Shown piece after piece: positions 1 to 64,000 of a stretch of 64,000 nucleotides of DNA; the first letter of the stretch is position 1, and each line of letters starts with the position of its first letter. This stretch comes from Squalus acanthias (Eukaryota): the NCBI GenBank assembly GCA_030390025.1, contig CM059432.1:20028001-20092000 (forward strand), written 5' to 3'. Below the pieces are notes generated by a model. The model was not told where the DNA came from, ran no database searches, and worked only from the letters and a program-made list of their open reading frames with translations. Made by a program: the position numbers and the translations under genes.

Positions 1-870
1 TCTATGGCAAGTATATCCTTCCTTAGGTAAGGAGACCAAAACTGTACACAATACTCCAGGTGTGGTCTCACCAGGGCCCTATATAATTGCAGTAAGACAT
101 CTTTAACCTGATACTCTTGTAATAAAGGCCAACATACCTTTTGCTTTCCTAATTGCTTGTTGTACCTGCATGCTAACCTTCAGTGATTCGTGTAAAAGGG
201 CACCCAGGTCCCTCTGAACTCCAACATTTCCCAATCTCTCACCGTTTAAAAAATACTCTGCTTTTCTATTTTTTCTACCAAAGTGGATAACTTCACATTT
301 CTCCACATTATATTCCATTTGCCATGTTCTTGCCCACTCACTTAGCCTGTCTATATCCCCTTGAAGCCTCCTGGCATCCTCCTCACAACTTACATTCCCA
401 CCTAGAATTGTATCATCAGCAAACTTGGATATATTACATTTGGTCCCCTCATCCAAATCATTGATGTAGATTGTGAATAGCTGAGGCCCAAGCACTGACC
501 CTTGTGGTACCCCACTTGTTACAGTCTGCCAACCCGAAAATTACCCGTTTAGTCCTACTCTGTTTTCTGTCCCTTAACCAATCGCCAATCCATGCTAGTA
601 TATTACCCTCAATCCCATGAGCCCTAATTTTGTTTAATAACCTCTTGTGTGGCACCTTATCGAATGCCTTCTGAAAATCCAAATACACCACATCCACTGG
701 TTCCCCCTTATCTATTCTGGTAGTGACAGCCTCAAAAAACTCTTATTTGTCAAACACGATTTCCCGTTCATAAATCCGTGTTGACTGCCCAATCCTATTA
801 TTATTTTCTAAGTGCCCTGTTACCACGTCCTTAATAGTAGATTCTAGCATTTTCCCTACTACTGATGTCA
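1..870 (-). mobile_element. CR1 LINE fragment (RT region, frameshifted)
   Basis: ORFs 458-697 and 103-495 carry DFQKAFDKVPH, SKFADDT and WQMEYNVEKCEV motifs. Confidence 0.92.
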
Positions 871-1529
871 GGTGCTTTGGGTTGTTCTGAGGTTGCGAAA
901 AGCGCTATAGAAATGCTATCTTTCAAGTCTTTCTTTTGTTTCTGTTTACTTATCCATTTAGTAAATGTATTTATCACTTTATGGCCCAAGCTGTAGTATA
1001 GTGATGTCATTATTCCACCACCTTTTCAAGATGTGGAGGATCATGTGAGGGAATGCGACATAACCTGGAGCTCTGTTTAATCCCTGAGCTTGATAGAACT
1101 GACCATATAGTAGGTGGGGAATGGCGCACGGTGATCAGAGGGGGTGAGGGGTCTCATATGGGAGTGGTCTTGAACCCAAGATAAAAATTGGAAATGTGAC
1201 ACAAAAGTCAAAGGTTATCGAATGCAGCAACAAGGACAGTGACTAAAACAGCAACACAGAATTTCATTCATAAGTTATTCCTATCAGCACGTGACATCGC
1301 TGCACAGAGGACATGTGACTTAAAAGAGGGAAGATAAAAAGAGGGAAAAGGAAATATCTCTGGAGTAACAGAAAATAACCATTGCACTTTGAACAATTTA
1401 CTTCTTTGAGTGTTAGCCATGGCCAAAGAATTCTTTCTTTCCCCCTTCAATTTCTCTCCAATGAATTTATTTTTAAATTCTATTGCTCAAAAACAACAAA
1501 GAAGGACCACTGCCTGTTTTGTGCAAATG

Positions 1530-1810
1530 AACATAAGAACGTAAGAAATATGAGCAGGAGTGGGCCATACGACCCATCGAGCCTGCTCCACCATTCAATA
1601 AGATCGTGGCTGAATATTCATTGCACCCCCTCTAAGGCAAGTATATCCTTCTTTAGGTAAGAAGACCAAAACTGTGCACAATGTGGTCTCACCAAAGCCC
1701 TATATAATTGTAGCAAGACTTCCTTACTCTTCTACTCCAACCCCCTTGCAATAAAGGCTAACCTACCATTTGCCTTCCTAATTGCTTGCTGTACCTGCAT
1801 GTTAATTTCT
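1530..1810 (-). mobile_element. CR1 3' end plus RT C-terminal fragment (internally deleted)
   Basis: acataagaac tail repeat and CR1 3'UTR, then sequence similar to positions 1-180. Confidence 0.8.
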
Positions 1811-1990
1811 GTGAATATGTGAATAGAGTTCCTCTCCTTGGTTTACTGATACGAATCAAACCTCAACAGGGTTGACTCTGGATTTTGTGTGCTAAAGAGT
1901 GTTTCAAAAGGTCTTAGTTTCGAGGCTGTATCAAAAACCATACCATTAACTCTATAATTTTTTCCCTCTTCTGCGTTATTGAATAGTCAA

Positions 1991-3693
1991 GGTCGCGATT
2001 TTGCTCCATCCCACTCTGTGAAATGATTTTCTGTTGTTTGGGCTTGTTAAGCCCGCCCAGCGCATTTCCCGGGCTAATTAGAGAAAGCGGGTCTGGTGAC
2101 GTAATTTAATGATGCGTCATCAGCCGGTTTCCTTAAAGGGACCATGGCCAACTTTAATTTGACATTTGTCCTGTCAGTGTTCTACAGCATTGAGGTGCTG
2201 CAAACACTGACAATCATTGCACAGAGGTGCACGGCTGTACCCAAGCTCTCCCATGACTCCCTCCATATGCTTATGGAGGGAGTCACAGCACGCAGGGAGG
2301 TCCTCTTCCCTACCCATGGGTGGAAGAGACCTCCCTAGGAGATCAACACAGCCTGGTTGCACATTGCAGAGGAGGGCACAAGCAGGGATGTGGTCAGGAG
2401 GACCTGGGTGCAGTGCCGCAAAAGTTTCAATGATCTCAGTAGATCATGAAACGTTAGTAGAAAGCCACACTCAACCTCATCCTGCTGTGCCTCTCATCAC
2501 ATCCCCATCACTCTGCCTTCCCTACCCTACTGCTGCACATCCTTACACACACCAACTTACCTTGCACTTCCACCCATCTCTCTCTATCTACATTATCACA
2601 TCCCCATCCTCATCTCACTCACCCTCATCCTAGTCCAATCATACCAACTAACACACAAGGGAAGGCAGTTGGGTGTTTTATGCAATGTTCATGTAAAGTT
2701 TCTGTTAATGTGGTGTCAAACATTGAAACCTTTATTTTCAACACTTTGCGTTCTTGGACAGATTTGTGTGCACCTTTGGAAGTGGCTTAGTAAGTTGCAG
2801 TGATTGGTGAGACATAACGGTACCCCCCCGCAATGGTCATGAGTATGAAAGGAATGGCTTGGACATTGTAGAGATGCTTTATGGTGCTGGTGTGGGGTGG
2901 TGCCAACCTAGCGCACCATGTGGCAGCCAGGGTTTACAGCATCAAGTGAAGTAAATCTGGCCATGGTGAGGCCATCCCTGGCCTCCCGGGCAGCAATGTG
3001 GTCGGGTGCTGATGCCCTCTGTCCTGTACAGCATCAGGTGATTGCGAAGAAGGTTGGTGTGGTTGTTGGTGCTGCTGGTGTGCCTGGTGCTGCTGGTGTT
3101 GGGGCTGATCGTGATGGGATTCTGAGGACCAAGGTGAGAGAGTTTCAAGGGCACCCATGCTGATGGAATAGATGGCAGGTGAAGTAAAGATGACAGAAGT
3201 GATCTGCCAATGGTGGGAGAGGTAATGAGGTCAGACTGGATGGAGACTTGTGTAAAGACTTGCAGCATTCTGAATCTGTAGTGAAAATGCAGTTTAGAGA
3301 AGCTAGTAGTTAAGGGAACATGTCTCAATCAGCTGGGAGCTTTGACTTGACATTTGAAGCTGTCAACTCATCAGCTGATTCAATGGCCACTGACCTCCCA
3401 CCTCAGCTTCACAGACGAGGTCTAGGCACAGCGGGAAACCGGTGGCTGACCTGTCAAATCCAAAAAACTGGGGAAAAAAACATTGTTAAGTGGCTGTAAA
3501 CAGGCCACTAATGATTTTAATTGCCTCCCCCGCCGCTGCGTGTCGGGTCTGCTCAGTGCTGACGGACCCGACATCGGGGAAAGGTGCGTGGTGGTGGGTT
3601 CACAGCGGGGTCCCGACCCGCTGGGGAAAAAAAGCACTTTCCCACCCGACCCGCCACCGATCACTCCCGCTGACCCTCCGCAAAATCCAGCCC
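1991..3693. mobile_element. Non-autonomous PIF/Harbinger-derived element with Myb/SANT relic (+) and deleted transposase relic (-)
   Basis: Imperfect TIRs ggtcgcgattttgc and gcaaaatccagccc. 2220-2446(+) reads PKLSHDSLHMLMEGVTARREVLFP..AWLHIAEEGTSRDVVRRTWVQCRKSFNDLSRS (NAIF1-like Myb/SANT, one stop). The minus strand has a Q/H-rich N-terminus next to a HIAAREARDGLTMARF segment resembling a Harbinger transposase C-terminus. Confidence 0.75.
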
Positions 3694-3826
3694 ACAGAGT
3701 CTGACTTATTGCCAGTAACTCATTTCCACTCCATTACCATGAGCATAACCAATCCTGTCACCACTTGAGTTCAAAAGATAGATGACAAACACAGGCCTTG
3801 GCCTAAATCCAGTCTGGGAACATATT

Positions 3827-4567
3827 GGACCGAATCTTGCTGAAAAATTAACGGTGTGTTGATGACGTACGCTGTTATTGATGCACAAATCGACCAGCAA
3901 ATTCAAGGGACTAAGAGATTTGCCATCAGTTGCGAATCTCCAGGATTTGCTGGTCAATTTACGCCACCCACCATTTGCATCTCGCCCTTCACCTCACTGT
4001 TATTTTTAAGAACTTGCTGGATTTGCACATTAATTGCCTATTAATCACCAGTCTTAACATTCTGCGGTGAGTTTAAGAGCTTACGTACCCTTTTAACGAC
4101 GTGATAATTTTTAATGCAATACCAATCAACCTCTCTGGCCCAGAAAGACAACAATTTAAACCGTTCAATCTCGTTCCTGCATGTAATAAATTATTCTTAG
4201 AGATTTTAAAAATGTCAAATTTTAATTTTTTTCTTACTTTTCCTTTGTGTCTTTTTTCTCTCTCTCTTAATCCAATCTTTCTTACCCTCTCTTTGTTTCT
4301 CTTTCTGTCCCTGAATTGACTCTAATTCACCCTTCTCCGTCGTTCCTCTGTTTCTTTCTCAATCCTTAAATCTCATCGGTTAAGGAGATACACTGTTGGT
4401 CCCGCCATTCACTAAGATCCCAGACGCCCCGCTGCCCTTGCCACGGCATTATCAGCTCTCACTTCCAGCAAGGTATGCTGCCAAAAAAATTGAAGCTGAA
4501 GGGTGCAGGAAAAAGTTTAACTCACGGCGTATGCCGTGAGATGTCCGGCTCCAGCAAGATCTGGGCC
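3827..4567. mobile_element. Harbinger-type MITE
   Basis: TIRs ggaccgaatcttgctg and cagcaagatctgggcc, flanked by att/aat, no coding capacity. Confidence 0.7.
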
Positions 4568-4961
4568 AATATATTTACGGGAAGGATGGCCCGAGATTCA
4601 GTGCTTACTGTTGCTGCATAGCATGTTAAATAACAGCACATCTTAAATTACTTTTTGTGCTGCATTCAAGACAAACGACACTGAATATCAGCATTTTTGA
4701 CAAACAGCTGATATTTTCTAACTACTGTTAGGTGCGCTGAAGTACAGGGAGCAGGATGTGTGGTGACATTAGACTGATGCCTCAGTTGGGTGTTGCTGCA
4801 AGATGTTACCACTGGGAGTGAGGGAAGTGCGGTGAGGCTACAGCATCTAAAAGGCTGCAGCTGCTCAAAGGGCCAGAAACACTTGAAACTGAGGAAGACG
4901 GAGAGACAGCCAACAGAGGTCTGATATTATAGATGAGGGAACATCAAGGTCTTCAGTTGTA

Positions 4962-5186
4962 GCAAGAGGCCCCAGGTTTTCAGATACTTCTCCAGATCTT
5001 CTGCTGGCAAAAATAAGGGCAAGGAGAGACCAGTATTTTGGCACCCAAAACAGGAAGCCCCAGTAGATGGCGGGGCAAGCAGCATGGAGAAAGTTGGCTC
5101 AGGCAGTCAGTACCATCCCCACCGCCGCACAAACATCAACATGGTGGCAAAACAGTTTAATGACCTCACAAGGCCAGCCAAAGTAA
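4962..5186 (+). pseudogene. Harbinger Myb/SANT-like DNA-binding domain relic
   Basis: Translates ARGPRFSDTSPDLLLAKIRARRDQYFG..AAWRKLAQAVS..(frameshift)KQFNDLTRPAK followed by gtaa. Contains a stop and a frameshift. Confidence 0.7.
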
Positions 5187-5481
5187 ATTAAGTCATGAGT
5201 ACCCATCTTGGCGGCTGACTCCATGCCAGCCATACCCTCACAGTGTAGTTAACAAAATGAATGTGACAATTATATTCATGTAAAATTGATCAGTTTATGC
5301 TCAGATATTTTTTGGAAATCACAGTAGCAGGGCATGCTATCCCATCATGCACTTTTTGTAGCAATGCAGTAACTAAAATGATGAGTGGAAGCATGGAAAC
5401 AAAAAAAGTAGTATTTCAAATATCTAATTAAAAAAAAATGATAATTAAAATTGCTGCGGACAAGACAAATTTTACTGGTAA

Positions 5482-8048
5482 TAGAGTCATACAGCACAGA
5501 AAGAGGCCCTTCGGCCCATCATGTCAGCGCCGGCCATCAAGCCCTGTCTATTCTAATCCCATTTTCCAGCACTTGGTCCGTAGCCTTGTATGCTATGGCG
5601 TTTCAAGTGCTCATCTAAATGCTTCTTGAATGTTGTGAGGGTTCCTGCCTCTACCACCCTTTCAAGCAGTGAGTTCCAGATTCCAACCACCCTCTGGGTG
5701 GAAAAGTTTTTCCTCAAATCCCCTCTAAACCTCCTGCCCCTTACCTTGAAACTATGCCCCCTGGTTATTGAACCCTCTACTGAGGGGAAAAGTTCCTTTC
5801 TATCTACCCTATCTATGCCCCTCATAATTTTGTACACCTCAATCAGGTCCCCCCTCAGCCTTCTCTGCTCTAAGGAAAACAACCCCAGCCTGTCCAGTCT
5901 CTCTTCATAGCTGAAGCGCTCCAGCCCAGGTAACATCCTGGTGAATCTCCTCTGCACCCTCCCCAGTGCAATCACATCCTTCCTATAGTGTGGCGACTAG
6001 AACTGCACACAGTATTCCAGCTGTGGGCTAACTAGCGTTTTGTACAGCTCCAACATAACCTCCCTGCTGTTATATTCTATGCCTCGGCTAATGAAGGCAA
6101 GTATCTCATGTGTCTTTTTAACCACCTTATCTACCTGTCCTGCTGCCTTCAGGGATCTATGTACATGCACACCAAGGTCCCTCTGATCCTCTGTCCTTCC
6201 TAGGGTCCTACCATTCATTGTGTATTCCCTTGCCTTGTTAGTCCTCCCAAAATGCATCACCTCACACTTTTCAGGGTTAAATTCCATTTGCCACTGTTCT
6301 GCCCATCTAACCAACCCGTCTATATCGTCCTGTAGCCTGAGGATTCCCTCCTCGCTATTTACCACTCCACCAATTTTCGTGTCATCTGCGAACTTACTGA
6401 TCATACCTCCTACATTCATATCTAAATCATTAATGTACACTACAAACAGCAAAGGACCCAGCACCGATCCCTGCGGTACACCACTGGACACAGGCTCCCA
6501 GTCACAAAAACAACCTTCGACCATCACCCTCTGCCTCCTGCCACTAAGCCAATTTTGGATCCAATGTGCCAAATTGCCATGGATCTCATGGGCTCTTAGC
6601 TTCTTGACCAGTCTCCCATGCGGGACTTTGTCAAAAACCTTGCTGAAGTCCATGTAGACTACATCAACTGCACTACCCTCATCCACACACCTAGTCACCC
6701 CTCGAAAAATTCAATCAAATTGGTTAGACATGATCTCCCCCTGACAAAGCCATGCTGACTATCATTGATTAATCCTTGCCTCTCCAAGTGGAGACTAATT
6801 CTGTCCCTCAGAATTTTTTCCAATAATTTCGCTACCACTGATGTTAGGCTCACTGGCCTGTAATTCCCTGGTTTATCCCTACTACCCTTCTTGAATAATG
6901 GTACTACGTTAGCTGTCCTCCAGTCCTCTGGCACCTCCCCTGTGGCCAGAGAGGTTCTGAAAATTTGCGTCAGAGCCCCTGCAATCTCCTCCCTTGCCTC
7001 ACACAGCAGCCTGGGATACATCTCGTCAGGGCCTGGGGATTTATCCACTTTTAAGCCCGCTAAAACCGCTAGTACCTCCTCCCTCTCAATGCTAATTTGT
7101 TCAAGTATATCACAATCCCCCTGCCTGATTTCTATGCCTACATCATTCTTCTCCATAGTGAACACAGATGCAAAATATTCATTTAAAACCTCACGTACAT
7201 CTTCCGGCTCAACACACAGATTGCCACTTTGGTCCCTAATGGGCCCTACTCTTTCCCTGGTTCTCCTCTTGCCCTTAATATACTTATAAAACACCTTGGG
7301 ATTTTCTTTTATTTTGCCCGCCAGTGTTTTTTCATGCCCCCTCTTCGCTCTCCTAATTTCTTTTTTAAGTACCCCCTGCACTTTCTATACTCCTCTAGGG
7401 CTTCCACTGTTTTTAGTCCTTTGTATCTGCCAAAAGCCTCCCTTTTTTTCCTAATCCATTCTTGTATATCCCTTGACATCCAGGGTTCCCTGGACTTGTT
7501 GGTCCCACCCTTGACCTTTACGGGAACATGTTGGCGCTGTGCTCTCTCTATTTCCTTTCTGAATGACTCCCACTGCTCTGATGTGGATTTTCCTACAAGT
7601 AGCTGATCCCAGTCCACTTGGGCCAGATCCTGCCTTATCATATTAAAATCGGCCTTCCCCCAATTTAGAACCTTTATTTCCAGTCCATCTTTGTCCTTTT
7701 CCATGACTACCTTAAATCTCACCGAATTATGGTCACTGTCACCAAAATGCTCTCCTACTGACACTTCTACCACTTGCCCGGCTACATTCCCTAGAATTAG
7801 GTCTAGTACCGCCCCCTCTCTTGTAGGACTTTCTACATGCTGGCTCAAAAAGCTCTCCTGGATGCACTTTAAGAATTCCGCACCTTCTAAGCCTTTCACA
7901 CTCTGACTATCCCAGTTAATATTGGGGAAGTTGAAATCCCCTACTATTATTACCCTATTATTTCTACACTTCTCTGAGATTTGCCTACATATCTGTTCCT
8001 CTATCTCCCCCTGACTGTTTGGGGGCCTATAGTACACTCCCAGCAAAG
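5482..8048 (-). mobile_element. CR1 LINE, 5'-truncated ORF2 (partial AP endonuclease + RT), disrupted
   Basis: ORFs 7309-8046 (GVYYRPP, GDFNFP, SDHN), 6695-7381 (KSPGPD, NYRPVSL), 5997-6698 (FADDTK) and 5553-5975, followed by a CR1 3' tail. Confidence 0.96.
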
Positions 8049-8604
8049 TGCATGGTAAGCATTGTAGTGAATGGTAAGCATTCTGGCAATTCCTTTAGCT
8101 AAAAGCTATAGAAAGCTACAGCTCATTTATTCTCCAAATCAGTCAAGGATAGGCACTGCCAAAAAAAAACCCCACAACTGACTAGAAGATAAACATTTCT
8201 TACCACTCCACAAGAAGCACAGGAGATTTAATGTAGCAATGCAGCTTGTGAAGGTTATGAAAGCCCAGGGACACAATTTTGTTGTCACGGGATAGTTAGC
8301 TGCAGTGGTTTTAAGAGGATGCAAGCTGTTGTAAATCTGACCGCTAGAACTGAGTTGCAGAAATAGCTCAACGCAATCAGCTTTCCATTTCAGAGTTCTG
8401 GAAGCCACTGGCCCTCACAGCCCTCTCCAGGATCACCTTTCTGCTAATGGAGTCACTTACAGTAAATGACAAGGGGCTGAGGAATATAGTTACTGATTTA
8501 AGAACGGAGCTTATGGTGTGAGCGGAAACTATTCCATTTGTGTGGTTCCATGCTTCACTTGGATTTGCCAGATGCGAAACTGCAAAGCAAGCACATTCAC
8601 GTAC

Positions 8605-8658
8605 CTGTCTATTTTTCTGTGTTGCAGGAAGCAATGCTCTGGACTTCTCGGCAACTTT
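8605..8658 (-). CDS. TSNARE1: TSNARE1 coding exon (54 bp, phase 0 to 0): KVAEKSRALLPATQKNRQ
   Basis: Acceptor aattttctcttttcacag, donor CAG|gtacgt. Matches recalled human KIAEKSRALLPMAQRGSKQ and directly continues the previous exon. Confidence 0.93.
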
Positions 8659-9366
8659 CTGTGAAAAGAGAAAATTAACTCAGAGATTGTGTGTGGCAGG
8701 TTTACGTGCCTTAGTCTTTGTATCAAATCACATAAACCTCCAAAAATAAATAAAGAACTTTAAGAACAAAAAGCTCCTGAAATGACTTAGGTATTAAATG
8801 CACTGCACAAAGTAAACACATTGAGATACTGACCATTAAAAGTCTCCAGTTCAATCTCTGGTCTAAGCTGCTATTAACCAGGATTGCTACAATTTCCCCC
8901 AGCTACTGGGCTAGGGAGTGTCAAATGCAGCCAGGTTTCCTCTCCTCATTGCTATCCAGTGTCCCACGTTAGAAACTGAACATGTATGGACTTTGGGTAA
9001 GGAGAGAATTGGGGTCAATTGTGATGTGCTCCATAGCTGAATAGCCCGCCAACACTCACCATCAAGGCTTGGAAATGAGATATGACAACGTAGCTGCTTG
9101 GAGAGTTATGAGAACCCATGGACCCGAGAAAGAGTTGCAATCTTCTGGAGAGGGGGGAAAAATCTTTTTTTTTAAAATCTGATCCCCTTTGCTGTCCATA
9201 TGATTCTAACATTGAATAATTGTAGAGTGAAATTGCAAAAATAATTAGTACCACAGAACAATTAGGAGGCTTACAGATTGTTCTCAAGGGATAGAAGGGA
9301 AAAATGGAAGGTCTATCTATTTTAAAGATGGTAACTGAGATGAATAGTATATAGGACTGTGTTATA

Positions 9367-9734
9367 GGGCAACACGGTGGCATAGTGGTTAGCACTGTTG
9401 CCTCACAGCGCCAGGGACCCGGGTTCGAATCCGGCCTCGGGTGACTGTCTGTGTGGAGTTTGCACATTCTCCCCGTGTCTGCGTGGGTTTCCTCCGGGTG
9501 CTCCGGTTTCCTCCCACAGTCCAAAGATGTGCGGGTTAGGTTGATTTGGCTATGATAAAATTGACCCTTAGTGTTAAGGGGGATTAAATACGTGGGGTTA
9601 CGGGGATAGGGTGGGATATGTTAGGGGGGATTAAATACGTGGGGTTACGGGGATAGGGTGGGATATGTGTCGGTGCAGGCTCGATGGGCCGAAATGGCCT
9701 CTATCTGTACTGTGGGGATTCTGTGATTCTGTGA
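9367..9734 (+). mobile_element. HE1-like tRNA-derived V-SINE
   Basis: A box tggcatagtgg, B box ggttcgaatcc, V-domain ggagtttgcacattctccccgtgtctgcgtgggtttcctccggg, CR1-like tail ending gattctgtgattctgtgat. Confidence 0.9.
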
Positions 9735-9781
9735 TAAGATTGTGTTTTAGACCACCAATACAGACACAGATATACATAGGG

Positions 9782-9905
9782 CTGCTCCCTCCGCGACACC
9801 CTGGTCCACTCCTCTATCACCCCCAACACCCCTTCCCCTTCACCCGGCACCTTCCCATGCAAGTGCAGGAGATGCAACACCTCCTCCCTTCCCACCATCC
9901 AGGAC
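9782..9905 (+). mobile_element. Penelope-like element, 5' part (split by a CR1 insertion)
   Basis: Encodes DTLVHSSITPNTPSPSPGTFPCKCRRCNT, collinear with the minus-strand copy at about 40440-40560. Confidence 0.85.
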
Positions 9906-12095
9906 AGTCATCCGTGGCTAAGTAAAGAAATTAAGGATAGTATTCGACTAAAAACAAGGGCATATAAGGTAGCGAAATCCAGTGGGAGGACAGAGGATTG
10001 GGAAAACTTTAAAAGGCAGCAAAAAATAACAAAAAGATTGATTAAGAAAGGGAAGATAGATTATGAAAGTAAATTAGCAAAAAATATAAAAACAGATAGT
10101 AAGAGTTTTTATAGTTATATAAAAAGAAAAAGGATGGCTAAAGTAAATGTTGGTCCCTTAGAGGATGAGACCGGGAAATTAATGGTGGGAAATATGGAGA
10201 TGGCAAAAACACTGAATGAATATTTTGTATCAGTCTTTACAGTAGAGGACACTAAGAATATCCCAACACTGGACAAACAGGGGGCTATAGGGGGAGAGGA
10301 GCTAAACACGATCAAAATCACTAAGGAAGTGGTACTCGGTAAAATAATGGGACTCAAGGCGGATAAATCACCTGGACCTGATGGCTTACATCCTAGAGTC
10401 TTGAAGGAAGTGGCGGTAGGGATTGTAGATGCATTGGTAATAATTTTTCAAAACTCCCTGGATTCCGCTAAGGTCCCGGCAGACTGGAAAACTGCTAATG
10501 TAACACCCTTATTTAAAAAGGGCAGTAGACAGAAGGCTGGTAACTATAGACCGGTTAGCCTAACATCTGTGGTAGGTAAAATTTTGGAGTCCATTATTAA
10601 GGAAACAGTAACAGGACATTTGGATAATCATAATTTAATAGGACAAAGTCAGCATGGTTTTACGAAGGGGAAGTCATGTTTGACAAATTTGCTGGAGTTC
10701 TTTGAGGAAGTAACATATAGAGTGGATAAAGGGGAACCAGTGGACGTAGTGTATTTAGACTTCCAAAAGGCATTTGACAAGGTGCCACACAAAAGATTAT
10801 TGCTTAAGGTAAAAAATCACGGGATTGGGGGTAATATTCTGGCATGGATAGAGGATTGGCTATCTAACAGAAAGCAAAGAGTTGGGATAAATGGTTCATT
10901 CTCAGACTGGCAATCAGTAACTAGTGGTGTTCCACAGGGGTCAGTGCTGGGTCCCCAACTCTTCACAATCTATATTAACGATTTGGAGGAGGGGACCGAG
11001 TGTAACATATCTAAGTTTGCAGATGATACAAAGATGGGAGGGAAAGTAGTGAGTGAGGAGGACATAAAAAACCTGCAAGGGGACATAGACAGGCTAAGTA
11101 AGTGGGCAGAGATTTGGCAGATGGAATACAACACTGGAAAGTGTGAGGTGATGCACTTTGGCAGGAAAAATCCTAGAGCAATTTATTATCTTAATGGCAA
11201 GAAACTGGAGAGTACTGAAGTGCAAAGGGATCTGGGGGTCCTGGTGCACGAAACTCAAAAGGTTAGTATGCAGGTGCAGCAAGTGATTAAGAAGGCAAAT
11301 GGAATGTTGGCTTTCATTGCTAGGGGGATAGAATATAAAAATAGGGAGGTATTGCTTCAGTTGTACAAGGTATTGGTGAGACCGCACCTGGAATACTGCA
11401 TACAGTTTTGGTGTCCTTACTTAAGGAAAGACATCCTTGCTCTCGAGGCAGTGCAAAAAAGGTTCACTCGGTTAATCCCGGGGATGAGGGGGTGGTCATA
11501 TGAGGAGAGGTTGGGTAGATTGGGACTCTACTCATTGGAGTTCAGAAGAATGAGAGGCGATCTTATTGAAACATATAAGATTGTGAAGGGGTTGGATCGG
11601 GTGGATGCGGGGAGGATGTTCCCGATGACGGGTGAGACGAGAACTAGGGGACATAGTCTTAGAATAAGGGGCTGCTCTTTCAAAACTGAGATGAGGAGGA
11701 ACTACTTCACTCAGAGGGTGGTAGGTCCATGGAATATGCTGCCACAAAAAGCTGTAGAAGCTACAACATTAATTAAATTTAAAACAGAAATAGACAGTTT
11801 CCTAGAAGTAAAGGGCATTAAGGGTTACGGGGAGCGGGCAGGAATTTGGACATGAGTCTAGGTTCGGATCGGTCATGGCCCTGTGGGTAGTGGAGCGGGC
11901 CCAGGGACTGTGTAGCCTGATTCTGCTCCTATTTCGTGTGTGCAATTCTGTTAGATGCAGGAGATGGTTCTGTGATAGATAGTAGATTGGCGGTTAGGAT
12001 CAGATCAGCCATGATCTTATTGAATGGCGGAGCAGGCTCGAGGGGCCGATTGGCCTACTCCTGCTCCTATTTCTTATGTTCTTATGTTCTTATGT
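9906..12095 (+). mobile_element. Young 5'-truncated CR1 LINE with uninterrupted 605-aa RT ORF (10038-11855)
   Basis: Complete RT motifs with no stops, 3'UTR and a (ttcttatg)n tail. Confidence 0.97.
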
Positions 12096-12790
12096 TCCAG
12101 GTGAAACAGCGATTTACTTGTACTTCTTGCAATTTAGTGTACTGTATTCGCTGCTCACGATGCGGTCTCCTCTACATTGGGAAGACCAAACGCAGATTGG
12201 GTGACCGCTTTGCGGAACACCTCCGTTCAGTCCGCAAGCATGACCCCGAGCTTCCGGTCGCCTATCATTTTAATTCTCCCCTCCACTCCCACTCTGATCT
12301 CTCCGTCCTCGGCCTCTTACACTGTTCCAACGAAGCTCAACGTAAGCTCGAGGAACAGCACCTCATCTTTCAATTAGGCACTTTACAGCCTTCTGGACTT
12401 AACATCGAGTTCAACAATTTCAGACTATAAATTGGCCCCTGTATTTCTTTCTTTATTTTTTTTTCTCTTGTTTCCTCACATGGTAGCTGTTAATGTTGCT
12501 GCCATCATCATTCACACCTCATCTACCTAGAGCCATCTTTTGTTTCTTAACTTGTCTCTCATTTAGCCTTGCACCATCATCCCTTTTGTCAGTCAATCTC
12601 TCCTGCCTTCCATCCTATCACAGACCTTCCCTTTGTTCTTTCCTCCCCTCCTCCCTGCCTCTGCTTAAAAATCTCTCTTCCCTAACCTTTTCCAGTTCTG
12701 ACAAAGGGTTCGACCCAAAATGTTGACTCTGTTTCTCTCACCTCAATGCTGCCGGACCTGCTGAGTGTTTCCAGCATTTTCTGTTGTTAT
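12096..12790 (+). mobile_element. Penelope-like element 3' part: GIY-YIG endonuclease + 3' region with degenerate hammerhead-like motif
   Basis: FTCTSCNLVYCIRCSRCGLLYIGKTKRRLGDRFAEHLRSV..LEEQHLIFQLGTLQPSGLNIEF. Motif ctgacaaagggttcgacccaaaa at 12698. Confidence 0.92.
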
Positions 12791-12839
12791 TATAGATAGG
12801 GCATGCGACTTCGAATCAGAGAGATATGTAAGGAAGCTA

Positions 12840-14330
12840 CTATGACCATGTCGGGAATTTCAATTTGTCTGGCACTAATTGGGAAGATTACACTGGGAAT
12901 CAGAAAGTGAATTACTATTGATTATGGGCTGTTATATGACTCACAGTCATGGAAACTATAATGGGGCTGGAAAAGTCAAGGAATGGCGGACATGGTCAAA
13001 ATCAGAGAATCAGAGAATGGCTAAATAAGAATGAGCACAATATGGTGGAGCTCAAATTAAGATTGAAGTGGGAAAATAAAAAAGTGCAGAAAAGCCCTTT
13101 GGTTTCAGAAAGGCAAGTTGTAAGCGGCTGAGGAAGGAACTAAGAGTCATGAATTGCATATTGTGTAACATGAGATATGTACAGAGGCATAATTAGGAGA
13201 CGAACAAACAAATATATTCCACTAAGTAATAAGTGCGGTAGAGCAGGCAGGAAACTGAAGTGTGCAACAAGAGAAGTAATTTGGTGGAAAAGGGATAAAA
13301 GGTCTTCGATTAAAATACAGGTGTAATTAAAGATAGGAATGAATAGATAAAAAGGTAAAAGAAGGGAAGAAATTGATTAGGAGGCCCCATGATAGTTAAG
13401 GATATTAGGACTGCAGCAAATATTTCAAAAATGTGATAGGTTTATTTAAATGCATCCAAGGAAAACAGTTGCCAAAGGAAGCAGTGAAGCCCTGAGGGAT
13501 CGCAGGGTGGAGTGGGGGATATGATAACAAATGATCAAGGAATGGAGAAAGTCCTTAATGACGTCTTTGTGCCAGCATTTACAAATGAGTCTGAGGATTG
13601 CCGTCCCCATACACAATTAGAATTTAAAGGGCAAGATGAAGAAAAAAAAGCTGATGAGGTGTAGAAATTACCTAGAAAGAATACTAAATGACAGCAAGGC
13701 AAGTAACCCCGACAGGCATCACAATACAGCATTAAGAGAGATGGCAAATCAGTCACATCCTAACATACAATTTAAGAGAATTACTTCATACCAAGTTGCT
13801 GTAGGGAGGCAAATGTAGTGGCAGTTTATATAATTTAAAAAAAACAACAGAATAACAGCCTGTGAACTTGGCAGTAATGGTGGGTAAAGTTACAGGAATT
13901 ATCCTAAGAATAGTGAGGCATCACAAGAAACATAAAAAGTAATCAACATGGATTCATAGGTGGTAGATCGTGCTAGACAAGTCTATGATGCATCCTTTGA
14001 GGATATAACAGAGTTAGTTGACGTGGGGAACTCAATAGAATTAATAAACCTAGACTTTAGCAAAGCCTTTGATATAGTATCACACAGGAAATTACTTTCC
14101 AAGATATAAAAAAAAGGCTTGCAGTAGGAGGGAAGCTTCTTAAGTGATAACAAACTGGTTGAGTCAGAAGAAGCAAAGGGTAGTTGTTAAGGGAGCTGCA
14201 CCAATATAGAAAGATGTGACTGGTGGGGTGCCAACAGGGATTGTTTCTGGGGCTATTGTTTTTTTCAATTTATATTGGAGCATGAAACAAAGGTCTTCAA
14301 TTTGCCGACAATATAAAATCAGACAGTGGA
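12840..14330 (+). mobile_element. Old, highly decayed CR1-like LINE (5' part; continues at about 17241-18010)
   Basis: Degenerate RT motifs: aatcaacatggattc, ctagactttagcaaagcctttgat, ggtggggtgccaacaggg, tttgccgac. Confidence 0.7.
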
Positions 14331-14349
14331 ATAGAGCACTATAGTGAAT

Positions 14350-17240
14350 AGAAGAAAAATTCAAAAATGGGTTTAGAATGCATGTACGTAAACACACAAA
14401 GTGTGGTGAATAAGGTTGGTGAGCTGCAAGCACAATTAGCCGTGTGGCAATATGATGCTGTGGCAATAACGGAAACATGGCTTAAAAACGGTGAGGTCTG
14501 GGCACTTAATATTCAAGGGTACAAGGTGTTCAGAAAAGATAAGGAAGGAAAAAAGGGAGGTGGGGTGGCAGTGCTGATTAAGGAAGACATTGTAGTGTTG
14601 GAAAGGGAGGATGTTCTTGAGGGGACAAGGACAGAATCCATTTGGTTAGAGTTGAGGAGCAAAAAGGGTTTGATCACGCTATTGGGGGTATTCTACAGGC
14701 CTCCAAATAGTGAGAGGGAGGTAGAAGAGCAAATCTGCAGGGAAATCGCAGAGACATGCAAGAGCTATAGAGTGGTGATATTGGGGGACTTTAATTACCC
14801 AAATATCGATTGGGATAATGCTAGGGTAAAGGGAAAGGAGGGGGAGGAATTTCTGAAATGTGTTCAGGAGAATTTCCTTGTCCAGTATGTTCTTGGCCCA
14901 ACTAGAAAGGAGGCATTGCTGGATCTGGTGCTGGGGAATGAGATGGGCCAGGTCGACCAAGTGTCTGTGGGAGAACACTTGGGTACGAGTGATCATCGTA
15001 TCATAAGATTTAGCCCAGCAATAGAGAGGAGCAAGGAACAATCTAGAGTGGAACTTCTAAACTGGAATAGGGCTAACTTCAATGGGAGGCGAAAGGATCT
15101 AGCCAGGGTAAAATAGAACCAAAGACTGACAGGAAAAACTGTAACGTAACAATGGGTGATCTTTAAGGAGGCGATGTTCCAAGTACAGGCTAGGTACATT
15201 CCAACAAGAGGGAAGGGTAAGGGAACCAAAGCAAGGGCTCCTTGGATGACGAGGGAGATTGAGAAGATGACAAAACAAAAAAATAGGGTGTATGATGAAT
15301 GTCAGGTGAATTCTTCAAGGGAGAACCAGACCAAATACAATAAGTTGAGAGGGGAAGTGAAGATGAAAATAAGATTGGCAAAGAGAGAATATGAGAGTAG
15401 AATGGCAGTTAACATAAAAGGGAACCCAAAAATCTTCTACCGGCATGTAAACAGTAAGCGGGTCATAAGAGGCGGGGTAGGGCCTATTAGGGACAAAGAA
15501 GGTGATATATGCTTAGAGGTGCAGGGCAAGCTAGAATACTCAATGAGTACTTTGTATCGGTGTTTACTAAGGAGGTGGATGCTGACAAAATATCAGTAGA
15601 AGTGGAAAAGGTAGAAGCAATGGAAGGGGTGAAAATTGACAGACAGGTTGTACTAGAAAGGCTGGGTATGCTTAGAGTGGATAAATCGCCTGGTCCAGAT
15701 GGCTTACATCCCATGTTGCTAAGGGAATTGTGGGAAGAGATAGTGGAAGGGCTTGCCATAATTTTCCAATCTTCCCTAGATGCGGGGGAGGTGCCTGAGG
15801 GTTGGAAAATGGCAAATGTGACACCATTATTCAAGAAAGGGTGTAAGGACAATCCTAGTAACTACAGGCCAGTCAGTTTATCAGTGGTGGGTAAAGTTTT
15901 AGAAACAATAATCAAGAAAAAAATTAACGGGCACTTGGAGAGGTTTAAGCTAATTAAGGAGAGCCAACACGGATTTGTAAAAGGCAGATCGTGTTTGACT
16001 AATCTAATTGAATTTTTTGGTGAAGTAACAGGGAGGATTGATGAAGAAATGCAATGGATGTTGTCTACATAGATTTTAGGAAGGCGTTTGACAAAGTACC
16101 ACATAGAAGGCTGGTTAACAAAATTGAGGCTCATGGAAAAGGTGGGTCAGTGGCAGCTTGGATAAGGAATTGGCTTAAGGACAGAAAACAGCGAGTTGTG
16201 GTAAATGGCTACTTTTCAGACTGGAGGATGGTCGACAGTAGTGTTCCCCAAAGGTCAGTGCTGGGGCCACTGCTTTATTTGATATATATGAATGACCTGG
16301 ATATTGGAATACAGAGTAGAATTTCTAAATTTGCCGATGACACCAAACTTGGGGATGTGGCAAACAGTGAGGATGATACCAATCAACTGCAACAGGACAT
16401 AGAAAGGCTAGCAGAATGGGCAGACAAGTGGCAGATGAAATTTAATACAGAGAAGTGTGAGGTGATACATTTTGACAGAAGGAACAGGGAGAGGCAATAT
16501 ACACTTAATGGCACAGTTTTAAAGAATGTGCAGGGACAGAGGGACCTGGGAGTTAATGTGCATAGGTCCCTGAAGGTGGCAGGACATATTGAGAGAGTGG
16601 CTAGCAAAGCATATGGGATCTTGGGCTTCATAAACAGATATTGAGTACAAAAGTAGAGATGTTATGCTGAGCCTTTACAAAGCACTGGTTAGGCCACAAC
16701 TGGAGTATTGCGTCCAGTTCTGGTCACCGCACTTTAGGAAGGATGTGAAGGCATATGAGAGGGTGCAGAGGAGATTTACCAGAATGGTTCCAGGGATGGG
16801 GGATCTTAGCTACAAGGACAGGTTGGAGAAGCTGGATTTGTTTTCATTCGAGCAAAGGAGGTTGAAGGGTGATTTGATAGAGGTGTACAAGATTATGACG
16901 GGTTTGGATAGGCTAGACGGGGAAAGGCTGTTCCCACTAGTTATGGTACAAGGACTAGGGGACACAGATTTAAGGTTTTGGGCAAGAGATACAAGGGGTA
17001 TGTGAGGAAAAACCATTTTACGCAAGCGAGTGGTGAGGACCTGGAACTCGCTGCCAACGGAAGTGGTGAAAGCGGAGACACTCAATGTTTTCAAGGGGAG
17101 ACTGGATAGGCACTTGAGGGAAATAAACTTGCAAGGCTACGGGGATAGAGCGGGGGAATGTGACTGACTGGATTGCTTTACAGAGAGCCGGCGAAGACTC
17201 AATGGGCCGAATGGCCTCCTTCTGTGCAGTTATGACTCTA
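14350..17240 (+). mobile_element. CR1 LINE with nearly complete ORF2 (APE + RT), several frameshifts and stops
   Basis: ORFs 14367-15116 (ITETWL, GGGVA, GDFNYP, SDH), 15156-15599, 15509-16072, 16054-16644 and 16664-17005. 3' tail tatgactctat. Confidence 0.96.
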
Positions 17241-18010
17241 TAAGAGCAACAAGTAGACTAGTTTCAGAGAGATCTGTACAGATTGGAAGGTTGGACCAAA
17301 AAATTGGGAGATATTCTTTAATGTAGAAAAAAGAAAAGTCATGAAACTGCAGAAAGAAAACAAACAGCGAGAGCACAAAGTCAATAGGAAGAGTCTACAG
17401 GGAACATTACAAGAGAAGGATTTGTGGGGATTTAGTGGGGAAAACCCTTAAACCAACAGCAGAAATGTGAAAAGGGAAAACTGGATATTAAGGTGCACAG
17501 ATTGAGTACAAAGTCCCAGGACGCGAGCATCAGTTTGTATAAAGCACTAGCCTGCCCTCACCTTGGGCACCATACCATACGGGAGACACACTGGAGGGAG
17601 TACAAAGAAGGACAACGAAGTTAATAAATGGAATTGGATACCTCGGCTATAAGGGAAGGTACTTAATATCCTAAAGGGAATAGACAAACTCTATTTTGTT
17701 TAATATTATGTTCAATATTAAACATAAGATCTAGGATAATGGAACATGGATCCAAGCACAGACAAGAAATTGTGGTGAACAGTTGAGATATAACTTCTTC
17801 AAGCAGAAGGTGATGAATATGTGGAATAGCCTATTGAGGGAAGCAGTGCAAGTGGAGGATGTCACAAATTTCAAGAGGGTGATGGATAATTTTTTGGCAG
17901 ACATGGCTATTGTAGGCTATGAAATAAAGTTGAGTAGGATGTCTGTGAACATTTGGACTGGCACAATAAATGGAAAGGGTCTTTACTAGTACTGTACGGC
18001 CTTATGCTCA
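17241..18010 (+). mobile_element. Old decayed CR1-like LINE, 3' part
   Basis: Resumes after the FADD region (ttaatgtagaaaa..aaagtcatg) and includes RYNFFKQKVMNMWNSL. Confidence 0.7.
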
Positions 18011-18554
18011 TAAGGACGTTGGGACCTATTGAGAAGTGATGCTTAGTATCAAGTATAGGATGCACCAAGAGGTCCTGCAGCTCTACCTATTTTTCCTCCT
18101 CTCGGTCAGTTAGCATATCATGGGTAACCATGGTCTCAAGGTGATTGCTTGAGGGAGTTGCAGAAGAATTTCCCAGAGTTTTGCCGGAACTTGGTCACGG
18201 GTTTTTTCTGAATTTTTTTGCCTCCCCAAAGAGTTAGTATAACTACTGGTTCAAGAGGTTAGTGTACGAGCTTGCACCATCTAACGGATAAGATAAGTAC
18301 TAATGGACCTCATGATCTTTTCTTACTCATTTTATCGTAAATTCCTATGCATTTGTTAACTCACCAAGGAGAGATTACTTCTAGTTGTTATGTGTTAGCA
18401 ACATTGTAAGATTTTCTCTTATTGCTACATTGGGCAAAATCATAAACCTGTTCTCTAAAGAATGGCATATTAAATACTCCTGTGATTTTTATGACGTCAC
18501 TCACACATGCTGAAGGAAATCTTTCCTTAGGTCACCATGTCTGAGTGACGTCTG

Positions 18555-18835
18555 TAAAAATAAGGGGTCGCCCATTTAAGACAGAGATGAGGAGAACTTT
18601 TTTCTCACAGAGGGTCGTGAGTCTTTGGAACTCTCTTCGTCAGAGGGCGGTGGAAGCAGAGTCTTTGAATATTTTTAAGGCAGAGGTTGATAGATTCTTG
18701 ATGAGCAATGGGGTGAAAGTTTATCGGGGGTAGGTGGGAATGCAGAGTAATCAGATCAGCCATGATCTTATTGAATGGCGGAGCAGGCTCGAGGGGCCAA
18801 GTGGCCTACTCCTGCTCCTAATTCGTCTGTTTGTA
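18555..18835 (+). mobile_element. CR1 3' fragment
   Basis: KIRGRPFKTEMRRTFFSQRVVSLWNSL plus CR1 3'UTR. Confidence 0.88.
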
Positions 18836-19429
18836 TTCTTAGAATAAAACAATATTGGTGCTGAAATGAACTTTAATCATAAAATGCTGGTCTTTTGTGG
18901 AGCAAATAGGCGTGATTTTATTGATGATTCATTTTGACAACATTGTCATAGATAAGTGCACATGAAAAATGACAGATGGGATAGACAATGCTCAAATATT
19001 TCATACCTCTTAAGCATCATAAAATAATCCATCTAGCTGTTAATTGTGGCAGCAATATGTTGAATTGCACACTGTTTAGAAATTGGCAGAAAGAGCATTA
19101 ATCCTTTCATCTGAATGAGATGCAACCAAAAACGACCAAGGGGAAGAACAAAATTAGATTGGGCTGTAGTATTTCCAGTACATTCTCTAATTTCCAGTCC
19201 TGGGCTCCCGTTTCCACTTCATTCTCCCAAAGTCATTACTACATTGCCCAAGACCATTGGTACTGCTCCCAGCTCCACTGCTGATTGTTGTCACTAACGC
19301 ACACACACAAAATGAACTGGTCTCAAAAATCGCTGGAAATCTTCAGTGAATGATGCTCAATTCTGGCAATGTGCACACATTCAACGACTGCATACATCCA
19401 ACAACTCCAGAAATGCGAGGGCATACATA

Positions 19430-19832
19430 TCAGGAAAGGATGAACAGGCTGGGTCCTTTTTTTTCTTGAAAAAAGGCTGAGGGGTGACCTAATAGAGGTC
19501 TATAAAATTATGAAAGGATTTGATAGAGTGGATACAGAGAGAGTGTTTCCACTTGTGGGGAAGAGCATAACTAGAGGCCATCAATATAAGATAGTCACCA
19601 AGAAATCCAATAGGGAATTCAGAAGAAACTTCTTTACCCAGAGAGTGGTGAGAATATGGAACTCGCTACCACAGGGAGTGGTTGAAGCGAAGAGTATAGA
19701 TGCATTTAAGGGGAGGCTGGACAAACATATGAAGGAAACAGAGGGTTATGCTGATAGATTTAGACGCGGAAAGACGGAGGAGGCTCGAGTGGACTGGTTG
19801 GGTCGAATGGCCTGTTTCTGTGCCGTATATAC
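19430..19832 (+). mobile_element. CR1 3' fragment (tail interrupted by a MITE)
   Basis: MKGFDRVD..RRNFFTQRVVRIWNSLP. The tail ..tgccgtatatactat resumes as tatgtaat at 22116. Confidence 0.88.
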
Positions 19833-19835
19833 TAT

Positions 19836-22115
19836 GGCCCAGAAATTCCATTCGCAGCCCTCCCGCGGTCAGAGGGCTGCGATTCGGAAAAATCTGCGCC
19901 TGGATCGGAGGGCTCCCGGGAGGCGCAGTATTCCGTTGCATTGCCTCTTCAATCTGCCGGTGTGCAGTGCTCGCGTATCTCAGGGGCGCAGCTAGTTCGC
20001 AGCGTCCCTGGGATCACGTGGGCCATGGGGAGCCAATCAGAGCAGGGAATCTCCAGTCATAGATTTGACAGGAAGACCTGTCAAATCTATGAATAGAGAT
20101 CAGCCCCAAAACATAAGTAAAAGTTCAAATACATTTTTTTTAAAAGTCACATTTTTAAAACGACTATAAATTACATAAATTAACTATTTTAAACAAAAAT
20201 TTAAATTTTTGAAAAAAATAATTAAAGTTTTTAACGGGGCTAAAAATAAACTTACCTTTCTTAAAGTATTTTAAAATGATAAATCAGTGGAAATTTTTTT
20301 TTTTACTTTCTTAAACTATTAGCCTGCTAAAAGCAGGCCTTGCGCCTGCTTTTCTAGGTGCAGCTGTTCCCGACTTACCTGGACTCAAGCCAGTGTGAAA
20401 AAAATGGAAGTTTCTAACGTACGCGCTGCCTATCCGGCGCAGGGGTTTGACCTGGGAAGCCCTTTCATAGAAACATAGACGATAGGAGCAGGAGTAGGCC
20501 ATTCGGCCCCTCCAGCCTGCTCCGCCATTTAATGAGATCATGGCTGATCATCCAAATTCAGTACCCTGTCCCTGCTTTCTCCCCATATCCCTTGATCCCT
20601 TTAGCCTTAAGAAATATGTCTATCTCCTTCTTGAATATATTTAATGAATTGGCCTCAACTGCCTTCTGTGGTAGAGAATTCCACAGGTTCACCACTCTCT
20701 GGGTGAAGAAATTCCTCCTCATCTCAGTCCTAAATGGCTTACCCCTTATCCTTAGACTGTGGCCTCTGGTTCTGGACTCCCCCGCCATCGGGAACATCCT
20801 TCCTGCATCTAGACTGTCTAGTCCTGTTAGAATTTTATAAGTTTCAATGAGATCCCCTCTCATTCTTCTGAACTCTAGCAAATACAAGCCCAATCGTCCC
20901 AATCTCTCTTCATACGTCATTCCTGCCATCCCAGGTATCAGTCTGGTGAATCTTCGCTGCACTCCCTCCATGGCAAGAACATCCTTCTCAGATAAGGCGA
21001 CCAAACTGCACACAATACTCAAGGTGTGGTCTCACCAAGGCCTGTACAACTGCAGCAAGACATCCTTGCTCCTGTACTCGAATCGTCTCGCTATGAAGGC
21101 CAACATACCATTTGCCTTCTTAACCGCCTGCTGCACCTGCATGCTTACCTTCAACGACTGGTGCACAAAGACTCCCAGGTCTCATTGCACTTCCCCTTCT
21201 CCCAATCTATTGCCGTTCAGATAATAATCTGCCTTCCTGTTTTTGCCACCAAAGTGGATAACCTCGCATTTATCCACATTATACTGCATCTGCCATGTAT
21301 CTGCCCAATCACCCAACTTGTCCAAATCATACTGGAGTTTCTCTGCATCCTCCTCACAACACACACGCTCACCCAGCTTTGTGTCATCTGCAAACGTGGA
21401 GATATTACATCTAGTTACCTCGTCTAGATCATTAATATATATTGTGAATAACTGGGGTCCTAGCGCCGATCCCTGCGGTACCCCACTAGTCACTGCCTGT
21501 CACTCGGAAAAAGACCCGTTTATTCCAACTCTTTGCTTCCTGTCTGCCAACCAGTTCTCTATCCAAATCAGTACCTTACCCCCAATCCCATGTGCTTTAA
21601 CTTTGCACGCCAATCTCTTATGCGGGACCTTATCGAAAGCCTTCTGAAAGTCCAAATACACCACATCCACTGGTTCTCCCTTATCTATTTTCCCAGTTAC
21701 ATCCTCAAAAAATTCCAGTAGATTAGTCAAGCATGATTTACCTTTTGTAAATCCATGTTGACTTTGTCCGATCCTGTTACTGTTTTCCAAGTCCTCTGCT
21801 ATTACATCTTTTATGATGGACTCTAGCATTTTCCCCACTACCGATGTCAGGCTTACCGGTCTATAATTCCCCGTTTTCTCTCTCCCACCTTTTTTAAATA
21901 GTGGGGTTACATTAGCTACCCTCCAATCCATGGGAACTGTTCCAGAGTCTATGGAATTTTGGAAGATGACCAGCAATGCATCTACTATTTCTGCAGAGAA
22001 CGGAAGTGCCGGTTTCCAGCGCATGCGCAGTGCATGCGTAAAACCGGCACTTCCGTTGGCCCTACGGGTGAGTACACAGCGCATACACACCCGTAGGGAA
22101 CGGAATTTCTAGGCC
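19836..22115. mobile_element. Harbinger-type MITE (about 750 bp net) interrupted by a CR1
   Basis: TIRs ggcccagaaattccatt and aacggaatttctaggcc, 3-bp TSD tat on both sides. Confidence 0.85.
20466..21992 (-). mobile_element. CR1 LINE, 5'-truncated RT, nested in the MITE
   Basis: ORFs 21500-22090 (part), 21182-21493 and 20558-21022 carry CR1 RT motifs. Tail catagaaacataga. Confidence 0.95.
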
Positions 22116-22860
22116 TATGTAATGCATATCTTAGCCAAGTGATTGTAATCTGAAAACTCACTTCTTGTCTAAACTTTAATCCACCTCATGCGCATTAAAC
22201 ATCGGTCTGATATCCACTGGGCAATACACTAAAATAATATTTATTTTCTCCAAGTAAAAGACTGATCATTGAGTAATTCTTATCTTTTAGCTATTCAAGG
22301 AATGTCAGTGTGAGCTTGATTCAGTTGGTAGGACACTCTTTCTGATTCAATGGATTAAAAAATGCATTCATAAACTCGTTCAGCCCATCGTGCCTGTGCC
22401 GGCTCTTTGAAAAAGCTATCCAACTAGCCCCACACCACTGCTCCTTCCCCACAGCCCTACGAATCTTTCCTTTTCAAGTTTATATCCAATTCCCTTTTGA
22501 AAGTTACTGTTGAATCCTGCTTCCACCACACTTTTGGCTGCCCCTGCCCATTTATATAGCATCATATCTTTTCCTCAGGCCATTCCAATGAACTTAACAG
22601 TCAATAAATTGCTTTTGAAGTATAGTCGCTGTTGTTATGTAGGTAAAATACAATCTGCGCACAGCAAGGTCCCATAAACAGCAAATTAAATGAATGATCA
22701 CTGAACTTGTTTTTTTTCGCTGATGGTGGTTGAGGGAGAATAGTTCACCAGAAAGGCACACAATAGGAGGGAAGCTTTTGAAATTAACTGGTTGAGTCAG
22801 AGGATGAGATGTTCAACCCCATCTACTTTGTTTGGTGATTCTGGACAGGCATTAATCAGG

Positions 22861-23305
22861 AAGCTCGACACCATCCAGGACAAAGCAGCCCGCTTGATTG
22901 GCACCCCATCCACCACCTTAAACATTCACTCCCTCCGCCACCAGCGTACCGTGGCTGCAGTGTGTACCATCTACAAGATGCACCAAGGCTTCTTCGGCAG
23001 CACCTCCCAAACCCGCGATCTCTTCCACCTAGAAGGACAAGGGCAGCAGGCGCATGGGAACATCACCACCTCCAAGTTCCCCTCCAAGTCACACACCATC
23101 CTGACTTAGAAGTATATCGCCGATCCTTTATCGTCGCTGGGTCAAAATCCTGAACTCCCTCCCTAACAGCACTGTGGGAGTACCTTCACCACACGGACTG
23201 CAGCGGTTCAAGAAGGGGGCTCACCACCACCTTCTCAAGGGCAATTAGGGATGGGAATAAATTCTGGCCTTGACAGCGACACCCACATCCCATAAACGAA
23301 TAATA
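22861..23305 (+). mobile_element. 3' fragment of an L2/CR1-group LINE (same family as 53645-55165)
   Basis: KLDTIQDKAARLIGTPSTTLNIHSL..VAAVCTIYKMH and tail gggcaattagggatggg. Confidence 0.85.
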
Positions 23306-23339
23306 ACCGGTGAAGAGCAGTGAGCTCTCTATATGTTCT

Positions 23340-23550
23340 GCCCCAACATTCTTTCCTCAACTAACACCACCAAAAACAGATTAACTGCTCATTTATCTCA
23401 CAACTATTTATGGGATATGTGCAAAATAACTGCCACATTTGCCTACGTAATAACAGTCAGTGACCTCCAAAAGTAAGTAATTGCATACAAAATGCTTTGA
23501 AACATTTGAAAGATGTGATAGGGTACGAGAGAAGTGCAAGTCTTTCTTTT
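23340..23550 (+). mobile_element. Decayed Deu-domain-like SINE fragment (similar pieces near 22590-22720(-), 24790-24985, 47050-47190)
   Basis: Shared ccctcaactaacaccaccaaaaacagat..catttatctca..tgtgcaaa..acaacagt core and aatgcaagtctttc-type tail. Confidence 0.55.
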
Positions 23551-23804
23551 ACCAAAACTAACTTTAGACTTGCCCAATTTGGTAACAAAATTTAAATCAC
23601 TGAGAAATTAGTATATTTTTCATCCTTATCTCATTAATATTTTGCACTTATATCGCACTAAGAAAGCATCAAACACATTTCACAATTTGCAGGAAAAAAA
23701 ACAACTGTGAGGAATAAATGCTTAAGTACTGCTATTCTGCAAGTTAGTAACAACCACTTCAAAAGAAGTAAACTTTCCTCAACATAACCATTGCCCTTTA
23801 TATT

Positions 23805-24548
23805 GGTCTGGATTTTGCGCTCTCGATGACAGTGACAGCGTACGCCATCATAAGCCATCAGAAAGGCCCCGCAAGTTCCAGGAAAACCTGGCACTTGCGA
23901 TCTGTCAAGGTTCGCCTTGACAGGTCTACCGCACCGACCCAAAAATCACTTTAGCTGGCACAGAGTTAGCGATTTGCCCAACTGCTGCCCAGCAAATGCC
24001 CACAAAACCCTTACACCTGGTAAAAGCAGGCATAGGGCTTGCTTTCACCAGCGTAAGGATTACTATAAATCTGAACTTAAACAGTTAAAAATAAAAAATC
24101 ATGCACAAACATTTACAATTAGTCTGTGTAAATTTTGGCCCGGATTAAAATGCTTAAAATTATTTTTCAAAAAATATTTTTTTTATTGTATATGCTATAT
24201 TGAAGGGACTTTTAATTTAATTTGAAAATGGGGTCATTTATTTTTATTCCAGTTGCATAAATTATTTAATTATTCGGGGATTCCTCACATGCTTATGGGG
24301 ATTCCGTTCGCAAATGGAATCCCATAAGCATATTAGGAATCCTCCTTTCTGATTGGAGGACCTGGCCCATGTGATTCCCAGGAACCACCCACATCCCTGG
24401 GATCCATGGGCCTTTATGCAGGCGTACACCTGGAGGTTCAGGACCCGAAGTGTCCGAAGCCCGGGAGCCTGAAGGAAGGTGTGGATTTTTTTTAAATCGG
24501 GTTGGAGGCGTACTCCGGAGGTACGCCTCCGACTGCAAATTCCGGGCC
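23805..24548. mobile_element. Harbinger-type MITE
   Basis: TIRs ggtctggattttgc and gcaaattccgggcc, TSD att/att, internal hairpin cttatggggattcc..ggaatccccataag. Confidence 0.82.
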
Positions 24549-26337
24549 ATTAATCCCGTTACCCATCTCTACCCCCTATAATCTATAGGCTTTTATACAC
24601 CAAGCTTGGTATCAGCTAACCACCACTTGATTCACTTCCTTTTCTTTCTTACAGTTTTCTATGTTCATTGTATCATGCACTTTAGGCCTTCGCCCTGCAA
24701 CTAGATTCCTAGGTAATAAAACAAAATAGAAGCCACGGTAATCCACAGCAGAACATAGGACTGGATAGAAAACCAAAATAGTCCTGGTGCCCTGGCCAAT
24801 ATTTATCCCTCAACTAACACCACCAAAACAGATTTTCTTGTCATTTATCCCATCGCTCTCAATTGGATCTTGCTGTGTGTAAATTGTACATTTTCCTACA
24901 ATAACAACACTTCAGAAGTAATGCATTGGCTGTGATGTGCTTCCTGAGAAATTGAAAGATGCTATGTCAATGAAATTTGCTCTTTCATTCTTTCTTTCTC
25001 TCTCTGTTGCTATGTGGCAGGATAGATGTATTTACTGAAAGAGTGATGAAAATGTGTCCTGCAGAGTAGCAGAGGCAAAATTATTGAGGATATTTAGAAC
25101 ACAGTTGAATGCTGTGCTGTGTGTGTTAGGGCCAGAGAGGGATGCATTTTGATGGCCACGTAATCTTTTCTCATCTGTGACTTTTCTTAGGTTCTTATGT
25201 GTACAGTATCAGTGACCCACTCTACAGTACATCAAGATAAAAAATAGCACTGCACCATTTTCCAGTCTCAGAGTAATTCTTCTGCACGACACATATTAAA
25301 TTTCAAATCAGCCTTAACCTTGACCGAGGCAAAAAACAGTTAGATCCTGACCATTTCAGTCACACTTCCAGAAACAAGTTTCTAGTGCAACTCGTATTTT
25401 ATTGCGTAGTGGAAAGGGGGCGGGGGAATCAATAATTATTGCGGAGCCTCAATTTGAAATCTGAATTGACAAGGCCTGCACAATTTTGACAAATTTCGAT
25501 TGGCGTTGTGTGGGGAAGCACTTTATTACTAAGTGTAATAGTTATCATTCATTATGGCACGAAGGTAAATACAAGCTACTGTATTTGAAAGAAAACAGGT
25601 GAACTGATTAAGCTGAGACTCCAATGCAATTCTCCTAACAAGCGAATGAGTAACGATTCCATTAGATACAGTTAAGAAATAAATGAAGTACAATGAAAGA
25701 TGGTACGTATGAACCAATTATAGGAAAATACAGTACATTTGATTAAAATACATTAGTCAGCACTATAGACAATAAATGGATGATACAAGTAATATAAAAT
25801 TACCTAGAAATGGAAAGACCATTTTGTCTTCTGCCAAGGGATTGATTTTATGATTTTACTGTAGGCTAAGTTTTGCCAAGAAATCTAATGGTAAAAAAGA
25901 TTCAGTCAAGTTCTGAACTATCTGTTGCTTTATGTGCCAAAATGAAGAATATAACGCTCTTTGCATTAGTAATTATTATATGACAATCACAAATGGATCC
26001 CTACTCTATTTTGATTGTTCCGTACTTTGAGGTATCCCTGATTCTATGCGTCAGTGTCCAGACAAAAAGGCAGATTAAACAAGCTTGATACTAAATTATA
26101 CTGTATTGTTTCGAACCACGTGCAGGAGTGCTTCAGAAGATTTTGTCTGCAGCAACATACACGTAACATTTAGTTACCTGTCAAGGCGTGCAGCCCAAGT
26201 TACCTGATACCGTAATCACCTCCGTGGAAAAAGTTTTGTTTGGGCAAGTGGATTTCTGCAAGAGTTTGTTCTGGTCATGCTATTCTTAAATGATCTGGAG
26301 AAGGGTACTTCTTGTAAACATATTTGTTCCAAGCTAT

Positions 26338-26600
26338 CATAGAAACATACAGCACAGAAGGGGGCCATTTGGCCCATCGTGCCTCTGCCAGCTCTTTGAA
26401 AGAGCAAACAAATTACTCCCATTACCCGACTCTTTCCCCATAGCCCTGCAATTTTTCTTGCTCAAGTTTTTATCCAATTCCCTTTTGAAAGTTACTATGG
26501 AATCTGTCTCCACCACCCTTTCAGGCAGTGCATTCTAGATCATAACAACTCGCTGCATAAAAAAAATTCTCTTCATTTCCCTCTGGTTCCTTTGCACATT
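26338..26600 (-). mobile_element. CR1 3' fragment (similar piece at about 22370-22530)
   Basis: CR1 3'UTR and FFMQRVVMI/WNALP region. Confidence 0.8.
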
Positions 26601-26736
26601 ATCTTCAATCTTTTCTCTGTTTCTTTGCCTCTCCCAGGATATTGTGTGGTCAGGGGGTGGGTCAATGGTGCCCCCATTTCTGGGTGGGGTGGGCTTGACG
26701 GGCCTGGAGGCCTTGTCTTGTATGTTAGAAGACAAA

Positions 26737-27463
26737 GGCCCGGATTCTCCGGGGCCTATAACCGCGTATGCAGTGCGTACGGTGGCCGTAAGTGCCCCGC
26801 AAATTCCAGGTTTCCGCATGTGCTGCGTATGCGCGAAAACCCGGAACTCAGATTATCCGCAGCCCGGGAAATGGACATTCGCTGGCGGAGAGTTGGGCTA
26901 TTTGCCCAACCACTGCCCAGCAAACGCCTGTGAAACTCTTATGCCTGGTAAAAGCAGGCGTAGGGCCTTGTTTTTTTAGCCAGCATAAGAGTTTAAATAA
27001 ATATTAAGATAATTTTTTTAAAATTAAACATAAAAAAGCTTTAAAATTAGTTATAGGTTATTTTGAGCTCCTTTAAAACATTTACATTTATTTTTCAAAA
27101 CATTAATTTTTTGTTGAAAATTTTTAATTTAATTGTATTTTAATTCATTTTGAACATGCAATGGTTTATTTTTATTTAACTGGCGTGCAATTGTGTTTTT
27201 TAGGGGATTCCTATTCCTGCTTATGGGGATTCCGTACGCAAATGGAATCCCCATGAGCATAATGGGGATCCCTCTTTTTGATTGGTTGGCCTGGCCCACG
27301 TGATCCCAGGGGCGCTTGCGAACCGCATGCACCCCTGGGATACGTGGGCCTTTACGCAGGAGTGCGAGTCTACGGACTTCCGGGACCATCATGCAGGTTC
27401 GTACTTTGCTTGCGGTTCGGAGGCATTCGCCGGCAGGAAGCCTCTGACCGCAAATTCAGGCCC
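26737..27463. mobile_element. Harbinger-type MITE, same family as 23805-24548
   Basis: TIRs ggcccggattctccgg and ccgcaaattcaggccc. Shares cctggtaaaagcaggc, the AT-rich centre and the atggggattcc..ggaatccccat hairpin. Confidence 0.8.
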
Positions 27464-27554
27464 AATGTATAGAAGGAAACAGTGATTAGAGTTTTAAGAG
27501 TCTAAAAATTGTATTGCAGTTTAGAAAAATATTGCTTACACTTTCCTTCCAACG

Positions 27555-29703
27555 GGTAGTAAGAGGAGGGGTGGGGCCGATTAGGGACCAAAATGGAGAT
27601 ATAAGCATGAAGGCAGAGGGCATGGCTGAAGTACTAAACAAGTACTTTGCATCTGTCTTTGGCAAGGAAGAAGATGCTGCCTAAGTTATAGTGAAAAAGG
27701 AGGTAGTTGAGATACTGGATGAGATAAAAATTGATAAAGAGGAGGTACTAGAAAGGCTGGCTGTACTTAAAGTAGATAAGTCACCAGGACCGGATGGGAT
27801 GCATCCTAGGATGCTAAAGGAAGTAAAGGATGAAATTGTGGAGGTACTGGTCATAATCTTCTGATCCTCCTTGGATACGGGGGTGGTGCCAGAGGACTTG
27901 AGAATTGCAAATGTTACACCCTTGTTCAAAAAGGTGTCTAAGGATAAACCCAGTAACTACAGGCCAGTCAGTTTAACCTTGGTAGTGGGGAAGCTTTTAG
28001 AAACAATAATCCGGGACAAAATCAACAGTCACTTGGACAAGTGTGGATTAATTAAGGAAAGCCAGCACAGATTTGTTAAAGGCAAATCGTGTTTAACTAA
28101 CTTGATTGTGTTTTTTGATGAGGTAACAAAGAGGATTGATGAGGGCAATGAGGTTGATGTGGTTTACATGGACTTCCAAAAGGTGTTTGATAAAGTGCCA
28201 CAAAATAGGCTTGCCAGCAAAGTTGAAGCCCATGGAATAAATGGGACAGTGGCAGCATGGATATGAAATTGACGAAGTGACTGGAAACAGAGAGTAGTGG
28301 TGAACGGTTGTTTATTGGACTGGAGGAAGGTACACAGTGGTGTTCCCCAGGAATCAGTACTAAGATCACTGCTTTTCTTGATATATATTAATGACTTAGA
28401 CTTGGGTGTACAGAGCACAATTTCAAAATCTGCAGATGACACAAAACTTAGAAGTACAGGAAACTCTTTATTAACCGGCACCCAAATATCCGGAAATCTC
28501 TCTTAACCGGCAAAATTCTTGAGTAGGTAACCGGGGTTTTCCTTCATTTCTCGTTTAAAATTAACTTTAAAAAAACCCCCGAGGCGTTTGCCTTGTATCG
28601 GAGCATGTAGATTGGGAGGGGAATGTGCAGCCCGGGTAGGCAGCGGACACGACAGATGGTCAGCTGGCGGTCCCCGGGGAGACGGAGCTCCGAATGCAGG
28701 CGCATGTCAATGTGTACGGGGCTCTCGTACGTTGGGAGATATAACTCTCCGTTATCCGGACTTTTTGATTAACCGGCACCACGCCGGTCCCGTCGGTGCC
28801 GGTTAATAAAGAGTTTCCTGTATAGTGAACAGTGAGGAGGATAGTGATAGACTTCAAGAGGACATGGACAGGCTGGTGGAATGGGCAGACACGTGGAAGA
28901 TGAAATTTAACACAGAAAAGTGCAAAGTGATACATTTTGGTAGGAAGAACGAGGAGAAGCAATACAAATGAAAGAGTACAATTCTAAAGGGGGTGCATGA
29001 ACAGAGACACCTGGGGGTATATGTGCACAAATCATTGAAGGTGGCAGGGCAGGTTGAGAAAGCGGTTTAAAAAGCATACGGGATCCTGGGCTTCATAAGT
29101 AGAGGCACAGAGTACAAAAGCAAGGAACCTTTATAAAACACTGGTTCGGCCTCAACTGGAGTATTGTATCCAATTCTGAGCACCGCACTTTAGGAAGGAT
29201 GTGAAGGCCTTAGAGAGGGTGCAGAAAAGATTTACAAGAATGGTTCCAGGGATGAGGGACTTCAGTTACATGGATAGACTGTAGAAGCTGGGGTTGTTCT
29301 CCTTCGAGCAGAGAAGGTTGAGAGGCGATTTGATAGAGGTGTTCAAAATCATGAGGGGTCTAGACAGAGTAGATAGAGAGAAACTGTTCCCATTGGTGGA
29401 AGGGTCGAGAACCAGAGGACACAGATTTAAGGTGATTGGTAGAAGAACCAAAGGCGCCATCAGGAACAACTTTTTTACACAGCGAGTGGTTAGGATCTGG
29501 AATGCACTGTCTGAGAGGGTGGTGGAGGCAGACTCAATCTTGGCTTTCATAAGGGAATTGGATAAGTACCTGAAGGAAAAACATTTGCAGGGCTACGAGG
29601 AAAGGGCAGGAGAGTGGGAATAGCTGAAGTGCTCTTGCAGAGAGCTGGCACGGGCTCGACGGGCCGAATGGCCTCCTTCTGTGCTGCAACCATTCTATGA
29701 TTC
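27555..29703 (+). mobile_element. CR1 LINE, 5'-truncated, decayed, interrupted by a TA-MITE
   Basis: RT ORF pieces 27871-28266, 28297-28456 and 29294-29623. 3' tail ctatgattc. Confidence 0.94.
28457..28820. mobile_element. Tc1/mariner (pogo/Tigger-like) MITE, 364 bp
   Basis: Perfect 26-bp TIR caggaaactctttattaaccggcacc with TA duplicated on both sides. Removing it restores CR1 gaagtatagtgaacagt. Confidence 0.92.
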
Positions 29704-29809
29704 AATCCCCTTTCCTTTTTCTCCCCACCTCTCCTGAAGGTGATGTCTCATCATTGGCTTTAACGAAGATGAGAAAAAGGGCATGTTAAAAAAACAAATT
29801 TAAATAAAA

Positions 29810-30181
29810 AGAAACATAGTATTTACAGCACAAAAACAGGCCATTCAGCCCAACTGGTCCACGCCAGTGTTTATGTTCCACACAAACCTCCTCCCACCCT
29901 ACTTCATCCAACCCCATCAACATATTCTTCTATTCCTTTCTCCCTCGTGTTTATCTAGCTTCCCCTTACATGGATCTATGCTAGTTGCCTCAACTACTCC
30001 ATGTGGTAGCGAGTTCCACATTCTAACCACTCTCTGGGTAAAGAAGTTTCTCCTGAATTCCTTGCTGGATTCATTCGTGACTATCTTATATTCATGGCCT
30101 CTAGTTCTGGTCTCCCCCGCAAGTGGAAACATCTTCTCTACGTCTGCCCTATCAAACCCTTTCATGATCTTAAAGACCTCA
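29810..30181 (-). mobile_element. CR1 3' fragment
   Basis: EVFKIMKGFDRADVEKMFPL..RRNFFTQRVVRMWNSLP. Confidence 0.88.
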
Positions 30182-30805
30182 TAATTTGTAACTAGCCGTG
30201 CTCTCTCAGACAGCATCAGCGTGATATAAAGAGAAAATATGTGAAGGCTAGAAATCTGAAACAAAGACAGATGCACAAAGGCAATTTCATACTCCAACTG
30301 CATTAATGAAATGCATACATGAACATCTAATCACCTTGTCACCTACCCACGGCTTTCATTAATTGTTTAGTTGCTTTCAAAATCTTCCTTAATTTTTGAA
30401 ACAAGCTACTATTGTCAGTGTTTAGATGTTGAAGAGTAATGTTTACATGTGCTAGATTGGGGTGCAAAAATAATCTTTTTATTTTGTCCAGAAGAAGAGG
30501 GAAGCTGAGGGGATAAGAAGAATCATTGGGTCTGATGGCAGCCTCTATACAGCCATTCATTTCTAATGGCCTACAGGTTTCAATGGTTGACACTGCTTGA
30601 TGAATGCAGTCACTAAGAACTGCATCAAAGAGGGGCAACTATTCATTGCAATTCAGCACAATTAAACTCTTGATACAATTGATGCATGGCAGGAGGCTAA
30701 ACGGCGAGGTCAGAAATCAGCAAAGCTGCGAGAAAAGTGTGGAAAATGACACGTTTGAAACGTTAATAAGCAATCAAAAGATATTATGAACGTTTGACTG
30801 TTTAC

Positions 30806-30880
30806 CTTCTGCAACCCTCCGTAGCGCTGAATAGAGTCCGAGAGCTGGTTCTTAAGCCTATCCAGCTGTAACCATTCGCG
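30806..30880 (-). CDS. TSNARE1: TSNARE1 coding exon (75 bp, phase 0 to 0): REWLQLDRLKNQLSDSIQRYGGLQK
   Basis: Acceptor tatttctgtttcgtctgcag, donor AAG|gtaaac. In frame with the previous exon. Matches recalled human [21 protein letters not shown]. Confidence 0.94.
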
Positions 30881-31390
30881 CTGCAGACGAAACAGAAATA
30901 TTCATTAAACAGTCCGTGTGCCTCCCCGATAACTGAAATCACCCGTACTGCGTGGCTGGCTAATTTGTAACTAGCCGTGCTCGCTCAGACGCCATTAGCA
31001 TGTTAGAGATAAAAAGAGAAAATATGTGAAGGCTGAAATAACCAAAAATAAAAGAGGTAGCTTTGAAAGTACACTGCAGGTAGGTCAGTCAGCAGCTGAA
31101 GGAGAAGAGATGGGTTGATGCTTGGGCGGGGGTGGGGGGAGCCTTTTTCTCAGCATTGGGGTCACTCATCAAGATAGTAACCCTTTGCACTTTCAGATGC
31201 TGACGGACGACTGTGATTTTTTAGCATCAAAATCTTGCACCCTCGACCATAAATTATGGGTCAATATCGGGGCTGTTGGGCTTGCAGTGACTGAATGGCC
31301 GAGTTGCCCACTTCTGCGCTCACCGGCCAGCGCTTTTCCATCCCTTGAAGTGAATAGGTGGGAAATCGAGGGCCGCTGAGTGCAAAAGAG

Positions 31391-33205
31391 GGGACTGAAT
31401 TTGCTGGAACAGCGTGTTTAGCGATAAACACCATTAACTGGACGTTTTAGCTCCCCCGTTCATATCGCACTATATTTGTGCCAAAAATTGCTGGAACGTC
31501 GATCCGTTAACGGCGTAGCAAGGTCAATGACAAATCAGAAGCCTCATGGATGGTGCGGCCAATGGCTTGCCCCTCAGACCAATTGCATGGCACTATGAAA
31601 AGCCGAGAACAGGTGCCATAACTCAGGTTGAGGCACGGTACTAAGAGTTAAGTGAGCTGCAACTTCTGAAATCACATTACATCAACTTTAAATTGTTAAT
31701 TTCACTTAAAAAAACAACTTTGTAAAAGGTGGTTTAAAGTAATCTCTGGAGTCTGCATGTTCCCTTTTCCACAGAAATGTAGCAGGAAGAACAGAAAAGG
31801 AGGCGATCAAATTTTGGGGGCGAGGACCTCTTGGATGAGGTGGAGCGTCGGCGAGACCGGCTGCTGGGGACTGCAAGGGCAAGGGCTCCCCGAAAGGTCA
31901 GCCGGATGGTGCGGAGGGAGTTTGCCACCTCAGTCGTCCAACGCTCGGGAGACTAGTGCAGGAAAAGAAATACAACAATCTGACCAGGGAAAGCAAGGTA
32001 AGCATTCTCAGGGCTTTAATTCAGAACGCGCAAATCTATTGTAAGTAGTAGAAAACTAATTGTTGTCTGTCTCTGTGATTGTTTTTTTGAATGGCTTGAG
32101 ATGCAAAGGAGTTGTCCTTCAGTGGTGGATTGCACGATCTGATCTGTTTGTTTGCTCAAGCTAGAATCTAAAAGCAAGTGAGTCATAAAAGTCTATTGCC
32201 ATGGGAGGCAACACTTCCATGGTGGCCAGCTGATGAATTTGACAACTTCAGTCTCTGCTGAAGAAAATATTCCAATGTCGGAAAAGAAGCCTGTCAGATC
32301 GACACCTCTACCTCACACAAAGCAAGACACCATGGGGAAGAAATTGGTCTTGGGCGGTCGTGCTAAATGGGCGGTATCGCATCAGCCACCCGTTATACTC
32401 CCCGACCAATATTCAGTTCTATTTAAGTCAACGGAACTGACTATCAGGCAGGGTATACCACGGGTAGCAAATTCAATACCACCTGTTTAGCGCGACCACC
32501 CAAGACCAATTTCTACCCCCTAAATTCTTCCCTGGTTTCCCCTGCAGGGCAAGTAATTCATAACACTCGGGAGCGTGCGTAAAGTGGAGGAGGAATCCCA
32601 TTTCTTGAAGGAGTTGGCGCTCCATGAGAACAAGGGTTCATAATGCCACTACAATATGCCCCTGAAGAAGTGGCAAAGATTGCGCACTGCACAATTTTGC
32701 CCTGCAGGAAGGGTTTAATCTTGACTTGGCAGATGCGATGCCCATGGAACTGAAAGATCCCAACCCGCATGTCCCTGGGCACGTCCATGGCTGGTGGCCT
32801 CTCGGAAGGAGGCACGGTGGCAGCGGCCATGGTGGCCAGACAGCAGCTGGTGGCTCATGTGTTTGGACAAAGACAGCCACCACCATTATTTGCCCGTCTT
32901 AAGTGGCTGCGGCATGATTCATGGTGAATAACGGCGCAAATCCAGCAAATTGGCGATCGCCATTGACTGCAAAGACGGGCTGAGTGAAGAGAACAGACTT
33001 TTATTGGCTTAGGTGAGCCTATTGCCGGAGTGGCACAAGTGTCCCAGCAAATTACGGTGCAACGCAACACGTGGTGGCTCTCTTTGTCCAAACACATGGT
33101 GTCTCTCACTTACTCCGGCATTTGCTGGGACTTTTCCGTATTAATAATGGGGCGGGCCGTTAATGCATCATCACTATGGCGCGAGTTCCCAGCAATTTCA
33201 GGCCC
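31391..33205. mobile_element. Non-autonomous Harbinger-derived element with Myb/SANT relic (31780-31998, +)
   Basis: TIRs gggactgaatttgctgg and ccagcaatttcaggccc. Relic reads KRRRSNFGGEDLLDEVERRRDRLLG..QRSGD*CRK/KYNNLTRESK then gtaag. Confidence 0.75.
32334..32520. mobile_element. Small MITE with about 45-bp TIRs nested in the Harbinger-derived element
   Basis: ggggaagaaattggtcttgggcggtcgtgctaaatgggcggtat pairs with ataccacctgtttagcgcgaccacccaagaccaatttctacccc. Confidence 0.85.
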
Positions 33206-33788
33206 GTACATTAGTCAACTTCCATTTTTATTACAGTGGATTCCACGATTTCAATATTGGTTTTGGGGGTTGCATTCAGCAACCGTTTATAATTGGGGCC
33301 ACTGGCTTATGTTGACCAAAGAAGTCAAATTCCAGAAGTCTTGTAACCTAAGGTTCTGGGAGACTCTTGCCAGTGTTTTGGCAATCGAAAGGCACAATTC
33401 TGTCCATTTTTCCATGACTTGGATAAACCGGTTCAATTAGAAGCACAGCAGCAGCATTGGTCGCCTGAGCTGCATTGCTAAATTAACACAAAAAAAAACC
33501 GCTCAAAAACTCTGGCGCACCAACTAGGAAAACAAGCGGCAGAATTTACATATTAAATGGGATTTCATTATTAATGAATTAATAAAACCTGCATTTAAAA
33601 TCGATTAATAATTCAGGATGCAAAAGTGTAATGACTGTATTAGTTAAAAATGGATAACAGCCAGGGCGAGAAGTAATCATATTTTATATGCAAATCTTAC
33701 TGGTTTTAATTTTCTGGCAATTACATTTTGGTTTCAGGACTCGTTTGCATAATATTTGAAGTTATTGTTACATTTCAGCTGCACTTAC

Positions 33789-33879
33789 CCTGGATGATCC
33801 ACGCACTATTTCCGAAAGCTGCTTAATATACTTTGTGGAAGAGCTGATGGTTTTATTCGTCTCCTGCTGTGTTGCATGC
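33789..33879 (-). CDS. TSNARE1: TSNARE1 coding exon (91 bp, phase 2 to 0): [30 protein letters not shown]
   Basis: Minus strand shows polypyrimidine acceptor cctcccttctgttttgccaaag and donor AGG|gtaagt. Only one frame is open. The peptide matches recalled human TSNARE1 [28 protein letters not shown] (syntaxin Habc region). Confidence 0.93.
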
Positions 33880-34599
33880 CTTTGGCAAAACAGAAGGGAG
33901 GAGGAAACAATAAATAAAATAAAGGCTGTGTATGAAATAAAACAGCTGAAATAACAGTGGAAAGAACAACGATTAGGACATAGAGTCATCATTGAGATTT
34001 AAGTGGGAATAATTTTACTTTCTCGGAAAATTTCAATCTGCTCTCGTGAAATTATGATTTAAAGATGATACTTGACATGAATCAGTCATTCATGACTTAT
34101 GAAATAATACTGAGTGGCCTGCGGGTGGCGCTGTCCAGGGAGAGTATAAATACTCGGGCACAGGCCCAGCTTGCGCAGGACATTCTTAACCGGAACGAGA
34201 AAAGGACACAACTAGACCTCCATGTTGTAAAACAGTTGATTAAAGCTTTGTTTAACGCTTAGACCAAGTGCCTAGTAGTTTTCTTACGTCAATACTTAGG
34301 CCATTTTTGAATTTGGTTTTTGCCCCCATAATTCAAGTCAAGATGTTTGGATAACATCAGCTCTGCGCAAAGTCGTGCTTTTTCCACGTCAAAAAACTAA
34401 ACAGAATGCTCGAAGTCATAAAATTTGTGCTTAATCAGCAAAATGATTTTGGAAGAAAGCAAATTAAATAATTTTCCTCAGTAAAACCTTAACTGTCTCC
34501 CATCCTGGTTGTTCCCCCAGTACAGACCCCATCTTTGTTCTCTCAATGGCAAGGGTTGCAGACTTGAACGTGTCTAGCACACAACTGGCTTAGCCATCC

Positions 34600-36085
34600 A
34601 TCACCAGATCTGTTTGGACAACATCAAGATCTACTGGGCCTCATTCCTCTCTGCCAAAACTCACCCATTACCCTAGGATAATCCTGGAGAGCAAAGATAA
34701 CCCCTGGCTTCTTTTCTCCGCTACCAACCACCTCCTGAAGCACATCTTCCCTCACCCTCACCTCTAACAAGTGTGAGAAGCTCACGGATTTCTTTGTCAC
34801 CAAGGTAGCGACCATCCATTCAACTGCTTCTGCTGCTTTCCACCTTTCCCTTGCCCACAAAGAATGAAGAACCCCCCAAGATTCTCCCCTCGCCCTATTC
34901 CTGAACCCTGGTCTATTTCTTGCCCAATTTCCTCTATGCCCTCTCCAACCTCATCTAACTAAGTGACCTACCTCCTGCTCCCTCAACCCCATTCCTGATA
35001 ACCATCCATCCTCCCTTTGTGGCCCCCATGTTAGCTAACATTATAAATGATTCTTTCTCCTCAGGCACTATCCCTCTCCCTTTCCGAACCATTGTCATCA
35101 ACTCTTCTCAAAATAAATTGACGCAGTCCATCTGTCCTTGCAAACCACTACCCAATGTCCAACCTCACTTTTCTCTCCAAAGTCCTTGAAAGTACTGTCT
35201 ACTCACTGATCGCTTTCCATTTTCTCCCGCAACTCGCCATTTCAATCTCACCAGTCAGATTTCTGCTCCTCCAACAACACCAAAACAACCTTAGTCAAAG
35301 TCACAAATGACATTCTCTGTGACTGATGCATTAACCCTCCTTGACCTGTACAGCCTTTGACATGGTGAAACACACCATCGTCCTCCAATGTCACTCTTCA
35401 TCTGTCCAGCTCTGCTTGGACGCTTATCTATCCTTGTGACCAGAACACTGCTACCAATGGATTCTCTTCCCACCACTAAAGTGTCACCAAGGATCCATCC
35501 TTTGCCTGTTCCTCATCAACATACTCGGCGACATCATCTGCAGACATAGGGTCAGCTTCCATACATACACTGATGACACCAGCTATACTTCTCCAGCACC
35601 TTTCTTGACCCCTCCACTGCCTGCTGTGAGAATGCTTGCCTGACATCCAATCTCGAATGAGCTACAATTACAAAGACTCCACCACATGCTCCATACCCTG
35701 TCCACTGACTCTATCCAAAATTCTGGTACTGTCTCAGGCTGAATCACACTGTTCACAATTCAACAAGCTATTTATCCCAAGCTGAGCTTATAGACCTCAT
35801 ATACTCTTCATTCCAAAGACTTTACTTCCATCTCTGTAACATCACCACCCCTGACCTCAGTCCATCTGCCGCTGAAACCTTCATTCATGCCTCTGACACC
35901 TCCAGACTCGACTATTCCAATGTTCTCTTGGCCGGCCTGCTATCTTCTATCCTCCATAAACTTCAGCTTATCCAAAACTCTGTTGGTTGCATCCTATATC
36001 ACACCAAGTTCTGCTTCCCCATTAGCCCTCTCCTCACTGATCTGCATTGGCACTCGGTCCCCAGCGCCTCAAATTTAAAATTGCG
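34600..36085 (+). mobile_element. Ancient decayed L2-like LINE
   Basis: C-rich strand with remnants gtcaaagtcacaaatgacatt (VKVTNDI), gcctttgac, tacactgatgacacc (YxDDT) and LHKLQLIQNS..ISPLLTDLHW. Confidence 0.72.
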
Positions 36086-36221
36086 TGCAAAAACAACTGC
36101 AAACGCCTCTTCCATGACTGTAAATTATCTAACTGCAAGAGTTACAAATCCACAAACTTCTCAACAATTACTATAAATGGAGCATTTCATTAATTTTACC
36201 TATCTACTTTCATATATGCTG

Positions 36222-36988
36222 ATGCGGAGATGCCGGCGTTGGACTGGGGTGGACAAAAATGAGAAGTCACACAACACCAGGTTATAGTCCAACAGATTTA
36301 TTTAAAATTACAAGCTTTCGGAGCTGTCGCCCCTTCGTCAGGCAAAGTTACTGTGAGAGAATCTATCAGAATTCACAGAATATAAAAACACAGAGAAAAT
36401 GCATAGATTAAATCTTTCCCTACATCAAAGACACACTAAGAGCACAGCCAAGACAATGAGATGTGTCCCAGGGGGTCCAACGCGTCAGAACACCTGCTGG
36501 CTGCATATCTTCTCCATTTTTTGTTTGTTTCTTGTGTTTTTTTTTTTAAAAACTGGAAAGACCGGCAACGATGTCAAGTCACGTTCTATAGCGTGACATG
36601 AACCCGATATCCCGATTGAGGCCTCAATCGGGATATCGGGTTCATGTCACGCTATAGAACGTGACTTGACATCGTTGCCGGTCTTTCCAGTTTTTAAAAA
36701 AAAAACACAAGAAACAAACACAAAAAATGGAGAGGATATGCAGCCAGCAGGTGTTCTGACGCGTTGGACCCCCTGGGACACATCTCATTGTCTTGGCTGT
36801 GCTCTTAGTGTGTCTTTGATGTAGGGAAAGATTTAATCTATGCATTTTCTCTGTGTTTTTATATTCTGTGAATTCTGATAGATTCTCTCACAGTAACTTT
36901 GCCTGACGAAGGGGCGACAGCTCCGAAAGCTTGTAATTTTAAATAAATCTGTTGGACTATAACCTGGTGTTGTGCGACTTCTCATTTT
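36222..36988. mobile_element. Non-coding Penelope-like inverted pseudo-LTR element: spacerless palindrome with 34-nt tail, 14-bp TSD and hammerhead-like motifs
   Basis: Arms 36256-36621 and 36622-36988 are near-perfect reverse complements centred on ttgagg|cctcaa. Unpaired 34-nt extension 36222-36255. tttcatatatgctg at 36208-36221 and 36986-36999. Confidence 0.88.
36903..36932 (+). ncRNA. Hammerhead-ribozyme-like core (PLE type); mirror copy on the minus strand at 36312-36341
   Basis: CTGACGA-A, stem-loop GGGGC-gaca-GCTCC, GAAA, then palindromic AAGCTT. Stems I and III are not clearly canonical. Confidence 0.6.
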
Positions 36989-37054
36989 CATATATGCTGG
37001 TTGACTTTTCATGGTGTTGCTCAACTACGGTCTAGGGTCTGAAGTGTGGTTGTG

Positions 37055-37555
37055 GATACTGAACATAAGGAAAGATACATTGGCCTTGGAAGGGGTACAG
37101 CTTGATTTTCACCAGAATGATAGCAGGGCTTAAAGGGTAAATTATGAGTGTGGGTTGCATAAACCTGGCTTGCACTCCCCTTGAAAAGGTTTAAAAGGTT
37201 TAAAAGGTTGAGGGGTGGCCTAATTGAGGTATTTAAATGATTAAAAGTATTCGATGGGGTAGATAAAGAGAAATTATTCCTCTAGCCAGGCCATTTAGGA
37301 GTGAAATCAAGAAGCACTTCTTCACACAAAGGGCATTAGAAATCTGGTTCTCTCTGCCCCAAAAGGCTGTGGATGTTGGGTCAATTGAAGCTTTCAAGAT
37401 GGAGATCAATACGTTTTTGTTAGGTTAGGGTATCCAGGGAAATGGAACAAAGGCGGGTAAAAAAGAGTTGAGGTACAGATCAGCCATGATCTGACTGAAT
37501 GGCAGAGCAGGCTTGAGGGGCTGAATGGCCTACTCCTGTTCCTATGTTCCTATGA
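37055..37555 (+). mobile_element. CR1 3' fragment, decayed
   Basis: RT C-terminal remnant, cagatcagccatgatc 3'UTR and (gttcctat)n tail. Confidence 0.82.
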
Positions 37556-38089
37556 AGGGCTAGCAGGAGCACAGGAGGAAAGGGCCTTGAGGCACACATG
37601 GCAGGAATGGTTAGGAGGGGGCTAGGGGAAAGAGCACAAAAGGGATGGGAACACAACACAACAGGAAACATAGGGAGGGAATATGGGTCCCAAGTTATAA
37701 AATTAACCTACTGGACCTCAAGAGAAATAGGGTTCACTGTTTATTAGCACTGGGAATACAGAGAACGATGGCAAGCCTTCTGAATATTTTTCCCCCTGAA
37801 TCTGAAAAGAAGTCATTTCTTGCTGGGTCATTTGGCCTTAACAACCTGTCTACACTCCACCAAGGGGTTGGAGCCAGGGACTTGCAAGTAATCTCGAGAA
37901 ATGTTCCTCAGTGACATCAATGTGACTTGGAGGTTCATCCACTTATGCAACTTTTCCACAATGTACAGTTGAGCAGTGGCCTTAATGAGACAGGGCAAGT
38001 TAAATAAATCTCCAGCTTAGCAACTAAACACCACTATTGTGCTCCAGGTCACAGACTGCCTGTGAATAACAGGAGTTCAACTATCCTTA

Positions 38090-38900
38090 CTCATGTAACC
38101 TTAAGTCCCTTTCATAACCAGATATTTTGTCTAGTTACTTTCTGAAGAATTTAATTAATGTAGCATTAGCTACATTTGATGGGACTCTGCTCCATATGTA
38201 CATTATTCTAAGTAGTAAAAAATACTTTGCTTCTAATCTCTAGTCTTGTTTGAGGCATGCCAATTTTGTGCTCATGTCCTCTCATTCTGCAATCACAGTT
38301 TAACTTAAATAACCTGCTTACATCTACATTATCCATGCCTCTCAGCAATTTAAAGATCTGGATCACGTCCCTCTCAATCTTATTTTCTCCAATGAGAACA
38401 AATTTAATTCAGCCAGCCTATCTTCACAACTTAGTGTTTAAAGTCCGGAAATAATCTTTTTCACTCTTCTCTGAACCTTTGCCAATGCGGCAATGTACTT
38501 CTGAAGGCAAAATGCTCACAATTGAACACAGCAATTCAAAGGTGGTCATACCAATTGAGTTATACATTTAAAAAGTTTATAATCAAGCACGTTCCAGATG
38601 CATCCCAATACTTGATTAGCTTTGCTGCAAGGAATATTGTATCAATTGGATATTTTCATGGACTATCACTAGACATTGCTGAATTGTTTACCTTTTTTCA
38701 TTTTGCCAATGGATTTCCACATTACTTTACATTCCTCCACTGTAAATTGAAAATCTTATTAATTTGTCTTTCCATCCATTCATTAATTATCCAGATATCT
38801 TGGGTTGCTATCCTCTTATCTCTCTTGTATTGGTCTTTTAACCACACAGCTTTGCGTCAACAAATTTGGTATTCTCTCCTCCCAATTATTAATGAATAAT
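38090..38900 (-). mobile_element. Old decayed CR1-like fragment
   Basis: Remnants such as tttgcgtcaacaaattt (KF.DD.K), attgaacacagcaattcaaaggtgg (HLEYCVQ-like) and ctcatgtcctct (RGHE). Confidence 0.55.
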
Positions 38901-39671
38901 ATGAACAACATGAAGCCTGGGACAAGAGTTATGGTACTGGACTTGCAACCCAAAGGTCGTGTGATCAAATCTCATTATATCTGTTAGTTTGTGGGACAGC
39001 TCCAGGAAAAATTGACCATGAAAACTGCTGTAAAGTCCAACTGGTTTACTAATCCTCTTCAAGAAACGGAACCTGCTCTCCGTATCGGCCCTGACTCAAG
39101 CCTACATTATGTGGTTGACTCTTAATGTCCTCTAACAAGCCAGTTGTACAAATATTCGCTACTTCAGAGCAACTAGAGATGGGTTATAAATGCTGCCTTG
39201 GCCAGCCTTTTCCATATTCCAAGAACAAATTACAAAAACATTGGGGACCAAAGCCTCCTGATCTGCATTGCTCAGTTCCTGTGTTTTTTATTCAGTCACT
39301 GAGCATTTATTGCCCATCCCTAATTACCCTTGAGAAGGTGGTGGTGAATCGCCTTCTTAAACCGCTGAAGTTTTTCCTAGCGGTTTTGATACAACTGAGT
39401 GGCTTGCTAGGCCATTTCAGGGGGCAGTTAAGAGTCAACCACACTGCTGTGGGTCTGGGTATAGGTCACATATGGGTCAGACCGGGTAAGGGCGGCAGAT
39501 TTCCTTCCCTAAAGGACATTAGTGAACCAGATGGGTTTTTATGACAATCCGATAGTTTTATGGTCACCATTACTGATACTAGCTTTTTATTCCAGATTTA
39601 TTTAATTAACGGCAGCTGTGGGATTTGAACTCATATCTCCGGATCATTAGGCCAGGTCTCTGGATTACTAA

Positions 39672-41081
39672 TACAAAAGCAAAATACTACGGATGCTGGA
39701 AATCTGAAATAACAACAGAAAGTGAGGGAAACACTCAGCAGGTCAGGCAGCATCGAGGAGAGAGAAACAGAGTTAATGTTTCGAGTCGAACCCTTCGTCA
39801 GAACTGGAAAAGGTTAGGGAACAGAAATTTTTAAGCAGGGGCAGGGAGGAGGGGAGGAAAGAACAAAGGGAAGGTCTGTGATAGGATGGAAGGCAGGAGA
39901 GATTAAGAGACAAAAGGGATGATGGTGCAAGGCAAAAGGAGATGGTAATGGGACAAGTTAAGAAACAAAAGATGGCTCTAGGTAGATGAGGTGTGAATGA
40001 TGATGGCAACAACATTAACAGCAACCATGTGAGGAAACAAGAGGAAAAAAATAAAGAAAGAAATACAGGGGCCAATTTATAGTCTGAAATTGTTGAACTC
40101 GATATTAAGTCCAGAAGGCTGTAAAGTGCCTAATAGAAAAATGAGGTGCTGTTCCTCGAGCTTACGTTGAGCTTCATTGGAACAGTGTAAGAGGCCGAGG
40201 ACGGAGAGGTCAGAGTGGGAATGGAGGGGAGAATTAAAGTGACAGGCGACCGGAAGCTCGGGGTCACGCTTGCAGACTGAATGGTGGTGTTCCGCAAAGC
40301 AGCCACCCAATCTGCATTTGGTCTCCCCAATGTAGAGGAGACCGCATCGTGAGCAGCGAATACAGTACACTAAATTGTAAATACAACAAGTAAATCGCTG
40401 TTTCACCTGGAAGGAGTGTTTGGGGCCTTGGACAGTGGGAAGGGAGGAGGTAAAAGGGCTGGTGTTGCATCTCCTGCGCTTGCATGGGAAGGTGCCGGGC
40501 GAAGGGGAAGGGGTGTTGGGGGTGATAGAGGAGTGGATGGGTGTCATGGAGGGAGCGGTCCCTTCGGAATGCTGAAAGGGGGGGAGGGGAAGATGTGTTT
40601 GGTGGTGGGATCACGCTGGAGGTGGCGGAAATGGCGGAGGATGATCTGTTGAATGTGGAGGCTGGTGGGGTGAAAGGTGAGGACAAGGGGAACCCTATCG
40701 TGGTTCTGGGAAGGAGGGGAAGGGGTGAGAGCAGAAGTGTGGGAAAATGGAACGGACACGGTCGAGGGCCATGTCAACCACGGTAGAGGGGAATCCTCCG
40801 TTGAGCAAAAAAGACTAGTATGGAAGGTGGCATCGTCAGATCAAATGCGGCGGAGACGGAAAAACTGGGAGAATGGAATAGAGTCCTTACAGGAGGCGGG
40901 GTGGGAGGAAGTGTAGTCCAGGTAGCTGTGGAGTCAGTGGGCTTCTAGTGGATGTTGGTTGATAGCCTATCCCCAGAAATGGAGACAGAGAAGTCGAGGA
41001 AGGGAAGGGAAGAGTCTGTCTCCATTTCTGGGAATAGGCTATCGACCAACATCCACTGACTCCCACAGCTACCTGGACTAC
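39672..41081 (-). mobile_element. Penelope-like element (RT C-terminus, GIY-YIG, 3' region), 5'-truncated with a short terminal inversion
   Basis: ORF 40077-40547 (NLVYCIRCSRCGLLYIGETK) and 40544-40777 (DRVPLVLTFHP). Hammerhead-like ctgacgaagggttcgactcgaaacattaac at 39801-39772. Inverted segment 41013-41081. Confidence 0.93.
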
Positions 41082-42082
41082 AGAAGATACTGATTCATTG
41101 GTCGGGTATAGTTCCACAGGCGCTGGTCACAAGTGGTGATGTTTGAGCCTAGACATTGAATATTGATAGACTATTCAACTGTCGGACGGGATGGTATCTC
41201 AGCTATATTCAAACAAACAAACTTCGGGGTTACGAGGCACATTGGAAGTGACTGATTTTCCTTTCCCAACTCAGGGACACTGAGGCCAGTCGCAGCACCC
41301 GAGCTGAGATAAGCTAACTCAGTTCAGACTGGGGAATCAAACCTGAGACATTCCTGCTCTATGTGGCTCAATGTCTTGACTAGCTCAGCCATCATTGGAA
41401 ATGTTATTTAAAGATAAATCCCAGTTATTTGCTTATTTTACCATTATTGATAATTAAGACGTTTATATTAAAAAAGAACTGAAAGTTACAACACAAAATT
41501 AAGTCATACAAAATGTACTGTAAGCAACACATCGAATAGCCTTGTGGCACTTTGGTACTTGAGTAAAATCAACAGGGACTGAAAGAAAACGAAGCTGCCA
41601 AAGGTATTAAACAACATTAGATGTTCCTGAAACTGAACTGTGGAACACTGTAGCGAGAGGTCAAAGTACTAAATCCATGATGATTCTAATTAGAGAATAG
41701 GCACTTGAGCTCCCAGTAGCTGTGATTCTCTCCTTGAGGAATGTTAACTTAAGATCTTTCTCAGTTAGCGCACATAGATTAGGCTGCTGACACGTGGCAG
41801 GAACTTGTCACAAGAAATGAATGGAAGGGAATGATTTCATGATCCCACACTCCCAGCAGGGAAGCCGACTCATTGGGAACACAGGTCGTAGCACTATTCT
41901 CTTTCCGATGCTCCCTGCGAATGGGGCTTCCTGCTGGAAGCACAGCACTGGGGAGTCACTCTTACACACTCTGCAGTTGTGGTAACAAGGAGACCAGGGA
42001 CTGCAGAGGGAGAATTGTAATTGAAGACTGCAGCAGTAGGAGTAACAAGAAGAACAGGCAGAAATGGGAGACATATGGGTGC

Positions 42083-43070
42083 TGCAAGGATCAGTGCTTG
42101 GGCCTCGGCTATTTACAATCTATATCAATGATTAGATGAGGGGACCGAGAGTAATGTATCCAAGTTTGCTGATGATACAAAGTTAGGTGGGAAAGTAAGC
42201 TGTAAAGAGGATGCAAGGAAGCTGCAAAGGAATTTAGACAGGTTAAGCGATTGGGCAATGACATGGCAGATGGAATATAATGTGGAGAAGTGTGAAGTTA
42301 TTCACTTTGGTAGGAAAAATAAAAAAGCAGAATATTTTTTAAATGGTGAGAGACTGGGAAATGTTGGTATTCAGAGGGACCTGGGTGTCCTTGTACATGA
42401 ATCACAGAAAGTTAACATGCAGTTACAGCAAGCAATTAGGAAAGCAAATGGTATGTTAGCCTTTATTACAAAGGATTAGTGTATAAGAGTAAAGAAGTCT
42501 TACTACAATTCTATAGGACTTTGGTGAGACCACACCTGGAGTATTGTGTACAGTTTTGGTCTCCTGACCTAAGGAAGTGCAACAAATGTTCACTGGACTG
42601 ATTCCTGGGATGAGAGGATTGTCCTGTGAGGAGAGATTGAGTCGGCTAGGCCTATATTCTCTAGAGTTTAGAAGAATGAGAGCTGATCTCATTGAAACAT
42701 AAAATTCTTAAGGAGCTTGACAGGGTAGATGCAGGGAGGATGTTTCCCTTGACTGGGGAGTCTAGAACTAGGGGGTCAGCATCTCAGAATAAGGGGTCGA
42801 CCATATAGGACTGAAATGAGGAGAAATTTCATCGCCCAAAGGGTTGTGAATCTTTGGAATTCTCTACCCCAGAGAGTTGTGGATGCTCAGTCATTTAGTA
42901 TTTTCAAGACAGAGATTGATAGATTTTTGGATACTAAGGGAATCAAGGGATATGGGGATAGTGCGGGAAGATGGAGTTGAGGTAGAAGATCAGCCATGAT
43001 CTTATTGAATGGCAGAGCAGGCTTGAAAGGCCGAATGGCCTACTCCTGCTTCTATTTCTTATGTTCTTAT
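42083..43070 (+). mobile_element. CR1 LINE 3' portion, decayed
   Basis: SKFADDTK, WQMEYNVEKCEV, 3'UTR and ttcttatgttcttat tail. Confidence 0.92.
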
Positions 43071-43280
43071 ATAGATACTTTTGCTGCTGAGGTAACAGGA
43101 GAGTAGGGCGATTGTAGTAATGAGTAGCATCTGTGGTCAGACTGATTTTTTTCATTAAGAAACCAAGGCAATGGGTCAAGGGCAATAGTCCATTGTGAAG
43201 GGAAAAAAGCAGTTTCATAACTTTGAGGTTCTGGAAAGGATTGAGATAGAGTAGGAGATGGTGCAATGAGTCTTGATTTT

Positions 43281-43662
43281 AACATAAGAACATAAGAAAT
43301 AGGAGCAGGAGTAAGCCATTCGGCCCTTCGAGCTTGCTCCGCCATTCAATGAGATCATGGCTGATCTTCTGCCTCAATTCCATTCACCGGCCTTATCGCC
43401 ATATCCCTTGATGCCTTTACTAGTCAGAAATCTATCGACTTCTGTTTTGAATATACCCAATGACTGAGCCTCCACAGATTCCAAAGATTCACCACCCTCT
43501 GTGTGAAGACATTTCTTCTCATCTCAGTCCTGAATGGCCTACCCTTTATCCTGAGGTTGTGGCCCCTGGTTCTAGACTCCCCAGCCAAGGGAAACATTCT
43601 CCCAGCATCCGCCTTATCAAGTCCTGTAATAATTTTGTATGCTTCAATGAGATCCCCTCTCA
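43281..43662 (-). mobile_element. CR1 3' fragment, tail-to-tail with the previous copy
   Basis: acataagaacataagaa tail and MRGDLIEAYKII..RTEMRRNVFTQRVVNLWN. Confidence 0.9.
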
Positions 43663-44319
43663 TAGTTAAGATGTGGGGTAAAAAGGTCCACTGGCTGGGA
43701 GATAAAACTGCAGCTTGAGAAGCAGTGTACAAGATCATACATTGGGCTTTCTGGCCTTTATAATACTGCTGGAATATTATCTGTGCAATTTTTAAATTAG
43801 GAGCGCCACACCACTCTAAGTGATAATCTGACATTAAAGATCACAAAGATAAGCATAGATAAGGGAGGGCATTCAGCCCATCTTGCTAATCTTTTCATAG
43901 CAACATGCAATTACCCCCATCAGAATTTCCAACTGATTCAAAATGCGTTTTTGCCTCAACTAATTTATATACATGGCAACTGTCAGCATGAAATGGTGAT
44001 GGTCAATGTTTTGATGGTGGCTAACTGGCTCAGCGTTTGCTGATAAATAATTTGTTCCAGGACCCTACCTTTCCCCCACCTTTTCTGCCCCCAGTCCTGC
44101 TCGCACCTAAGCCCTGCAGTTAATGTACCAGGCAGATTCCACTCCTCCTCTCAGCATGCTCCTGGCATTACTGCCTCTCTATAGTGAGATGTCTCACAAA
44201 AACGGAAATTCCCACTTAAAAGTTTACAGAAACAGCAATCTGGGCTATTAGCACTGGAGCAGTGTTGTGAGGAGGAGCAAGACCTGTCTGGTGCATCAGC
44301 CACTGGAGTCAGATAGGAG

Positions 44320-44800
44320 CAGGCAAGGGGAGAAATGGATGGCAAGGGAAGGGGGGGGGGGGGGTGGCAGAATGGCAAAATGAGGGAAAGAGCAAGGGGT
44401 GAATGGATGGCAAAGTGAGGGGGAATGGATGACAAGGACGGAGGATAATAGATGATGATGAGAATGCAAGGGGAGAGGTGCAGAATGGATAGCACAAGGG
44501 AAGGGAGGAGGAAGAATAAATGGTGGAGAGGAAGCAGAATGGATGGCAGTGAAAGAGGAGGGGAAGGGGAGAATGGATGCCAGTAAAAGAATGGGATTTG
44601 TAACATTGAAAGGCAGAGCAGATGGCAGTGAAAGGAGAAAATTGATGGCAATAACGGAGATAGGGAAGGGGGAAGATGAAGCGAAGAGGAAATGGATGAT
44701 GATGAAGAGGAGAGATACACGGATGGTAATAGAGGGAAGGAGAGAATGGATGGTAATGAAGAGGAGAGGGAATGGGCTTGGGGGAGAAGAGGGGAAAAGC
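44320..44800 (+). repeat. Purine-rich degenerate tandem repeat (recurring gaatggatg motif)
   Basis: About ten spaced copies of (a/g)aatggat(g) in a G/A-rich tract, including a G run near 44352. Confidence 0.75.
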
Positions 44801-47384
44801 TGAGAACAGTTCTTCCAGGGAAGAAAAGTGCCAACATTTGTGAAGGAATATGCCATATTTCAGAAAAATACACCATCCTATAAAAGAATTCTGACTTTAT
44901 TAAACATGACAAACTAGGTTTGAAAATCTGGAAGCCTCAACAAGGAAAAGCTGTAAACAGAATATAGGCTTTCGAGATAAGATAAGTTGTTGACACTGAA
45001 ACAATAGCCTCATTGAAGCAGAGGGTCAGAGCTTCCAGAAAGTCTGAAGTTTTGGAAAGAGCACAATAGCCATACCCTGTTTAGGTGACATAAACCAACA
45101 CTTTGAAATGAATCACATAAATTAAAGAAACATATGCCTTTGTAAATATGACATCAAATGAAACAGGAGACACAAGTCTGTGGTCCAACCAGTTGAGGTG
45201 GCTAGGGGGACAATGGTGTACCCAGTTGAAGTGTTTTTAATTTACATGTTGTAAAAAGATACAAACAGAAGACTTTCATAAATATGACATCAATAGATGC
45301 AACAGCCATCACATTGTTTTTGTGTTGAACTTGGAACACCTAGGAGACACAAAGTCTGTAATACAACCAGCTAAGGTGACTTAAGAATTGAACAGGAGAC
45401 TTTGATAAGAATTACATCAAATAGATACATCTGCTCCATATTGTTTTTATGATAAGCTTCAAACACCTACACAGCAGACATAATTCTGAATGCTACAAGC
45501 TGAACTAATTGTAATAGAAGGGGTCAACAGAAAAATGACTAGAGATAATGAGCTTACATCAGCAGAAAATTTCAAAGGATATACCACTGAGAAAGAGTAT
45601 AAAGATTGGATTTTCAAATAGGAAGACAGAATTCGCTGGAAGGGGCAAAGCGGTTCTCAGACTTCAGAGGCAAGCTCTGTAAGTTTTCAACTCTTTAAGA
45701 CTCGGGTATCAAAGGTATTTGATTTTGGTGGATATTCTGGAATAGACTAAGAAATGTAAAAATGTAACGAAGTTAAGATTTGAGAATAAGGATCTCTGAT
45801 GATAAGAATTGTAAGCTTTTTGTTTTTGGAATTGTTAAAGTTGCGATTGAATCACCAGCTGTAAACTACATGTCGGTTCTTTAATAAATCTATATTTTTT
45901 TTAGCATTGTCTCACATAGTACTTCTGTATCAAACTCGCGAACTCGATCTCTGTACACTCTGTGGTGAGGAGTTGCAAAATTCTGGAAGAGTTTTCCGGA
46001 CCCTCATAATATCCGGAAGGTTACAGTCTAGCTAAACTTATTAAAAGTGCTATCTGGAGGACGGTAACATCTTCAGGCTGTTCCTTTCCCTTAGGGAGAG
46101 ATAGTCTGGACCTTTAGACCCAATTAAGTGTCTTTAGGATCCGGCTACCTCTAACTTTAGTTGAAGGTGAACGTCTGGGGAATACGCCTGATCCGGGGTA
46201 GCCCGAAAAGGGCTAGGACTAGTAATAATCCTTTCACATTAACAGAAAGTGTAGAGAGAGAGAGTGAGAGTGCCAGCACGAACTGAGGGGTGGGTGGAGG
46301 GAAAGAGTTTCATGAACTCTGTGAGGAAGGAAAGAGTACCACCTTGAAAGGGGTGCAGTGGAAGAAGAGCATCATCATAAAAGAGTTGTAGGGGGAGAAG
46401 AGTTAATGTTTGAACTGATGGAGAGGTGATCAGAACTGAATTCAGTTATCTAAAGGTGTAAAGATATGGCTGTTCATTCTTAATGAGTCTGCTGCTCGGA
46501 GACAGTCTCACCATTTCAACCAGTTTGGTGCCAGTCTAAATGTTTCTTGTCACATCTTTGGTCGCAGACTGTAATTTTATAAACAGATTCGATCACACGG
46601 CATGGTACAATTACAATTAACCACTGCAGTTGAGGTTGCATCCTCTGCAATGGAGAAAAAACATGCCTAAAGGTAGGTGGGGTTCAGGAAGAGGATGTCA
46701 GGCCCTACCTCAGCATAGAGAGTAACATTTTGCATACACTTAAAAAATACTTTTCTAGTGGTTTTTAAACACACAAATACTGCACGAATATCCATCATTA
46801 AAAGCAAAAGTGAATATTGAACAGTAAACTGAAACACGTTCAAACTGCAAAACATTAATAATTAAGACCTTTATATTAAAAAACTGAAAGTTACAACGAA
46901 AAATAGGTTGATCAATTTTATTTTGTAATTGTATTTCACAGTCATCTGATTCTTCGGATGAAATGTTTAACCAAGATCCAATCTGCTTGTTTACATGGAC
47001 ATTACAAATCCCATGGCATTATTTGAAAAAGTGCCGAGAGAGTTCTCAGTGTCCTGGACAACACTGCTCCCTCAACCAATACCACCCGAAAAAAAATAAA
47101 TTCACTGGGAATTTCTCTCATTGATAGCACAGAGTGTTGGTTTGCTTTGTGAACCAACAATCACAACACTCATAAAGTAATTCATTGGCCCCGATATTGG
47201 CTCGGAGGCGGGCAGGGAGCATTGCTTCGAGGTCAGAAAACCTGGAAGAGCGTGTTTCCCTCAAGTCCTGCCGAATTTAACTGCAGGACCTGATTAACAT
47301 TTTTTGTCTTTGTTTCCCGGCCACAGCCAGCCAGATTGAGAGGCTGCTGGCTGGCGGGTGGGTAGGCCTTCAGTACAAGGCCAC

Positions 47385-50312
47385 AGCTCGTAGCCAGGTC
47401 AATAAAATGTAAGATGAAAACATTTCCGTCTTTGTCCCATACCTTTAGATCCATGGCAACTACCTTGTTAAAGTCACGTGCCAATGGAAGACTTACAATA
47501 GAACGTGGGGGCGTCCATCCATACTTCTTACAGATTTCACAGTTCTTACTTATCTCTTCTATGAGCCTTGTATACTCATCAACTACACCTGCATCTTTTA
47601 GCAGGATTTTTAAACGTTGACAAATTGGTGAGCAAATTGGTGGGCAAATTGTCTATGTAACTTTAAGACAATTTGTTTTTTTTCTCTCTTATCCTTATTG
47701 CCGTTAATATTTGCCTAACCCTCTGATGAGAAACATCATGTTTTGTTAAGGGGATACACTAACTGGGTAAACTGCAGATCAATCAATTTCCCAAAAATAA
47801 TTGCGGATGCACTAAGTATGATTTTTCAGAATTCATTAGACTCGGGAACAGTGCCCATGGATTGGAGGGTAGCTAACGTTACCCCACTATTCAAAAAGGG
47901 GAGTAGGGAAAAAGCAGGTAATTACAGACCTGTAAGCCTTACATCAGTTGTGGGCAAAATGCTGGAGTCCATCATTAAGGATGAAATAGCGGAGCACTTA
48001 GCAAATGGGGACAGGATAGGACAGAGTCAACATGGATTTACAAAGGGTAAATCGTGCTTGACTAATCTATTGGAATTTTTTGAGGGAGTAACTGGTAAAA
48101 TAGATGGGGGAGAGCCAGTAGATGTGGTGTACCTGGACTTCCAAAAGGCCTTCGATAAGGTCCCACATAAAAGATTAGCAGGGAAAATTGAAGCTCATGG
48201 GATAAAGGGGAAAGTATTGACGTGGATAGAGAACTGGCTGTCAGATAGAAAACAGAGAGTTGGAATAAACGGCTCATTTTCTGAATGGCAGGCAGTAACA
48301 AGTGGGGTACCACAGGGATCTGTCCTGGGTCCCCAGCTGTTCACAATTTACATTAATGACCTGGATCAGGGAGTCGGATGCAGCATTTCCAAATTTGCAG
48401 ACGACACTAAACTAGGAGGGGGGGTGGGCTCAGAGGAGGAGACCAGGAAGCTCCAGAGCGATTTGGACAGACTGGGTGATTGGGCGGATAAATGGCAGAT
48501 GCACTATAATGTGGACAAGTGCGAAGTTATCCACCTTGGGTGCAGGAACGGGAGGGCAAATTATTATTTAAATGGCAATAAATTGGGAGAGGGGGAAGTA
48601 CAGAGAGACCTGGGTGTTCTTGTACACCAGTCACTGAAGGCGAGCATGCAGGTGCAACAGGCGATCAAGAAGGCAAACGGTATGCTGGCCTTCATAGCAA
48701 AAGGGTTGGAATACAGGAACAGGGATACCTTGCTGCAGCTGTACAGGGCACTGGTGAGACCACACCTCGAGTACTGTGTACAGTTTTGGTCGCCTCATCT
48801 GAGGAAAGATGTTCTTGCCATGGAGGGGGTGCAGCGGCGATTCACCAGGCTGATACCAGGAATGGCGGGATTGACCTATGAGGAGAGACTATGTAGTTTA
48901 GGGATGTACACACTGGAGTTTAGAAGATTGAGAGGGGACCTCATAGAAGTGTATAAAATTCTGACAGGTCTAGACAGACTAGATGCAGAAGGGATGTTTC
49001 CCTTGGCGGGTGAGAACAGAACTAGAGGACATAATTTAAGGATAAGGGCTAAACCATTTAGGACAGAAATGAGGGGGAATTTCTTCACTCAGAGGGTGGT
49101 GAACCTGTGGAACTCATTGCCACAGAGGGCAGTGTACGCCAGCTCATTAAATATATTTAAGAGGGAATTAGATATATTTCTACAGGCAAAAGGGGTTAAG
49201 GGTTACGGAGAGAAGGCGGGGACGGGATACTGAATTGGAGGATCAGCCATGATCTCATTAAATGGCGGAGCAGGCTCGAAGGGCCGGATGGCCTACTCCT
49301 GCTCCTATCTTCTATGTATCTATGTATCTATGTATGTATCATGTTCCATGTCAGGTTTCATTTGTGCATTTTTCGCAGAAGTTTCTCTCAAAAGCATAGG
49401 TATCTCACTGGAGACTACATCCGAACTTGTAAAATGGCTTATTCCAGCTATTTTACATGGATTACCACTCTCTTGAGTGACCGAAAGCTGTTTTCATCAC
49501 CAAACCTAAAGCATATAGTACTTTTATATTCCTTAACTTTGCGTCAATCATCACTACTTAGTGAATCAAGATAGCATTTTAACCAATCTACCACGCATAC
49601 AGTTGAAGTACATGCGCTAATACCGCACAATTAAAGGAGTCTGCAGCTAATACATTCATCACAGGATTAAAACTCCTTGTGACCAGTTTAATCTGTTCAT
49701 ATTTATCATTATCTTCATCTTCTTCCTCAGAACTACTTTCTTCACGTGTCACTTCAAAGACCCTGCGTCTTCGCTCTGGGCAATTCGCCGCATAATGATA
49801 CTTAGAGTCACATCTAAAGCATCTATTGACTTTTCCTTGGGCATTCCTGGAATTCATTCACCCATTATTACTTTCCCAATTTCGTCTTCTGTTGATATAA
49901 CCGGATTTGCTGTACGTGCTTTCCTCACCATTCTGTCTGACTTTAATCCTTCCCTTACAGTGACACCTGCATCCGGTATCTGGGATATTTCGAAACCTGG
50001 TAACCATCTATTCTTTATGTCACAGCAGAATGCCTCATTTGTTCCGTTAAGGCTGAAGGGAATGACTCTTTCCCCAGGAATTTTTTTGAGGCAGCAGACA
50101 CCTGATCCAACAGAGTCTCCTTTTCCAAGAAATGGACGCCAGTTAGAACTAGTTGTCCATCCATAGGAGACACCTTAGCACAATCTAGTAATTTAAATGT
50201 TAGTATCGATCCAGGATTCCCAAACTGAACTTTGTCAACTTTTTGTACAATTTGTTAATGTCCATGATGTACTCTTCCATTGAATGACCATGTGTTTTCT
50301 AAAAGCTATCAA
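47385..50312 (-). mobile_element. Ty1/copia-order LTR retrotransposon internal fragment (gag-CCHC-protease-integrase N-part), decayed, interrupted by CR1
   Basis: gag SMEEYIMDINKLYKKL..FKLLDCAKV; zinc knuckle CFRCDSKYHYAANCP; protease region NCAVL/ACTSTVC..FRFGD; integrase LHRQFAH..CEICKKY..VVAMDLKVWD..ILHFIDLAT directly after protease with no RT between. Confidence 0.75.
47793..49337 (+). mobile_element. Young 5'-truncated CR1 with uninterrupted RT ORF (to 49233)
   Basis: About 480 open codons of CR1 RT, 3'UTR and (tctatgta)n tail. Confidence 0.97.
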
Positions 50313-50315
50313 ATA

Positions 50316-50697
50316 AAATCATAGAATAATAGAATGGTTACAGCACGGAAGGCAGCCATTCGGCCCATCGAACCCGTGCCGGCTCTCTGCAAGAGCACTT
50401 CAGCTAGTCCCAAACCCCCGCCCTTTCCCCGTAGCCCTGCAAATTTCTTTCTTTCAGATACTTAGCCAACTCCCTTTTGAAAGCCGTGATTGAATCTGCC
50501 TCCACCACCCTTTCAGGCAGTGCATTCCAGATCTTAACCACTCGCTGAGTAAAAAAGTTTTTTCTTACGTCACCTTTGGTTCTTTTGCCAATCACCTTAA
50601 ATTTGCATCCTCTGGTTCTCGACCCCTCTGCCAATGGGAACAGTTTCCTTCTATCTACTCTGTCCAGACCCCTCATGATTTTGAACACCTCTATCAA
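50316..50697 (-). mobile_element. CR1 3' fragment
   Basis: LIEVFKIMRGLDRVD..FFTQRVVKIWNALP..GYGERAGVWD and tail atcatagaa. Confidence 0.9.
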
Positions 50698-53644
50698 TCC
50701 TAATACTGACCAGGCCTCATAGGCATTTAACAGGTTAGCTTTCTTGTAGGTGGGGGTGGGGTGGCGATCATGGCTATGGGGGGGGTGTCCGATCCGGTGA
50801 GGAGGTGGGGGGGGGAGCCGAAGCAGGTACGCTGGATCCAGCAGGTAAGTGGAAAGACACTTGCCTGCTGGATCCAGAAGTCCTTGCCTCCCTTTAGCTG
50901 CCGCGCTCCCCGAGGTCCGGGAAACCCGACCAGACATGGTTAAATTAAAAATGTTGATTAATTCTGAGGCACGCAGCCTGATTATAATACCACCTCCTGG
51001 GAGCAGGTTGGTCGCCTGCCCCTTGTCCCGTCTCCATTAAAACGGGAAGTGGGCGGGCTCGAGGCGGGTTGGATTTGGGTTTGATATTTTTAACATTTTT
51101 ACATCTCACCCGACTCAAACCCACCCCGTTTTTGCGGGATAAAAGTGCCCCCCCCCCATTGTGTGAATTTTTTTATTTATTTGTTCATGGGATGTGGGCA
51201 TCGCTGACAAGGCCAGCATTTATTGCCCATCCCTAGATATTATTTTTTTTTTTTCTGACCAAATAGAATGACACAGAATGTAGTGCCTTAACTCACTAAA
51301 ATGAAAGCTCTCACTCCTTCCAGTTTAATAAAGAAATATTTTTATCACTGTCCTTTGCACGACATGTACAGGCTGGTTCTCCTGGATCGTATTGCCGACA
51401 TCGCAAAGTCAGACATTTTGCACACAAGATTGCTATTGACCAGAATATTGCTGCCTGTTGGATCTAACAAATAGGGATGGGCAATAAATGCTGGCCTTGC
51501 CAGCGACGCCCACATCCCAGAGATTTATATTTTAAAAATCCCAATCAGTAACATATCAAGCTTTTAGTAACCATTCATTTGAGATGAATTTTTTTGGCAT
51601 GATTAAATGGTACCATAATGTTGGCCTCATTTTGGAAATACTGCTACTGTCTTTCTGTATATCCAGCTTTAAACATCTTTATTGTTACAAAGATCTCCCC
51701 AGACCCTAATTGGTTTGGGTAACTTGTACACCTGGGTGTACAAATTATGACCAGTGAGCTGTGCATGGCCTGCAGCCCTGGAAACCCATGAAGCCCAGGC
51801 AACTCAGCTCTATTTGCACTTTTTATTTCAATAAATTGCATTTATATAACACTCCCTGTTGACAAATGTGTCAGGACACTTTCATTGTGCAAAGAAGAAA
51901 AGATAATTGCTACTTAATGATTTGTTCATTGATACTAAATCAGACATCAGGATCTGCTGGTACATTGAGAGATGCAAATCAATGGGAACATGAATTTAAA
52001 TTTTAGATGAGGGCCATAAAGTTCCTTGGTGTGCACCGAGGCTGCCCAGCAGAACGATTCATAGAACCATGCAGCACAGAAGGAGTCCACGAGGCCTATT
52101 GTGAATTATCCAATTAGTCCCACTCCCCTGCTCTTTCCCCATAGCCCTGCAATTTTTCCTTTTCTAGTATAAAACTGAATTCAATTCTCTAACTGCCACA
52201 GTGGGATTTCAATTCACTTTCTCTGCATTTTTAGTCCAGGCCTCTGGATTACTAGTCCAGTATCATAACCACGACATGACATGACCGGACCCCCCCCCCC
52301 CCCCCCCCCCCCCACGATTAAGCTTGGACACTCCTGATCTTCCCTATACTCACCTGTGCAGGACACCACAAATGAAACTTCAAATATACCACAGAAGTAT
52401 AATAATAAATGTACTTTTATCATAAAGATTTTGTCGATGCTTTTCAGTCTACCAGGTCGAATCAGTTATTGAGTGTTCACGCAGGACATATCAATTTCAG
52501 CTGCTGCATTGATGGTGGAACTTTCAACCACAACCAGGGTCAATTATTTTTCCAAAAAAAAAAGCAACTGTGCGGGTGTAAAACCAGGTAGGTGGCAACC
52601 CTATAGCCAGTTCGACAAGTCTATTTAACAGAGGAACACTCAATACTCAGGGACTCCACTCTGTCAGGCCTGTAGTTGAACTGTACTGAGTCATGAAGTG
52701 ATACAGTTCATGGATGAGACAATCACTAATATGCTGTGAAGTAATGTTATGTATTTTGTCACAGGCTAAGTAAGCAGAAGTTCACTGTTCCTTGAAGGAG
52801 GTCAGTAGATCCCTCACAGAAAAATCACACGCTCAGATGATATTCTCTGATGTTGGCTTTTCTATTCTCCTTGGGGATTTTGAACAGGGAAAAGAAACCC
52901 TGACTGGCTCGTGCTTTCTGCCGTAGTGATTTTTCAACTGGTCCAAATGAATAAAAGATTGGTGTACTGCAAACGTGAGGTCAGCGTATTCCATGTACTC
53001 CCACTGAACAGTCAGTCTGATAGTTCAGTAGCAGTGCTGCATAGGTTAACTTGAACTATCAGAATTTATTTCAGTTTGAAAGGGACAAAGCTCAGGTTGA
53101 ATAAAGGTCGCAGAAAAAGTATTGTGGCGAGATCTTACCTGCTGGCAGGACAGCCAACAGTGTTATTGAAAGAAAAGAAAGACTTGAGTTTATATAATGA
53201 CTTATTACATCTCTCAGAAATGTCTCAAAGTGTAAGTCAAGGGTCAAGGTCGATTTTAAAGACCATTACCAAGATTTAATGATGATATATTAAATAGAGA
53301 TTATAAGAAAGCTTGAAAGAAGAAAAGCCCATTGTGCTCACTCTTTCCACATTATATATATTACTTACCTCAATCAGGCAAGACATTAATCTGTCTTTTT
53401 AAGGCAATCACTATGCTTGGTTCCTTCCGCAGTTTCAGGATTATGGGTGTTAGATCAAGAAATGTTAGCTTAAGCCAAGGAAAGGAATACAAAATTGAAG
53501 AAATAGAGACAAAGTCCAGGAGAACTCTAATCATTCTGCTTGTTTCACAATTGTGCACTTTGCTAACAAATGTAAAATACCAAAATGCTTCAACTTGCAG
53601 ATCAAGTTCAAAAGGCAGAGGGCAATTTTATATCAATAAATGTT

Positions 53645-55165
53645 GTCGGGGCCCCGACAACATCCCAGCTGTCGTGCTGAAGACTTGTGCTCCAGAACTA
53701 GCCGTGCCTCTAGCCAAGCTGCTCCAGTACAGCTACAACACTGGTATCTACCAGACAATGTGGAAAACTGCCCAGGTATGTCCTGTCAGCAAAAAGCAGG
53801 ACAAATCCAATCCGGACAATTACCGCCCCATCAGTCTACTCTCAATCATCAGCAAAGTGATGGAAGGTGTCGTCGACAGTGCTATCAAGTGGCACTTACT
53901 CACCAATAATCTGCTCACCGATGCTCAGGTTGGGTTCCACCAGAACCACTTGGTTCCAGACCTCATTGTCCAAACATGGAAAAAAAGAGCTGAATTCCAG
54001 AGGTGAGGTGAGAGCGACTGCCCTTGACAGCAAGGCAGCATTTGACCGAGTGTGGCATCAAGGAGCCCTAGTAAAATTGAAGACAATGGGAATCAGAGGG
54101 AAAACTCTCCACTGGCTGGAGTCATACCTACCACAAACGGAGGTTGTGATTGTCGGAGGCCAATCATCTCAGCCCCAGGACATCGCTGCAGGAGTTCCTC
54201 AGGGCAGTGTCCTAGGCCCAACCATCTTCAGCTGTTTCATCAATGACCTTCCCTCCATCATAAGATCAGAAGTGGGGATGCTCGCTGATGATTCAGTTCC
54301 ATTCGCAACTCCTCAGATAATGAAGCAGTCCATGCCCGCATGCAGCAAGAGCTGGATGACATTCAGACTTGGGCTGATAAGTGGCAAGTAACATTCGTGC
54401 CACACAAGGGCCAGGCAATGACTATATCCAACAAGCGAGAGTCTAACCACCGCCCCTTGACATTCAACGGTATTACCATCGCCGAATCCCCCACCATCAA
54501 CATCCTGGGGGTAACCACTGACCAGAAACTTAACTGGAACAGCCACATAAATACTAAAGCAACAAGAGCATATCAGAGGCTGAGTATTTTGCGACGAGTG
54601 TCTCACCTCCTTACTCCCCAAAGCTCTTCCACCAGCTACAAGGCACAAGTCAGGGGTGTGATGGAATACTCGCCCCTTGCCTGGATGAGTGCAGCCGCAA
54701 CACCACTCAAGAAGCTCGACACCACCCAGGACAAAGCAGCCCGCTTGATTGGCACCTCATCCACCACCTTAAACATTCACTCCCTCCACCACCGGCGCAC
54801 CGTGGCTGCAGTGTGTACCATCTACAAGATGCACTTCAGCAACTCGCCAAGGCTTTTTCGGCAGCACCTCCCAAACACGCGACCTCTACCACCTACATGG
54901 ACAAGAGCAGCAGGCGTATGGGAAACACCATCACCTTAAGTTCCCCTCCAAGTTACACACCATCCTGACTTGGAAATATATCGCTGTTCCTTCATCGTCG
55001 CTGGGTCAAAATCCTGGAATTCCCTCCCCAGCAGCACTGTGGGGGTACCTTCACCACACAGACTGCAGTGGTTCAAGAAGGTGGCTCCCCCATCGCCTTC
55101 TCAAGGGCAATTAGGGATGGGCAATAAATGCTGGCCGACACCCACATCCCATGAATGAATAATAA
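53645..55165 (+). mobile_element. L2/CR1-group LINE (RT, frameshifted) with tail gggatgggcaataaatgctggcc
   Basis: GPDNIPAVVLKTCAPELA, NYRPISLLSIISKVME, AAFDRVWH, GVPQGSVLGP and LADD motifs across three ORFs. Confidence 0.92.
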
Positions 55166-55539
55166 AAAAAAATTAAATCAGTAAGTTGATGAAAATGTAA
55201 GATTTGGAAATACCACTCTTTGATCCATCCCACTGTGCTTCTTAATATAATTGTATGCATTTTAATAATAAAAATATTCTCGGGTTACTGTTAAAATATC
55301 CCTGGGCAGTGTGAAACTTAATTAACAAGCAAATGTCTGAGGTACATGAGATCTTAACATCATTGTTTTATCGGTGCTTCACCATCACAATTCAGTAGAA
55401 AGTTCAAAGGAGATGTTAATGTGTAGATTGTTATTAAAGGCTGTTTATTACTATATCAGCCACATCGAGTGTGTTGTGATTACTGATGCAGCCCAGAAGC
55501 TCTGCCATACAGCAACAAAGGTCCTTTGGATTGATACTG

Positions 55540-55940
55540 TCATCCTTGAAATCCTCTTGTATTCCCTTCAGTGCAGAAGATTGAGGGTTGATCTGATCGA
55601 GGTGTTTAAAATGTTAAAAGGATTCAATAGAGAGACTATTTGCTCTGGTGGGGGAATCAAGAATAAGGGGACATCACCTTAAAATTAGAGCTAGGCCATT
55701 TAAGGAAGCATTTTTTTCACGAAATGGTAGTAGAAATCTGGAATTTCCTTCCTCAAAAAGGCTGCAGATACTGGGGCAATTGGAGCTTTTAAGACTGAGT
55801 TTAATAGATTTTTGCTCGGCAAGGGTATCAAGGGACATGGAGCAAAAGTGGGTAAATGGAGTTAAGGTACAGATCAGCCATGATCTAACTGAAAGGCAGA
55901 GCAAGCTCGAGGGACTGAATGGCGTACTCCTGTTCCTCAT
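55540..55940 (+). mobile_element. CR1 3' fragment; tail resumes at 60543-60562 after the Gypsy insertion
   Basis: RRLRVDLIEVFKML, 3'UTR ..tactcctgttcctcat, continued by ctaatattcctatgttccta. Confidence 0.85.
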
Positions 55941-56062
55941 TGTGATATCTTGAGACACAGCATTTTTTTACACAACAGCACAACATGGCTTCCAGTAAGA
56001 ACTGTACTGCATATGGCTTTATTATTATATACATCAGTAGTCCACCAGGTGGCTCTATTACA
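55941..56062 (-). repeat. 3' LTR (122 bp)
   Basis: Direct repeat of 60417-60542, preceded on the minus strand by the PPT. Confidence 0.93.
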
Positions 56063-59000
56063 CTTCTCCCTCCTTATTGAAGAAGTTAATCATAGCAAAT
56101 AATCACTGTACATGACTTGCATGGTTTACACAACTCTTGGTATACATTTCTCAAATGGAACCCATTTTATGTTTCCAAATTCTACTCTAGAATTCTGTAA
56201 CACAAACAAAAGATATTAACTTATTTTCCATATTTACAGATTAAACTTAATCACTGGTTTTCTGTTTCGAAGAGGATACTTTCTTCCTTGAACAGAACTT
56301 TCAGATCTTGTTGCAGGACTTTGACTCATTCTAGGCTGCGCCTGCAGAGAATTTTTCTCCAAGGGCTGACCTTGATCTACATTTGGACTCTCTACACTTT
56401 CAGACTGTTTGTCTGCCTGACTCGGGCTCAGACTTAAATTCTGACTTTGTCTTGAACTTGTTTCTGGTGCGTCTGATGTAGGATTTGCTACTGGTACTCT
56501 ACATGTAACAAGACTATCTGACTCATCAGAATAAATGTAATCATCCCAGCTTTCAACTCCTTCCACAGCTGTCGGTAAGATATGATCAATGTGAACAAAC
56601 CTAACCTTTCCATGATCAAACATCTTGACCAAATATATGCGAGGGCCACATATCTTCACTACTCTTCCTGGTAACCACTTTAACCATTTATGGTGATGGT
56701 TCTTCACTCTAACTCTCTGGTTCAACTTCATACTTCTCTCTCTAACTCTACCTTTATCATGACTCTCTTTCTGCCTTGATTGCTTTGCTTCTACGGACTG
56801 TGCCAAATTTGGCTTTAACAACGAGAACCTGGTTTGTGGCTGTCGTTTGAGAAACAACTCTGCTGGTTTTCTACCAGTAGTGGTATGAGGAGTATTCCGA
56901 TAAGTAATCAGAAAATTTGCCAATTTGTGGTCCAACAACAACTGACGTTTCTTTTTGATTTGGATCCAACATTTGCTTGATGAGGGCACGTTTGACAATT
57001 TGTACTGTGCGCTCTGCTGCACCATTTGAAGCAGGGTGGTACGGTGGAACTTTGTTATGTTTCACACCGTTTCTGCTCATGAACTGTGTGAACTCTTCTG
57101 AACAAAATTGCGGCCCATTATCAGACACAATTTCTTCTGGGAGACCGTATGAAGAAAACAATCTTCGCAAATTGTCTAGTGTTTTGCTTGTTGTTATTAT
57201 TCGCATCGGAAACACCTCTACCCACTTCGAATGACTATCACTATGAACAATTGCTGTGCATTTCTATGGCTGTAATGGTACTGATGGTGGTTTTTTGCAC
57301 ACCGATTGACATGTTGTACACTGACTGACTATGTACTCTATCTCTTTATCTGGCCACCTTAAGCAACTGCATGCAAAGCTCTTGGTCAAGCACATTCCCA
57401 GGTACTGGCCATGAAGTTCTCCTAACAATTTAGACCTGAACCTATTTGAGATAACCACTCTTGCTCCGCACATGATACAATCTTTATCCACTGACAATTC
57501 ATTCCTACGAACGAAGTATGGATGGATATCTTCCGCTGATACCTGGTTTGGCCATCCATTTGCTATGTAATCATACACCTTTGACATAATTGGGTCACAT
57601 TTGGTTGCCCTACCAATCTCTTCAGCTGTGACTGGCAGCTCATCAATGTATGAGAAATAGAACACTTCTTCCTTATTGGGTGTAATTTGTGATGGGGATG
57701 GCAACCTAGACATAGCATTACTGTGATAAGCTGATAGTCTGTACTCAATGTTGTATGTATACGCTGACAAAATCAAAGCCCATCTCTGCATTCAGGCTGC
57801 AGCTAAGGTTGGAACTGGGGACTTTGGATGGAGGATTGCTGTCACGGTCTTATGGTCAGTAACTATGGTAAACTTACGACCAAACAAGTATTTGTGAAAC
57901 TTCTTGACCCCAAAAATCAATGACAAAGCTTCCCTTTCGATCTGCGCATAATTCTGCTCACTGGCACTGAGAGTGTGTGAAGCAAAAGCAATTGGTCTCT
58001 CGTCCCCACTATCTAGTACATGAGAGATCACTGCCCCAACTCCGTACGGAGAGGTGTCACACGCTAGCTTGATCTCCTTAGATACATCATAGTGAACTAA
58101 CATGGTACTCTCTACTAACTGGCTTTTACACTCTTTGAATGCTGTGTCGCATTCTTATGACCACTTCCAAGGGACCTGTTTCTCAACAGCTCATTGAGTG
58201 GATGTAACAATGTCGTCAAGTTTGGGAGGAACTTTCCGTAATAATTCAAAAGACCCAAAAATGATCGAAGTTCAGAGACATTCTTGGAGTGGGTGCATTT
58301 CTGATTGCATCCAGCTTTCCCTTGGTTGGATGTAAGCCATCTTTGTCTACTCTGCCCACATACTCCACTGAGTTTTGAAACAACTCACACTTGTGAGCTG
58401 TCACTTGTACTCCATGATTCTCTAGCTGTTTGAGCACTTCATTCAACACCTCATCATGGATTTGCCTGTTTGGTGCTGAAATGAGTGTCATCCAAATAAC
58501 ACACTACCCCTTCAATCCCTTGCAAAATTTGGTTCATCACCCCCTGGAATATGTCGGGGGCAGAAGACACTTCAAATGGTAGCCTACTGAACTGATGTAG
58601 GCCTCGGTGAGTATTTATAGTTAAGCATGACTTGGACTTTTCATCTAACTCAAGTTGTAGGTAGGCGTTTGTTAGATCTAACTTCGAAAAGATCTGGCCA
58701 TCTGTCAGACGTACTGGGTAGATTACACTCTAGAACCTGGTTTACGGTTACCTTATAATCACCACACAACCTTACCTTACCATCTGACTTAGGTACAACA
58801 ACAATGGGTGTAGCCCAATTACTCAGATCGACCTTAGAGATAATGTTCTCAGTTTCTAGTCTTTTGAGTTCTTGCTCAACTTTCTCCTTGAGTGCGTATG
58901 GTACGGGACATGGCTTGCAGCAAACTGGTCTTACATCCTTCTGCACTCTGACACTCACCTTGAAGTGTTGGATCGGACTGCCCGTTTCGCTGAACACCTT

Positions 59001-60416
59001 CGGATACTGCTTGATGACATCATTTTGATGCAAATTTCACTTCCACACGAAGCTTCAGTGATCCCAACCAATTTCTACCTATCAAGGCAGGCTTGACTCC
59101 TGCCACTACTATGAGAGGCAAGCTCTGTCACTGATCCTTGTATTTCATTGGTATGGTGACACTTCCTACTACAGGGATTTGCTCTCCTGAGCAGCCTCGC
59201 AGCTCTACCTTCGATTTCTCTAGTCGATAATCACGCAACTTGTTGCGATATAGTGATTCCGGTACTACGCTCACGGATGCACCAGTGTCGATTTCCATGG
59301 GTATCCTGGTTCCTGCGACATCTACTTGGATGACGATACCTCGTGAATGGGCTGTTTGGTACCTTCGTGCTCCTGATGACGTGAATCTCCAGAAACTCCT
59401 CGTCCTGCTGCTTCTCTTCAACGGTATGTAGTGTCTGGCGATTTCTACTTCTAGCATTGCCACTCGGTTTACTCTTCTGGCAGCACGCCTTCGCAAGATG
59501 CCCAGTTTCTTGCAGTGGAAACACTCTGCCTTCACATATGGACAGCTTTGAGCGATGTGTTGTCCCAGGCAATGATAGCACGACTTCAATGCACTGCTAC
59601 TTTGGCCAGTTGCTGAGGCCTTGGGGCCCAACTGCCTTTTACTTTTAGCCTGCAGCCGATTCACCTTGGTTGTCTGACGACTGGAAATCGCGCGGAACTC
59701 TTGGGAGTATTGGTCGGCCATATCCATCGACATAGCTGTCTGACAAACTAAGTCAAAAGTCAAGTTAGGGGTTGTCAACAATTTACTTCTGGTACGTTCA
59801 TTTTTCAACCCACAAACAAAGCGGTCACGCGAAGCTCGGTTCTGAAAGTTTCCGAAATGACAGTGAATGGATAGCTTTTTTAAAGCTGCAATGTACTCAC
59901 TGATACCCTCATCATTCAATTGATCACCTGTTCCAAAATGGTAACTTTCAGCAATTTCCAGGGGCTCAGGACTGTCGTGCCGAATCTCCTTCAGTGGCGT
60001 GTCCTTTGGCTTGGCGGGAACAAGCAAATGTTTCAGGGTTTCATACACCTCGGGGCCTGCTTCAGTCAAAAAAATAGGCCATTTCATTTCTAAAACCACC
60101 TGGTTACGGTTTACATCAGTGGGGACTTCGACAATACTATTCGCAGTGAAAAACATTTCTAGCCGCTCCACATACACTCCGAAGGTCTCTTGGTCGCGAT
60201 GGAACTCACCCAAGTGCCGTATTATTCCCATAGGTGCGGCCATCTGGACTCTGGCAACGTCAACAGTTCAGCCACATATGCTCAAAATTTACCTCTGATT
60301 TTTAAGTTTTTCTGCAAAACAAAGAACCTCTAACAGTCCCTCCATCGGTTGGCAGGATTATCCTCCAACAAAAATTTCAGCTAGGGAATCCGCAATCGCA
60401 TCCTCATCACCAATTC

Positions 60417-60542
60417 TGTGATATCTTGAGACACAGCATATATACACACAACAGCACAACATGGGTTCCGGTAAGAACTGTACTACACATGGCTTTATTA
60501 TTATTATATACATTCAGTAGTCCACCAGGTGGCTCTATTACA
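60417..60542 (-). repeat. 5' LTR (126 bp)
   Basis: Followed on the minus strand by a tRNA-Ser-like PBS. Confidence 0.93.
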
Positions 60543-61072
60543 CTAATATTCCTATGTTCCTAAATGTAATTGGGAAACCTTCTCATTGGTGTTTGTAGGC
60601 ATGTAACATGAACAAAATAACTCTCATAACCGAGTGCATCTCCACAAAATACACCCTGTCCTCACCTAGCTTACAGACACACCTTCCAGCAGAGATCTCT
60701 GGACAACAATCATGATTTATTCCCCACACAGACAGACAGCGGGAGACATTTAAATGCCCCTCATCATCCTGATAATGTGCCATGCATGTAATTTTACCAG
60801 GTAAACAGACATGAGCAGTGATAGATTGTGTCACTCGTCACGTCTGCCTTTAGAAAAAAGAATTAAAAGTTAATGTAACGAGCCACACAGAAAGTCCCAA
60901 GCTTAATCTCTGATCTTTGATGAGGTAGATGATCTTGTTTGGGCTACATCAGGGCTTCACCAGCTAGGGTGGAAAATGTAAAATCAGCCAGGGTTTCGAT
61001 TCCTGTGCATAGTGATCCCTGCTGAAAAGAGCATATACATGGACAATTGATGAGGACAGGATTCAGCTCAAC

Positions 61073-62070
61073 TGTAGCAAAGTACTGCAGATGCTGGAAA
61101 TAGGAAATAAAAACAGAAGATGCTAGAAACACTCAGCAGCTCAGGCAGCATCTGTGGCAAGAGAAACAGAGTTAATGGGCTGAATCTTAACCCCCAAAAA
61201 CGGGTGGGTTGGGGTCGAGTGAGATGTTAAAATATTTTAAATCTCAAACCCAAACGCAACCCACCCACTTCCGGGTTTAACGTTGGCAGGACAACGGGTG
61301 GGCAGCCAACCCGCTCCTAGGAGGCAGGTTGGCAATTTAAATATTTTAAAGAGGCTGGGAGCCTCAGATTTAACATGCTTTGCAGGTTTAACCCTGGCCG
61401 GCTGTGCTTCCCAGGCCTCGGGATACCTGGCAGCTGAAGGGAGGCGAGGACAGCTTCGGTGAGAAGGTAAGTGCCGTTACAGCACTGCTTCGGGGCCAAT
61501 AGGAGCAGGAGTGCTTCCCCCTGGCCCTCCCAAACTCCCCCTCCCGCCCCATACAAAGACCCCACCCCGGGGTCAGGGATCAGACCCGCACAGGATCGGG
61601 AAATTGACCCCCCTACCCCCGGAGTCGGGGATCGAACACCCCCAGGATCGGAAACTCCCACATCCCGGGTCGGAGATCGGACCCCCCATGCTCCCAGTAG
61701 CAGCTGCAGGCTCCTTACCTGGGGCTGCAGCCTGCTCCGAATGCTCACCTCCCGACTGGAAGCCAAGCCTGTCCATCAGGTTGACTTCCATGTGGGGAAC
61801 CTACAGAAACAACAAACTACGCACGCTGTGGGGTCCTGGACTTCCAAGCTTCTTGACCGAGAGTCCCCCCCCCCCGCCCCGCTAACACAACCCGCCCCTG
61901 TCAAGATCGGGGGCCAACGTTTCTCCTCTGCACTTGCTTAAAAATGGTTAAATCTCTAACATCTTCTGATGAAAGGTCATCGACCTGAAATGTTAACTAT
62001 GTTTCCCCCTCTACAGATGCTAACTGACCTGATGTGTGTTTCCAGCATTTTCTGTTTTTATTTCAGATTT
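61073..62070. mobile_element. Penelope-like inverted pseudo-LTR remnant interrupted by a MITE
   Basis: 61085-61176 is an inverted copy of 61990-62070. Hammerhead-like ctgatgaaaggtcatcgacctgaaatgttaac at 61966-61997. Confidence 0.78.
61177..61916. mobile_element. GC-rich Harbinger-type MITE
   Basis: TIRs gggctgaatcttaac and gtcaagatcgggggcc, flanks aat/aac, internal short ggatcgg..cccc repeats. Confidence 0.75.
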
Positions 62071-62072
62071 GG

Positions 62073-62360
62073 GGGCAGATTTAAAGTAATTGGTAGAAGG
62101 ATTAGAGGGGAGTTGAGGAGACATTTTCTCACCCAGAGGGTGGTGAGGGGTCTGGAACTCACTGCCTGAAAGGGTGGTAGAGGCAGAAACCCTCATCACA
62201 TTTAAAAAGTACTTGGATATGCACTTGAAGTGCCGTAACCATGTCGTACGGACCAAGAGCTAGAAAGTCGGTATAGGCTGGATAGCTCTTTTTCGGCCGG
62301 CACAGACATGATGGGCCGAATGGCCTCCTTCTGTGCCGTAAACTTCTATGATTCTATGAT
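62073..62360 (+). mobile_element. CR1 3' fragment
   Basis: RFKVIGRRIRGELRRHFLTQRVV and tail ctatgattctatgat. Confidence 0.88.
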
Positions 62361-63199
62361 CAACAGTGATGGCTCCCCCACAATCAAACAGCCCGCCCTC
62401 ACATTGGAGACTGGCCACTTGAGTAAGATACCATACGGGGAGGGGTGGGGGGGGGGGGTCAGTGTCCGTGGATCTGTACCCCAGCATCAAAACACATCTT
62501 AGGAAATGAGAGAAAATTGGCTGGGAAATCAAATCCAACTGAAATCCAAAACACAACTGTGAGCTGCTGAGGATTTTGCTTTGCTTGGAGGCAAATGTGA
62601 TTCCCTTAAACAGGATTTTCTAAAGCAAACTATTCCAGGGATCGTGGACTCGCCAAAAAGTTGAGAATTTCCCTTGAAAATATGTTGTGTTTCCTGCCAA
62701 TAAAAATGTTATCTGTTCACCGGCAGCAAAGAATTGAAATCAGGTGGTTCAAAGAATTAAGTATTTATGTAGTTCAGTTGATTGAATGATCCACACCAAT
62801 CATTAATGGGTCACAATAATAGCCAAAATATAAATAGTGGATTAGCTTTTCTCACGTAATCTCTCAGAGGCAGAGACAAAATAAAAATTACACAGATTAT
62901 TCCTGTTTGCTCATTAACTGGATGTGTGACCCACATACCTATGAATTCCACACATACCTAGACAGTCTATTATCTAAGGCGATTATTTAACAAATAGCAG
63001 CAAAGTGTAACCTTTTGACTACATTGTGTATCACTGTTTCAGCAGCAGGTAACTACAGTTATGAAGTTTGTTTTAATGCTAATTAAAAAGGGCTCAGAAT
63101 TATCCCTTGTATTTCAATTGTATGGCATGGCTTCAAAATCTTTTACTCAATCACAACGAAAGCCAGTTCCAATGTGCCATCAGCTGCAAAGACACCTGT

Positions 63200-63524
63200 A
63201 GTAGAGAAAATGCTACAATCTATTATTAAGGACGTGGTAACAAGGCACTTGGAAAATATGATTTGGCAGAGTCAACATGGTTTTATGAAAGAGAAATCGT
63301 GTTTGACAAATCTATTAGAGTTTTTTTGAGGGTATAATTAGCAGGGTAGATAAAGGGGAACCAGTGGATGTAATATATTTGGATTTTCAGAAGGCATTCG
63401 ATTAGGTGCCTCACAAGAGGTTGTTACACAAGATTAAGGGCTCATGGGATTGGGGGTAATATAGTAGCATGGATTGAGGATTGGTTAACGGACAGAAAAG
63501 AGAGAGTAGGAATAAACGGGTCAC
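63200..63524 (+). mobile_element. CR1 RT internal fragment
   Basis: QSQHGFMK.KSCLTNLLEFF, DFQKAFD and RVGINGS remnants. Confidence 0.85.
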
Positions 63525-63559
63525 CTGGTAAATATTACTGTTCGGGAGTCTTAACTTGA

Positions 63560-63770
63560 TTCCTTGCTTCTTTTGCAGCTGTTCCCAATTCTTATGGGTA
63601 GCGCATACAGCATTGACCCTGACCATTAATTCCTGCCAGGCATGCGTCACTGTTGGCCTTTGGGGAGGTGGCCTGCGCCAGTAAACAGGGCAACTCACCT
63701 CACACATCTACCGCATTCTACTTCACTTCTCCAGACTTCAAACAGGGTGTTTAGGTGCAGTCCTACTCCA
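63560..63770 (-). pseudogene. Decayed Harbinger Myb/SANT-like relic
   Basis: RRPPPQRPTVTHAWQELMVRVNAVCATHKNWEQLQKK resembles the W..i...VNA.....R.W.Q..KK pattern. Confidence 0.55.
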
Positions 63771-64000
63771 TCCTCTGCTTCTTGCCTCCACACTTATTTT
63801 GTCAGGCACTGTTCCTTTTTACAATCACCTTTCGATAACACTGAAAAATCCATTGTAATCGCTAGCGCTTTGGTAAAGGTTGAAGAAACTTCACCTCCAT
63901 TTATATGGCCACATACCTTACATGCTGACTTACAATTCCCCCCCCCCCCCCTTCCCTGTCAGCCTACTTTGGTGAACTCAAGAGTGTCAGGTCAAATATA

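Follow-up and report, generated by a model that had tools for sequence, protein, structure and literature searches.

How Penelope-like elements come by their tandem and inverted structures and their tail has been called undefined (Craig et al. 2021, PMC8557442). The same source describes the EN+ elements Neptune and Nematis, in which 5′-truncated copies are joined to an inverted truncated copy, with a 30-40-bp tail at one end and a hammerhead motif in the pseudo-LTR. Their protein has a C-terminal GIY-YIG domain, a CX2-5CxxC linker and two cysteines in the GIY-YIG core (PMC8557442). The family of the locus reported here shares these features. Compared with the Neptune and Nematis copies, the locus retains only the last ~400 nt of the element, and both of its arms are cut at one point (PMC8557442). 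It lies in the 64-kb stretch of Squalus acanthias DNA analysed here (the window) and is a symmetric case of the inverted, tailed and truncated Penelope-like insertions already described.

A first-pass annotation of the window had described a palindrome without a spacer, and this is what the locus holds: arms 36256-36621 and 36622-36988 are reverse complements and abut directly. The arms differ at few sites, as had also been claimed, with 363 of 365 aligned bases identical, two substitutions (one of the CpG type), one 2-nt indel and one 1-nt indel; two of the four differences sit in simple runs. The flanking duplication, TTTCATATATGCTG, has exactly two occurrences in the 64-kb window, at 36208 and 36986. 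A 34-nt tail and a 14-bp duplication are both real, but they are only one of several valid parses, since TG at 36220-36221 and TTT at 36986-36988 fit the element as well as the duplication. Measured on the coordinates of the family, the tail has about 36 nt, 34 of them outside the duplication. The features of the locus and of its host gene are as follows.

36208..36221, + strand: left copy of the target-site duplication, 14 bp at most; its last TG also fits the tail
36220..36255, - strand: Penelope tail, about 36 nt; in full-length copies (L035, L042) it ends at the ORF start codon
36256..36623, - strand: tailed arm, with the last ORF codons and the 3′ UTR/pseudo-LTR, 5′-truncated at GGCC
36308..36345, - strand: second hammerhead motif, the only one in sense orientation in the TSNARE1 pre-mRNA, where full pairing is predicted
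36579-36623, - strand: mirror copy of the ORF end, GLNRDIGFMSRYRT and stop
36620..36623, no strand: palindrome centre GGCC, a self-complementary 4-nt overlap of both arms
36620..36988, + strand: tail-less arm, the identical 3′ segment, stopping at the inner start site
36620..36664, + strand: last 14 codons and stop of the RT/GIY-YIG ORF, GLNRDIGFMSRYRT and stop
36899..36936, + strand: minimal type I hammerhead motif, antisense to TSNARE1
36986..36999, + strand: right copy of the target-site duplication; its first TTT also fits the T run of the element
33789-33879, - strand: TSNARE1 exon, approximately residues 80-110, which comes after the ~163-kb intron containing the element
30803-30886 and 8596-8661, - strand: further TSNARE1 exons

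Five older, imperfect inverted repeats are present elsewhere in the window (32334-32519, 40912-41082, 18485-18561, 20049-20100 and 24278-24342), with 73-85% self-match. None of them matches the Penelope family of the locus, and the one at 32334-32519 looks MITE-like. No other match to this family was found in the 64-kb window.

The proposed Penelope-like origin of the palindrome was upheld. One arm searched against its own genome gave 2948 candidates, and among the 40 scored the top identity was 97-99%. All 29 of the other loci fetched read on past the centre of the window's palindrome, and in the long copies the further sequence stays open and encodes RT motifs, the linker CHGNLCKTC and a domain of GIY-YIG type, ending in GLNRDIGFMSRYRT. 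The statement that the locus has no RT or GIY-YIG coding was therefore wrong in detail, since each arm opens with exactly the last 14 codons of this ORF. Copy L034 is an open frame of 932 codons with a match to RVT_1 (E 5.5e-9) and a GIY-YIG domain at E 0.0006, below the curated cut-off. A single ORF with RT and then GIY-YIG, partial tandems with a pseudo-LTR (which precedes the ORF in copy L035), inverted truncated copies, a tail and a duplication are the characters of EN+ Penelope-like elements, and all were found in the family. Judged from its sequence, each arm represents the 3′ end of a young Penelope-like element that codes for RT, a CX4CxxC linker and GIY-YIG. The family is putatively of the Neptune/Nematis type, the two being named jointly, because its linker (CHGNLCKTC, of the CX2-5CxxC form) and the two nuclease-core cysteines (VVYLIRCSKGCPRAWYIG, with two downstream histidines, as in the CCHH motif) match the published definition (PMC8557442). 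The nearest named proteins are from shark, with 82-91% identity, and no prior description of shark Neptune elements was found in the literature searched, a scope outside which lay subscription papers, Repbase, Dfam and supplements. In copies L035 and L042 the ORF ATG stands directly after the tail, so that the template was likely a tandem transcript, copied from the junction of pseudo-LTR and ORF onward.

The first-pass annotation had taken the locus for a palindromic mini-element, non-autonomous and akin to retrozymes, that is copied as a unit, and had named ordinary coding copies with varied inversion points as the outcome that would speak against this. Such copies are what the genome contains: the sisters are truncated forms of the coding element with many inversion points. 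The 24-nt palindrome centre occurs at one place genome-wide, this locus, and falls within the last 14 ORF codons, at GGCC, cutting the end of the ORF; 551 exact genome matches read through the same position as normal ORF. Retrozymes consist of tandem direct repeats (PMC7229834; bioRxiv 2026.07.22.740005), and here the two hammerhead motifs are on opposite strands. The locus is a single inverted pair with an ORF end and a single-copy centre, not a multi-copy ORF-free unit in tandem direct repeats with a hammerhead each. Short palindromes of tail and hammerhead are common, and a shorter centre, GGTACC, with units of ~225 bp, is shared by six loci (L149-L154) of a subfamily having that self-complementary site; both observations could suit a mini-element. 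However, the six copies are centred on a self-complementary 4-mer, as expected of independent symmetric joins, and GGTACC is likely a hot spot of symmetric joining rather than a sign of spread as a unit. A spreading mini-element is thus very improbable. The locus is a dead one-off, in which a young coding Penelope-like element was inserted head to head and 5′-truncated.

The palindrome might also be an assembly or long-read fold-back artefact, which we consider hardly credible. The contig comparison drew on 4 of the 20 listed runs and on the region 35300-36650, which includes one arm. None of the listed contigs spans the centre or satisfies the 31-letter rule at the left junction, and the two arm differences in simple runs also leave room for an artefact; as contigs break in repeats, a missing centre is no proof of one. 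Against it, the duplication flanks both ends, these ends fall on the two fixed sites of the family, and the arms differ by two substitutions, including the CpG one. In the related organisms B and C, agreement of the contigs with the left flank stops precisely at 36221, where the left duplication ends, and 98 unlike letters follow, suggesting an empty site in both organisms. Contigs from two samples of organism A fit to 36230, which is 9 letters into the tail and short of the 31-letter rule, and the following 30 letters do not. The two substitutions between the arms and the 98-99% identity to the sisters agree with the earlier reading of a recent insertion with a duplication. In the flank 35300-36230 both organism A samples differ from the window at several sites (~1%). 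Organisms B and C agree with A at some of these, so the window has private alleles or errors there.

The hammerhead 41-mer of the family has 693 exact genome matches. The first 100 of these, in genome order, yielded 80 insertions; as the 41-mer was required, shorter copies are missed in this sample. Both orientations were present in 43 insertions, and 37 were single-arm. Two of the 43 were set aside (L121, tail-to-tail, and L144, with one 3′ end missing), and the other 41 were head-to-head with both 3′ ends intact. Exactly one tail was found in each of these (41/41). Duplications in the 43 were of 12 bp (20 insertions), 13 bp (9), 14 bp (3) or another length (3), and were not found in 8. Inversion centres vary widely among the sampled head-to-head sisters, most of which have unequal arms; among the 10 genome-order cases with clear asymmetry, the tail was on the longer arm in 4 and on the shorter one in 6. 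Single-arm copies were tail-less (22) or tailed (15), many with duplications of 9-14 bp. A hidden short second arm passed a 9-nt test in 3 of the 37 (control 2.9%), with only L141 convincing; the search template has one extra base at the tail/ORF boundary and may shorten a stub by one. L141 is a two-arm insertion whose tailed arm is just a 10-nt stub next to a 12-bp duplication. L135 is a complex insertion with an extra inverted piece of the 5′ part of the ORF between its arms. Loci L146-L148 were counted solely in the motif tally.

The two arms of one insertion agreed in 56 of 57 comparisons at three subfamily sites, which are linked, so that these comparisons represent about 20 insertions. 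Rare variants common to both arms numbered 18, against 0.6 for random partners. Sites 2543/2544 were left out of the allele test as homopolymer alignment noise; with both kept, discordance was 14 versus 40 for random partners. Joints were compared in 49 insertions, of which 27 were genome-order loci and 22 were picked for long tailed arms. Arms overlapped at the junction by at least 2 nt in 22 of these (16% at random), and 18 of the 49 had added letters at the joint, some of which are private mismatches. At the joints of L047, L117 and L133 the added letters are locally repeated, and the L133 addition is itself palindromic, which suggests template jumps or end-joining synthesis. Symmetric centres were enriched, with 4 in 30 long-armed cases (window excluded) where 0.54 were expected (P ~0.001), and were found across arm lengths. 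At most 2 unpaired bases were left at the centre in 6 of 40 genome-order cases. The automatic centre measure stops at any mismatch between arms and its counts are thus lower bounds.

A spacerless palindrome longer than that of the window, 969 bp, was found in the same Penelope family (L102:236-1204, near 110149785-110150753), with centre CCGCGG, one tail and a 12-bp duplication. Related families contain palindromes of tail plus arm at L032:4543-4753, L036:2010-2221, L046:125-289, L047:9576-9717 and L048:9265-9474. These five, of 140-210 bp, were chance finds in 20 fetched 10-kb stretches, so such palindromes must be very abundant in the genome.

We suggest, with a probability of about 0.7, that a staggered cut left two 3′ ends, that each of them primed reverse transcription on the same RNA, and that the two cDNAs were joined at GGCC. 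This mechanism is reconstructed entirely from finished insertions. The element protein, perhaps as a dimer, would cut the two target strands 12-14 nt apart. One 3′-OH would start at the outer site, which is the end of the tail and the ORF ATG of the tandem transcript, and the other at the inner site ~36 nt upstream, giving one tailed and one tail-less arm that face inward. Both cDNAs would halt early, mostly at unlike points and at the window locus at the same point. Their ends could then pair through the self-complementary GGCC, by annealing or by a template jump between nascent strands, followed by fill-in. The hammerheads would be passengers of the pseudo-LTR.

The geometry of the insertions is that, on each strand, the 3′ end of the target runs into sequence of cDNA polarity. 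Tail-less single-arm copies with clean duplications and no hidden arm indicate that synthesis can also start at the inner end, and the occurrence of both tailed and tail-less single-arm copies indicates that each end can start an insertion alone. Were the start chosen independently at the single-arm rate (15/37 tailed), about half of the copies would be expected to show two tails or none (0.48 per copy). At the window locus the two arms extend to one and the same base, with GGCC common to both. The anole Penelope-like protein, a predicted dimer, cuts and extends both strands in vitro, with two start sites that bound the tail and no difference in start site between the strands (PMC11167929). 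In view of this, the in vitro result does not extend to the one-tail rule. The single tail, the inner starts, a shared template, the overlaps at the joints and the anole result together favour priming from both strands.

The first-pass annotation had instead proposed fold-back priming. In the scheme weighed here, a single cDNA halts, turns back on itself and uses its own first strand as template, and later endonuclease trimming makes the difference in tails. A variant is self-priming on an antisense template, the form in which fold-back has been proposed for the palindromes at inverted junctions of Penelope (Arkhipova et al. 2013, PMC3846280). Craig et al. suggest that the tail is the product of endonuclease resolution (PMC8557442). 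Matching arm alleles and shared rare variants indicate that the arms come from one template, which would fit fold-back or later gene conversion equally with one RNA, and the excess of symmetric and near-symmetric centres is predicted by fold-back just as well. A hairpin loop needs a minimum of 3 nt. The centre in the window has no loop, and the six genome-order centres with at most 2 unpaired bases are also below this minimum. Two identical ends overlapping by GGCC can pair but a single strand cannot fold there without a loop, which favours the joining of two ends. Moreover, the tail-less single-arm copies with duplications mark the inner end as a start site, and a single tail in 41/41 copies, on the longer or the shorter arm, would demand an extra rule for trimming. 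Fold-back is therefore the weaker mechanism, leaving the loop-less centre and the single tail unexplained, and we regard it as unlikely. A hybrid of two primings with fold-back at the joint only is counted within the probability given to both-strand priming.

A longer inverted insertion could instead have lost its spacer by a later deletion that left a perfect palindrome. The unequal arms of most sister insertions would provide the starting point, and GGCC could have served a later repair event. However, the insertion is young, with two substitutions between its arms, and symmetric centres are seen across arm lengths. Processing of palindromes is also expected to add asymmetry at the centre, not to remove it. 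Later spacer loss is accordingly extremely improbable beside priming from both strands.

A hammerhead-like motif was confirmed in both arms, as CTGACGA-stem-GAAAGCTT, at 36903 on the + strand and at 36341 on the - strand. Its parts follow in the order UUGC, CUGACGA, stem II, GAAA, palindromic AGCU, U and GUAA, with a bulged base before stem II. The sequence thus has the elements of a minimal type I hammerhead, namely the CUGANGA and GAAA boxes, stems I and II, a palindromic stem III region and NUH. The 4-bp pairing of stem I is kept across related families (UUGC/GUAA, UUAC/GUAA and UCAC/GUGA) in the few sequences compared. An Rfam hammerhead search of the locus gave no match at E values up to 10. 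Hairpin-shaped microRNA models in Rfam came out below cut-offs and were rejected as meaningless. Minimal Penelope hammerheads cleave weakly, as dimers or with protein (PMC4209133; PMC11167929). The transcript of either strand has only one sense hammerhead, predicted to be buried in the duplex, and as the motifs lie on opposite strands no tandem dimer can form within one RNA. Truncations cluster near the hammerhead, but ribozyme cleavage was dismissed as their cause, since they fall upstream of the predicted cut and the sampled copies had been chosen for containing the 41-mer.

The element lies in an intron of TSNARE1, 2.3 kb before the splice acceptor of exon 33789-33879, in agreement with the first-pass annotation. 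This exon matches named cartilaginous-fish TSNARE1 proteins by up to 97-100% over its length. A shark TSNARE1 protein aligns to the contig one exon after another, with the preceding exon ~163 kb away, and the gene takes up more than 500 kb of the contig. The long hairpin that had been proposed for the pre-mRNA stands as a prediction, with 366 pairs and -684.5 kcal/mol for the - strand RNA, and a long intronic double-stranded RNA from the palindrome is plausible on this folding model. Among the listed sequencing runs that contain the flank, none is from RNA. No host function is indicated, and the locus is ordinary.

The family is of modest importance, in that it makes sharp predictions for the open question of how Penelope-like elements invert. 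The one-tail rule, the shared arm alleles and the loop-less centres link the anole in vitro result to genomic structure. A one-tail rule or an account of Penelope inversions by both-strand priming was not found in the literature searched; subscription papers and supplements lay outside this scope, and a prior description may exist. The odds are about even for the wider claim that a dimeric RT-endonuclease, using both strands of a 12-13-nt staggered cut and two fixed sites on one RNA, produces exactly one tail in every two-armed insertion, and perfect palindromes when the cDNAs stop together, and that the shark family settles the inversion mechanism. The family seeds long perfect palindromes into introns, with likely hundreds of inverted pairs per genome, and could serve as vertebrate material for work on the stability of palindromes and on intronic double-stranded RNA.

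In the twin priming of L1, both target strands reportedly prime on one RNA, with microhomology at the joint and the duplication kept. The L1 cDNAs copy adjacent parts of the RNA, whereas the Penelope arms here copy the same part, giving an inverted repeat. PAc, a Poseidon-type element of Anolis carolinensis (Frangieh et al. 2024, PMC11167929), likewise starts at two sites that delimit the tail and lie close to the junction of pseudo-LTR and ORF. It shares AT-rich targets and a hammerhead upstream of the tail with the family of the locus (PMC11167929). The start sites and the hammerhead cut of PAc lie within the start of the ORF, whereas the tail of the shark family ends at the ATG (PMC11167929). 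Poseidon elements are without the linker zinc finger, unlike the shark family. No discussion of inverted insertions was found in the searched text of PMC11167929. Penelope elements of the rotifer Adineta vaga (Arkhipova et al. 2013, PMC3846280) have the same head-to-head inverted pseudo-LTRs, one tail and palindromes at the junctions, with duplications of 8-10 bp. The Adineta vaga copies are few, mostly old and read as self-priming (PMC3846280), whereas those of the shark family number hundreds, are young and favour priming from both strands.

The motifs of the locus share with the minimal Penelope hammerheads (Cervera and de la Pena 2014, PMC4209133) the type I core, the palindromic stem III region and the want of a stable monomer, as well as the bulged base before a stem II that starts with G-C. 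They differ in that the two copies at the locus are on opposite strands (PMC4209133). Non-LTR retrozymes (PMC7229834; bioRxiv 10.64898/2026.07.22.740005) likewise carry the hammerhead, are derived from Penelope and measure a few hundred bases. Retrozymes are arranged as tandem direct repeats that give rise to circular RNAs (PMC7229834), whereas the locus is an inverted single copy with a residue of the ORF.
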